From Pelomyxa schiedti (lineage: Eukaryota > Protista > Evosea), in assembly GCA_020536535.1 (NCBI GenBank), contig JAHLWZ010000839.1:21930-85929 (forward strand): a stretch of DNA of 64,000 nucleotides, written 5' to 3'. Shown piece by piece: positions 1 to 64,000 of the stretch. Positions within the stretch are counted from its first letter, which is position 1, and the number at the start of each line of letters is the position of its first letter. Under the pieces are notes generated by a model that saw nothing but the letters and a program-made list of their open reading frames with translations, was not told where the DNA came from and did not search any database. Both the position numbers and the translations under genes were made by a program.

Positions 1-2139
1 ACCGAATGCCCAACCTTCGGAAATTTCTCTATCAAGTGCACTGGACTCGATGGGATGATGAATATCTTCCTGGAGAATCTACGGGCATTTTCATTTCAGC
101 CTCCCTGGTTTGTGAGAGTACTATTGACCAGATCCAACACAACGCAGGCTTCAGACCTGGGATAGTGATTACATACAAATTCCGATTGCCATCTCTGAAA
201 CAATGTTTTCGTGGGTAGAAGGACTCGTTGAAGAAGTTTCGGGTATATTGTGTGCGATTGATGTTTTTCACTCTACCTAAAAAAATAGAGGAGGCAACAG
301 CCTCTCTTGAAGTTTCCTCAGTCATCTTCAAGGCCATAATGGGCATTACGTATGTCACGAATAAGTATAAAATTCAAAGTTAACTTTACTCTTTAGGCTG
401 CCTATATGCCTTGTTTTATTCTACGCGTTCAATTACTCAATAAATCGACTAGACGTCGAGTTTCGAGAGTTGCTTTTCACGTTTTTATATCAATTCTTAT
501 TATCGTGTAGGACTCTCAAGATATTACTTAGCTTACCACTCGATATTATTCAAGGGACTGTTCTAATAAATCGATTTCTAGAGACGGGATCAATACACAG
601 TCTCAGTTTAAAACACTCTGTGGTGCGTAAGATATTACATTGCCATTCCTAACCCAAGGTAGGAAGAGAAGGAGAAAAAGACACGTCTCCTAGATGGATC
701 AAAAGATGCTGTGATAGTACTCAATGAAAGGTCGCACTCGTAATCCACTCATTTGTGACACATGAATAGAGGGACAATAGAATCCTTTAATCCAAGTGCC
801 GAGAGTCTTTTTGAATGCACTTCAAAAGAAGTGCTTGGCAGACATGCAAGTATAATCCTGCCAGACACTGTTATCCACCCATTTAGCGTGAGAATGGAAA
901 TGCTGATGAACAATACATTGAAGCAACAAAAAAATAAGGCGGAAGGCAACGACGAACCGCCTGCATTGGACGGTATGGAACTGATCATTTCCAACAAAGG
1001 TATATATTTCCAAATGTGATTGTGGCTGTTTATGACTAAAAATAGAGGAGAAAGAAGTCCCAGTACTACTTTCTGTAACTGAAATTGTTACCAAAGACGG
1101 TTGTTACCTCACCGCCCATTCAATCTTTAACTGAGTATTACTAGGCGTGACTGTCGCCATGTTCCTGAAGGACATCAGCAACCTGAAAGCACAGCAAGCA
1201 ATAATAGAAAACCAAAAAAAACACACGGAATCTCTTCTCGAAAATATACTGCCCAAAATGATAAAAGAAAAGCTTGAGATAAATCCTGACAAACTTATTG
1301 CTGAGAAATACAAGAATGTTACTGTTGCCTTTGCTGACATTGTGGAGTGAGTACTGCTTTCTCCTTTCTTCATTGCTAAGTTGTGGAGGTTTACTCCAAT
1401 GGCTTCCAAGATGAGACCTTGGGAGTTAGTAAGCATGCTGAATTCTTTATTTTCTGCCTGGGACGGACTCCTGGATAGTTACCATGTTGAAAAGATAAAA
1501 ACAATTGGAGATTGGTTGTTCAATGAATTTTATAACCAAAAATTGACAATCACTCAGTTACATGGTTACTGGAGGGATGCCAGAGGAATCCAATACCCAC
1601 GCAGAAGACGTGCTTGAACTTGTGATTGCCATGTTTTCCACCCTTGAAAGGTACAATACACTTCATGACACAAGTCTTCATATTAGAGTTGGTATGCCCC
1701 TTCTCCCTTCGCCAAAGTTAAGGGAAAAACAAAAAAAAAAAGGCATAAACACTGGACCAGTAGTTGCTGGTGTCATAGGGAAAAAAAAGTGGGCATTCGA
1801 TATTTGGGGAGATACTGTAAACACAGCAAGCCGGTACAATTCCCTCTTCACTCCCTATTGGTCCCAATTCTTTGCAGGCTTGAGAGCTCTGGTGTACCTG
1901 ACCGCATTCAAGTCTCTGAAATTACCAAAGACCTTTTGGTCTCCAAGGGCTATCAATTTGAGTCCAGGGGAGTAATTCAAATCAAAGGCAAGGGTGAAAC
2001 TGAGTGCTTCCTATTGTATGGGATCCACAACAACTTCGGAGATGTTTACAAATCCTTTAGGGCAGAACCAAAACTACATCAAGCAAAAAGACCCATTCCT
2101 GAGGTAATGGACAGCAAATCTATGACGAGCGCCTATTAA
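1..2139 (+). CDS. Membrane-associated PAS-domain class III adenylate cyclase (5' end outside window, multi-exon)
   Basis: Spliced translation gives a hydrophobic segment, a PAS domain (DAVIVLNERGTIESFNPSAESLF), a signalling helix (TESLLENILPK) and cyclase motifs VTVAFADIVEFT, VEKIKTIGDCYM, IRVGINTGPVVAGVIG and FDIWGDTVNTASRLES. Lys and Asp at the specificity positions point to ATP. Stop at 2137-2139. Confidence 0.9.
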
Positions 2140-2240
2140 GAAAATATTAACTAGCGGTGTAAAAAAAAACCTGTGTCAATAAGAGACTTGAAAAAACCCA
2201 AATTTTGGCACTGCCAAAACAAAAACCACTCTTTCTTAGT

Positions 2241-5200
2241 TTATACATTATCAGGATTAGACTTAGAAGAGCTGGGCTTTAGAACATCCAGCTGTACTTC
2301 CATTTCAGAGCCATCATTTTCGTAATGTCCAGCCTCCATCTTCTGTTCTTTTAGTTCCTGTTCCTCCCTCTCCTTTGCCTCAATAATGGCGTGATATCTC
2401 TTCTCTTTGAGGTTCCTGTTACAAGAAAGTGTTGCTAGTAGTGCCCATTTGTTTTGTGCATGGAGTCTGGATGTGGGCTTATCTTTGGCTGCGGAGCCTG
2501 GATCGCCTCTCGTTTCTTTTTCTTTTTCTTTGTGTTGCTGATTGGCTAGTGTTTTGGTATTTGTTAGTGTTTTAATTTGGGGTTTTTTGAGTGTAGAACC
2601 TTGTGATAATACATGCAGAAATACATTTGTGGCTGGGTTGTTATAAATGTTATCTGTGATGAACATACTGGCAAAGGCACTGTAGCCTAAATACCGTTAA
2701 GAGGGGAAGACTTTTGGAAGAGTGAAGGAACCTTTGTCCATGAAAACCAAATCCTGCATTCCAATTAGAGGGTAGTCCATTCGGAAGAAGAACAAAAATG
2801 TCATTCCTCTTTTTGCAAAAGATTAGAGAAGAATAGGAAAAAAGGATACAACATCGCGGTAGCAAGACGGATTATTGAAGATGTAATGCCAGCAAGGCTA
2901 CTCATATTTTAGGACCCCGAAGAGGAAAGAAAGGTTAAAATACATTCCAACAAAGGTATTGGCAAAGTCATATAAAGCAAACAGTCTTCGATGTATGATG
3001 ACAAGGTGATCCAGCCAAAACATATCCACGACACTTTTTTGTTGCTTGTTAGATCAATTTGGAACAGGAAGCTTACAGAGTGACAAATAGCATTCGCACA
3101 ATGGTAGTTATAATGGATATAATAAGTGTATAATTGAAGCGTCTGTGTATATTCTTGATGATATCAATCATTAAACCAGTATAACCTTCCTTGGGTTAGC
3201 TCAAATACTTTGATTACACTAAACATACCAAAGATAAAGAATATGACCCACAGAACGGCAAAAACTACAAAATAGGCAATAGCTGTATGACTGGAAGAAG
3301 AATTAGCGCTGGAAAGAATATGGAAGCACCTGCCTCACTTGCATCCCGACATAGTTACTTGCTGTAGAGAGAGATACCGATCTTGGGTCGACGACAACTT
3401 TTCCTTGTCTAACAAGCATCACCTAGGAAACATGGGTACAGAAACTAGCAAAAAGGAAGATATACATTGTTTCTGTAACTGTAAAAAAGGAGAAGCCACA
3501 TGAGTAGACCAATGACTAACGTCACCTAAATAGAGTTAGTTGTTCACTTTTTCGTTGAACATTGTGAGATACAGCAGCAGCAGCTTGACCAGAAGAGATT
3601 ACTTTTTCCCCTATAGCATCTAAAACCCCACCTGGGCCACTTTCAGATGTTATGGCATACAACTTTTGGGCAAGCAGTAAAATGATGTTTCCTCCATTGC
3701 CAAGATCCTACAGGATATAAACTGAAGAAGACAGTATGCAAGAGAACCTGTGACGATAAGGAGTTTATCATTTCACTGACTATCTGGGAACCAAAGCCAA
3801 TAGCACTTGGAATATCAACATCAAGGCCAAGTTTGTTAGCCACAGACACAGCACTGTCGATTGCCTTAATCTGTGAAGAGTCAATTAGCACTGTGATTAC
3901 TGAGTAGATTCTTGTCTCAACCTCAAGATCAATCATTCCGTTTTTAGCCACTTGGATAGAATAGGAAATCCAATATTCCACCCAAAATGTGGCCAGATAA
4001 CAGTATAACAGACACAGAAAAGAAAGGCCCGCGGCTAAAAGGAAACGTTGGGGGAAGGTAAAGGAGCTCCAAGATTCAAGCCATTTATGCTGGTTAGGAG
4101 CTACTGTAGTCAGTATTTGATGGGAAGAAGGAATGATTACCAGGAGAGAAAAAGTAGTATCGGATCTTGAAAATTGCTTTTTCAATAAGGGAAGCTTCAG
4201 GAGAGAGGGAGGGCATTGGTATGGCCGGTGGAGGCCTTTCCACTAATTTGGAGCAGTGCTCTTTCCAGTTGGTCATCCTGTGCAGCCACAAAATAAGTGC
4301 TGATAGAAAATTAAGCTGATAGAAAACCTTGCAACTTCCCTTGTAAGATGGTTGTGCCCACTAATTGCAAGGTATACAATCACTCCTAAAGTTACTGCCA
4401 AAAATGCATATACAGAGAAAAAAATCTGGAAAGATGAATTTCAGGGATGTTGTGTTGTTAATCGTACAGTTGCAAGGCATATAGAAAAGGGATCAGGCTC
4501 CCCTTGAAGTACAATTGCCAGAGCCGTCACAACAGCCCCAAAAAGAAGTAGTATAATAGCAACAATTATGGACAGTATGACCTAGGGAACACCTCAGGTG
4601 CAAATAATTAGAAATGGGACTACAGATAGCCTAAAAACAAAGCGTGTGGATGCCCAAGTGCTGTTCGCAAAAAACTGGATAAAGTGAGCTTGATAGCTAG
4701 GAGCACTTAATATTTACCATGGGGATTACAAGTATCATTAAAACATAGACCAAATTTTTAATTAGGCCTAAGTGTGAGTGAGAAGGTTCAGTGGCGAAAA
4801 GAGATTACTGAAAGATGAGACATCTGGAGACTGCAGGTTATACAAGTGGAACCTATCGCTTTCAATGAAAATTCCATCACAGAAGAACTAGGTTTGGGGT
4901 AGTGTGCATTTAACTTTCTACAGTGGTACCACAAATGAATAAAATCCGGATGAACCAGAAACAAAATGTAGATCAGAAAATATGTAGACACCATTCTCAT
5001 TTGTAAGTTGTCCAGTCTGAAAAAAAGATTAGTCGAGAAAAGCATATCTTGGAAATTGCATTGTAAGATATGGTAGTCTCAGGAGAGAGTCTCTCTTGTA
5101 ATGATTTTTCTTCCTTCGAAACATCCTCATACTCCCGTCGTGCTACAAATACCTGTACTCTTCTCCCAAAAGAAGGGGTTCCTGAAGGAGCAGTGAGGTG

Positions 5201-8200
5201 TAGACATGTAACATCAATATCAACCATAGAGGTCATAGATAATGAGCTGTGGTTGTCTCAAAGAGGATATTTCTGCAGCTTCATCATCTCCAACAACGAC
5301 ACACTTTTCAACTAGAACCGTTGGGGTTGTAAGCCCAGCAGGTTGAGTCTTGAAAAAGAAAGTCACATTACAGGAAAAGGAATAGAGTGCAACCGTTGTT
5401 TCAACAATAGATAGATCATTGAGAATTTCAAAAGTATCAGAAACATCGCTTTTCCGTTCGTCATTTAACCCGACAAATTGCACACTATAGTTACCTGCCC
5501 AATATGTCAATGCAGCTTTATGTATACCTATGGAAACCTGCTGGAGCATCTATTAAACGGAAGCAAAACTCCACAAAACCACCAGATCCTGTTGTAGCCT
5601 GGCTGGTTTCATCACTGGCTCGTGCAATTTGCATTTCACTGTCTGGTTGCTTTAACGGAAAGAGTTAGAAACGGTGCAGATAAAAAGTTCAACCTGTGCA
5701 ACCACCACTTTCATGTCGTATTCCTCAAGCCCAGAATCCCCAGCAATTCTTGCTTGAAGTGTGAAGCACATTACACCACCCAAAAACATCCGAGTTGGCC
5801 TGGGACCACTGACAATTTCAATTGTGGAAGCCATGGCCGTCAAATCGAACTCCCGTGTACAAATTGAGTCTTCACTGTTTCTTTTGTTAGCATCTAAGTT
5901 TCAAAATTGAGATCCTCTACTCACTCGGTACTTAGAGTCAAGAAACACATTTTGTAAGATTTGCCTGCCACACCCAGTGAGATTATCCATGACTCAAAAG
6001 TGATTTCAGTGCTTGGTAGGTTAGGAAGGGCATCAGCCAAGGGAAAAAGTACTTGGAACCGATTTGCACTGGGTATTGTGGAACAGCAACCCCTGTACCA
6101 TCAACAGATTTCACAGTTGTTAAAACTACTGGAAATGGAATGTAACATGATACTCGACCATCCTCTGAGGCCTATTTTGAGGAAAGAAATGGAAAATGTA
6201 GAGGAGTAGCTACTCGCTCAGCCAGCATTTTAATTATAGGGGGCTGTGAAAATGGTTGTTGTGGGGCAATCACTGCTGAGGGTTGTCTCAGCAATTCCAA
6301 GGTGATCTGAATTTCTGTCAATAGAAGAGAATAGGAAAAAAAGGAGAAAAACCGTCCACAAAGAGAGGTCAATTTCAGAAACAGGTTCCAGAATAGTACC
6401 ATCAAGGACAAAACAGATTTTGAGTTTCCCACTCCCAAGGGAAATTACTCCAATATCTAAGGGAGATTATTGTTAGGTGTTATTGCTCATGTATACCATT
6501 AAAAACTGCAAGGCCAGTATTGTCCACAGGCGTACTCCACCCCCATATTTCACTTTGAGGTGACACTGATGACAGACTTGCCACAACAGCTTCATCAAAT
6601 GAGAAATCCAAATCAAGGGTGTCACAGTTAATGGCAAGCATCCGTGTTCCTTTGATGGATTATTGAAAAAAGAGAAAAAAGACTCGTGCCTGTAAGATTT
6701 CCCCCAGTGGAGGGAGTCAGCAGCACAATAGGTTGAATAGAAAACGGTTCACATAAGGAGCCGTTCCTGAGGGCAGCTTCTACAATGATAACAGCATTTT
6801 GCACTGGAGCCTGTGCGACCACGTGAATATATTCTTCAGATTGAATTCCATCTAGCTGAAGATAAAACCAATAAGAGCCAGGGTAAATCAGCGTAACACC
6901 AAGTGTTTCTATGTCAAGTGAGTAAGTCAATTTATTCAAAAAAAAGAATTTGGTACCTTTGTTGAAACTCACACAGGGGTTGGAAGTTGTGCACAATGTT
7001 GCATATACTGGTGGGCACGCCTGTTGTCTAAGATAGGCATAGTTCCAACTGACGCTATTATTGCTAGAGTCAAGTGCCAGTGCCTACCCCACAAATAAGC
7101 TAAATTTGAGAAAATAGCTGAAACACTTGAATGTAAAATTCTTCATTTATGTTGATAGTGGCAACAGAGGAAATATGGACCTTGACAACTGAAACGGTGA
7201 TGTTTTATGAGAGGAAGAAAATGAACTTACTTGGGTTGTCGATTTTAATCATGAAGAAAGCGCTTGAGCAGTCCTGCACCACTGTTTCAGTAAAACTAGA
7301 ATATGTCTGTACCAAATAGAGTTCGCCCCAATATTCCCCAGGATAACCTGAGACACAAACAAGGTAAATGTATAGAAAAGACAGAGTGTGCACCACCATC
7401 ATCAATTTGGAAATGAGCATCAAAAATCCAGCCATTAGCGCCGCTTGTTAGAATAACATCATCACTTGATGTTATTTGGCGGTATTCTTGTGAGGCAGTA
7501 TAAATAATCATATCTGAGAGTAAGTTGTAGTCCAAGTTGTTGTTATAGTATGATGTCATTGGTTCACTCTCTCCATTGAAAACCTGTAGACTATTACACA
7601 GAATACAGAATACAGAAGCATAGATAGAGCCTACCCTAATGCCAATGGTAAAGGGTTGCCCGATTTGTACTTGGCAATAAGACTCTTCATTCAGGATAAC
7701 CTCAATATCCGAGCATAAATGAGAATTTTCCTTCGAGATGTAATTGGCTCACTATGCAATAATTGGAGACTCACCTGAGGGTCAGACACACCCCACTGAA
7801 AGGGAGCAGCTATTCCATCTACTGAGATGATAGCAGAATATGTTCTATTCTCCCAGTCAGCATCAACTCGTGCAGTGAGAAGATCTCCAAATAAAGCTAG
7901 TCCCTGATTACTAGAAAGAATAAAAAAACAACACCATGTTAAGAAGGCACAGAGGCATACTCAGAAGCAACTGGATAATAGTGGAAGGCAGTGCCAACCT
8001 CGGATTCTAGGAACGCAATTTTCCCAGGAATACCTGTCCAGGCTTCAAAATCTGGAGTAAGCATTATCAATACCCACCTTGCCCACTTTCATCAAAGATG
8101 AGAATAACAGGGGACTGTAATGTAACACCAATTTGGTTTTTAGCATTGAGTGAATAAACTGACACAAATCCAGCCACAGTCGTGGTAACATTTATAATGT

Positions 8201-10001
8201 CTGATTCAAGAGATTCAACACCCTCACAGAAGAATGTGATCCTGTGAGGACCAGGGGGTCCACGAACTAAGAAACTCATTGACATGGTGGCACTGTAGAA
8301 AGCTGAGCGAAATCATTAAGATAGATATTGCACACAATCCAGAAGAGTTTGTTGGAGGAGACACAGGATTGTCCAGATATTTAATAGGTATCCATGACTC
8401 ATAGCTTGCTTCATATGGTCCCCGTCTTCGCCCATCTGCAATACCTATTTACTACATAGGGAAAAAAAGTGGAAGGATACTCCATTCAGTTATCATGGCA
8501 ATCACAACTTTTCCCTGCAAAGCGTGTCCATCACCATCAACTACCTTTAGAACCATATCAAATTGAGATCCTTCCTTTACAGATGAAGGTGGGTCACTGA
8601 TAATGATTACAGACGCAACTAATAGTGTGTCAAAAAAGACAAAGAGAGTGGGGGCAACCATCAGTTTTAACTTTTGGAATGAGACCCTCTGAAGTAAAGA
8701 GAAACTTGAATGCCTGCTCACAGACCTTTTTTTTGTATAAAAAAGCATTGGGTGAAATGAGTGAGATTTTTCATACAGCCATAATATAAAGTTCTCCAAA
8801 ATTTGATGCATTTAACGTTAAACCCTTAAATGTAGCCTTTCCTGTAATGGTAGAGTACGCTTCAATTGGACTGACAATTGCTACAATAAAAATGTTATGA
8901 GATGTAAACAATATGATGAACTAAACCAAATTTTGGTGTACGAAGATCTTCAGTGAGCATGTATTGTGTGTAATAGTCTGCAGGATTTGAAAAAAGTAAC
9001 ACCCGTTTTCCTGAAAGTGGTTCCCCATTTGTATCAATAACCTTCACTTCGAGGTCAATGGGTGTCCTACTTCATATTAGAAACTTGGGAACTAAGATGA
9101 AAGGGTCAGAGGCACACACGCGGTATCCCACTCTGTAGGAATAGCTGTTAATTGTAAAATATTCCCCACTTTTGATTCTACAGATACAGTTGCAGTCTGG
9201 CTCAATGATGAAAGGGATTCGTCAGCAAATGAAAATCTCAGTGTGTATCTCCCTATAATTCCAGATTGTATCACAAAATCATTGAACATAGCATCTCCAT
9301 TTGCTGAGGTTGTATCTGTTTGTTGGTGAGTGTCATCTTTAGCCCCCAAAGTGCTAATCAAACGTGCATACTGCTGAAACCAGCAAGTACTGGGGTACAC
9401 ATTGGTGTAAATTGAATTATTTTGAGGGGATTAACGATTCCAATACAATCCAGTGAGGTTATATTAGTAGCAATCTGTTCCACTAGCATCATATATCAGA
9501 TTTCAAAAAGGAGGAAGTGCAGGAGAACCTGACACCACAATGTCCCATCCATCAGCAGGGAACCCTTCCAAGTTTTTCACATACAGCCAAGGAACCTGCT
9601 CTAGTGGTTCCCCTATAACGACATAAACAGGAGGCTGCACAAACATATTCATCTGATACACAAAGAGCCTGAATAAAATAGCAATAGTAAAAAAAGAAAC
9701 AAACCTTATTGGGTGTGTTTTCACCAAGTGCATTTCGTGGGTCCCTAAAAACAGAAAACAACAACAAAGTGGCACTAAAAAAAAAAAAGGAACCGTTAGT
9801 GAGACACAAGACCATAACTTTTACGTTTCTTCTTTTGTTGGGTTATTATGGGAGAGAGACATAGACGTACACCATGCAGAACACGATCATCAACGTGGCA
9901 ATTGTGAAAAAATTGTCCCTGACTCGGTCATTGATCAAATCATAGAACACAGGGATCCGAATCTCGCGCGGGTATTTCCCAGGTGCCTTGTCGACGTACA
10001 T
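2241..10001 (-). CDS. Large multi-exon membrane protein: N-terminal TM, many Ig-like (invasin/Big-type) repeats, C-terminal STRA6-like multi-pass domain
   Basis: Probable ATG at 10001 (MYVDKAPGKYP...IATLMIVFCMVATLLLFSVF). Repeated beta-rich units (VDTNGEPLSGKRV, VDGDGHALQGKVV, FDESGQGIPGK, NGDAMFNDFVIQSGIIGRYTLRFSF). C-terminus IIHRRLFALYDFANTFVGILAGITSSIIRL...RMDYPL...MDKGYSAFASMF...NNPATNVFLHVL...QNKWALLATLSCNRNL resembles STRA6. Not every junction in the ectodomain was traced. Confidence 0.75.
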
Positions 10002-10354
10002 TTGTCAAACGCGTGCGACGACACCGGACGTCAAGCGCTACACGAATACGAGAAAAAAAACCTGAGAAAATACAAACCGTTGATTCCGAGAACTTTTTTC
10101 GGAAGTTTGAAGATCGCTCCTTTGATGGTAGTGGAACTTCTCCTTGGGCAAGGTTGCTTCCCCGGGTTCTCTTGGCTCCTCATAAATCACAAGATGGAAC
10201 AGCATCCAGAAGTCCCACTCGCGCACTCCAGCGGTAGCCCTTTTAGAGTTTTAGGAAACACCATCACACGTTTTGGCTTTCTTTATTGAGCATCATCACT
10301 CTCCGAGGGTCGGTGCAGCAGCAGGGGAGTGGTGTCACGCGTGAGAAGTGAGAA

Positions 10355-13300
10355 ATGAGTTTTTGTTTTCTGAGCGTTACGCACCGTGCCACTTCGGTGC
10401 ATCACTGTGTGTCGGGGCACCTCACGTCCGACCAAGATTCCAACTTGGTTTTGGCTCGCGCAAACATTTTGCAGATCTACTCCCTGTCTACGTCCCACCC
10501 TTTGGAAGAGGCATTTTATTTTTTTTTTTTTTTTTTTTTTTCTTTCTTCCCCCTTTTTTCTTTTCTTTCTTTCTTGCTTTCTTACTTTTGTTTTTCCTCC
10601 CCTTTGTATCTTCCTTTCTTGTTGTCATTGGATTTCATCACATTTGTTTTAATTAATCACGGCTATTTGACAGGACCCGAGTAGTGGAGTGGATGGGAAA
10701 TCTCACCGTCTAGATCTGCTTCATGAATGGGAGTTGTGCGGAAACATCGAATCTTTGTCACTCGTTCAGTTTCCACGAGAGAGCTGTGATTCTCTGGTTG
10801 TTTCATTTGCTGATGCAAAAGTGTCTGTTTTGAAGTATAACAGAAGTTCTGCTTCCCTGGACATTTGTTCAATGCACTGCTACGAGCAAGCAGATTTAAG
10901 GGTATTCCTAGTTTCCTTCCTATCCCTCATGTAACGAATTTATTTTCATGTTTTTTTTTTTTATCTTTTTATTTTATTTTTTTCTCTAGGAAGGTAGGGA
11001 AAGAGTTTCATTTCCCCCACTTGTTAGAATAGATTCCCAGCAGAGATGTGCCGCTGTACTTGTGTATGACCACAATATAGCTATAATTCCATTTGCGGAC
11101 ACTAACTCGTTGGATGAGATGTAAGTCCGTTTCTCTACAGCATAGTGAGTTCCTTATTGTTTCCATAAGGGAGCAGGATTCTAAGCTGTCTATCTTGAAC
11201 ACCTTGAGCTCCTTTACTTTCAGCCTTTCAGCCATTAATGTTTCGAATGTGAGGGACTTCTGTTTTCTCACTGGCTATTTTGAGCCCACTCTTGTTGTAC
11301 TGCATGAAAGTCCCATCACGACTTGGGCTGGGTAGATCTCTTCTGTTCCCACAAAAGTTTTCATTCCTCAAAAAGACGTCTACCAGCAGTCAAGGACACC
11401 TGCAGTGCAACAGTTGTTTCCCTTCAAATGTCTAAGCACACCAGAACGATTTTATGGACAGCTGATAAACTGCCACATAATTGCTTTTTGTCTCTTCCCG
11501 TCCCTGATCCATTAGGTAAAAGAGGCTTCCACGTAAATTTGTGGATAAATCCTTCATCCAGGTGGAATATTGGTTTTGTCCCCAAATTCTGCATTATACC
11601 TGAACCAGAATTACCGATTTGCCTTCTTGTTCAATGACTTTGGCGATGTCAATTCCGTTTTTATTGCCAGAGGTGTCTTCCTTTATGTGCATTCCTTCAT
11701 GTGTAATTTTGTGGCCAAAAGACCAGTCTAAAGACCCCATTGTCGCCGACGCTGCAAAGGCCCTGTTTGTAACGAAAGATACCCTCCTGATATCTCTTCG
11801 AGGAGGAGAATTGTATCTCCTTCTACCCCTTTTGAACTACTCACTATTAATAAGGTATGTGCTGCATCTTATTCATGACGGGCGAAGTGTTACTGGTATG
11901 ACACTTGTAAAAGCCGGGACAACTGCAATTGCCTCTTGCGTAAGCCTTTATTCTTCCGGCTCAAACATCAGCTGTAATTTTTACTGTTTTCAGATGTGTC
12001 TCTTACCAATTCCGAAGTATATGTTTATTGGGTCTTACCATGGAGATTCTCTTCTTTTATCCTATAGTGAAAACGCTTCGGTGGATATTGGTTTAAGGGT
12101 TTGTTCTACAGTGCACTCTACTGTTTTAAAACAGAAATGCAGCCCCCTGCCCCTAAACGTTCAAAAGTGGTGAAGGGTGAGTCACCATCATTCTTGGATG
12201 AGATTGACGACCTGCAACTTTACAGTAATTCGGAACCCCAAGTCGCAACCACTGGGCCATTTCCTACTGTGTGCCACCTTAACTAGTTTTTTAAGCATTT
12301 CTATTTACTTTCACAGTCAGGATATAAATTTTCAGTTGTTGATCAACTTCCTTGTCTGAGTCCGATAAGAGACCTCGCTGTTGGTGAGTCATATGATATT
12401 TACAGCACTTCTATAGCGGTGAGTTGCTTCCCCGCCGTGCCATTCTGACTGCGACCCAGGAGGGAAACCCACGGAAGTTCCTTGAGATGGTTGCATGCTC
12501 TGGTCATGGAAGAAATGGCAGTCTTTTTATTCTTCAAGTATCGACTTGCTCTTCTCATTTGGGAGATTTACTTTGAAAAAGAATGGAATCCGTCCTGACG
12601 TTGTCTCCTCCAGCACCGATTTACTTGGCTGTGTGTCTATGTGGTCCCTGCATGGGTGGAAAGAGAGCGACTCACATGAACACCACAGTGGCCTAAAGGA
12701 GCATGCCACACTTGTTGTCAGTAAGGCTGATGCAACTTTGGTGTGTTCGTTTTAAGGAGGACCTATTATCACCTCATACTTGCCAAAAAGATTTTTGCTT
12801 CTGGTGAGCAAATACAAGAAATCTCCGATAGAGTCGAGTTTTTTACTACTGGAGCAACGATATTGGCCTCAAACATTCTTTCTGATAAGTTAATTGTACA
12901 AGTTTATCAGTCAGGGATCAAACTCATTAACACAAGTAAGCTTGTATTTCGACCAACATGAAAATACTTACAATTTCTAATAGCAACCTTGAAACAAATT
13001 CACAAACTTTCTCCACCACCTGGAGGAACCATCACATTCGCCTGCTGTGAGGATCCATATGTAGGCATTCTCCTTTCCAACGGTTCCTTTTATCTTTATG
13101 TGGTCACAGAGAGCTCAAGGCTCCAACAGTTGCCCAACCAACTGGTTCTTTCCTTTTTTAAAATAAATCATAAACCTGATATTCTTATAGGTGGATTCCA
13201 GCATCAGGGCTATAAACCTTTTCAGCACTTGCACATGCACCACTCCTACACAGCCACCCACTTTTCATGAGCCAGATCCATTGGAAGCTGAGCTCTATGG

Positions 13301-15936
13301 CACAGGCGGCGTTAAACCGGAAGAGAAGCCCAATAAAGAACCAGTCGTTGCGAGAACTTACTATTGCGTAATTGGAAGACAGTCTGGATCCCTTGAAGTA
13401 TTGGCACTTTAAGTGGCTTTGTTTTTACTTACATTTATAGGTGGTCACTGTACCAGATTTCCAGCGTGTTCTTTTTACTCCCGACTTCGCTCTGGGACCA
13501 TATCTCCTCAATTCAACAACCACCAGACCCAGCTCTTTAGCAGCACCCACAAATTCCAGTGACTCCTCGACTACCACTTCAGCTTCCACAAGCACCTCAA
13601 CCTCAACCTCAACCTCAACTTCAACCTCAACTTCAACCAGCAACTTACCTTCACCAAGTACCACACCACTATATCCTGTGGAGGTGAGTGTTATTCACCT
13701 CTCTCCCCACAAAGTAGCTTACCCACATCTTGTCTCCATTCTAAGCAATGGAGATATCCTCTTTTATCGTGGTTTTATTTCGTCATCACCAAGTCAAAAT
13801 TTCCCTCTGGGATTCCATCGCATTAGCCACACCACTCTTCCACGTGACACTCACCCAGCAAGTACCCATGATTCTGCCACTGCCCCACACTATCCTAGAA
13901 TAGCTTTTCTGCCCATTGTGGGAAATGGCAATTGTGCCTTGTTTATTTCTGGGTCCAGGTTCTCACTTAATTTAATTTTGTCATGAGTCTCATCTCGTCT
14001 ATAGACCACTTTGGGGTTTTTGTGACAGAGGATTTCTACGAACATACCCCATGCTACATGATGGAAAAATTCAGTGCCTGACATCATTCCATAACGAAAA
14101 CTGTCATAATGGGTTTATTTATTATACTTCAAAGGTTTACTTCTGCTTCTTTTTTTTTTGGTTAAAAACCTTTGGGCAGTCAGCACTCAAGTTTTGTCAA
14201 CTTCCTGCATACATGCAATACCAAGGAGACTGGCCAACAAAAAAAATCCCCTTACGTTGCACTCCACATAAAATCACTTTTCACACGGAATCAAAAATGT
14301 ATATTTTAGCTGTGTCGTACTCCGTACTTGTTCATTTTGGGGTCACTCCACCTCCCAGTAAGGAACATGTTACTACATTCTTTTACCTTACCGAAATACA
14401 GCTCCGTATGGCCTGGAAAAACAGGCAACCACTCCTGACCGACCACCGCCTCTACCAATGTTTGTGGAACACCACGAACTTCGCCTTATTTCCCCAGCCA
14501 CATGGGAACAAATGGACCGGTGCAACACCCCACTTTTTGCTTGTCTGGCACCTAACTCATTTTTCCAGTTTCTCATTGATAGAACGAGAAGTGGTTATAA
14601 CATTGAGGGTTGTAAACCTCCGGGTCCAACTTCCCGGCACAGCTGATCCTGTCATCAAACCCTATGTCATTGTTGGAACTGCCATTACAATTCATGAAGA
14701 TGCAGCCTGCCGTGGAAGGGTATTACTTTTCTCTTCAATCCCTTATCAACATCTTTTCCAGGTGATGGTATTTGATATCCAAAAAAAGTCCAACCCAGGG
14801 GAATCACCAAAAGCAGTCCTCAATGAAATCTATAGTAAAGAACACAAGGGTCCTGTTTCAGCTGTGGCACAACTTGAGGGGTTCTTGATTGTTTCTGTTA
14901 ACCCGAAGGTACCAGAGCTTCACCACTTTCCAGGTTTTGATATTACTGTAGGTCATTGTGTTCAGTTTTCAGGATGGGAAGGAGCTTGTGCCAAAAGCCT
15001 TCTACGATTTACTTTATATAGTGAGCATTAATACTGTGAAAAATTGGGTTTTACTTGGGGATGCCTACAAAGGAATTCACTTTTTGAGGTGGAAGGTAAT
15101 AGAATTCAAGTCAACCCCCTTTGTTAGAAAGCTCACGCGCAACCTTTTTCAGGAACAAGGGAACCAGCTAACCCTTCTTGCCAAAGACTTTATTCCCATG
15201 TCTGTTTCCTCCACTGATTTCGTCATTGATCAACTTAACTTGGGACTTGTGGTTTCTGATGAAGAGAGGAATATATATGTATTTAATTACGCACCGCAAA
15301 GTAAGTCTAATTGAAGAGAGACATGGGGTTTGTTTTTTTTCCTAAAACCAAGCAACAAGGTGTGGAAAGTAGAGGAGGCCAAATGCTTATTGAAAAAGCA
15401 AACTTGCATTTGGGTACACGAGTGTCAAAGTTTGTACGACTTCCTCTGCTTGCATCAGCCGATCCCTCATCAGGCAAACCGACTAGCAGCCGTCATGGAG
15501 TATTTTTCAGTATGGAACTCTGTTGAACAAGATGTACACTAACAACCCACCCACAGGCACCATTGATGGCGGGATAATGTCTCTGCGGCCAGTGGATGAG
15601 CGGCTATACAAGGTTCTTCAAGCACTTCAGGTGAAAATGTCCACCGAGGTACAGACTGTTGCCGGTCTGCATCCATTAGCTTGGAGGTGAATGGGCCTTA
15701 CTCTTTAATAGCATTAGCAACCAAAACCCCGAACTGACTCAAACACATAAAGGCACCTTAAAGTTAAAGACCCCCAACGCCGGAGTCAGAAGAACATTGC
15801 TGATGGCACAATGGTGCGGAATTTCCTCATGTTGCCCTACAATGATCAAGTGTCCCTCTCTGCCCGAATCGGCACAACTCCCGAAGCCATCTACAACGCC
15901 GTACTTGACATTGAAACATCCCTCAACTTTTTCTAA
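10355..15936 (+). CDS. CPSF1: Cleavage and polyadenylation specificity factor subunit 1 (CPSF160), multi-exon
   Basis: Spliced motifs NLVLARANILQIY, DSLVVSFADAKVSVLKY, FLTGYFEPTLVVLHE..TWAGR, ACSGHGRNGSL, WPTKKIPLRCTPH, EDAACRGRV, LLAKDF, ESRGGQML and AGLHPLAWR. All junctions traced in frame to TAA at 15934-15936. Confidence 0.95.
13561..13660 (+). repeat. (ACCTCA/ACTTCA)n hexamer repeat encoding a poly-(Ser-Thr) insertion in CPSF1
   Basis: Tandem hexamers in frame within the CPSF1 exon (TTTSASTSTSTSTSTSTSTSTS). Confidence 0.85.
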
Positions 15937-16011
15937 ACACCCAGAAAACAAAAAAAACTTGGACATTTGCAATCATTGTTTTTCAAGGGAGTACCTTGTA
16001 GCACCTGTTTA

Positions 16012-17501
16012 TCAAGACAAATTCTTTGAAATGATCCATCCAACTGCACCACCTATGTCACCTTCTGACCGCAGGAGAGCAGGAACAATTGTTCTGGGAG
16101 GAAAGCCCATGTTATAGAGCTTTGTATGTGAGTTAGTGCAGAGCATTGATGTAGTTATTAGTAGCACCATTAAGGTGTGGGAGAGGAAAACACCTCTTTT
16201 ATCTTGTCATCAATTTCCGGTATACTATCCAGCCAAGTGAGAACCTTATCAGCAACTTCCTGAGGGTTCGGAATCGCTTCACAACGGGGAGGGTATGGCC
16301 CCGGTGGTTCAGGCTCCAATGGTGGCTCAGCAACTGGGGTCGCTTCTGTGATAATTGGCCGAGCGCGGACAATGAACTCGGAATCGAGGTCAGTGACTGG
16401 AACGGAGCCCGTGCAATTTGATGCTATCGATGACACAAGCCAGATAATGCCGGCTTCTGTGCCACTGTTTTGAAGGCAGCTGCAAGGTTGTATATACCAC
16501 TTCCGTGCATCGAGCTGGATATGTGACTGTCTGATGAACTGAATGATGGTCCATGTTTTTACACAATTGTCCATATCCTGCTTGTTGGCGAGAATCAGAA
16601 CGGGAACTGGAGCAGTCTTGCTGGCTGCTGCTTCCAAGTCCATGTCACGTAGTACCTCCTTCAGCTCTAAAATTGAATCTTGCAGACGAGTTCGGTCCGA
16701 GGCATCAATAACCCAAATTAGGCCATTTGTACCAGAATAATAGTGCTTCCATAGCTGTCTAATCTTGGTTTATATTTCCGTTTGAATAGAATAACTTTGG
16801 AAGTGAGGGATACCAGGGGTTGGCCACCAACATCCCAGAGAACAACCTCCCCACCAACGGTGTACATGGTCTCGACATTGAATCTAAATAAGTGTTATTC
16901 AGAGAAAAAGAAAAAAAAAGTGAAAACGTACCCAATTGTTGGTATTGTAGTTATAAATTCATTTAGCTTGAGAGTGTACAAAATTTGTGTCTTGCCAGCT
17001 TGCTCGATACCAAGAATTAGTACCCTCATTGTTCCAGATACTTGTGTCTTGGTTGCCACCGTACTAAAGTCATCATATTAGCTTCCTACCTTACCCACAT
17101 AGCATCAGTCAATTATCCAATTACACATAAAGCACAAGGGCTGGTGTAACATCTTCAAACAAGGAGCTGCTATTATTAAACCACAACCATAGAGCAGAAT
17201 AGAAACATAAGAAAGAACAATAGAAGCAAACAAACCCAAAGCCGCTGTTCTGGGCGGCGCTAAACTGCCTCCACGCAGGCACCAAGTTGGGCGCGAGGGG
17301 CAAATCGACCAAGAAAGAGGATCTGTAGAGGGCCGACCACAGGTCGTCGTCGAGGCACGCGGCCCTGAGCCTCTTGGACGCCGTGCCGACGCGGACGACG
17401 TGGCGGACGCCGTCGGGGCCGCCGGAGCAGAAGACGATGCGCAAGATGCGGTGCAGGATGGCCGTGGGCAGCTGCTCCAGATTATGGGAGGCACCACTCA
17501 T
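16012..17501 (-). CDS. F-box + Arf-like small GTPase + UBA domain protein
   Basis: Exon 1 F-box ([17 protein letters not shown]...[22 protein letters not shown]). Intron 17064-17235 joins it in frame to an Arf domain ([40 protein letters not shown]). Last exon is UBA-like ([33 protein letters not shown]), with TGA at 16012-16014. Confidence 0.85.
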
Positions 17502-17701
17502 TGCGGACGAGAAACGACGGTTCGTAGTTTACGTTCGTTGTTATTCGAAATTGATGGATCTTCCGGAACGGTGGAGAGACTAACAGGCTCAGGAGTAATG
17601 GGAGAATGATCGGAATTAGACTGGGTGTTCTCAATTTGGAAAGGGCAGGGCAAGAATGCCAGTACGGAGCGGAAGTAGAAAGTTACCGAAATTAATCGAG
17701 G

Positions 17702-19747
17702 ATGGGAGACAAGGACTACTTTGTTGTCATTGACTTCGAGGCCACATGCGAGGATGGGGTGAAAGTAGTCCCACAAGTACTTCTCTTCCCTTTGCCCCGT
17801 CCCAGCGAAAATGCCCACACATTCCCTGTTTCTATTGCCAGGAGATAATTGAATTCACGTCAGTGCTGATCAATGCACGTAGTCTTGCAACTGAGGGGGA
17901 ATTTCACACATTCGTTAGGCCTCAAGTGCACCCTGTTCTGACCCCGTTTTGCCAGCAACTGACTGGAATTACCCAACAAAATGTTGACTCTGGTATCCCT
18001 ATTGATGAGGTTTTTTTTTTTTTTTACACTTTTGGTGGTTGCCTATTGAGAACAACATTTAGGTACTGCAGAGACACAGAGAATGGATGGAGCAACACCA
18101 ATTGATACAATCACAAACTGGGGTTCCTGCCAAATTCTCGTGAGTTACCATTGACACAACTCGATTCTTAGAGCTTCTTGCTTGGGGTGTTTTCCTAACA
18201 AGTCTATTCAGATTCAAATTTGTAACTTGTGGGTTTTGGCCTCTGGGAGTGTGCCTGCCTCATCTGTGTAAAGACTTGAACATTCATCTGCCTCCTTACT
18301 TCGCCGAGAGTGTCATGAATGTGAAAGAAGAGTTCACGCGACACTACCACAAGCAGGCGAACGGCGGTATACCTGATATGATGGCCGCCCTTGAAATGCA
18401 ACTTCAGGGTCGCCATCACTGTGGCATTGACGATGCGAGAAATGTGGCGCGGATCCTTGTGAGAATGATCAATGATGGTTACCATCACACTCCGGTGTCT
18501 GCGCCAACCACTACATCCAGTACCTCCGCTGCAGAGGCACCTACTTCTCGGTACAAATAATCATCCCTGCTTCAAACACCAACAAGCATATAATGGAATG
18601 CCATTCATTTCCCTGATCTTGCCCAGTGCCTGCCTGTTCAATTACCTTGTGGTTGTGGATCTAGAAGCCACTTGTGACGAAGGAAATCCTCCGTTGGTCA
18701 CCCAAGAGACCCAGGAAGTTATTGAGTTTCCTTGGGTTGTTGTGGAAACCACACACTGGACTGTGGTTGATGAACAAAGATTTTTTGTAAAACCAACAAG
18801 TATGCAACGTTTCTTTTTTGACCCTGGGTTGTTTCCAGTATTTCCCCTGATTCCATTACACAGTGATACCTATGGTTACCCCATTCTGCACTCATCTGAC
18901 AGGAATAACTGAGACCGATTTGGTTGATGCCAAGCCTCTTGCTGCTGTGTTAGAAGCATTCGCACAGTATTGCTTGACGAATTTCACTGCTAAAAATCTG
19001 TCTTACTGTCTCCTTTGCGATGGAAAATGGGACTTGGAAGTCATGCTCCGCGGTGAGTGCTTTAGGAAGGGGCTAGTGCCAATCGCACCCCACTTCAACA
19101 AATACTTTGATCTCAAGACAGAGTTCTCCCTACTCACCGGAAACCCCAAGACGCCCCTCCACAAGATGCTCTACTTCTTCAAACTTTCACACATAGGAAA
19201 ACCTCACAGCGGAATTGATGACTGCAAGACCATCGCTTCCGTAGTTTCTGCCATTGCCAATTCCACCCTCGAAGGCAGGACCAGAACATTCCAGAGCCCA
19301 ACTGAAATCCCCCCCACATACGATCCCAGAACTGACACTACACTGAAAGACTTCAACCTAACCCGCCCCTCAACCGGTTCTTTTCATAAACTTCCCACCC
19401 AAACCACTACCACATCTTCCTCTGCTTGTGCTTCTACTGCCACAGCTACAGCTACTTCCACTTCTGCCGCTTCTCCTGCTTCTGCCAGTGGCCCATCTCC
19501 ATTCCTAGTACTGAGAGGACTCCCATGGGCCGCCACTGAGGACCAAGTTAGGGGCTTCCTCTCAGAATTCGACATAGTCCGCATGCAAATACTCATGAAC
19601 GCGGCTGGTCGCCCCAGTGGATTGTGCCATGTCCAATTGAAAACCCCCGAACAAGCAGTGCAAGCAATTGCCACACGTCACAGGGCCAACATGGGTCACA
19701 GATACATTGAAGTAATGCCCATACCCTCCTGTACCTTCACAAACTAA
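17702..19747 (+). CDS. Tandem ERI1/ERI3-type DEDDh 3'-5' exoribonuclease domains + C-terminal quasi-RRM
   Basis: Domain 1: VIDFEATC..EIIEF..HHCGIDDARN. Domain 2: VVDLEATC..EVIEFP..CDGKWDL..HSGIDDCKT. qRRM: LRGLPWAATEDQV..GRPSG..HRANMGHRYIEV. GT-AG intron 18551-18626 joins the two halves in frame. Two separate genes (stop 18560, ATG 18598) is the alternative. Confidence 0.85.
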
Positions 19748-19855
19748 AAGAAAACCCAATTTGCAAACAAAATATTCTTTCAGTTTGGGTTTTTTTTTTT
19801 TTTACAGTATTGTGGCACAGGGGAAGTTACAGGTCTCACTGGCCACAATTAATCA

Positions 19856-22800
19856 CTATTGTTGTTTTGGTGCTACTGAGATGGCAGTGAAGTCACTAAA
19901 CTGGTCATCAACAAGAAGGGTGAACATGGCAGGAAAAGCCACTGTCGAAAGGGAAGTGAACTGGACTTCTTTGTGTGGTGTTGTGACCAAGGCAGAACCT
20001 GCAAAGTACCCGTTTAAAAGTACACATACTGGTGTGTTTATATCTCCAAAGTTTTCTCCATGCAGAATGAATGTGTCTCCAACAGCCCTCTCTGTGCGGG
20101 AAAGTGAACTGTTTGAAAAAGGAGAAGTGACGCCACTGATACGCTCTATGCTGGTAATAACAGGGGCTTGAGTATTATTAGAAGCGGGAGTGGAATAAAG
20201 GTTGAAAGGTACGTTGATAAGAAAAAGTCTGGCTGGTTACAACTTGACCATTGGCAGTGATTTCGATCAGGTGACCGGAACCGACTCCTGGCGGCATCGT
20301 GACAAGAATCTGTTTTGTGGGGATGCTAACCTATTGTTCCATTTATGGTGTTAAGCCCCCTGTTGCAGTATTGGACTACAGACCTTAATATGGAGAGGAG
20401 TCCTTCCAGCAATTTGTATCTGAAACGCTCCGAATTCAGAATTCAAGTTGTCTCCATCAATTTGGCAGACACCTCCACTCGTGGGAACGCTTGTTACACT
20501 TTTTACTACAGGTTTTCCTTTGTGGAGTTACATTTGCAGCGGTATCCAAGTATTTACCAAGGAGATATCCATCCCAGCCTGGTATCAGCTGCCACCATGT
20601 ACCATCTTCAATACTCTCGACAACTTGCCACTGTCGCACCATAATGCCATAGCAGATGACACTACGCAAGTTCACGGTGGAAAATTTTCTCAAAGGAGTT
20701 ACCTTTCTCCTAGTACAGTCATGTGATTCTTAGTAGGTGGCTTCACTGTCCATTCTAGTTCGTTATTGTTGAAGTTTGTATCAATGGTGGCCTAAAAACT
20801 TTGATTAAAACTGAAGAATACTGTTAAAAAAACCTGTCGATGTACACCTAGACTTTCAGGCCCAATGGAATGTATGTGAGCCGGATTGACACGGCACATC
20901 AGTACCATCTGAGACCAGTGACCCTCTTGAATCGGAAACGGCCTCGTTTTCCTGTAGATCAATGTGAATCGCAGCGAAGGAAATGCCATTAGCAAAGCTG
21001 GATCTTCATCCAGCTTGCTCACCTCTTGCTTACATTGGATGTCCTGTGTATACGATACTGGGAGAGAAGTAAAGGGTTAAACTCTCCTCTTCAAAAATAA
21101 CGTCATCAGGTTGAAATGCTGTCTTCAAGATTCTGGGAAGATAAGAATTTCATTCACCACTGAAATAAACTTACAGCACAGATTCAGTAGGAGTAGAACT
21201 GAAGTATGCGATTGGCCAAGTACCATATTTTTCATCAAAATTGTTGATCCCAATGGCATAACGCTTCCATCCTTTGTATGTGATAAATATAATCTACATT
21301 AAGTTCCATAAGAACCCCTCAACTTTTTCTACCTATTGGACAAAAGTATGGCCGCATTCCAGTGTACCGTTTATTAGATTGTGGCCCACTCCAAATCGTG
21401 CGCCCCCTTCCTTTGCCGTACTCTCTATTCCATTTGGGATTCATCACTGCCTCAACTGTCTTATTGGAAAAGTCACCCAGAGTTAGAGCCTTTATGCCGT
21501 AGGGTGAATCTCTTTGCTCTATGAAAACAGTTAATGCAAGTTTTCCGTAAATTCCAACGAACGGCATGTTTTTTGCCCTAGTAGAAAGAGTGCCTTTGGC
21601 CCTCCCGATAAAACTCCCTCAACAGCAGTTTCTGCTCCAAGTTCAGTGCACTGGGTACTGTAAGAATTAAGTAATCTGATGGAAATCTACTGTTAATTGG
21701 TTTGGAACGACTCCTATCAACTCACTAATATAAGTACTGAAATCAATTAGGTTTACTGAAGCCCAGCATCGTGACAATAAGAATTGAAAAGGTTGTGCTA
21801 AAAAAGTGACCAATAGAATACACACAAAAAAAGAACCTTCTTGCAATATTTTCATTGAACCCCCAAGAACTATTGGGGATTGAGTGAGGAAAGCTTTCCA
21901 GTCTTTGGAAACAGGAGCCCGTGTAAGCATTTGCTTCAGGCGGCTAATACACTATTAAACTTGAGAGAGTAGTTTTTTACGGACTTGTGAGGTTCTGTGT
22001 CCTTTATGAATTGTTTGTAGCGATTCTGAGGAGGTCTTAGGTTCATGAATTGCGTAAGGAAGGGTGAGGCTCGACAAAGCGCTGAGACACTGTGAAAACA
22101 AAGAGCAAGAAAAGCGGAAATTACCTTCCATTATGCTTGACAGAAAGAAAGAGTGGACAATTTGACAAGAAGAGGGTGCCTCTTTCACAGGAAGACACAA
22201 CCTGCACATGTCAAAGCAGGCACAGACAATGATTTCCTAGCTAAAGTAAGAAAACGCCAGCTTTAGTTGGGTTCTGTCAATACTTGTATCGATTTCTCTC
22301 CAGCATCAATTTGCAGAAGTAGCTCTGAATATAGTTCAAATCTCTTCAATTTTGGCGCTGTTACAAATTCCAAGTTCTTAAACATCAAGTCTTGGAAATT
22401 GGATAACGATTCATCAAGCTGGCATCTGGCATCGACTTGCTTTTCCAACGAAAGTATAACTTGTTAAATAGGAGCATGCGGAAGTTACAAGGAGTCACCT
22501 GTCCTTGGAGTGTTTGCAGCCGTTCAATAGTAGCGCCATGTACTTTTGACGCCGTTATCTCGTGGGTTGTCTGGGAGCAGTAGGTTCTTAAAGACAGTTC
22601 CTTTTTTTCTCTGAGCTGTTCTCTCAGTGTTTCACTGGCCTCTTCGTGAACTTTTTTTATCTCCACAATGGCAAGACTAACCCGCTTGAGTAGATGAGGA
22701 ATGATCGACTGAGGGGAGGTGATAGCAGACAACTGTGGCTGAGGTGTCGTGGTGTTTGGTGTAGTGTAGGGGAAAATACTGGGAGACATAGCGTTTGGTA

Positions 22801-23442
22801 GAGATGCGGGCTTGGAAATGGTGATATTATTGGAAAGTGAGAAGATGTAGCTCGTCGACAGAGCCTGTTGTGCGGGATCACAAGTGTAGGAGGGTCTGAA
22901 AGTGGTTGGTGTGGCCTTTGGGGTTGGCACATAGCTGGAGCAAGTAGTTGCTGAGGAGGACGTGGAAAACGCGGTAAATCGGGGATTAGCCAAACTATTG
23001 GATGTTGGACTTGTCGGGGAAGCACTGGGCGGAGTCCCGTCGGAAGCGGAAGAAGACGCGCCACATGACCCAGAGTGTGTCGTCGGCAGTGACGGTGAAC
23101 TCGAGAAAGATTGGGCCGTCTTCAGGTCCCGCACAAATTCCGCGGCCCAGGCAAAGTCTACGCGAGAATTTGCGGCTGTCTGTTTTTTTTTTTGTTGTTG
23201 TTGTTGTTTGTTGTGTGTTTGTTCGATATGGCGTGAGGACCCCAGGAGGCGGCAGTGGGCACGTGAAAAGCGGAACACCCAAAAAGGCGATTACGGGAAC
23301 CCCACGCTGAGACAATATATCGACACGCACGACAACACACCCTAGTGCGTAGGTCTTGCGCCTCCCTTTGGTGCTGCACAGACTCCGTCCGGGCAACGTG
23401 GTCGCAGTATGCAAGCAGAACTTGGCACAACACCGCGTCCAT
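19856..23442 (-). CDS. Coiled-coil + NEURL4-like ADP-ribosyltransferase-fold domain + two IPT/TIG domains
   Basis: Probable ATG at 23442 (MDAVLCQVLL). Spliced domain RPYFCPIGWKRYAI..WPIAYFSS..LYFSPSIVY..QMVLMCRVNP..IGPESLG..IDTNFNNNELEW..ICYGIMVR. Then TIG repeats (SVPTSGG..DGDNL..MPPGVGSGH..NGQ..FSYQ, then PVITSI..LHGENFG). TAG at 19856-19858. Confidence 0.75.
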
Positions 23443-23664
23443 CTCCACCAACTCGCGTTTTATAAACCGAACACCAACGACCCTCGAGGCTTTCTTTTTC
23501 CCCTTCACAAACACCAAGTTGGGGTGGTCCCCTTTTCGAAAGATTCCAAGGGTTGCCAGCATGTTAACTTATTGTTGATTACTAAGTCAAGCTGTGGCGG
23601 TCTCGTTGAAGCCACCAATGTTAGTGCACAGCTCAGATCTCACTTATTACCTGCCAAGAGATAG

Positions 23665-25050
23665 ATGACTAGCCAGCGGGTGCTAGCGGAGGACGAGAGG
23701 GGAAGATTCGCTGTGTTGAGTGGATCTGGGGGCAAGATGCCGTTGTTGGGGCTGGGTACGTGGGTGCCCCCTGGTGTGTCTATGTCGGATCTGGCCTCGG
23801 CTGTGCAACACGCGATCCTGAATTGTGGCTACAGGTTTGTTTTTTTTTTTTTCTTTTCGCAAATTGCAATTTGTGTGGCCTTCTTATAGTCTCGGATTGC
23901 TTGAAATACTGGTTTGTATACTTCCACTGATTTGATGCCGAAGGCACTTGGATTGTGCTTCTGTGTACAAGAATGAGGATGTTATTGGAGGTGTATTGGA
24001 GAATGTGTTTGCAAGTGGCGTGGGGAGGGAGGAGTTGTGGCTTACATCGAAGCTATGGTAGAGTCTCTGTATTGCATGACTTGGGCTTCACGTTCACATT
24101 AAAATTCCAGGTGTACGGCGATGATGCCTGATGAAGTTCGTCCTGCTTGCGTGGATACCCTAAAAAATCTTCGGGTGTCTTACTTGGACCTGTATCTCAG
24201 TATGACTGGTTTATTCCAAGTGCTTCTTACCGATAAGGCACATAGTACACTGGCCTGCCTGTTTGAGGAAGGGCCATGCGTGGCCTCCACGTCCTGAAGA
24301 TTTTTTACATGTTCCAGGAATTGAGGGAACATGGCGTGAAATGGAGAAACTTGTAGAAGACGGCCTCGTCAAAAACATTGGAGGTACCTTTAACGCTGCA
24401 TGAATACTGTTCTAACAGTGACACCCGAAGTCTCCAACTTCAGTTCCGTCAAGCTAGAAAACCTGTGGAGGGTAGCTCGTATTAAACCTGCAGTGAATCA
24501 GGTTGAACTTCACCCGCTTCTACAGCAATCAAAGCTACGAGAATATTGCTCTTTCCGGGGAATTCACGTTTCAGCCTACAGTCCACTTGGGGGAAATGAT
24601 CAGTGTGTTAATTCCACCTTCGGTGCCTATCTTCTGACTCCTCCCAATATGTCGTATAGTCGAGCAAGACCTCCTGAAATACCAAATGTGATTACCTTGC
24701 CTTCTGTTGTCAGAATCGGTAGAAAATACAACAAGACGGCAGGTACAGGGCGCCCCTTTCAATACAAATTCTGAACAAAACCAGCACAAATTGTACTGAG
24801 GTGGGCTACCCAGCTCGGGGTATCTGTGGTTCCAAAATCTACAAACCATGGGCGGGTCCTAGAAAACAGTCAACTTTTTGATTTTGAGCTTGACCAGGAT
24901 GGTAGCACAAAACCACCTCTGCTTACATAGTTACTCTTTTTAGACTTGGCCTCCATATCAGCTGAGGATAGACACTTGAGAACAAATGCTTCCAAAATGC
25001 ATAACCCCTTCACTGGCGCTACTGAAGAGGCCTTTTGGGATCACGAATAG
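23665..25050 (+). CDS. Aldo-keto reductase (aldose/aldehyde reductase-like)
   Basis: [65 protein letters not shown] and VVPKS. The Asp-Tyr-Lys-His catalytic tetrad is intact and all junctions are GT-AG. Confidence 0.95.
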
Positions 25051-25132
25051 AGACTCTGTATTGGGCAAAACAACGAACTCTAAAGCTGAAAAATAGAAAA
25101 CGTTTGTTTGTGTCTCCACGAAAATCCGTGCA

Positions 25133-28100
25133 TTATGACGAACTTTTTGGTGCTGGAGATGCACTAGCCATCAAGGCATTGATCTGTGCAATACGTGCAG
25201 TGGTGTCGCTAAGCAGTTGTTTCTTCTTCTCCACAAACTGTGGATCCTTTGTTGTTTCCTCCACCCATTTGTCATGGCCCTTCTTTTTGGAGTCATACAG
25301 CTTCTGTAGCTTTGAGCGGCGGGACTTTGGAAGCAGCACGCCAGCCGCGTCGTGGGTCGGAACGGCTTCTCCCGGTGGTGGAGCCTTGTACTCCGTGGCC
25401 GGGAAGAGCTCGGAGAGCGGCGTTGACCAGGAATCAAGCTGTTCTAGCTCCTTCTCAAGCATAGTCTTCCTGTGGTTGTGTAAGTGGCAGATGATGTGTA
25501 ACGGCAGCTCCTAACCTGCTGTTCAATTTTTTCAGTTCTACGGAAAGCTCTTGTGCTTTCCTCTCCCGTATCGATCGCATGACCTCCTCAGGGGTCTCAA
25601 TCTTCCAAGGGAACTTCGCAGCGTCTTCTATTCGGACGCCAAGTTTGGGAAGTACCTGCAGTAATGTTAATGTTCAAGTGGGATATGTCTAGTTGCTGAC
25701 CTCATCCCTCAAAGAGTCTGTCATGTTCAGTAAGCTTTCATCTTTTAAAGCACAGCCCCTCTGGCGAACGTTCTTGCGGAATTCGGCAAGAACATCCAAA
25801 ATAGGTGCAATAGCAGCCTCGCCAGATGAAGTAGAGGAGATTTCTCTTTCTTTCTCAAAGAGGTCATTCCCAAGCCCATTAATACCGAAGACTCGCAGTA
25901 TGCGAGCAATATAACGGGCAATGGTGTGCACAATCAGGGGACGAGAATTCGTGGGATTGATGTAGTCATTGGCCTTGTGAACTACGTCAAGCATGTGGCT
26001 GATGGCATCCGGTGTGTTGAAATTATTGAGCAAGTCGGCGTGCACTTTGTTTTGCATGTCCACAAAGGCCGCGTGAAGGGCCCTCTCGGCAACACCTGCA
26101 AAAAATAAGTTCATGAAGAAATAGATTGGTACAATAATACCCCACGTTTGCTCTCGTGTTACACCATAACCATCTCGGCACATGTTATTGACCGCATGGA
26201 AAAACTCCTGAAATTGCTTCTCCTTTTTCTTCACCAACTCCATGGCAGCATCTGAGAAATTCATTGTGGCATCCCACTGCTGTGACAGAACCATAAAACG
26301 AAGCTGTAGTGACGACTTATTAGTGATGAAACTCACTGTGAAAGAAGACCTGGCGTGGTGTGTATTTAACCAGTGCCTCTCGAATGGTGATAAAATTCTT
26401 AAGTGACTTCGACATTTTAAGGCCGTTGATGTGAAGATGTCCACAGTGGAAGAAATAGTTTACCCATTGCTTATTCCCAAAGTATGCCTCAGACTGTGCA
26501 GTTTATAAGAAAAGAAGACGAGAAACTACTGCAACCTGTGCCAGTTCATTGTCGTGATGTGGGAACTTCAGGTCCTCACCACCCATATGAACGTCCAATG
26601 TAGGTCCTATAAGGTCAGAAGCCATTGCAGAGCACTCAATGTGCCATCCCGGGCGCCCGTGCCCCCAAGGAGATTCCCACCAGGGTTCTCCCTCCTTTTT
26701 CAGAAATTAAGGAAATGGAATGGAAAAGAAAGAGGAAAGCGTGCACCTTTGATTTTTTCCACAGTGCGAAATCGTTTTTGTTGTGCTTCTCCGACTTAGC
26801 TGCACTCAAAGCACCTTTGCTGCAATTCAAAAAGGAAAACACCTAACCAAAAAAAAATACCATCTCCATCATCTGTTTTTTCTTGATCTCCCACAGACCA
26901 AGGCTCGAGTCTGGCATAGAAATGGTCGGGGTGTGCAGAAAAAGCAACAGTGTCGAAGTAAATACTCTCGTTCTCTTCATATGCAAATTTATTGTCGATT
27001 ATCTTCTGGATGAATTTGATGACCTTGTCAACATACTCTGTGACCCTTGAAATTACATCAGGTTGTATGATGCCAAGTTGTGTCATGTCTGAAGATACAC
27101 AATTATTACAAACTCAGGGATAAAGATTAAAAACCTTCCATAAACTCGGCCTCATACTTTGAAGCATGTTTCTGGCACAATTCGCGCATATTGGGAACAG
27201 AAGCACCCAATGTGGAATCGAGGACCTGCCCTAGTGCATCATATGCTTGCTTTGGAGACAACAAAACTTCAATGGGTGGGAGTGGTTCATTCAACTTGTG
27301 CATTGTAAGTTCTACATTGGCTGATCAGAAGCATACAGTCTGAAGAGTGGCAATTGCTTCTTTGGCAACAACGACATCTTTATCCAAAAGAACAATGGTG
27401 GCCTTGCTTTCTTCAACTTTCAAGTTTTTATCAATATTCGCTTGGAGCTCTTTGGATAGCCATTAGACACAAAGGAAGGAGAAAAGTTGTCTTGTTACTT
27501 GTTTTTTTCTGTTCTATCCCTGCAATGTAAAGCTTCCACGAATCTATCATAAGGGTCACTTCAGCAGTTGTGACTTTCGGATGAGTCTTGGTTTTTTGAG
27601 AAAGTTAATGGTGGGAGGTGGGTGTCATGGTGGGGACCTTGATGAACTCGGAAATGAGGTGGTTACGCCTTGACTTGAGAATAATTTTATCATCAATGTC
27701 GGTGACATTCATGACAGCAAAGATAGAATAACCAAAGTAGTCTTCCATGATCCGTCTTATTACATCTATGGTAATATAGTTCCTGTTTTTGTAGAAGTCG
27801 TTTTACATAGTTAACAAACAAAAACCACGAATCTCAAGGTAACAACAAACCTAGCATGTCCCAAGTGAGATGAGTCGTACACGGTTGGTCCGCAGCTATA
27901 CCACGACACGATTCGTCCCTGACTTGCACCAAACGGAACCAAACGGTCACAAGCCAAACTGTTCCTTACCATCAGTGTGTTTGAAGGTCCTTTACAAAAA
28001 AGAAAAAGTAAACAACTCGTGGGGAAAAAGGAACAAAGAAAGAGGGGGAAGAAAAGGAGAAAGAAAGTGAAAAAGAAAATGGAAGAACCAGTAGTTATTG

Positions 28101-28221
28101 TGGGTTGAATCCACGGTGGCTGGGGCACATTTTTCTTCGACTTCGGTGCAGCCGAAGACGAAGCAGGTGCTGTTGTCGTAATAGCGGTCGTCTCGCTTGT
28201 CGCGTTTCCGGTGCTACTCAT
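25133..28221 (-). CDS. CARS: Cysteine--tRNA ligase, eukaryotic cytoplasmic type
   Basis: [18 protein letters not shown] (HIGH motif), [52 protein letters not shown] and KMSKSLKNF. Confidence 0.97.
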
Positions 28222-28463
28222 CGCCGTGATGTGTGTTGTTACGATTATTTATTTAAATTGTTTTGTACCTTTCCGGGTAAAGTGTTCTGATCAGAGATCG
28301 TTGCAAAAAATCTAATTCGCGATACTGATACCAAATGAGACACCAACCCTAGGGCCAGTGGGTTGTTTGTGAGTGTTAAATGCACCAGTGATTTGCTCAG
28401 AGAAATAGATAGGGTTTGGTTTATATCTTGTTTTACCCCCAAGTTTGGGTTGATAGTATTTAT

Positions 28464-31400
28464 TTAGGATTGTTGCACAGTGCACTCCATTTGCCGTTGA
28501 CAGGACTTGATGTCAGTGGACCACTGCTGAATGACTTGTGGGTTCTTGTTCTCGAGTATCCACAACCAACCCTCTGCTCCGGGCTTCATGTGAAGTTCGA
28601 GTTTGGTGTTATTACACACAACCTAAGCATTTTAAATCAAAGGTGAGTGACAGGAAACTGGAAATGTGTGGGTTTGAGAAGCGGGGGAATTACATTGTGA
28701 ATTCTATCAAGCTTCAAGGAAGTAAGCACCGAAAATGGTCTTCCATCCTGGATGTTGTAAGCCGATGGAATTCACTTCGAATTCACAATATACCTTGGGG
28801 TTCTTGATTTGATCACAGTACAATAATAAATCAGAGAAAAGATAGAGGTATGGTGCATTTTTGTGCCGTGGTGGTTTGCTTTTACTTGTTGCACCTTCCA
28901 TCTTTTGTAGTTTTGTTGATACGTTTCCTTCCCTATTGACAGTGAGTTCCTTGAGAGTTAAGGGAGTTGGAACTCACCTCACAAGTTTTCTTCCCGCAAC
29001 AACGAGGGCCTAGTTGCATGTGAGAAAAAGGGTGCTTAAGAAAAGGGACGGAATGGAGCGGAACTTACTTCGGTTTCTTCTCCAGTTAGAGTTTGAGCAA
29101 TAGAAACCAATTTACGGGCATGTGTTGCCACAGAGGGATCAATTCCCGCGTTTAGAGTGTTTGTTGTATCAAGCACAAATTGATGTGCCTCGGCCAGAAG
29201 TGTATGGTCAGGGTGCAATTTACCTGTGTACTTCTGCATGTTTTCCAGCAGAAGCTGTGAAGATGTAATTAAACAGGAGTAGCCAAATTAAGCAAGAAAC
29301 CAAGTAACGAGGCAACCGTTGCACTACAAGAAGGAAAGTTAGTATGGATATCAATAAATCCATGTAATAAAATCTGACCTGGCATTATCAGAAAAGCACC
29401 GAGATCAAAGTGAGTCTCCGTTTGCCTTCTCTCAAACTCCTAATATTATGTTGAGCAACAAACATTACTGAAGGAAGTACAAAGTACAGCCAACTGTGTT
29501 GCAAACTTTGCGTTCTTCTTTTTTAAATAGTGAAGAGATACTGTAGCAGCGCAATAATTTTTGAGATATGCCCCATAGGTCAGAAAGTTCTTGCCCTTTG
29601 TGGGAGAAAAAATAAATGGTAAATACTGACATATTTTTTTTTTTTTTTGGCATTGCATACGTGTATTAAGAATACATCTCCAATTGTAGTTGTTGGAGAC
29701 CAGGAACTCAATTTGTCTGACAGTGCAGTAAGCAGCTGTTTATGGACACCAACAATCTCTGACCAGTTCGCAAATAAGCTGTACACTTCCTTTGATGTGA
29801 GTGTGGTGGTGGCTTCAGGCAGGAGAGTTTCAGCCACTGTGCAGAGATGAGTCAAGTAACTCTTTTCTGTTTGCATCAATTCAGTTGCAATGCATTGTCT
29901 AACGGCAGATTGCGCATTGAGCATCCTCTCTCTATCTGCCTCGTCTTGTTGCTGTTGCAGAGTACCCAACTGTGAGGGTGGTGGAACTGTTTGGGCGCTG
30001 TTGCGCAAACGCGGGAACTCTTTAGGAGCCAAACTGCCTGTCCTGTGCAGGCCACTTGGGCGGTGATGTTCCTTTCCCTCTTTAGCACACATTGTTTTAT
30101 GCCTTTGGTGAGTTAGTTTTTGGTTTGGAACTTCACTTGATGGCTGTGTGTTGGGTGATTCTTGTTGGGTATTGGAGTGTAGAGCCAGTGATGGTTGGCT
30201 TGCAGGCGATTGTTCGGCAATATTTACAACTTCTTTTGCTCTCGTGTTAATTGTGTCTTCCGGCTCTTTTATTTCACTTTCTCCGGTCATTGGGGAGGGT
30301 AGTTCTTTTGCTGCAACATGCACTTCCTCGATTTTTTGCCTTGAACCTTCTTGCTGTACTGCCAAGGCCTCAGCTACAACTTTAGGTTTGGATGTAGATT
30401 CTTCCTGGTGCCTTACTTGCACTACAGTCTCTTGCTCACTCTGTCTGGCTTCAGTTTCTTGCCGTATTCCTGATACTTCAGTTTCTGGCTGTATTCCTGG
30501 GATTTCAGCTTCTTGCTTCTTTACTTCCTCTTCTCTCTTAGCTTCTTCTATCCTCTTCTCTTCTTCCCTTTTCCCATTTTCTTCCTCTCGCCGTGCTTCT
30601 ACCTCACCACAACTGGAGTCTTGCCTTTCAACTTCCGGTATTTGAGGAGCACCACTTTCTAAATTGGTTTTTTGTTCCATTTCCACTTCTGTCTTGCTCC
30701 GGGATTCGGCTTCTGCCTTGCGCCGTGCTCTTCTTTCTGCTCGTCTTCTCTCTTTTTCTTCACGTTTGGTGTGCTCGGCGTCCTCCTGTACTTTTTGCTC
30801 AGGTTCAAGCAAAACTTCCTTCACTGGTGAGTTGACTTCAGTCTCCTCTTGGGCTTTTCTTTTTGCTTCTCTGGCTGCCCGCCGCTTAGCTTTCCTCTCC
30901 GCCTTCTTCACTTCCTCTTCTCTCTTTGCTTCTTCTATCCTCTTCTCTTCTTCCCTTTTCCTATTTTCTTCCTCTTCTTTTTCTAGCTTCCATCTTTGTT
31001 CTTCTTCTTGCCTTTGAACATCTTTTGGGTGAATTTCCTCCACCTGTTGATTTGCACACTCTGATTCCTGCTGCTTGGTAAATTCTGTATGTTTTAGTGA
31101 AGCCAGCTCTGCTTCTTGTTGTTTGGCGAGTTCCAATTCACGTTGCTTAGCAAGCTCCGCATCCCTTTGTCTCGTAAGCTCTGCTTCCCTTTGTCTGGCA
31201 CGCTCTTCTTCCCGTTGCCTTAACAGTCTTGCCTCCCTTTGCTTTTCAACCTCTTCTTCCCTTTGTTTCAGTTCTGCTTCCTGTTGCCTTAAAAGTGCCT
31301 GCCTTTGGTTTGCAAGCTCTTCTTCCCGTTGCCTTAACAGTCTTGCCTCCCTTTGCTTTTCAACCTCTTCTTCCCTTCGTCTCATTTCTGCTTCCTGTTG

Positions 31401-34398
31401 CCTTTGCTTTGAAATTTGTTCTTCAAGCTCCGCTTGCCTTTGTCTTGCAAGCTCTGCTTCCTTTTGTCTGGCAACCTCGGCTTCCTGTTGCTTTGCAAGC
31501 TCTGCTTCCTGCTGTGATAGTTCTTCTTTGAGCTTTACAGCTTGCTGATGTTCTTCAGCTCTTTTTGCTTCTTCCTCCTTTAATTTAGCTTGCTCGACGG
31601 ATTCAGGTGTTTCCTCCGCCATGCCTTCTGAGCTGTTTCTTCTTTCCTCCTCAACCCTCTGTACTTCCTCAGAGTTACTTGGAGTAGTCATATCCACATC
31701 TTAAAAGTGATTACTTGGTGACGACAGCATGAAGCATTTACTTGGGACGTCATCTTCAGAATAATCAGATTCTGAACTTGAGTACTCATCGGTGTCTGGT
31801 TGGGACTCTCTCCACATTGTACAAATTAGAGGATAAAAAAAGAAGAGAAGAGGTGGTACTCAATCTTCTGCAGCCTTTCAATTTCTACTGCAGACAGCTT
31901 TTTTGATTGTCCTTCATTGAGTAACTTTTTTTGTTTGTTTTGTTGTGTTAATTGTAGGGATTTGTGATTTTGGTTGGAAACTTTGAAGAAAAGGTATTCC
32001 ATATCATACTTATCACGGAGTAACTCAAGTAAGTGCATTATATTCTCCGTATTCCCCATAACAACATCTTTTGCCAGATAAGGACTTTCCAATGGGCAAA
32101 AACATTGGGGTCAAAAGTAACCTTGTGCAGTGCAGCAAGTAATTTCACAAAATGTATGCTGCTCTATAATTCTCATCACTAGAGAAGCATTCTGCATGCA
32201 TTGCCATAAGTTTCGTGGCTTCTCGTCATACAAAAAAGAAAAGGACTCCTTGGTGAGAACCTGATACAGGAATGGTCAATTGAAGAATAAGAACATCAGA
32301 AAACAGACTTCAAATAGTTTAAGCAACTTGACTCCTGTACGAAAATCGTTGGACAGATTAAACAGTTTACGCGGAGGCTCCAGTCTGCCAAGATATTTAT
32401 TTGCCTGTTTGCTTTATTTTACTCTTGATGGTGGTGATGTCTGTGGGTTTGTCAGGTACCCATTCCAGTAATTCACATGTATCGAAAGTGACGTCGGCAC
32501 TTGTATCATCTTCTTGTTCATCGAAGTCCTCAAAGGTCGACTCATTCAATGAGGCAGAAAACAGGGTTCGAATGTGTGAAGAATCTTTTATTGCAAGCTT
32601 AGTGAGACCTTGCTTATATACGAACTTGGCCAGTACATGTACGTTGTTGATGACCTTCGTTGTTTGAGGTTTGGTTATTTTGGGGGAAAAAAAGGCACAA
32701 TGCAAACGATGCACAAAAATTTCTGGTAAAGATAAAGACTTACCACATTCATGTTCTTCCCTTCAAATAGTTCAACAGTGGTAAATAAATCACCACGTGG
32801 AAGACCCAATAAAGAACAGGCTCGCAAGTACGAATTAATATTTTCCTTGTGGACGGCACGTTAACAAACTTAAACTGGGGGGCGGGGGGAAGGAATAGGC
32901 TTACCATCTGAAGATAGTTAACATTAGAAGTGCTGATCTTTGGAATAAGGTCTGGCTTCAATTTGTTCATGAGACTTGGATAAAATAGTGTTAGTGGAAT
33001 AAATATGTGTTGGGGATTGTTACTTGCACAGTATCACTCCAGATTTCAGTGCCGGCGCAAAAGGTTTGTTCAGAAATAAGTTGGGCTCATCAAGAACCTC
33101 GCATATCCAATTCTTTGCTTGTACTTCCAGCTCTGCACTATAGAGCAAGGTTACAATTCAGACTGTGGTTTTGGAAAGATTACCAGTATTTAAATTCTTC
33201 CTTCACTCTAATATCGTCCTCCAAGCTACTAACGCTTGGACGAACTGCAGCCAGAGCAGCTGGTTGAGAGGCTGGAGGGCTTGGGGTGACAGGAGGAACA
33301 ACCGTTTGCACAATTGGTGGATTTGGGGGGACTGTGAGTTTTGAAGAGACTGGGGGAGTTGAAGTTGTGGGGGTGGTCAAAGGTGCAGAAGAAGACCCCC
33401 GCAGGGAAGAGGCGGTATTATTTTTTGGCAAAGGGATGCTTGGTGAAAGCGGTGCAGGTGCTGGTGCTGGGGACATGCTGCCAATAAGTTTTCCACTGCT
33501 TCCCTTACTTGGTGTCCTTTGTTTATTTATTAGTGGGTAATTAATTCCAACCATCTTACAGTGGAATGGTTGTCGGTATTTTATTCCCATGTTTCACTGC
33601 AAGTTGTTTCAGATAATCGAGGTTTGCCATGACCTAAGCCCTTATTACTGGAGGGAATGATGGGTACTGCAAACCATGAAGATGTCTTTATTTTCAAAGA
33701 GGTCAAGAGTGCTGGAAACTAACAGTTAGTTTCTCTGGTCCCCCATCACCAAACTTTTTTTTTATTGTTCTCCAACCCCTAGCCCACCATACTTGAACAA
33801 ACTGGAGTTTGGGATCCCCATTCTCCTGCAAGCACCAAGGTATGCCTCAATGTTTTCCATTTGTTTGAAAGCAAGGTTGTTATAATTGACTTTGGGAATA
33901 ATTCCAGGAGACAAAATGTTCACCAAACTAGGATATGAAAAGAACAGCCAAGGTGAGATAGTTCTAAAATTAATATTGCAAGAATAATTATTATGTTTCA
34001 CAGTAAACTAACCCAAGCAGTCAATTCAACTAGTAGGTAGAACTCAAAAAAATCAATAAGCTCACAACACCCATCCCATAATTCTCAACAACAACAACAA
34101 CATACTCGCACAGCACAGCCCCGGACTTGAGCAAAGTCTGCAACGACGCCGTAGCTGGCGTCCCACAACCAGAATTCGTCGACTCAGCACTAGCACTAGC
34201 ACCAGTTGCCGCATTTGCAGCTCCACCACCACAACCACAGGCACTGAGCGCGGCGGCGTGCCTGGACGCGACGGCCGGCGACGCGGCGATCACCGACGCC
34301 ACCCACGACAGCAGCTCGGCCTCCCGCGTGGCATCGACCTTGAGGCGCTTCTTGGACTCCAGCGTCTCGTTGAGCGACTCGACGGATCCACGTGACAT
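28464..34398 (-). CDS. RhoGEF (DH-PH) protein with three N-terminal calponin-homology domains and a long charged coiled coil
   Basis: CH1 (LKSGAVLC..QMENIEAYLGAC..DLFENK), CH2 (LKSGVILC..QMENINSYLRAC..ELFEGKN), CH3 (DFRTGVKLLKLFEV..DVVMGN), an E/Q/R/K-rich helix, DH (IATELMQTEKSYL..LIMPVQRLPRYLLLL) and PH (YLYLFSDLLLYC). Confidence 0.9.
30518..31380 (-). repeat. Internal coding duplications in the RhoGEF coiled coil
   Basis: The peptides KREEEKRIEEAKREEEVKK and REEEVEKQREARLLRQREEE each occur twice with near-identical DNA. Confidence 0.85.
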
Positions 34399-34626
34399 CC
34401 CTGTCTCTCGTTTGCGTGCGTGAATACGGTTGCTCCCACAAGTGGGTGGTGTATTTTGTGGTTGTTTGGGCGCCTGTGTCCCTTGGATTTTCGTTGGGTG
34501 TGATCGCTGATCTTCGAGGAAATCATGTATCGGTTCATCTTTCGGATCTGAATGAACAGATGCAGGTTTGTGTTCTGCCCACACAAACAAATGGTAGCAT
34601 AGACACTAATGGAACTTTAGGTTTTT

Positions 34627-36051
34627 TTATTGATAAACTTTGAGGTAGTTTATGGTGAAGTATGATTCAGTGAATGCTGAGGGATTGTTCTGGACATAAC
34701 TATCACAAGTGCCCATGTTGGGACAATCCTGGAAACAAAGTCAAATTTGGAGTGTGTGCAGTAGGAACGGAAAAGAATAGATATTGGAGAAAGTACTCAC
34801 ATAAGGAAAGTTGGAGCCAGCCCAGTCCCCACAAAATGTGAGGTTGATGATGATACTTTGATCATAGAAATGATTGGAAGCACAATTGCTCCCCAGCATG
34901 AAGTATGCGTAAGGAGTCCCCCACGAATTAGGATTTGGTTGGTCACTCTTCAAGTCAGAGGGTACTACAAATATTGTTGTGGCTGGATTAGTGAAAACTT
35001 ATGGTAGCGATTTATTAGCACCTGAATTGTGCAACCAGAAATATGAGGCAATCCCAGTTGAATTCCAGACTAGCGCATAAACACCACCACCCTTCTGGTT
35101 GAATGGTGTACCAAACGTGTAAGACTCAGAGGTAACTATACCACATCCCTGCAACTTTCAGATCAAGAGAAATTTAGCGGGAGCACCTGCCTGGTTGCTG
35201 TACTGATCCGAGGCATAAACATAGCAGTTATCAGCATTATTCCCAGAAGGCCCGGTTCCCCAGTTCCCCGTGAACATGTAAGAAGGTTCAGCACTCATAT
35301 CACAACCATCATTGGTGTGGAGAGTTGTTTGATCTGAAACCTGCACATTCACACCTTCTATGATATCAATTTCACCACCATTTGGCCAATTTGGTCCACA
35401 CTGTAGGAATATGAGATTTTACACATCAAGAAAGAAGTACAACAAGCCAAAATGCAGGCCAAGTTCCACAGCCTGAAGTTCACTTATCAGATGAAGTTTT
35501 TTTTTAGGTATATTTACCAGCAGGCATGTGGTCCAAGTCAATGGCGAAAATCCCCTGGTTCCATGTCTTGGTTGATTCAATTCTAACAGAAGCCCTGTTT
35601 AAAAATGAATCCGTACATCTCAGCAACGTAAAAAAGTGAAACCTGCCACTTCCACTGGAGACTGACCATGAATCTGCCTTGATTGTAGCTTGACTAGAAG
35701 TGGTTGAAACGAGACCCCAAGACCAAGCCTTTAAAGTTACACTCATTAGTCTATTTTACAAGGATAACTGCTGCCACAATGATACCTCCTGAGCTGTGGT
35801 GTAATAGACATATCCATTTGTCTTGTAAAATGAGACACAAAGAATGTCGGTGAGGAAAAAAAAAAAGAAGCACACTGGATCATCGTCAGAGTAAAAAGAA
35901 AATCCATCAAAGAAATTGTTCCCTATGTGCGAGTCCACAAGAGAATAACTTCATTGGCATTAAAAAAAGAACAACAGGAGCGAAATCCCGTAAGTTTGTT
36001 TCACCTTGCGGCGCCCACAACCATCACCAACCCCAGAAGACACCGCTTCAT
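34627..36051 (-). CDS. Secreted GH16 endo-beta-1,3(4)-glucanase (laminarinase type)
   Basis: Signal peptide MKRCLLGLVMVVGAA, then GRASVRIES, HMPAGCGTWPAFW, catalytic WPNGGEIDIIEGVN, FNQKGGGVYA and IIINLTFCGDWAG. TAA at 34627-34629. Confidence 0.93.
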
Positions 36052-36373
36052 TTTCGGTTTTTGTGCAGGAAAGCCCAAGTCAGAAATTAAAGATCGATCT
36101 GCACAACACTGTGTGACTCCTGAGCAGACAATTCTCTGATGGGGAATCAACCCACCACCAGAGAACCCTTTTGTCCCTGTTTCCAGTCCAATCTCGAATG
36201 ATCGCTTCCAGAAATTCCAGTATGTTCCACGAGAACGAAATAAACCTCCAGTGAGAGAAGCCAACAAAAAAAAACCGAGGACCACTTTCCACGATCAACC
36301 AGCACAGCCAGGGCAGCGGATTGAGGGGCCAAAGCGGGAAATAATAATAATAATATCAGCAAAACCGAAGAAG

Positions 36374-39300
36374 ATGACAGGGGCTCGGAGGCAGTTGGCG
36401 GTGATGCTGCGTAAAAACATGTGGCTGCAAAGACGGCAGATCGTGGGCACTGTGTGCGAGTGCGCGTGTCCGGTTTTGGTTGTGTTTCTCGCTGCCTTTT
36501 ATTTCTTCTGGTTTGCGTGGCTGGCTGAGCTCACTTCAAACACTGGTTCGTTTATTGGGGGGGTTTTTTTTTTTTTTTTTTTTTTCTCTTCTTTTTTTTG
36601 TCCCCCAAAAAAGATGGAGGTTTATTTAACATGGTTTGTAGTGTTGGATTACCCTCTGGAACCAGTTGAGAAACTGGGGACCTCCACGTCTTACATTAGC
36701 TGTTATTCATATGGATGCGTGATGGGGATTGTTCCAGACGATAATGAAACAAGAAGAATAGGGACCTTGGTCTATGAAAGAATAATGGCAGTATGGGCAC
36801 CAGTTTAAGATTACATGAACATTGTTGGTGGTTACTCACTCACGATTCCCAGACATCACCTCAGGCATCAATGGAGCTGGTCTTTTTCTCCACTGTTGAC
36901 GAGTTTGAAAAATATAATCAGGACAACAATGGAACAGTTTTTGGAGGTAAGTTCTGTACTTAAGTGCTTGCAATCTCACTTTCTATAACAGGAATTGTAT
37001 TCACTGACACCGTGACCTACAACAACTATTCCATCCGGCTTCCATCATCTTTTCTACCTGCAGATACCAGCACCACATCAGAGTCTGCTGCCAATCGTAT
37101 CGTCCCTATTCTTGAAGTTGAATGCTGATTTTTTTTTCATAGCCTTTAATTCAATGTATACATACCTCTCCAACGCGACCTTGTATGACTCTTCTGGTTT
37201 CATGTTGATGCAATCTACACTTGAGCAGACCCTCCTTGAAAAGCAATTCAATACAAGTGGGATGACATTATTTTCTCCTAAATCACGGGAGACTGTTTCA
37301 GCTGTTGCTTTTTCTCTTTCTGTTATGACCAAATTACTCCCTAGTGACCAGCCCATTGTGGTATGGATACCAAAATGTCTAATACTGAAGCTAAATAATT
37401 TTCAGGATATAATGTCACTCTTGCCAATGATTATCCCTTCATTTTTCTTGATTGCCTTTATCCCTCTTGTAGTTGTTGCACTTACAAACCTGGTAAATTT
37501 GAGCATCTTATTCCCCACAAATTTCTTTACCCTTGAATAACCTTGGGCAGGTTGGAGAAAAATCATCTAAAGTTCGAGACTATCTGCGAATGATGGGGTT
37601 AAAGCTCCATGTGAGTTTGTGCAGTCCACATCTATGACCATTTTTTTGACTTAGGGCAGGTGTACTGGCTAAGTTGGGCAATTACTCTTATTATTCCTCT
37701 ATTACTTTCAGCGTTTGTTATGGTAATTCTTGGAATTGTATCAGGAATGTTTAAATACAGGTTAGGAAAAAGTTGGTTTTGGGAAATTAAGTAAATTCTA
37801 GTTCATGGCTCCTTGTCTTGTTATTATTTCTGGAGTTTGCTTGTAGTATTATGACATTCTGCTTCATGGCACAAGCTTTTTTGAATAACAGATCGTATTG
37901 TCTGATTTCCCACTGCCCATTTCATTTTCTTGCAGAGTTGCCATTGTGGTGGGAGTTGTTTGGATTTACTTGATTGGTGGCCTGATGGCGTACATCCCCG
38001 TCAACCGGGGACTATATGCAATTCTCAGCTTAATCGCACCTGTTGATTTTTATCTTGGTACGATATTGTTCTTTCCGATTTGGTTAACTAAGTGGTTTGT
38101 AGGACTTTATCAAATAGTCCTTGTGTGTAGCTATTTTTTCAATTAGTTTCATTTCCTTACATTCACAAAAAGTGTGAAGTAGAGAAAACTGGGTAAGGCG
38201 CCGAAATCTACAAATTATCTGACTCTCTCAAAGAATGACCTTTTCTGTTGCCCAGACAGCACCCCCCGATGGTTTATCCGTTTCTGTCCTACTAGCCATG
38301 ATTTTTGTTGATACCCTTCTATATATGGTCTCTCCTTCATAGAGTGTACAGCCTTACTAACTATTATCACCAGGCTATCGCCTGGTATCTCAACGAAGTC
38401 AACCCTGGAGAGTATGGGGTACCAAAGCCCTATTACTTTCCATTTATGAAGTCGTACTGGTTTCCAACTAAGCGCAGGCCGGTACTCTTGGGTACAACTA
38501 GTGCACCCTCAAAGTTTGGTTAAAGGTACATAGACGCCGAAGTTGAAGAATTGCAGCAACCTCATTATGAAGATGCTACTGCTTTTGAAACATGTTCTAC
38601 GCATATTAACATTCACCAGGTAAAAAGGGGGAGTAGAAACATGCTCAACAATTTTGTTAGGGTGTGCATTTGCAATTCTTGACCAAGACATTCCCCGGCA
38701 TGGCATCAGCAGATCCTGTCCACGCCGTTGACGGGATCACTGCCTCTTTACATCCAGGTCTGTTAGGCAGTATCTCCTTTCTCTCCCACATGAATTAAGG
38801 GCAAATTTTCTGCTTGTTGGGGCATAACGGTGCCGGAAAAACCACAACTATATCAATGTTAACAGGCCTTTTACCACCCACTTCTGGAGTTCGTTCCCTT
38901 CACTCACTTTTTATTTAGTTATTAAATTTTAACTTTGTACAACTCTCAGGATGCAATTATAGAGGGTTTAAGTATCCGTTCTTCCATGGATCTGATTAGA
39001 GAGCGAATTGGGGTCTGCCCTCAGGTTCATTTAAATAAGAAAAATCGAAAGATTGCTCATAAGTATGTTAAGCATGACTTACTTTATGAGACTCTCACTG
39101 CCCGCGAACATCTCATTTTATTTGGTTCTCTAAAAGGCATACCATCATCACAGATAAACACTGCAGTAATTCTCAACAAAGTATCAATCTGTCTTTAACT
39201 GGCAACTTTCAGGTCACTGAAATGCTGGAAGCTGTTGATCTACAGACCTCCCCCAAGCAAGTTGTGAAAACTTTCAGTGGAGGAATGAAACGCAAGCTAT

Positions 39301-42300
39301 CGCTTGCAATTGCACTTATTGGAGACCCGAAAGGTTTAACTTGATCTCGATTTAGGAATTTTCCTTATTTGTACACACCGAGATTAAAACAATACAGTTG
39401 TGTTCCTTGATGAACCCAGCAGGTTATGAGTCTTTGTTTCATCAAGTAAGTTAACATATTCAAGTGGTGTAGACACACTTTCAAGGAGTAAAATATGGAA
39501 GCTTCTGAAGACCACAAAAGAAAATAAAACTGTTGTTCTCACCACTCATAGCATGGAAGGTGAATTTACTTTACCTGTTTCACAATATGCTCAAAACAAA
39601 CAACCACAGAGGCTGACTTTTTAAGCGATCAGATCTTCATAATGGCAAACGGAAAGGTGAGTTCCCAAACCAAATTAGAGAAATTTTTCCCCTTAAAAAC
39701 CCAACAACAGCTTCGATGTGGAGGGACTCCTCAATTCCTCAAACAAAGGTAGTTACACCAACAAGACACTTGACTACATTACCACTAAACACTAGATACG
39801 GAATTGGATATTATCTTCACATCAACAAAACCTCCTCATGCGTAACAGCTGATGTAATGTCTTTTCTATCCAAAATCATTTCTGAACCAAAGCTGTGCAA
39901 TGAATCACATAGTAATTTGGATATTCTCCTTCCACGCGCAGAAACTCACCACTTCAGCTCTCTTTTTGAAGTATAGATCTCTTTCTATACTTAAAATTGA
40001 CTGGGTACCAGCAATTAGAAGCACTAAAGGATGGACTACAAATAGAAAGCTATGGGCTATCAAACACTTCTCTAGAAGATGTGTTTCTTCGCATAACTAG
40101 CACAGCCACAGCACCAGAAATCTCTGGTGAATCCCCTGGTATCCAACCCAAACTGGGTGTTCAAACACCAGACGAGCCAGAGGAAGAAGCTCCATTGATG
40201 AATGAAGAGGCATCTCCTTTTCTTTTGCATTCCACTGTGCCTTACGCATTCTTCTCCTTATAGCATATTGATGTTGCAGCAACTATGTTTGACCAATTAT
40301 ATGCTTTATGTAAGCAAAGGTTTCTGTTAAATTGGGCAAGTATTCGGGAATATAACCTTCGAAAATGGCTGACCGCAACCTTTTTCATGTAGCGTAATTG
40401 GAAACAACTTATATTTGCTATCATTGCTCCAGCCATCATTGTTTTGATTATTCTTATCCCACTTGAGGTTACTTTTATCTGCCCTTGTTTTTGTTATAAA
40501 AAAAACAAACAAAAAAAAAAAAAGCTCACTGCATACGCTATGCCTCAAGCTAAAGTGGAAAATCAAGAAGTTTCCCTTTCTGATTTTGCTCCATTAGAAA
40601 TTCCTTATCTTGTATATCCAGGTTTGGAAGAGTTATTTCTTACACCCAGATCTAAAATATGATTTCAGGATGTAATCCACTAGATGTCTCGCATTTCATA
40701 AATGTTTCAAGCGCGGTTGGCTTTGATGTAAACTTCACCCAGATGACAGATTTGGGTACACTGGAAAACTATACAATGGACAAACAGGGCTTTATCCTTG
40801 CGTTGCTATTCAATAGCTTCAGTATTCAAAATTTAGTTTTCAATGTCACTGTATTTTTTCCCCTCTAAACAATCCCAACATTACTTATGTTTACCTTAAG
40901 CTGATGTATAATCAAAGTGAACCAAACTCCCCGGTAGCTTCACTCAATTTCTTATCCAACTCTCTGGCTTCATCTCTCGATTTAAATTATTACGTGACTG
41001 CAAATAGCTATCCTCTCCCTAGTGCTACTTATGGTATTCCAGAGAATTTCCTTGCGTTTCTCCCAAACTTCCTTCCAGAGTCGACTGCAGCAATCTCCTC
41101 TTATGTTTATTTCATGTTTTTGCTCGGGTTGATGGTAGTAAGTGCCTTGGGGGCAAAACACCTTGTTTTCCAGAGAGAAACTATGCTACGCTCACAGATG
41201 TATTTGTCTGGCCTACGGTTACCACCCTATTTCTCTTTTTTTCTCTTACCATTCTAGAATCTCTGTCTATATCATGACAAACTGGTTGGCTGACATTCTC
41301 ATTTTACTTCCTGGTGTAGTCCTTGTGTGGGCTACTTTTTGGGCCTTCCAAGTATCCTTCTTTTTCTGTTCTCATACCTTACGCGTTTCAGGTCCCTGGA
41401 TTGACGGGAATTTTATTTATTCCCTTCATGCTGTTGTGCATTCTATTTATCATTTCCCTGGTGATAATGAACCACGCCATTTCTAATTTATTCTCTAAAT
41501 CAGAGTTTTGCCTAAGTAAGAGTTCCGTACAAATTCTGGTTCTAATGTTAGCCATGTAGAATGGATTGTAATAATCAATTTCTGCATCACACTCATACCA
41601 ATTGCTGTTATGTGTGCCTCACTCTCCCTAGTATTTTTCTTATGAGCTTCTTTTTTGCAACAGATCTTTACTTCTCATTTTTAATCAAACTGGGCAACTA
41701 GGGGAGGTTATTACTGAAGTTTCTCCTTATATTGCCAACTGCCTTCCTTCCTCTGCATTCGTTTCTGGAATGAGGTCCTATAAAGATTGTATGCCCCAAC
41801 TGTCTTATATCCAGCAGTTATCTTGCGGCTTTGACAAATTCTGTCAAGAAGCCCACAATCTCGGATGCTTTCACTTGGGACAGCAAATTTCCACTGAGCT
41901 TACTGGCCATATCCCTTGAAACATTAATACTTGCCACTATTTTGGTTTTATTCGAGTATTTGTCACAAAGGGTAAATATGTCAAAGAAACCATTCACGTA
42001 TGCTCTTAAGATTTGCTTATTAGTTTGTTTCACATATCTAATAGCCGTCTTCTCCACGAGAACCCACTTGAAGATTCTGATGTACATGAAGAACGCCTCA
42101 GAGTTGAATCAAACCAAAGTAATCTTTCTTCGAAATTTGAAACAAAGTATGACGACCTGCTAGCTGAAAATGATATCGTTGTTGTCAACAAAGTGTCCAA
42201 AGCTTATCGCACCGATTTTGTTGTGAAGAATACCTCCTTTGGAATAGCACCTGAAGAATGCTTTGGGCTTCTTGGGTTCGTACTACTACTTTTCCCCCGA

Positions 42301-43624
42301 TCTTCATTCTGACTCCTCACTAACTAGTCCAAATGGAGCTGGCAAAACAACGACAATCAGTATGATTACCGGGGATCAGCCTGTTTCATTTGGCAGCATA
42401 ACATTACAAAATCAACCTGTCCGGGGGTTGAAGGAATCCATTTACGCACAGCAACGATTAGGGAGGTGCTTGCAGTCTAACGCTATCATTGACTATCTCA
42501 CAGGGTAGGGTTATTTTTTTTCTTCTGCTCCTTTACTCACATTTCTTAGCCGTGAGCACCTGGAACTATTTTATAGAATTCGGCACCACTCTACCAAACA
42601 ATTACGAGAAATGGTAATCAATAAGGTCATTCAGGAGCTAGGTTTGGCCTTCCTGTTGTTTACACAGGCATAACGTTCGCTCTCTTAGACCTGGTCGAAG
42701 TAGCTGACAGAATTGCTAAGGTTTACAGTGGAGGAAATTGGCGCAAGGTACTCCTCACTATTTCCTTGTACAAATTACCTCACCATGATGGTTGGGGAAA
42801 TAGCTTTGTGTAGCCATTGCGACACTGCCTGGAAATAAGTATCAAAATTTTACTTGTATTCTTGTTTGCCTTAAGTTCTCAATAGGATTATTTTCTTGGA
42901 TGAACCCAGTACCGGAATGGACCCTGTAACCCGCAGGGCCCTGTGGAGTGTAGTACATCAGGTATTTCAATCTCCCATATGCGCCAATTAATACTGTTCT
43001 TCACACATCGTTTTTCCAGGAGAGAGAACAGCATAAGCGGGCTGTTATACTTACAACGCATTCAATGGAGGTAATGGAATACATCCAACATCTACTTAAC
43101 ATTTGGACAGGAAGCCGAAAATCTATGCACCAAGCTAGCTATTATTGTAAAAGGCAGCATTCCAACTTATTTTCTGTACATTAACAGCTTAAATAAAGGT
43201 GAACTGCAATGCTTGGGCACAGTACAACACCTGAAGGCAAAATTCAGCGGTGGTTACCGCCTTTCTGTGCAGCTTGCACCTTCTACACCTGTTGAATCGT
43301 TTACCCAGTAACGAACTTCATAAATACACGCTCTTCAAACTAATCCCAACTAGAACTGTTGAGAACTTATTCCCAGGAGCGCAAATAGTGAGTCAATTCC
43401 TTGACCGAAGAACCTATTCCGTAGGAGGCTCCAAATTCTCCCTTTCCCGAGCCTTCAACGAATTGGAAGCTGCCAAAAGTTCTGGAGGTATGGTGCCCTC
43501 AGCAAATAGACAAAAACTTATAACTCCCGCAGTTGTCATCGATTATTCGCTCTATCAAACATCACTGGAGGAAGTGTTCCTCCAACTGGCCAGCAAACAG
43601 GAGGAAGATCACCAGGCCGTCTGA
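36374..43624 (+). CDS. ABC transporter subfamily A (full-size, 2 TMD + 2 NBD)
   Basis: N-terminal [24 protein letters not shown] and [15 protein letters not shown]1: [42 protein letters not shown]2: [33 protein letters not shown]-terminal QTSLEEVFL. Confidence 0.95.
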
Positions 43625-43895
43625 TCATTGAACCCAACGCAATGTAACTTTCGGCTGCCCAAAAAAGAACCAATTGACATTTCATTTTTTTCTGCTTTGG
43701 CTATTGCGTTTTCCCAAACGGCCTTCACCATTGATTTTCCCACCAACTATCAACTCGGCAACAGCAACATCCACACTCTCCCCAACTTTCCCCCGCGACA
43801 ACCACGAAACTAATAACAAAAAAAACCCACAAACAAAAAAAGACAAAACCAACCGCTAGCCCGCCCCACTCGCGCTCACGAGCGAGCCCGCGCTC

Positions 43896-46800
43896 ATGTC
43901 GATGATGGACCAACAGAGCATCACCAACAACGGGATTCGCACTCCGCCGCCGATTCCGCGCAATAGCCAGAGGCGCGGCGCGCTGCCGTCGCTGAGCACC
44001 AGCCCAGGGCAGCAACAGCAGATACACCCACAGCAGCAACAACAGACATCCCCTATATCAATACCAACATCAAACAACAACAACGCAACAACCAACATTA
44101 TGATGTTGAACACCACCAACAACAACAATGGCAACGGCAACAGTATGTACAGCAACAACAACAGCATAGGGGGAGGGTGCGGGTTCGAGACCGGCGGCGG
44201 GCATTCGCCGATTCTGACACAGACACAGGGCGGAGCGAGGAACGGGAGGTCGTCGAGTGTGATGACTCCATCTCCTACTAAACCGAGAGGAGGTGACAGG
44301 GACAGGGACAGGGAGGGGAGCAACAGGGACCCATCACCTTCTTATAATGGGGGTGGGGGTGGTATGAGTGCCAATGTGAATTTGAGCTTGAATGGGACTG
44401 GGATTGGGACTGGAACTGGCACTGGGACGGTAACTGCAGTCGGAACCGGCGGTGTCAACAATGCCAGCTTCAATGTAAATTCCAATGGAATGAGGCAAAA
44501 GGATAGGGGCCGGGAGAGGGATACATCACCCGGACGCACTCTTCCACCTGTGGGAAACAGTGTGGTTGAGGGGAGGTCCCTGTCCTCATCACCGCCGACG
44601 ACGAAGGCTAGGCCTGGGCCTATGGGAACAAGCCCTACGGCTCAACCATTTCTGGCACCCATCAACTTGGCCCAGACTTCTGTAAATCCAAGGGCTTCTG
44701 GAGGGGGTGGAACCCAGTTCCAGGTGGAAATACACAGGCCAAAGCTAACTACTACCGCCACAGCCCACTGTGGGGAAGTGCACTGTGATACAGCTGAAGG
44801 TAGGGCCTCTGAAAACCCCGGGAGTCCGATTAAGAGTAAGCCTCTTCAGCCTTCTTCTCCATCATCACCATTCAAAACATACACCCCAGCCTCTCCTCAA
44901 ATGAATGTATCTACTCCTCCTGTAAATATGGCCACCGATTTAGAGTCTTCTGATACCGCTTCATCTTGTTCTTCGCATTCTAATGATGCATTGGGCCAGT
45001 CCTCATCGTCGTCATCTTCACAAATGTCCTTAAGTGGGGCCCTTATTCCGGACTCAACAGTCGCCAGTGATGGCGTGACAATGACGGAAGGCCGGGAAGA
45101 AATGTCTGACAACCACCCAACAGCAAGCTCCGTTGGCAACGGTGAAGCACGGAACTGCCCAAGGACTGCAGTTAAAAATATTGATGGTGAGGACACAGAG
45201 GGCTACACAGTAAAAAACTTTCTCCTTGGCAAAGACCTTGGAGCTGGGGCCACAGGTAAGTCAGAAAGGATTTCGAGAACCTTAACCTCTGTAATAGGTA
45301 AAGTCAAACTTGGGCTCCACAAAGACAACGGGTACAAAGTCGCAATCAAGATGATTGATAAAGACAACATGAAAGACAAAGTTACTGCACAAAAGAAAAT
45401 TTTGAGGGAAATAGGCTTACACAGGCTGATAGATCACCCTCATGTTCTGAAACTGTACGTGAAGCTAATCTATTTTATATTTAACGGCTGATTTTTTTGT
45501 AACAGGTATGATGTATACGAAACGAACCGCTATCTGTGAGTGTTAACTATTTCTTCCATGTAATGTCCCAGAAGAAATTAACGACTGTAAGAATGCTTAT
45601 ACTTGAATATGCGGAAGGAGGTGATTTGTTCAATTATGTGAGGCATTGTCCTGTGGTTTTGTCCGAGGCACAAAGAATATTTCAGCAATTAATATATGGA
45701 CTGGAGTACTGTCATGCTATTGGCATATCGTACACCCTCTGTCCATCTTCCAATTAAACCTAACTTTTTTTCTTCAAGTCATCGAGATTTGAAACTAGGT
45801 TTTCCTTTCCATTTTGCTACTCAAAACCCTTAACTCCCTTTTCTCAGAAAACATGTCTGTTTCCCCTAAATGACTTACTCCTGACACTTTATCTTCCTCA
45901 CTTTAGTTTATTAGACAAGCAACGAAATGTTAAAATTGCCGTATCTCTCTTCCACAAATGCGTCTATATCAACATATTTCCAGGATTTTGGGATGTCTGC
46001 ACTAATGATCAATAACCACCTTCTTGTAACCAGTTGTGGGAAAGTGTTCACAATTCCTTTTTCACGCTCTGATTTTTTTTTTCCCCCACAGATCCCCGCA
46101 CTACGTTAGCCCAGAAGTTGCAACGGTACTTTGAATTTGCTATTTAAACTCAGATGACATTCCACAGGGCTCATCTTATGAAGGAAAACCTTCCGATATT
46201 TGGAGTTGTGGTGTAATTCTCTATGCCCTTACCACTGTTGAGTACTATGTTTCCTTTTAGTTGATTAGTTTCCTAACTTGCGCTAAGGGGAAATTACCTT
46301 TTACAGCGGCAGATGGAAATACAAGAGAAGTGGTGAGAATTTCCGTCTTCCTTTTTTATTTGTCTCACTGATCGTTATGAATTGCAAATAACTTTCACAG
46401 TTGGCTAAGGTAATGAGTTTCCATCTATATGAATCTAATCTGTATAGGTCAAAGACGGTCTATATTCCCTTCCTCCAGATATGCATCCAGACCTACGTGG
46501 TCTCATTTCTTCAATGCTCGTGGTCAATCCAGCACACAGAATTACAGTTGAGGGAATTAAAAGGAATCCGTGGTTTATGTCTTCAGGATACCATCCAATC
46601 CCTGTTCCTCTAGAAGATCACGTGTGCCTTAAATGAATTGATTTCTCCACACTCACTATTTTAGACACCACCCCTGAGAAGTTGTGAAATTGACACTAAC
46701 ATCTTACAAACATTGTCTTCCTTTGGAGTTGGCACAGTTGAAGAAATCTACTCTGCTCTCACATACACTGATATTTCGGCGTACGCCCTTTTTTGGCTGT

Positions 46801-47444
46801 TGCAAATTGTAATCACATCCACAGCAATAATGTTATTAGAGCATACTACAGGATTCTCCTCAGGCGTTGCTCTCACCAATTTCCCGAATACCAGAAGTGT
46901 GTGCCCTTTTTTTCTATTGTTTTTGATGTTTACCTGGAAACTATCCCACCTCCCAGGGGCTGCTCTCCTCCCAAGTCCGACTGTAACGAGATAAAGTATC
47001 TTACCGCTTCGCAATTAAACATGTTCTTATAATCCACTATAGGGCAGCAGCCAAACATGGGTGGAGCAGCGTGTTTGAGAACTTCCGGCCTCTGAGCAGA
47101 CCGCTTACTTACCCCTCCACACTAGCACCCAATGATCTGCACTCGGCTATACGCACTGTACTGCTGAACTTAGGATTCCACATTCATACCGAAACCAGCA
47201 CTGATAGCATCTATCGGGCTACCTATAACACACCACTGGGTACATCTTTTTCTCTGGGTAATGAATTCCACTAATATTCCTCTTTTTGCATTATGTAGCT
47301 GGTGGTAGTCTGTCTATTGTGGTGCTGATTCACACAGTGCAAGTACGAGGCCTCAACTTCTTTATTGAAGTACGCATGGAGAATGGAAGCAATAGGCTTT
47401 GGGAAATTATCTCTACTCTGTTTCATATTGAAAATAAGTTGTAA
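43896..47444 (+). CDS. CAMKL-group (BRSK/AMPK-related) Ser/Thr kinase with long low-complexity N-terminus; likely UBA and KA1-like C-terminal regions
   Basis: LGAGATGKVKLG, VAIKMI, HPHVLKLYDVYET, LEYAEGGDLF, HRDLKLENILLD, KIADFGMS, TSCGSPHYVSPE and DIWSCGVILYAL, reconstructed over many short exons. Confidence 0.92.
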
Positions 47445-47612
47445 TTTATGAGAGAAACCAAAAATGCAAATCGAAAAATGCGTGACACCCCTTTTTTCCC
47501 CTATCCCCATCGAGGCAGAAAAAGAAGATTGATGATGATCGGAAGACAAAAAAGAACAAAAAAAAAACAAAACAACAAGGAAAAAGAAAGGACCAACCAG
47601 ACACATTCCGGG

Positions 47613-49147
47613 ATGCCGAAGCACCCAGCGCAACAACCGGGGAGTGGTGTCAACGACCCCCACCAGGGACGCCGAGAGGCGCCGCGGAGGCCCCACCCGC
47701 CCAGCGGCTCGGCCACCAAGAAAAAGCACCCGGGGAGCCTCGCGGCCAAGAAAAAGTTGCCCGCCGCGGCCAAGCACCAAGACAGCGACGCCACCTCGAG
47801 CGGCAGCGAGGACTACTACGACTACTCCACCGGGGGCTGCAGCGGGGGCGGCGGGGGCGGCGGGGGCGCCGGCGGCTACGAGGGAGAGGGAGAGGGCGAG
47901 GGGGAGGGGGAGGAAGAAGGCGAGGGGCACCGGCACCGCCACCGAGGGAGTCCCTGGCCGAGAGCGAGGACGAGGAGGGAGGGCAGCTGGTTGTGGAGAC
48001 CAACGGAGATGGACGGCGGTTGTGGGTGTGTACGATAGTCAAGGGGGGATGTCTGGCCACCAGCCCAGGGGGGCTTTTTGGGGAGTGGGGGCAGCGGGAC
48101 GTCTAGTTTGCGTGCCGTGCACTATTCCCATAATTGCCTCGCGGGGCTACTTTGCTCTTGCTTGGCGGCAGGGGTGGTTTGCTGACTACTGTGGTGTTGT
48201 GTCTGTGCTTTTGCTGGGTTCAAAAGACATTCCAGTGGGGCAGGGCATAAATCAGTAGGAAACAAAAAGAAACATAATAAAGTACCACTCCCACCAAGTA
48301 ACAGCGGGATGTGCTTTGCTTGATTTTGCCTTTTCAAAAACTTCTGGTGCTTGGTTCATTGTCCTGAAGAAGGTGGTAAGGTAAATGTTGGTCTCTGAGT
48401 ATTACTGTTGTAGTTGTATTAATTCACACTTGGGTTACAGTCCCAGGACTTTTTACTACATGAAGAGTGAAGGCTATTTTCCAAGTAGACCCTGGTGTCC
48501 CAACCTTGCTTCTGCCACAGAAGATCCAATGGGTGATCTGTTGTGGCCCAGAAGATCTTCCTCAGTGTACTCCCTTTCACTCTCTTGAGAGATGTCTCAA
48601 CTACCATCACACACTGTAGAGCCCTACAAAGAACATAGAACAGTCTCAAACTGAGATAGTGTGCATAAAGCACTGACCAGAGATTTCAGAGGGTATCAGA
48701 AAGCTCGGTTTTCTTATCCTTGCTCCCCTCTTGTTATACCATATGTTTCCTCATGTTCAGTCACTGGTTTTCTTCCAATGTCAAGCACCTCTCCATGTTT
48801 GACCACATTTTGAAACTCACTGCTTTTGTGGATACTGTTGCAGGATTCAGAAGAAAGGGTTGGCATTGGAAGAAACCCAGTGATCAAACATGAGAAAACA
48901 AATGGTAAAACAAAAGGAGCAAAGAAGAATGGTTGAGTTTGTTTCCTGGGAAGGATATCTACCAAGCCACAGTAGATGTTACATCACCATCACCCAAGCT
49001 CAGGAACCAAGGAATAAAGTAAAGTTTGGAGAAGAACAGAACCCCTTTCATCCCCTATCATTCTTTAACAAGTTCACACATGGTGGAGGACTGTTACCTA
49101 GAAATGGTCCATTGGGTGGAAGAACAAGGTTGACTTGCACAAAGTGA
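47613..49147 (+). other. Unresolved hypothetical gene or degenerate gene
   Basis: A GC-rich first-exon-like ORF starts at ATG 47613 (MPKHPAQQPG...), like the starts of neighbouring genes. No consistent spliced frame or known domain could be built downstream. Confidence 0.3.
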
Positions 49148-49440
49148 AAAAACAAAAGGGAACAAAAAAAAGCAGTTGGATGAGACTGTGAAGAGCCCCA
49201 GTGGAGCATACTGCTGCATCAAGACTCAACCTGAGTTTCTGAGTGGAACTCGGTCGTGGTCTGCCGCGATCGTTCTATAGTTCAACTTGCCTGGACAACA
49301 ACCAAGTATCTTGTGGAATCGATCGAAGGTATTGGACCCATCTGATCAGTGTTCGCCGAATCAGAAACACTTTTTCGGTTTCGTTTTCGGCGCTAGGGGA
49401 GACAGCAACGTTCTGGCGCTGTTGCAGAAGTACGCGTTGA

Positions 49441-51378
49441 ATGAGCCGATTTTTTACGTTCTTGAAGTCGGGGCTCTCGTCGGCCAATTCGGCCCTCGAC
49501 AAGGCTGGCGACGCCGTCGTACAGGCCCTACAGTTGGACGGCCCAGTCCCACAATCCCCGTCGGGGTCTCGAAGTAAAGAGCAACCCCGTCCCACAATTC
49601 CTACCGCACAGCCCTCCACGGCACTCTCCGGCTCTACAGGAGAATCTACCGCCACTTCACCGACGGACCTCACGAAGTCCCAGCCGACAGAGGGAGAGGT
49701 CGACGCCGAAGCAGCGGCGGAAGGTGATTATGGGAACGACGAACAGAATGCTGCAGAAACCGCAGGAGGAGACGGAGGCGCCGACAGTGGCATTGCCGAT
49801 GACGTCACAAACACCGTTGATGATGAGCAGAATCAAGAGGATCAACAGGTCGATATACAAACAGACGAGAACCTGACTGCTGAGAATCAACTGGAACAAG
49901 GAATTGGAGGACAGGAGGATTCCAATCGAGAACAACAGAACCAGGGAACTGGTGGGGAGTTCCCTGCACTTCCACCGTCGCTGCAAATGCCACTGCTGCC
50001 TACTTCCACTTCAGCTTCCAAGAAAGTTGCAACAACACCACAGAAGCCTTTCTTTAAGGACTTCTTCTCTCTGAGTAAGTTCACTTATTCCTCTTCCTTT
50101 CCTAAAGTACTCATCAAAATTGTTATCATCAGATACTCTCAGTCAATTGATGATGGACACAACACCTGTGCAAGTAACTGTTCCAGATGACTTGTGTGAT
50201 GGATTGAACTTCCTTGCTGGCAAAGAACTGTTGAATCACTACAGTCAAATGGTTTTCGCACTTCAATTTATGCCAACTGTTCCTTACATACTCTTTAAGA
50301 TTACCGATATGAGAAAAACCCACACACGTTTAGGGCGTCTTGTGGAAGATGCCGAAGTTAGAGTTCCCCCAATGGTAACGAAATGTAAATTGGAAGTGGT
50401 CACAATGCAAAAATTTCACCAAGAGCTGCAAGTGTTGCCTCGAATCTCCACTACTATTGCTTCCATGCGAGAAAGAGTGCTGGTACAGATTCCTTTTTTT
50501 TTTAGTTTGCACCCCAGTTTCACTGAAAATAGGCTGCAGCAAATGTTATGCAAGAATTGGAAGCTCGCATCTCTGTGCAGAGCGAGCTAGTTGCGGCCGC
50601 CCAGCATGAGGCCTGGAAGCAACAGCAAAGGAAAAAATTAGCTGAGTATAAGCAGATGAAAAAGGAGCAATTACAAGAAGCTGACGAGGAATATTCTATG
50701 AGAGGGGAAGTGGAAATACCGCTGTTTTCTTTCTTGACAACACCCGTCGTTGTGCCCAGGTCAACTCCAGAAAAGAAAAAGCACCACTCACACAAGAAGC
50801 ACCACAGTCACCATGAACACAAGAAGCGTGACACACACAAGCACCACCATTCACACACTAAGCGCAAATCAAAATCCAAAACGAAGCACATGCCAAAACC
50901 AGCAGCTCCATCCACACCATCAAAACCGGCACCAAGCAGCACTTCCGCAACAACAATACCAGCAACACCCTCCACATCTTCTTCCACACCAGCATCAACA
51001 CCATCTAAAACATCCGGGGCACTAGAAAAGCTTATCATCGAGCAGGACCCTGCCCTACTTGGCCAATTCCTTGCTTGGCATGCATCACAGCAACAGTCCC
51101 AACAACCACAAGCAACACCAAGTAAATCCAAGCACAAGGCATCGTCCAAATCCTCAAAATCCAAGTCCAAATCCAAGTCCTCCAAGTCTAAATCCAAATC
51201 AAGGAGGAAGAAGCATGTGAGTACATCCAGTAGCAGCTCAGTTGAAAGTACTGACGAGTCGTCTGAATCCTCTGGCTCCGAAGAAATGTCCTCAAGTTCC
51301 AACACTGACACTGATACTGACAGTGATACAACCTCGAGCACTTCTGGTGCTGACGGTTCATCGTCCTCAAGCTCCTAA
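49441..51378 (+). CDS. Dysbindin-like (BLOC-1 subunit) coiled-coil protein with acidic N-terminal and K/H/S-rich C-terminal extensions
   Basis: Spliced core AGKELLNHYSQM..FHQELQVLPRISTTIASM..ELEARI..EAWKQQQRKKLAEYKQMKKEQL matches the spacing of the dysbindin coiled coil as recalled (AGLELLSRYE..LQEQLQQLP..QQLENYKKNKRKEL). Confidence 0.65.
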
Positions 51379-51474
51379 TTTAACCCCCAATATCAAAAAC
51401 ACAAGTGTTTTATTAGCCTAAACGAAAAACCCTCCCAAAAGTTTTTTTCAACCCATCAATCCAAACAAAACAAC

Positions 51475-54253
51475 ATGAATAAGGAGCTGACGCCGCCGTA
51501 CAAGTGGGCCGACGACCGATGTGCTGTGTCTATCACGGTTCCGGTTGCGGGAATCGATCCTGCGACCGCTAGGCTCTCGGTTCAGGACGAGGGCAGGGTC
51601 CTGCAGTTGCGCATGACGCAATCGGTGACGTCGAAAGGGACCACGAGTGTTAACAAGTTCAAATTGAACTTGACTTTGTTTGCGCCAATTAGGCAGGAGG
51701 TGTGTGTTTATCCGTCTTGTTCAATGTCATTTACATACGAGACCCCTTTTCTATTACTTGTTTCCCTATTCTTTCTTCATTGTATTTTTATGTTTTCCTT
51801 TCGTTGTGTTAATTTTGCGGGTTATTAACGTACTATCTAGGATTGTGTGGTAGATGTGAACCCCAGGCGTGTGGTGTTAAAATTGCCTAAACTGGAACCT
51901 GGTGTGAAGTGGAAGCAATTGCAAAAAGCCGGAATACCAAAACCACCTTCCGAGTCTATTGACTGGGATAGAGTATAAATTTATCCCTTGTTTTGGAGGA
52001 ATAATCTGTTAAGGTACAACTTGATGATGAAGATGACAACACGGATGTCATAGATATAAGCCCACTTGACAATGCAACACCTGATACCTTTGTTTCGCGT
52101 ATTTTTGCTAAACCGACTATGGTGGTATATTTCCATTCATTCTTTTCTACACTCCTTATTTTATTCAAGTGGCGGAAGTTCTCAACTGCACTCAACCTGC
52201 AAATTGATCAGTAAGCTTTTTACTTCTCCTAGGACAACTTAAAAAAGGAGATTCGCAGGTGGGACATAACTTTTTACTATCTAGTGTTTTTATCCCTACT
52301 CCTGTGCCCCTACACTAAGGTATTGCATAATAATGTGGGTTCTGGTTTTTTTATACGCAAATACAAGGTGGAGGAAAGCTTCAATGTACAAGCGATGCAT
52401 GATATTATGTACCATGGCTGGAACTTGGACAAGGTTTTCCGTGGTAGACAAATTGTTTTATGTTTACTGTAGCACAGTATGACCACTTTGAGTTTCCTGG
52501 CGTTGTTCCTAGGACCTTTATTGGTGCAGTGGCCATAGCCATACCATCTCTTCCTTTAAGTCTTATTCTACGGGTACTGTACTTTCCAAAAGTGCTATCT
52601 CTGTACCTGGGTATTCTAATCGAAAACCCAAATAATCGGATTTGACTGTTTTATAGTGCGGTTTATTCTTGGCTGCACCGTTGCAACATGTTTTGGAAGT
52701 TTCCGAAAGGAAGTTGCTTCTCGTTTTGGTAAGTCTATCTCATTGTCCCTATCTCATACCATACCAGGATATGAAGCTGGCTGTTTCATGACTTTCATTA
52801 CTTTCACCCAATTTCATATCTTATTCTATTCCACACGGCCTTTGCCGAACACATTTGCATTTGCCTTGGGTACAGCACTTCTTTATTTCCAGGATCTAAT
52901 CTGTATCAGTTGTGGTTTCGTTCACACTTTTGTCACGAGGAGGCTACCTCAAAGCTGTAGCAGTTCTGGCCTTCACTTGTATCGTATTTAGGTGTGACGT
53001 TGCTGTTCTTGCTGCTCCGATTGTTCTGGAGATACTGGTGCGCCGCCTTGTACCCATTAGAAAGTTACTGTTTTGGGGAATCGTGGCATCTTTTGCCAGT
53101 CTTGGTAACTTTTTCTTGGAACAAAATCGAAGCATTAACCTCTTCCAGCCCTCACAATAGTTATTGATTCTATATTTTGGAGGCGCCTAATATGGCCTGA
53201 AGGTGTTGTTTTCTATTTTAACACTGTACTGAACAAGAGTCACGAGTGGGGGGTATGTTTGCACTCATCCAGCTCTCCTCTTACTAAGTGCAGATAATGC
53301 CTTGGCACTGGTATTTCACAAGTGCCCTTCCTCGAATGCTTTTATTTTCAGTTGTGTACATCCCATTTGGAATATATGCTGAGCCTAAACGCCTAGGGCC
53401 TCTGGTATTTTTCTTTTTTTTGTTTCTCTTCTCTCACGTTGTGAAAGTATCGCCCCGTTATCATCTTCCTGTGCCTGTATTCCTTCCTTCCTCACAAAGA
53501 ATTGCGCTTTATTATTCATGTAGCTCCAGTTTTGAATGCTATTGCGGCTGTTGGCCTTTCTTATTTGTGAGTCAAACTTGTAAGAAAGTGAGGAATACTC
53601 AGTTACGATCCCAATAGGTGGCGCAGAATCAAGAAGATCACCAAGAGAAAGAGCCTGGCAACACTTCTTTCCATTGTATTGATCTCTGTTATTCTTGTGG
53701 ATGCAGTTGCATCAGCTGGCTTTTTCGCGGCGTCATCATCAAATTATCCTGGTGGCAGAGCCTTAACAAATCTCCATTACTCTGAGCGCACAGGTTTCAT
53801 ATGTACCACACATTCCACTTTGCAATAACTTGTTCGCATGTTGAAGACCCCACTCGCGACTATTACGTGCATATCGATGTGCCGGCTGCCCAAACAGGAA
53901 TATCCCGATTTTTGGAACGCAGTGCTCCATGGAGGTTCATTCAAAGTTCTTATTCACACTCTGCACCAACCTTTGTTTCAAGATACTCCAAGCAGGAAGG
54001 CGAAATCGATGTTGAACAGTTCACACACCTGGTTACGGCCAACAGAACCGTTGCTGGGTTCCATGAAGTAACACACGCGAATGGGTTCTCACATATAAGC
54101 TATTCCAGTGCAATTGCGGCCGTGAAGAGCCTAGCACAATGGCCTCCTGCCCCACGAGAAGCGTGGAATCACCTAAGGTCTATATATGCCCTGGAGCCCA
54201 AAATATTCGTTCACAAGAAAGACCATCACCCTCCCACTCTGAAGCCTTTCTGA
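51475..54253 (+). CDS. ALG12: ALG12 alpha-1,6-mannosyltransferase (GT22), apparently with an N-terminal CS/p23 domain
   Basis: ALG12 signatures [77 protein letters not shown] and AAQTGISRF. Upstream exons encode a CS domain ([29 protein letters not shown]). Confidence 0.9.
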
Positions 54254-54454
54254 GCAACCAAAAGCCAGACACAACAAACCTATGTTCCACAACACTCCAA
54301 CTTGACTTTGGAAAATGAACCAAAAACAAACACTGAAACGCCCTGTGAGAAGTGGCGAAAATTATCCTCTCGTTTTCATCACATTCCGATAAATCCTGTT
54401 ACGTTCCCTTTCTGCTTACATCGTTGTTGGTTGTTTTGGCACACGAGGAAAAAA

Positions 54455-57031
54455 ATGCAGGAGCAGGAGGCTGCAACGACGGACGGATCTAGATCTACGT
54501 CTAACACTACTAGCAGTACCGCCGAAAACGCGACAAATGCTGCCACATCTTCAACGACTACGGCATCTTCGGGTGGTGATGTTTTGAGTGAGGCGCCGGT
54601 GGTTGAAGTGGAACCTCCAGAGGAGGAAAGTGGCGAAAAACCGCCTTTGACGTTTGGTGGGAAGCCGAAAATCCCGTTTGGGCGGCCCAATGCATCCACC
54701 ACAGAACGTATTGTAAAGAGCGTGCCGTACCCTGCTGCCGACCCTATTCCCACTGAAGTCCTTTTTGTTGTGTGTCACGCGTTGCTTTGATCTTCTTATG
54801 CCCGTAAAATCGTAACCTCACTTGATCAGGATGATGGAATTGATGTGGATGCTCTTAGGAAGCACTTAGCCCTTGAGGGTAAACTAAAAGTAATCTCCCT
54901 CAGTCGTTGTATCGAAATCTCTTAAACTAATCCAGGCACAAGACGTTCTCACAATTGTAAAGCGAGTTAAAAATATTTTCCTTAATGAGCCAACTCTTTT
55001 GCATATTGATGCCCCTCTAACCGGTGAGATAAATGTGATCCCCCAGCTTTATGTCTGGCTTGTTGTTATCCATGATGTGAAATGAAGTGTATATGCGGAT
55101 CCATAACCTCACATGTCATCTAGTTTGTGGGGATGTTCACGGCCAGTTCTGGGATCTCATGAAACTACTTGATATTGGAGGGAATGTTCTTAAAACAACA
55201 TATTTATTTCTTGGGGACTATGTTGACCGGGGAAACTTCTCTTGTGAGGTGAGTGACTACTTCTCACCACAGTAACTCAAAAACTGCAGGTGGTTTTTTT
55301 GCTCTATGCACTCAAAATTACCTATCCAAAAACTTTTTGGATGATACGAGGGAACCATGAATGCCGCCATCTGACAGAATTTTTCACATTTAAGCAAGAA
55401 TGTACATCATACTCAACACAGTAGCTTTCTCAGTCTCACAAGGTCTCCACAAGTATAGCCAACAAATTTATGACGCCATCATGGAGTCATTTGATGCTCT
55501 GCCCCTTGGTGCCCTTGTTGCCGGCCATTTCCTATGCATTCACGGTGGGATATCTCCTGAAATTCGTACAGTAGGTCATATAGAAGTTCGCATAGTTCTA
55601 ACTTGATCCCTTGTGCCACTGCAGTTAGATGATATTAAGCGCATTGACAGATTTCATGAACCACCCCAAACTGGTCCCATGTGGCAAGTTTCTTAGATAC
55701 TGGGTTTTTTTTTTAAGTCACTACAGTGATCTTCTGTGGGCTGATCCTGCCGAAAATTTTACGTCTGACGAAGTATAAATACCTAACCCAAGCTCATCCC
55801 AATAACTATCTTTTAGGTTTACTCATTCAATGAAGTTAGAGGGTGTTCTTATGTATTCACGTATGATTTTCATTGTTGCGGCTTTTGTCTAAAGAAAAAA
55901 AAAAAGATTTCGTGCTGCATGTGCTTTTCTGGAACGGAATAGACTTTTGTCGATCATAAGGGCACACGAAGCACAGGATGAAGGATTTAAGATGTATTTG
56001 CATAGGTACTCCATAGATATTAATGTGACTGTATAACAATGATTACTTATTGTACCTTCCGCAAACACTACATATAACTTATGTTTGAAAAACAGGGAAA
56101 ATGCTCCGTTTCCAACAGTGATAACAGTTTTCAGTGCTCCCAACTATCTAGATACATTCAACAACAAAGGTGCTGTTCTCAGGTAAAACCCACATAGGTT
56201 TACTTTATATCACACTCACTTCCTCAGGTATGAACGAAATTGTTTGAATATTCGGCAGTTTAATCAGGTTACTTATCGAAAATTCAAACCATTGTAACTC
56301 TGCACAGGTTCCACATCCCTACTGGCTGCCAAATTTCATGAACGTTTTTACTTGGTCACTCCCCTTTGTAGCTGAGAAGAGTTTGTAACTCAACCACAAT
56401 GTCATTTACCCATGTTCGTTAGTTGCGGAGATGTTGCTTTCATTCCTACGGTTATGTGATGATGCTGATGGAGTTGGGGATGATGATCAGGATGAACGAG
56501 AACTGGACGCACTCTTCGGAAAATCCGAACCTACAAGAACAAGAAAAATTTCCCATGAGCCTGTTAGTGCAACAGACTCTGTAGAAGTTGCCCGAGCAAA
56601 AAGAAAATATGCTTTGCAGCAAAAAATCCTCAGTGTCTCAAGATTTATGTCAATCTTTAACACCTTACGGTACCTTCCCTCTCCCACACACCACCATTTC
56701 ACCTTCCCCTAGAACTGAGCGTGACACTGTTCTTCAAATAAAACAAATGACTGGAGGTGCGTCCGTTCCAAAAGGACTCCTATTGGAGGGACCAAATGCC
56801 CTAATCCAAGGTGACTAAAGCTTGAACTACTTCGTTTTCTAATGTATTTCCCCAAAAGCACTTGGATCCTTCAAGGCGGCGCAACTGGCAGACCGCATGA
56901 ACGAGAGACGACCCCCAATGCCAACAGGAAGCAACACTACATCTCTCACCTCACCCAGAGTTGACGACCCTGGTGGCATTCAGACTCCTTCCCAATCACC
57001 AAATTTATTGTCCACCGATGACACACTGTAA
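54455..57031 (+). CDS. Calcineurin A (PP2B catalytic subunit)
   Basis: [43 protein letters not shown], the B-subunit-binding segment [23 protein letters not shown], a CaM-binding-like segment [16 protein letters not shown] and an autoinhibitory segment DRMNERRPP. Confidence 0.96.
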
Positions 57032-57150
57032 TTTATGTGTAACAACCATGGTACATTACTCCTTTGTAATTAAAATGTGAGTGTGCCCTTGTTTTTTCCA
57101 AAACTCAAATGCAAATTCTTTCTCTTTTAGTCTGTTTTGGGCAAAACACA

Positions 57151-58302
57151 TCACAGCAAAAACTTTTTAGCAGTTTCGTAGGTGAACCAAGTGAGGGAAA
57201 CAGTAGGCACAACTTTGGCATATGAGGGAATGATTCCACGGTAGAATCCACGGATTCCTTGTGTGGAATATATGGAACGGGCAGTTCCTACTGTAGTTAT
57301 GTTGCCAACAACAGCACCCGAGGCCGTGCGCTTCCTTGCTGTGGCCATCATGGTCCGCTTCACTACATCCAGAGGATACATGACTGACATCGCTACACAG
57401 CCGGAAATGGCGCCATAAGCACTGGATAACAGGACGCTCTTGACACGGACTCGGCTCTCGACTGCTTCCTTCACGAGCTCATAGGCAGCAAAGTTGATTG
57501 CGTTGAATGGGGCTACATTCACTATGGAGGCGGTTACTCCAGTAAATAGTGACCGGATTCCCTCTTCAGCAACCATGGTGCTCAGAGTTCCCATGATGCC
57601 TTGGAATTCAGTCAGTGCGATTCGGTACTGCAAGAAGGGTGTATTTACCTTTGTACTTGTCAGCACTGGAGCTACGCCCAACTTGGAGTGTAATGCGGGT
57701 CCTGGCAACATCAAGAGGATGCGTAAGAACCGTGGAGATAACACCAGAGCAGGCACCAACAATAAACTGTGTAATGGAGTCAATTGTTGTTAATTCCAAA
57801 AGGAAAGAGAATGACCTTCCTCCCAGCAGGGAGCTGCTTAGCGCCTGGTGGCATTAGGGCTCGTTTAAACGTTTCAAATGCCAAGAATTTGACGGAGGAA
57901 GTGGGTAATACCTGTTGCAGAAATAAATGAAGGAAACCACAGTTAAGAAAAAGAAACGGTGAGGGAAGAAGCTTACCTTGACGCAGTTAACACCATTTCC
58001 ACGCAAAGAGCCACGAATGCCCTCTGTTTTAATCATCTGGTACACACTCCCCAACACACCAGCACCATAGGGAGAAGTACCATTCACCTATTTGTGATTG
58101 GTGAATTGTTTTCCAAAAAACAAAACAAAACAGCCAACACAACACATATAAAATAACCCATACAGGTACGAACCTGCATGAACACCTTGAGACGTTCCAA
58201 AGGAGCCGTGGCAGTGCGAGACACCACGCCAGCCAATCCACCAGCGAACATCGTGATCGCTCGTTCCTTCATCGTAGCCCCTTGTCTAGCCCCTCGCGGC
58301 AT
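57151..58302 (-). CDS. Mitochondrial carrier family (SLC25) protein, adenine-nucleotide/CoA-carrier-like, no EF hands
   Basis: Three Px[DE]xx[KR] repeats (APLERLKV, HPLDVARTR, YPLDVVKR), plus AGGLAGVVSRTATAP, RGNGVNCVKV and GFYRGIIPSYAKVVP. Confidence 0.92.
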
Positions 58303-58542
58303 CTTTGATGGCAAACGAAACGGTTGGAAGGAGCGTCCGATCAGAAGAAAAAGAGATGGTACAAACAATTGGCTGAATAAAAAAATCAACAGACCGGAAC
58401 ACTGTACTTTTCGTTATCATCGCTCAGGATCGGCGGTCAGGTGTTTTTTTTGTTCAGCCAATTGCCCCAAATGTCAAAAGAAACCTCTTCGGTCTTTGTG
58501 ATGTGGCTGTTCATGTATGGGTAGTCCTTGTGTGTTTGTGGC

Positions 58543-60882
58543 CTAGTCGCGCTTCCTCAAACGCCACATTTTTTCTTTCACCGCGTGGGTATTTGCGTCT
58601 TTGCCACCCATAATGCGCTCGCGACCCTGACTGGTCCGGAAGACCACATACGCGTGCATAGTGCCCGGCTTGCGACTCATATAAGGTCCGGCGACGTGGT
58701 CAACCTCGGCGGAGCCGCCAAAGACCTCCTGAATGTCTAACCAGGTGAGACCCGCTGGGATTCCCTCCACGAGTATCTTATATGTGGGCCTAATTACCGT
58801 AGTTACAATGATGATAGTAATTGTGATATTGGAACTTTGCGGCAGGATCTTCATCACTTATGACAATGACCTCCTTGTTAGACGCCGTTTTTGAGATCTT
58901 TCTTTTGTTGTTTTGTTTGTCTTTTTACGGGGGGTTTATTAACCATGGAGGCAGGGAAGTAGTGTCTGAAAGATGATAAAGACCCAAATTTTTGGATAGA
59001 AAAGCTAGCAGCAAACAGCAGAGGTTGTAAAACAGACCACAGAAGAAGTGTAAACAGCGGTATGTCTCCATTTTGTTTTAGGTCACCCTCACTCAAACAT
59101 AGGGCTCCTTCATGCAAGCAACTCGGTAGGACTGCAGACGAACTTCAGGTATCTTCTCTGTTTTTCTGTTTCGAGTTCTCACACTTTCTAACCACACCAA
59201 ATTAGCCACCAAAATATCAGTCACATTCCCCAGTCAACCAACCAAATCACATTTGCACCCAACCCAACCCCCAACCACTAACACCACCAGAATCCACACC
59301 ACCAAATTTGGAGGTACGATATAAGTACATAGCACCAAAGCCAGCACACACATTCCCATTCAGTGTCAACTTAACCAAATCACACAGTCAACCAAATCAC
59401 ATTTGCACCCAACACCATAATCCACACCACCAACTTCCAGAAGTGTAACAGTGAGTTCCAAAAAAAATAAAACCAAACAGCCAACACAACATTCGTCTGA
59501 TGAACACAGTATGTTATTTTTGTTGGGTTCAGGTGGTTTTTCGTGCTTCTCTCTTCACAGAAGGACCATGGTTGTGTGCTAGCCGTAAAGACACTCGGGA
59601 CTTCTTGCCATCGCCATTTGGGAGCCATATTTGCTTCAGAAGAGCATCGTCTCGCTGCTGTTGTGTATGAAAGAGGATGTAGCAATGAAAGAATCCTGGG
59701 GCAGCGGCGCCCATTGGCAGGATGTTCGATACTAGAAGTGGTGTGTATCCGCATGCATCTGCGAAGGACCTGGCCACTGTTTCTTTGGTGGTACCGTTGG
59801 GAACCAGTTGTACAAGTAATTTCCACTGCTGCTTTATGTGGTCCTTGTCAACTTCACTGTATTTGGAATTAGTATGTGAGACAGTGTTATAGCCTGATGC
59901 AAAACAACAACAACAAAAAGAAACTACACACCTGAGTCGCCCTTGCCCGTGCTCGCTGTTGGCACCGCCACCGCCATCACCACCACTAGAAGTACCACTA
60001 CCACGACCACCGTCATCCCTCGCACCGCCACCCGCGACGCCCAAGCCCAAGCCCACACCCATGCCCATGCCATCAGCTACAGCCTCGTTGGTGTTGGTGT
60101 TGGTGTTGGTGTTGGTGTTGGTGTTGGTGCTGGTGTTGGTGCTGGTGCTGGTGCTGGTGCTGGTGCTGGTGCTGGTGTTGGTGCTGGTGTTGGCGCTGGT
60201 CGTGTTGCCGCTCTCGTTACCCACGTTCACTCCCACAGCTCCCTGTTGTTGTGCCGCCGGCTCCTTTTTGTCGTCGGGCCCACCTCCGAGTAGCGGTTGC
60301 TTCTCCTGCTCTACCTGCTGCACGGGTTTTGGCGATGGCGACGTTGCTGTTGTCGCAGGATCCGGATCGGCCACCACCACCACCACAGCCCCCGCCGCCT
60401 CACCCTGTTGTTGCTGTTGATGCTCAACCTCTTGTTCCCGTTGCACTGGTTTCGATGACGGCGAGGCAGTTGAAGTTGGTGTGGTTGTGGTTGATGTTGC
60501 TGCCGTAGTAACGTCGGCCGCCGCAACCGCTGCTTCATCCTTTTTGTCATCTCCAAGTTCTTTTTGTTTCGGTGATTCTGATGATGGCTGTCGTTGGCGA
60601 CGGTGCCGTCTCGAGATCCGCCGACGCCGACGGGACCGTAGTAGTAGGCGGTGCTGGGGCTGGAGGGGCAGGCCACAGCGGCACGCCCGGCGCCGCCTGT
60701 GCGCTGCCGTCGGCCGCCGCGTCTGCTGCCCTGTGGACCGCGCGTTTGCTTCTGTAGAGGCCGCGGCCGCGGGGCTCCCCCTCTGTTGCAGCAGCTCCAC
60801 TCCTCCTCCTTGCTCCATCGTCTTCGTTCTCGTCGTCGTAGCCACCCTCTTCGCCGCGGCGCGTGCTCATAGTTGCCCCCAT
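58543..60882 (-). CDS. Low-complexity protein with one or two divergent RRM-like domains (gene structure uncertain; may be two genes or degenerate)
   Basis: RRM-like segments KLLVQLVPNGTTKETVARSF..HCYILF and KILVEGIPAGLTWLDIQEVF..HAYVVF. An in-frame stop at 59529 lies between them and was not resolved. Confidence 0.5.
60087..60200. repeat. (TGGTGY)n hexamer microsatellite encoding poly-(Asn-Thr/Ser-Thr) on the minus strand
   Basis: Directly visible tandem TGGTGT/TGGTGC array. Confidence 0.9.
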
Positions 60883-62222
60883 TCCTCCTTATTCTTTTAT
60901 TATATTATTATGGCGCGCCCTCCCGAGATTTAAAATGTGTGTGTCACGTTTCCCCTGCGCGTCACTCAATTAATCTATTATGTTCCCACAATGCCGACTC
61001 AGGGGCATATTCTTAGCAACAAACCCGATGTTGACACGGGCAGGATCCCTTTACTGTCACCCCTACTTCAAAAAAGAGGGATAGTCGAAATGTAATACGA
61101 GTGATACAAAAAAAAGTAGTATCTCCACCACACTTCTTTCTTTGTATCTCCCCACCAAAGAGTAAGAATGTTATATTATATTCCTTATCACCCACGGAAT
61201 TCTGTTGTTTCCCGGCAAGACTAGAAGAGCTGGCTTCTATACTATCTTGAGAAGAAAGTTTTCTTGACTTCAAAAGCGCAAGTCAAGGATGGCACTGCAG
61301 TGGCAACTGGTACTCAGTCAATCTGGAACAGAAAAAGTTGAGCCCACGTGGAAAACAGGTACCTTTATGATGAGGACCACCTTGTTATTTTCTTGTATTA
61401 TCCCCTAATAGTAAAGATTGCAGGAGAAAGTTTTATCATGAAGTCCCCACAGGATCCAAATGGCTTCTCACAAAGAGGACTCGAAGAGTTGCTGATTGTG
61501 AGCTTCCCTTGCGCCGATGCGGTTATTGTTGGTGGACAGTTCAGAGAGAAATGGGCTCTAGTGTGGTGAGCGGCGAATGTGTTCGTTCCGTGACGGCGGA
61601 TTGCGTGTGGTGGTGGATTCCAAGCCTCCCAGGCCACTCCCTCCACACCTCCAACTACATGGTGCTAGTAAATCCGCTCCTTTCTCGCAAGTCCTGTTTC
61701 ATCTGGCGCTCTTCTGTGTCCCCAGCATTACTGGATCCACTCCAAATTGCACAAAACCGGAGCCGAACATTTGTGTGTTGACCTCAGTTCCTCCCACATC
61801 AACCACATCGTCCCATCCATTCCCCCTTTTGCACCGTTTCCTTTTTTTGTACTTCGGTTGTTTGCTTGTTTGCAGTGAATGTTTTTTTGCCCCTCTTATG
61901 CATAGCGTGGTGCACGTGGCATGCACTTACGAGTAGTGCACATGGAGTTTCACTGTTGCAATGACGTGTACGCTCGGTGAGTGCAACTGCGCCGCCAACT
62001 GTGCAACTGCCAGCCGTTGTTGTTGCTGTTGCGTTTATGTGCGGCGTTTGCTCGTTGTGATGAATTTTTTAGCTCTTGAAAAGACACTCACTACCCGAAA
62101 AGCGCATTTTTTAAAATTTTCCCAAGGCTAGTTTGTCGAAAGTATACTTTTGCTGGGAAACAACAACAAACAAACACAACAAAGGTAAAAAAAAATAGGC
62201 AGTGGTGGGGTCGTGTTATGCT

Positions 62223-62673
62223 GCTCATTTCTACCACCATTTGGCTCATATCTACTTCACTGCCCATTTCTACCCCGCTCATTTCTACCACCATTTGTTG
62301 ATGGGGCTCATATCTAACACCTCTTGATTCTCTTGAAGACAAAAAAGGGGTGTATCTTACTCTTTACTTTTAACACGCTGCTTAATGTACATTAAGCAGG
62401 TACTTGTGCAGAGCTCCAAGAGCTCTGCACAACGATTGCACCACAATGCTCATTTCTACTTCACTGCCCATTTCTACTGCTCGTTTCTAAACGCAAAGCT
62501 CATATCTACTTCACTGCTCATATCTACTTCACTGCCCATTTCTACCCCGCTCATTTCTACCACCATTTGGCTCATATCTACTTCACTGCCCATTTCTACC
62601 CCGCTCATTTCTACCACCATTTGTTGATGGGGCTCATATCTAACACCTCTTGATTCTCTTGAAGACAAAAAAG
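62223..62673. repeat. Minisatellite (core GCYCATWTCTAC) containing an exact 125-bp direct duplication
   Basis: 62223-62347 is identical to 62549-62673. About 16 core copies occur in units of 13-29 nt. Confidence 0.9.
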
Positions 62674-62743
62674 TTGCCTCACGGAAGTATTTAAAGAGGG
62701 CGAAATTTTTTGATGTGGACCTGGGTTAACAGAAAATTTGCTA

Positions 62744-64000
62744 ATGAAAGCGAAGGCTCGTGCGGCCCGAGATGCCGCACGCACCAAAGGTGCTGCTAAA
62801 CAAATGGTGCAGACCAAACTGCAGTTGTCCTTGTTTACGCCCAAAGACTGCAGCGGCGCGGCGGCGACTTCCTCGCCCTCGACCCCGGCTTCCCCCCCCG
62901 CGTCGCCCACCACAACCCCCCCGCCCAGCCACAAAGGCGCCGGGACCCTCGCCTCGTGGTTGGCGGGGGGCACCATCAACAAAAGCCCTGCCTCGCACCC
63001 CCCCGCGTCTCCCTCGCCCTCGCCCTCGCCCTCTCCTTCCCCCTGCCCCTGCCCGTCTCCGTCGTCTCCCCTCGCTTCTCCCCCGTGCACAACCACAACC
63101 ACACGCACGGGCGGCAGCGCCGGGAGTGGTGACGTGAGCAGTCGTGAAGCAACTGCGGCGGTGCCGGCGGCAGAAAAACTTACTGCCCCCACTGCTACTA
63201 CTTCCGCTGCTGACGGTGTTGTTGTTGATGTTGGCGTGATTGGGCCGCCGGCCACGGCGACGCCTCTGCCTAGTAGCACAACGAAGCCGGCGCCGGTTGT
63301 TGTTGGTTGTGTCACGTCCATCATCAGAAATGCTATGTGCGCTGCTGCCAACAGCAGCAGCAGCAACAGTACCGGTAGCAACAACAGCAGCAAGGATGGA
63401 GTGGATGTACATGGTGTTGGTGCTGTGAGCGTGAGTGACGCCAAGCCTCGTGGGGCCTCAGAAGCTCCCTCACAGCTCAACAAGAACCCACCGAATGCAA
63501 CCACAGTTGGTGAAGGAGGCAGTCTGTTGAGAGTTTTGCTCAATGAGGGTGCCACACCTCCTTTGAATGGTGATCATGATCGCGACAGTGGCTGTGGTTA
63601 CCATTTTTCTCCTCCCTCAAAGCCGGCTTCTTTGCTGTCATCTCTTCAATCACCCATGTCATGCGGAATCGGTATGCCATCGCCTGTGACCCAATCACCA
63701 GTGACATTCGCTGCTGCACTGGTAGTACCTTCAGTACCACGTGTGGTTGGTTCACCATCATTACCTGCACCGCCACAGGAAAAACTGTTTCCCTCACAAC
63801 GAGTGCCTACTGCTCTGAATGGTACCAGTAGTTCTGGAACTGGAAGAGGCTCTAAACCGTGTTTAGTATTTACATCTCCGCCAGTTGTACCTGCACATCC
63901 AAAGTTGCCTCCATCAACGTGCTCATCAGCACTGCAGTCGCCGGGGTCATCAATGTCATCACAAACAATTCCACAAGCAATGGCACCAATGTTCAAAGCA
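62744..64000 (+). CDS. Hypothetical Ser/Pro/Ala-rich protein, first exon (continues beyond the window)
   Basis: ATG 62744 (MKAKARAARDAARTKG...) opens a frame with no stop for about 419 codons up to the window end. It is missing from the ORF track because it has no stop. Confidence 0.75.
   Translation, partial: MKAKARAARDAARTKGAAKQMVQTKLQLSLFTPKDCSGAAATSSPSTPASPPASPTTTPPPSHKGAGTLASWLAGGTINKSPASHPPASPSPSPSPSPSPCPCPSPSSPLASPPCTTTTTRTGGSAGSGDVSSREATAAVPAAEKLTAPTATTSAADGVVVDVGVIGPPATATPLPSSTTKPAPVVVGCVTSIIRNAMCAAANSSSSNSTGSNNSSKDGVDVHGVGAVSVSDAKPRGASEAPSQLNKNPPNATTVGEGGSLLRVLLNEGATPPLNGDHDRDSGCGYHFSPPSKPASLLSSLQSPMSCGIGMPSPVTQSPVTFAAALVVPSVPRVVGSPSLPAPPQEKLFPSQRVPTALNGTSSSGTGRGSKPCLVFTSPPVVPAHPKLPPSTCSSALQSPGSSMSSQTIPQAMAPMFKA

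Follow-up and report, generated by a model that had tools for sequence, protein, structure and literature searches.

A Pelomyxa schiedti gene predicted to join ten Ig-like repeats to a diverged STRA6-like membrane core

Animal STRA6 binds holo-RBP4 and takes up retinol: the soluble carrier is docked and its lipophilic cargo is passed sideways into the membrane. The fold is a dimer with an outer cleft, the outer N-terminus is short only, and calmodulin is constitutively bound to the C-terminal cytoplasmic helices. RBP4, the known ligand carrier, is known from vertebrates. The STRA6 family is tied to vitamin A transport. One paper terms it animal-specific (PMC5977736), whereas the host of the gene described here is an amoebozoan, Pelomyxa schiedti.

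The window (the whole stretch of DNA analysed, 64,000 nucleotides) contained a gene whose product is NCBI KAH3755904.1 (1861 aa), hypothetical protein Pelo_12283 of P. schiedti. The deposited protein threaded exactly onto the minus strand, from window position 10001 to 2241. The features of the locus, in window coordinates, were as follows.

2241..10001, minus strand: whole gene, 48 exons, 47 introns, 1861 codons plus stop (exact threading of the deposited protein)
9744..9908, minus strand: N-terminal hydrophobic segment, residues 32-54 (hydropathy peak 2.64), spanning the model's exon 1/2 junction, which is without RNA support
4822..9743, minus strand: outer part, predicted extracellular, residues 55-1254, ten diverged repeats of ~117 aa (repeat alignment)
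9176-9634, minus strand: repeat R1 (repeat alignment)
8666-9175, minus strand: repeat R2 (repeat alignment)
8178-8659, minus strand: repeat R3, residues 315-432 (repeat alignment; modelled as an eight-strand Ig-like beta-sandwich)
7716-8177, minus strand: repeat R4 (repeat alignment)
7262-7715, minus strand: repeat R5 (repeat alignment)
6778-7261, minus strand: repeat R6 (repeat alignment)
6353-6777, minus strand: repeat R7 (repeat alignment)
5835-6306, minus strand: repeat R8 (repeat alignment)
5403-5834, minus strand: repeat R9 (repeat alignment)
4828-5312, minus strand: repeat R10 (repeat alignment)
2382..4821, minus strand: membrane core, residues 1255-1815 (hydropathy)
2397..3413, minus strand: match to Pfam RBP_receptor (STRA6), residues 1578-1810, exons 41-48, model positions 356-603 of 605
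2244..2606, minus strand: predicted cytoplasmic tail, residues 1759-1861, basic at 1783-1812 with an acidic, K/E-rich end after it
5495-5537, 5650-5693, 7084-7126, 7189-7230, 7584-7634 and 8034-8077, minus strand: RNA-confirmed introns (spliced contigs, run X1)
ending at 2139, plus strand: PAS/cyclase gene, a neighbour bounding the locus
starting near 10689, plus strand: RSE1/DDB1/CPSF1 propeller gene, a neighbour bounding the locus

The introns were 40-96 nt long (median 44 nt), and no exon gap in the gene model exceeded 96 nt. There were 44 GT-AG and 3 GC-AG introns (n = 47); as GC-AG introns make up 1.59% genome-wide in P. schiedti (PMC8887013), the prediction may be wrong for a few of the small exons. 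The peptides quoted in the preliminary description were present, the deposited protein reading HRRLFALYDFANTFVGILAGITSSIIRLATAIGMTFLFFFRMDYPL...MDKGYSAFASMFITDNIYNNPATNVFLHVL...NKWALLATLSCNRNL, and the splice proposed there differed at one split codon only. A home-made exon-chaining model recovered just 4 of the 6 RNA junctions, and the deposited model was preferred. Whole-protein searches used the deposited protein, and exon pieces were taken from the window sequence. Contamination was considered and rejected: the introns matched the short type seen across the rest of the 86-kb contig, whose genes are typically amoebozoan, and the RNA evidence derived from the same study as the genome.

The core contained eight strong hydrophobic segments (residues 1260-1278, 1297-1315, 1331-1349, 1428-1446, 1551-1569, 1607-1625, 1645-1674 and 1688-1713) and two weak ones (1482-1500 and 1511-1529). 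The resemblance of the C-terminal membrane part to STRA6, formerly seen by eye, was borne out by a search with the Pfam RBP_receptor profile (PF14752), which gave 42-52 bits against a gathering threshold of 25 bits. The whole protein scored 42.3 bits (E 5.7e-11), residues 1578-1815 scored 52.2 bits (E 5.8e-14, HMMER bias correction included; model positions 365-603) and the last exon alone 21 bits (E 1.6e-4). Sub-ranges 1578-1765 (hydrophobic stretch, excluding the charged tail), 1600-1790, 1690-1815 and 1732-1861 matched model positions 365-547 (28.1 bits), 383-554 (35.4 bits), 475-603 (39.6 bits) and 515-603 (20.1 bits), respectively. Judged by the Pfam threshold, the core's second half, together with the tail that follows it, is a diverged member of the STRA6 family. 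The match covered model positions 356-603 but not positions 1-355, to which nothing matched: residues 1250-1580 and 1400-1600 gave no PF14752 match even at E 10. At 323 residues, this unmatched half of the core is about as long as the 355 model positions would require, and it contained five strong hydrophobic segments.

Could hydrophobic helices and a charged tail have produced this match by chance composition, without homology? Just half of the model was matched, and pairwise sequence searches with the core, PDB sequences included, returned no STRA6 (in PDB, chance matches only). Moreover, a published screen had to drop matches that fell only within RBP_receptor positions above 400 (PMC9333335). 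Here, however, the match began at position 356-365, all matching sub-ranges were collinear with the model, and the 52 bits were obtained after bias correction. PF14752 was the top family in each matching sub-range, usually the sole one. Independent language-model look-alikes of the core were likewise RBP_receptor clusters (the best among those shown had a score of 0.79, with ~180/256 features shared), which is a lead only. Taken with these points, a coincidental match is very improbable. A single-sequence AlphaFold model of the core had a pLDDT of 44.7, too low to judge the fold.

Many Ig-like repeats had been proposed upstream of the core, and ten were found, covering residues 74-1252. The outer part contained no hydrophobic segments, 10 N-x-S/T sites and 20 Cys. 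With leave-one-out profiles, 9 of the 10 repeats outscored all 200 shuffles, R4 being weak. An AlphaFold model of R3, with the other nine repeats as alignment, was all beta with a pLDDT of 83.6. Foldseek on PDB matched this model to intimin (1f00, E 3.9e-4) and to an alpha2-macroglobulin MG domain (2p9r, E 6.3e-4). VIA gave Z scores of 9-11 overall, including intimin 6tqd (Z 10.0, rmsd 2.4 over 96 residues), invasin 1cwv (Z 9.4) and complement C5 MG (Z 9.4), and the ESM Atlas gave TM 0.71-0.74 to Big_1/Invasin_D3 clusters (rmsd ~2 over ~100 residues). The Ig-like domains of STAT, Runt and velvet scored equally well in VIA, indicating that the general Ig-like fold alone was established. The repeats are predicted to be Ig-like beta-sandwich domains, the one of the ten that was modelled folding confidently. 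Intimin/invasin Big_1 and macroglobulin (MG) domains have the same beta-sandwich as the modelled R3, and the tandem string is an arrangement shared with adhesins. In contrast to those domains, the Pelo_12283 repeats are interrupted by many introns in a eukaryotic gene, and none reached a Pfam threshold; the best were MG4 at 13-20 bits (19.8 against a cut-off of 24.7) and Big_1 at 11.5 bits (cut-off 34.9). A search of PDB sequences with the repeat profile gave nothing significant.

The N-terminal transmembrane segment placed earlier in the upstream exons was recovered at residues 32-54. It is preceded by 31 residues, 6 of them K/R, and is probably a signal anchor, though perhaps a signal peptide. 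At the other end of the protein, the tail aligned to PF14752 positions 515-603, its basic stretch, which contains NKWALLATLSCNRNL, aligning to the end of the STRA6 model. The C-terminal tyrosine of JAK/STAT signalling is presumably not in place, going by a by-eye alignment with human STRA6. Each STRA6 protomer has nine transmembrane helices, with the N-terminus outside and the C-terminus inside (PMC12953553). The loop charges of the core mostly fitted this N-out/C-in orientation, loop 1626-1644 being the one that does not fit. The core of Pelo_12283 would have its N-terminus outside and its C-terminus inside, and an outer domain on the N-terminus of the core appears compatible with the animal STRA6 arrangement. 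Compared with animal STRA6/RBPR2 (PF14752; TCDB 2.A.90), Pelo_12283 is alike, above the Pfam threshold, in the tail and in the half of the membrane domain preceding it; its core is also multi-pass, similar in overall length and likely the same in orientation. It differs in the unmatched first 355 model positions, and in two additions: an Ig-like outer part of 1200 residues and a further hydrophobic segment at the N-terminus.

Single-cell RNA contigs (run X1) reached six splice junctions, all in the outer part, and 6/6 agreed with the deposited model; the six introns were 42-51 nt and all GT..AG on the minus strand. None of the contigs covered window 2201-5400; the entire core and its junction with the outer part therefore rest on gene prediction. 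Because no Met occurs in the hydrophobic exons that encode residues 1297-1349, these exons need one upstream of them. The proposal that the Ig-like arm and the membrane core form one unit is upheld by the deposited model, a single gene with gaps of at most 96 nt, but the junction itself is without RNA support. An Ig-repeat surface protein might instead end near 4770 and a separate STRA6-like gene begin just downstream, the fusion then being an artefact of gene prediction. Besides the missing RNA coverage, exon 31, if left unspliced, meets a stop at about 4770; the next two exons, 32 and 33, are tiny (50 and 51 nt) and without RNA support; exon 32 holds two Met codons (residues 1269 and 1275); and neighbouring genes in this genome can be separated by as little as ~100 nt, as the stops at 2139 and 2241 show. 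Such a merge is nevertheless quite unlikely, because exons 31 and 34 are only 228 nt apart, the introns predicted between them are 41-43 nt and GT-AG like the RNA-confirmed ones, and a start at Met 1269 would land within a hydrophobic helix. Moreover, the published annotation, which drew on transcript evidence (PASA/EVM), kept outer part and core as one gene (PMC8887013). An architecture of a short, predicted cytoplasmic N-terminus, a hydrophobic segment, ten predicted outer Ig-like domains and a multi-pass core is established, or nearly so.

No relative with the same Ig plus STRA6 architecture was found among 1.84 billion representatives, in word-indexed protein searches or in metagenome scans, so conservation cannot support any function. 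In particular, phmmer with the last exon against the 1.84 billion representatives returned its own product only, word-indexed searches (the core within the whole protein, the core alone and the conserved 260 residues) returned self only, and metagenome scans with the core and with the outer part gave no relative. Protein searches of the P. schiedti genome for paralogues found this locus only; an exon-by-exon PF14752 search of the same genome found nothing and missed this gene itself, indicating that it was blind to paralogues. The evidence base is one gene in one species, P. schiedti being an anaerobic amoeba. The literature searched, on STRA6 in Amoebozoa and on its evolution in protists, gave no description of a non-animal STRA6. 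The label "undescribed system" is apt to that extent, but the protein is already in NCBI with a precomputed PF14752 label. It counts as a genuine variant within a known family, undescribed in that literature.

We consider it fairly probable that the gene encodes a large surface membrane protein in which the Ig-like string serves as a capture or adhesion arm and the STRA6-like core moves a ligand or reports its binding. The short cytoplasmic N-terminus would lead into one hydrophobic anchor or signal segment, and the ten Ig-like beta-sandwich domains (~1200 residues) would extend outside the cell, followed by the multi-pass core (~560 residues), STRA6-like in its second half and tail. The string would act as a built-in arm replacing the soluble carrier, bringing a particle, a prey surface or a carrier-bound lipophilic molecule to the core, from which the ligand might pass into the bilayer, or which might signal binding via the basic cytoplasmic tail. 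The weak amphipathicity of that tail and the unmatched model positions 1-355 count against this reading. A bona fide STRA6 member in an anaerobic amoebozoan would push the origin of the family before animals, unless the gene was transferred, and would show that the STRA6 membrane module does not depend on RBP4 to work. Its fusion with a long Ig-like arm raises the idea that the original role of the module may have been contact- or capture-coupled handling of lipophilic molecules, and it offers a natural construct for studying how an outer binding part communicates with a STRA6 core. Speculatively, and with considerable doubt on our part, the family may predate animals, its older form being a self-contained receptor whose covalently attached Ig-like arm supplied the core with lipophilic cargo or a contact signal; animal STRA6 would be a trimmed descendant that handed capture to a secreted carrier.

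The same architecture could do another job, the core transporting nothing. It would belong to an adhesion or recognition protein whose working part is the Ig-like string, and would serve that protein as a multi-pass anchor and a platform for signalling, with calcium or calmodulin, for example, acting on the basic tail. Resemblance of the repeats to domains of bacterial adhesins (intimin, invasin, FdeC) and to macroglobulin domains speaks for this, and the carrier-docking site is expected in the unmatched part of STRA6, ahead of model position 356. Animal STRA6 also has a signalling role, according to a review (PMC12953553). We regard a purely anchoring or signalling core as unlikely, though, since the conserved part takes in membrane helices and not the tail only (residues 1578-1765, 28 bits), and the membrane part of animal STRA6 contains a "lateral window" giving retinol access to the bilayer (PMC12953553). 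The tail, with a net charge of +2 to +3 and Trp and Leu anchors, was weakly amphipathic, and its low helical hydrophobic moment (0.04-0.20) also argues against such a platform.

The minus strand at 2241-10001 carried a eukaryotic gene broken into many small exons. A full-library phmmer search with its last exon returned one protein only, of 1861 aa and at 100% identity, deposited as "hypothetical protein Pelo_12283 [Pelomyxa schiedti]" (KAH3755904.1), where PF14752 was already precomputed. This protein, to which residue numbers refer, threaded exactly onto the window as 48 exons and 47 introns (40-96 nt, median 44), with GT-AG ends in 44 of the 47 introns and GC-AG ends in 3. The published annotation was made by Augustus, PASA and EVM with transcript data, and the genome has 7.43 introns per gene (PMC8887013). 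The GC-AG share of the modelled introns was 6.4% (3/47) vs 1.59% genome-wide in the genome paper (PMC8887013), and the small exons at these three introns may be mis-modelled.

GC-AG introns of the gene model, from threading of the deposited protein
6650-6689, minus strand, GC-AG intron
5017-5059, minus strand, GC-AG intron
3291-3333, minus strand, GC-AG intron

Two other predicted introns on the minus strand, 2546-2599 (54 nt) and 3871-3921 (51 nt), had lengths divisible by 3 and no in-frame stop. Their retention would add 18 and 17 residues, respectively, and leave the protein unbroken, so the isoform of the membrane core (residues 1255-1815) was uncertain.

The preliminary description had claimed a STRA6-like C-terminus and Ig-like repeats in this gene, and both were found. 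The Pfam cut-off for RBP_receptor (PF14752, the STRA6 family model of 605 positions) was 25 bits. In a piece-by-piece Pfam search of the window DNA, the last exon alone matched at 21 bits (E 1.6e-4, model positions 515-603) and the remaining exon pieces had no RBP_receptor match. The whole protein scored 42.3 bits (E 5.7e-11), with residues 1578-1810 on model positions 356-603, and sub-ranges matched as follows.

Sub-ranges of the deposited protein matching PF14752
Residues 1578-1815, 52.2 bits, E 5.8e-14, model 365-603
Residues 1578-1765 (charged tail excluded), 28.1 bits, model 365-547
Residues 1600-1790, 35.4 bits, model 383-554
Residues 1690-1815, 39.6 bits, model 475-603
Residues 1640-1740, 9.3 bits, model 430-522
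Residues 1732-1861, 20.1 bits, model 515-603

RBP_receptor matches restricted to model positions >400 can be spurious (PMC9333335). All sub-ranges mapped collinearly onto the model and PF14752 was the top family, mostly the sole one, in each matching sub-range; this caution was therefore answered. The best language-model look-alikes of the core were RBP_receptor clusters (score 0.79, ~180/256 features in common), a resemblance that was a lead rather than proof. Pairwise searches of the protein collection and of the PDB sequences covered did not find STRA6, and AlphaFold of residues 1250-1830, run with no relatives in the alignment, gave a pLDDT of 44.7. From its sequence, the C-terminal half of the core was filed as a diverged STRA6 family member. 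Model positions 1-355 had no match in the protein. The unmatched first half, of 323 residues vs 355 model positions and with five strong hydrophobic segments, would be compatible with a complete STRA6-like core.

No paralogue of the core or outer part (residues 55-1254) was found in the 52-Mb assembly, nor a relative of either in metagenomes, and protein collections yielded no relative of the last exon or core at the sensitivity available. STRA6 was called animal-specific in one paper (PMC5977736), and the literature searched for STRA6 held no description outside animals. The gene is a variant within the known STRA6 family.

Window-against-self searches and a motif (T..nG.A.F......G.Y.l.F) defined ten units in the outer part, spaced 100-138 aa. 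In leave-one-out profiles, 9 of the 10 beat all 200 shuffles, unit 4 being weak. With all ten units as mutual alignment, AlphaFold predicted an eight-strand beta-sandwich for unit 3, residues 315-432 (pLDDT 83.6, pTM 0.74). Foldseek with this model found intimin, the Nir2 C-terminal domain, S-layer SbsC, invasin InvE and FdeC at E 3e-4 to 3e-3, and MG domains of alpha2-macroglobulin and complement in the same range. VIA gave a tie at Z 9-11 among STAT, Runt and velvet Ig-like domains, intimin (Z 10.0, rmsd 2.4, 96 residues), invasin and complement C5, and the ESM Atlas gave TM 0.71-0.74 (rmsd ~2) to Big_1/Invasin_D3/MG4 clusters, with which a feature search of the whole outer part agreed. No Pfam model reached threshold on the outer part. 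On the predicted structure, the repeats were confirmed as Ig-like at the fold level, with no specific family established. Each ~117-aa unit was interrupted by ~4 short introns (5403-9634, minus strand).

Spliced RNA contigs from one single-cell RNA run (same study as the genome) covered parts of 5404-8200. All six of their junctions (GT..AG, minus strand, 42-51 nt) were present in the deposited model, indicating that the gene was transcribed from the minus strand and that the model was sound where checkable. Compared with 2201-8200, the run had no contig in 2201-5400, which leaves the core, and the point where the outer part meets it, to gene prediction. A single transcript was favoured by the largest gap between neighbouring exons, 96 nt, and by the junction-flanking introns (41-43 nt), which were of the same type as the RNA-confirmed ones. 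In addition, the exons for the hydrophobic stretch at residues 1297-1349 lack Met and must join an upstream exon. Fusion of the outer part and core by an annotation artefact was judged unlikely. Against a single transcript, exon 31, if unspliced, meets a stop near 4770, two Met codons lie inside exon 32, and exons 32-33 are tiny and without RNA support.

Hydropathy detected one hydrophobic segment at residues 32-54, in line with the N-terminal TM proposed earlier, none within 55-1254, and eight strong and two weak segments in the core. Since the STRA6 N-terminus is extracellular and a probable extra N-terminal signal/anchor is present, an outer domain on the N-terminus of the core makes topological sense. 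Loop charges largely agreed with an N-terminus-out arrangement, except for loop 1626-1644. If residues 32-54 were uncleaved, the Ig-like string would be membrane-tethered at both ends. Animal STRA6 is described as a calmodulin-bound dimer of nine-helix protomers, in which a lateral window opens to the bilayer (PMC12953553).

As deposited, the protein joins an Ig-like string to a STRA6-like core. We infer that the string would serve for capture of, or adhesion to, an extracellular target. The core, in turn, would either deliver a lipophilic ligand to the bilayer, the role that animal STRA6 has for retinol, or signal via its basic tail. Tail residues 1783-1812, where calmodulin may bind, aligned to the end of the RBP_receptor model and were basic but only weakly amphipathic. 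The main functional rival was a core serving for anchorage and signalling only. The earlier interpretation, a STRA6-like receptor/transporter with an Ig-repeat ectodomain, was partly supported overall.

Two genes bounded the locus.

Neighbouring genes
762-2139, plus strand, multi-exon gene with a PAS domain then an adenylate/guanylate cyclase catalytic domain, ending at 2139
10689-13000, plus strand, RSE1/DDB1/CPSF1-type gene with first and second beta-propellers, starting near 10689

The PAS/cyclase gene converged with the STRA6-like gene, their stop codons being ~100 nt apart. The propeller gene diverged from it across a shared region of ~690 nt, and a long T/A-rich tract lay between these two near 10470-10630.
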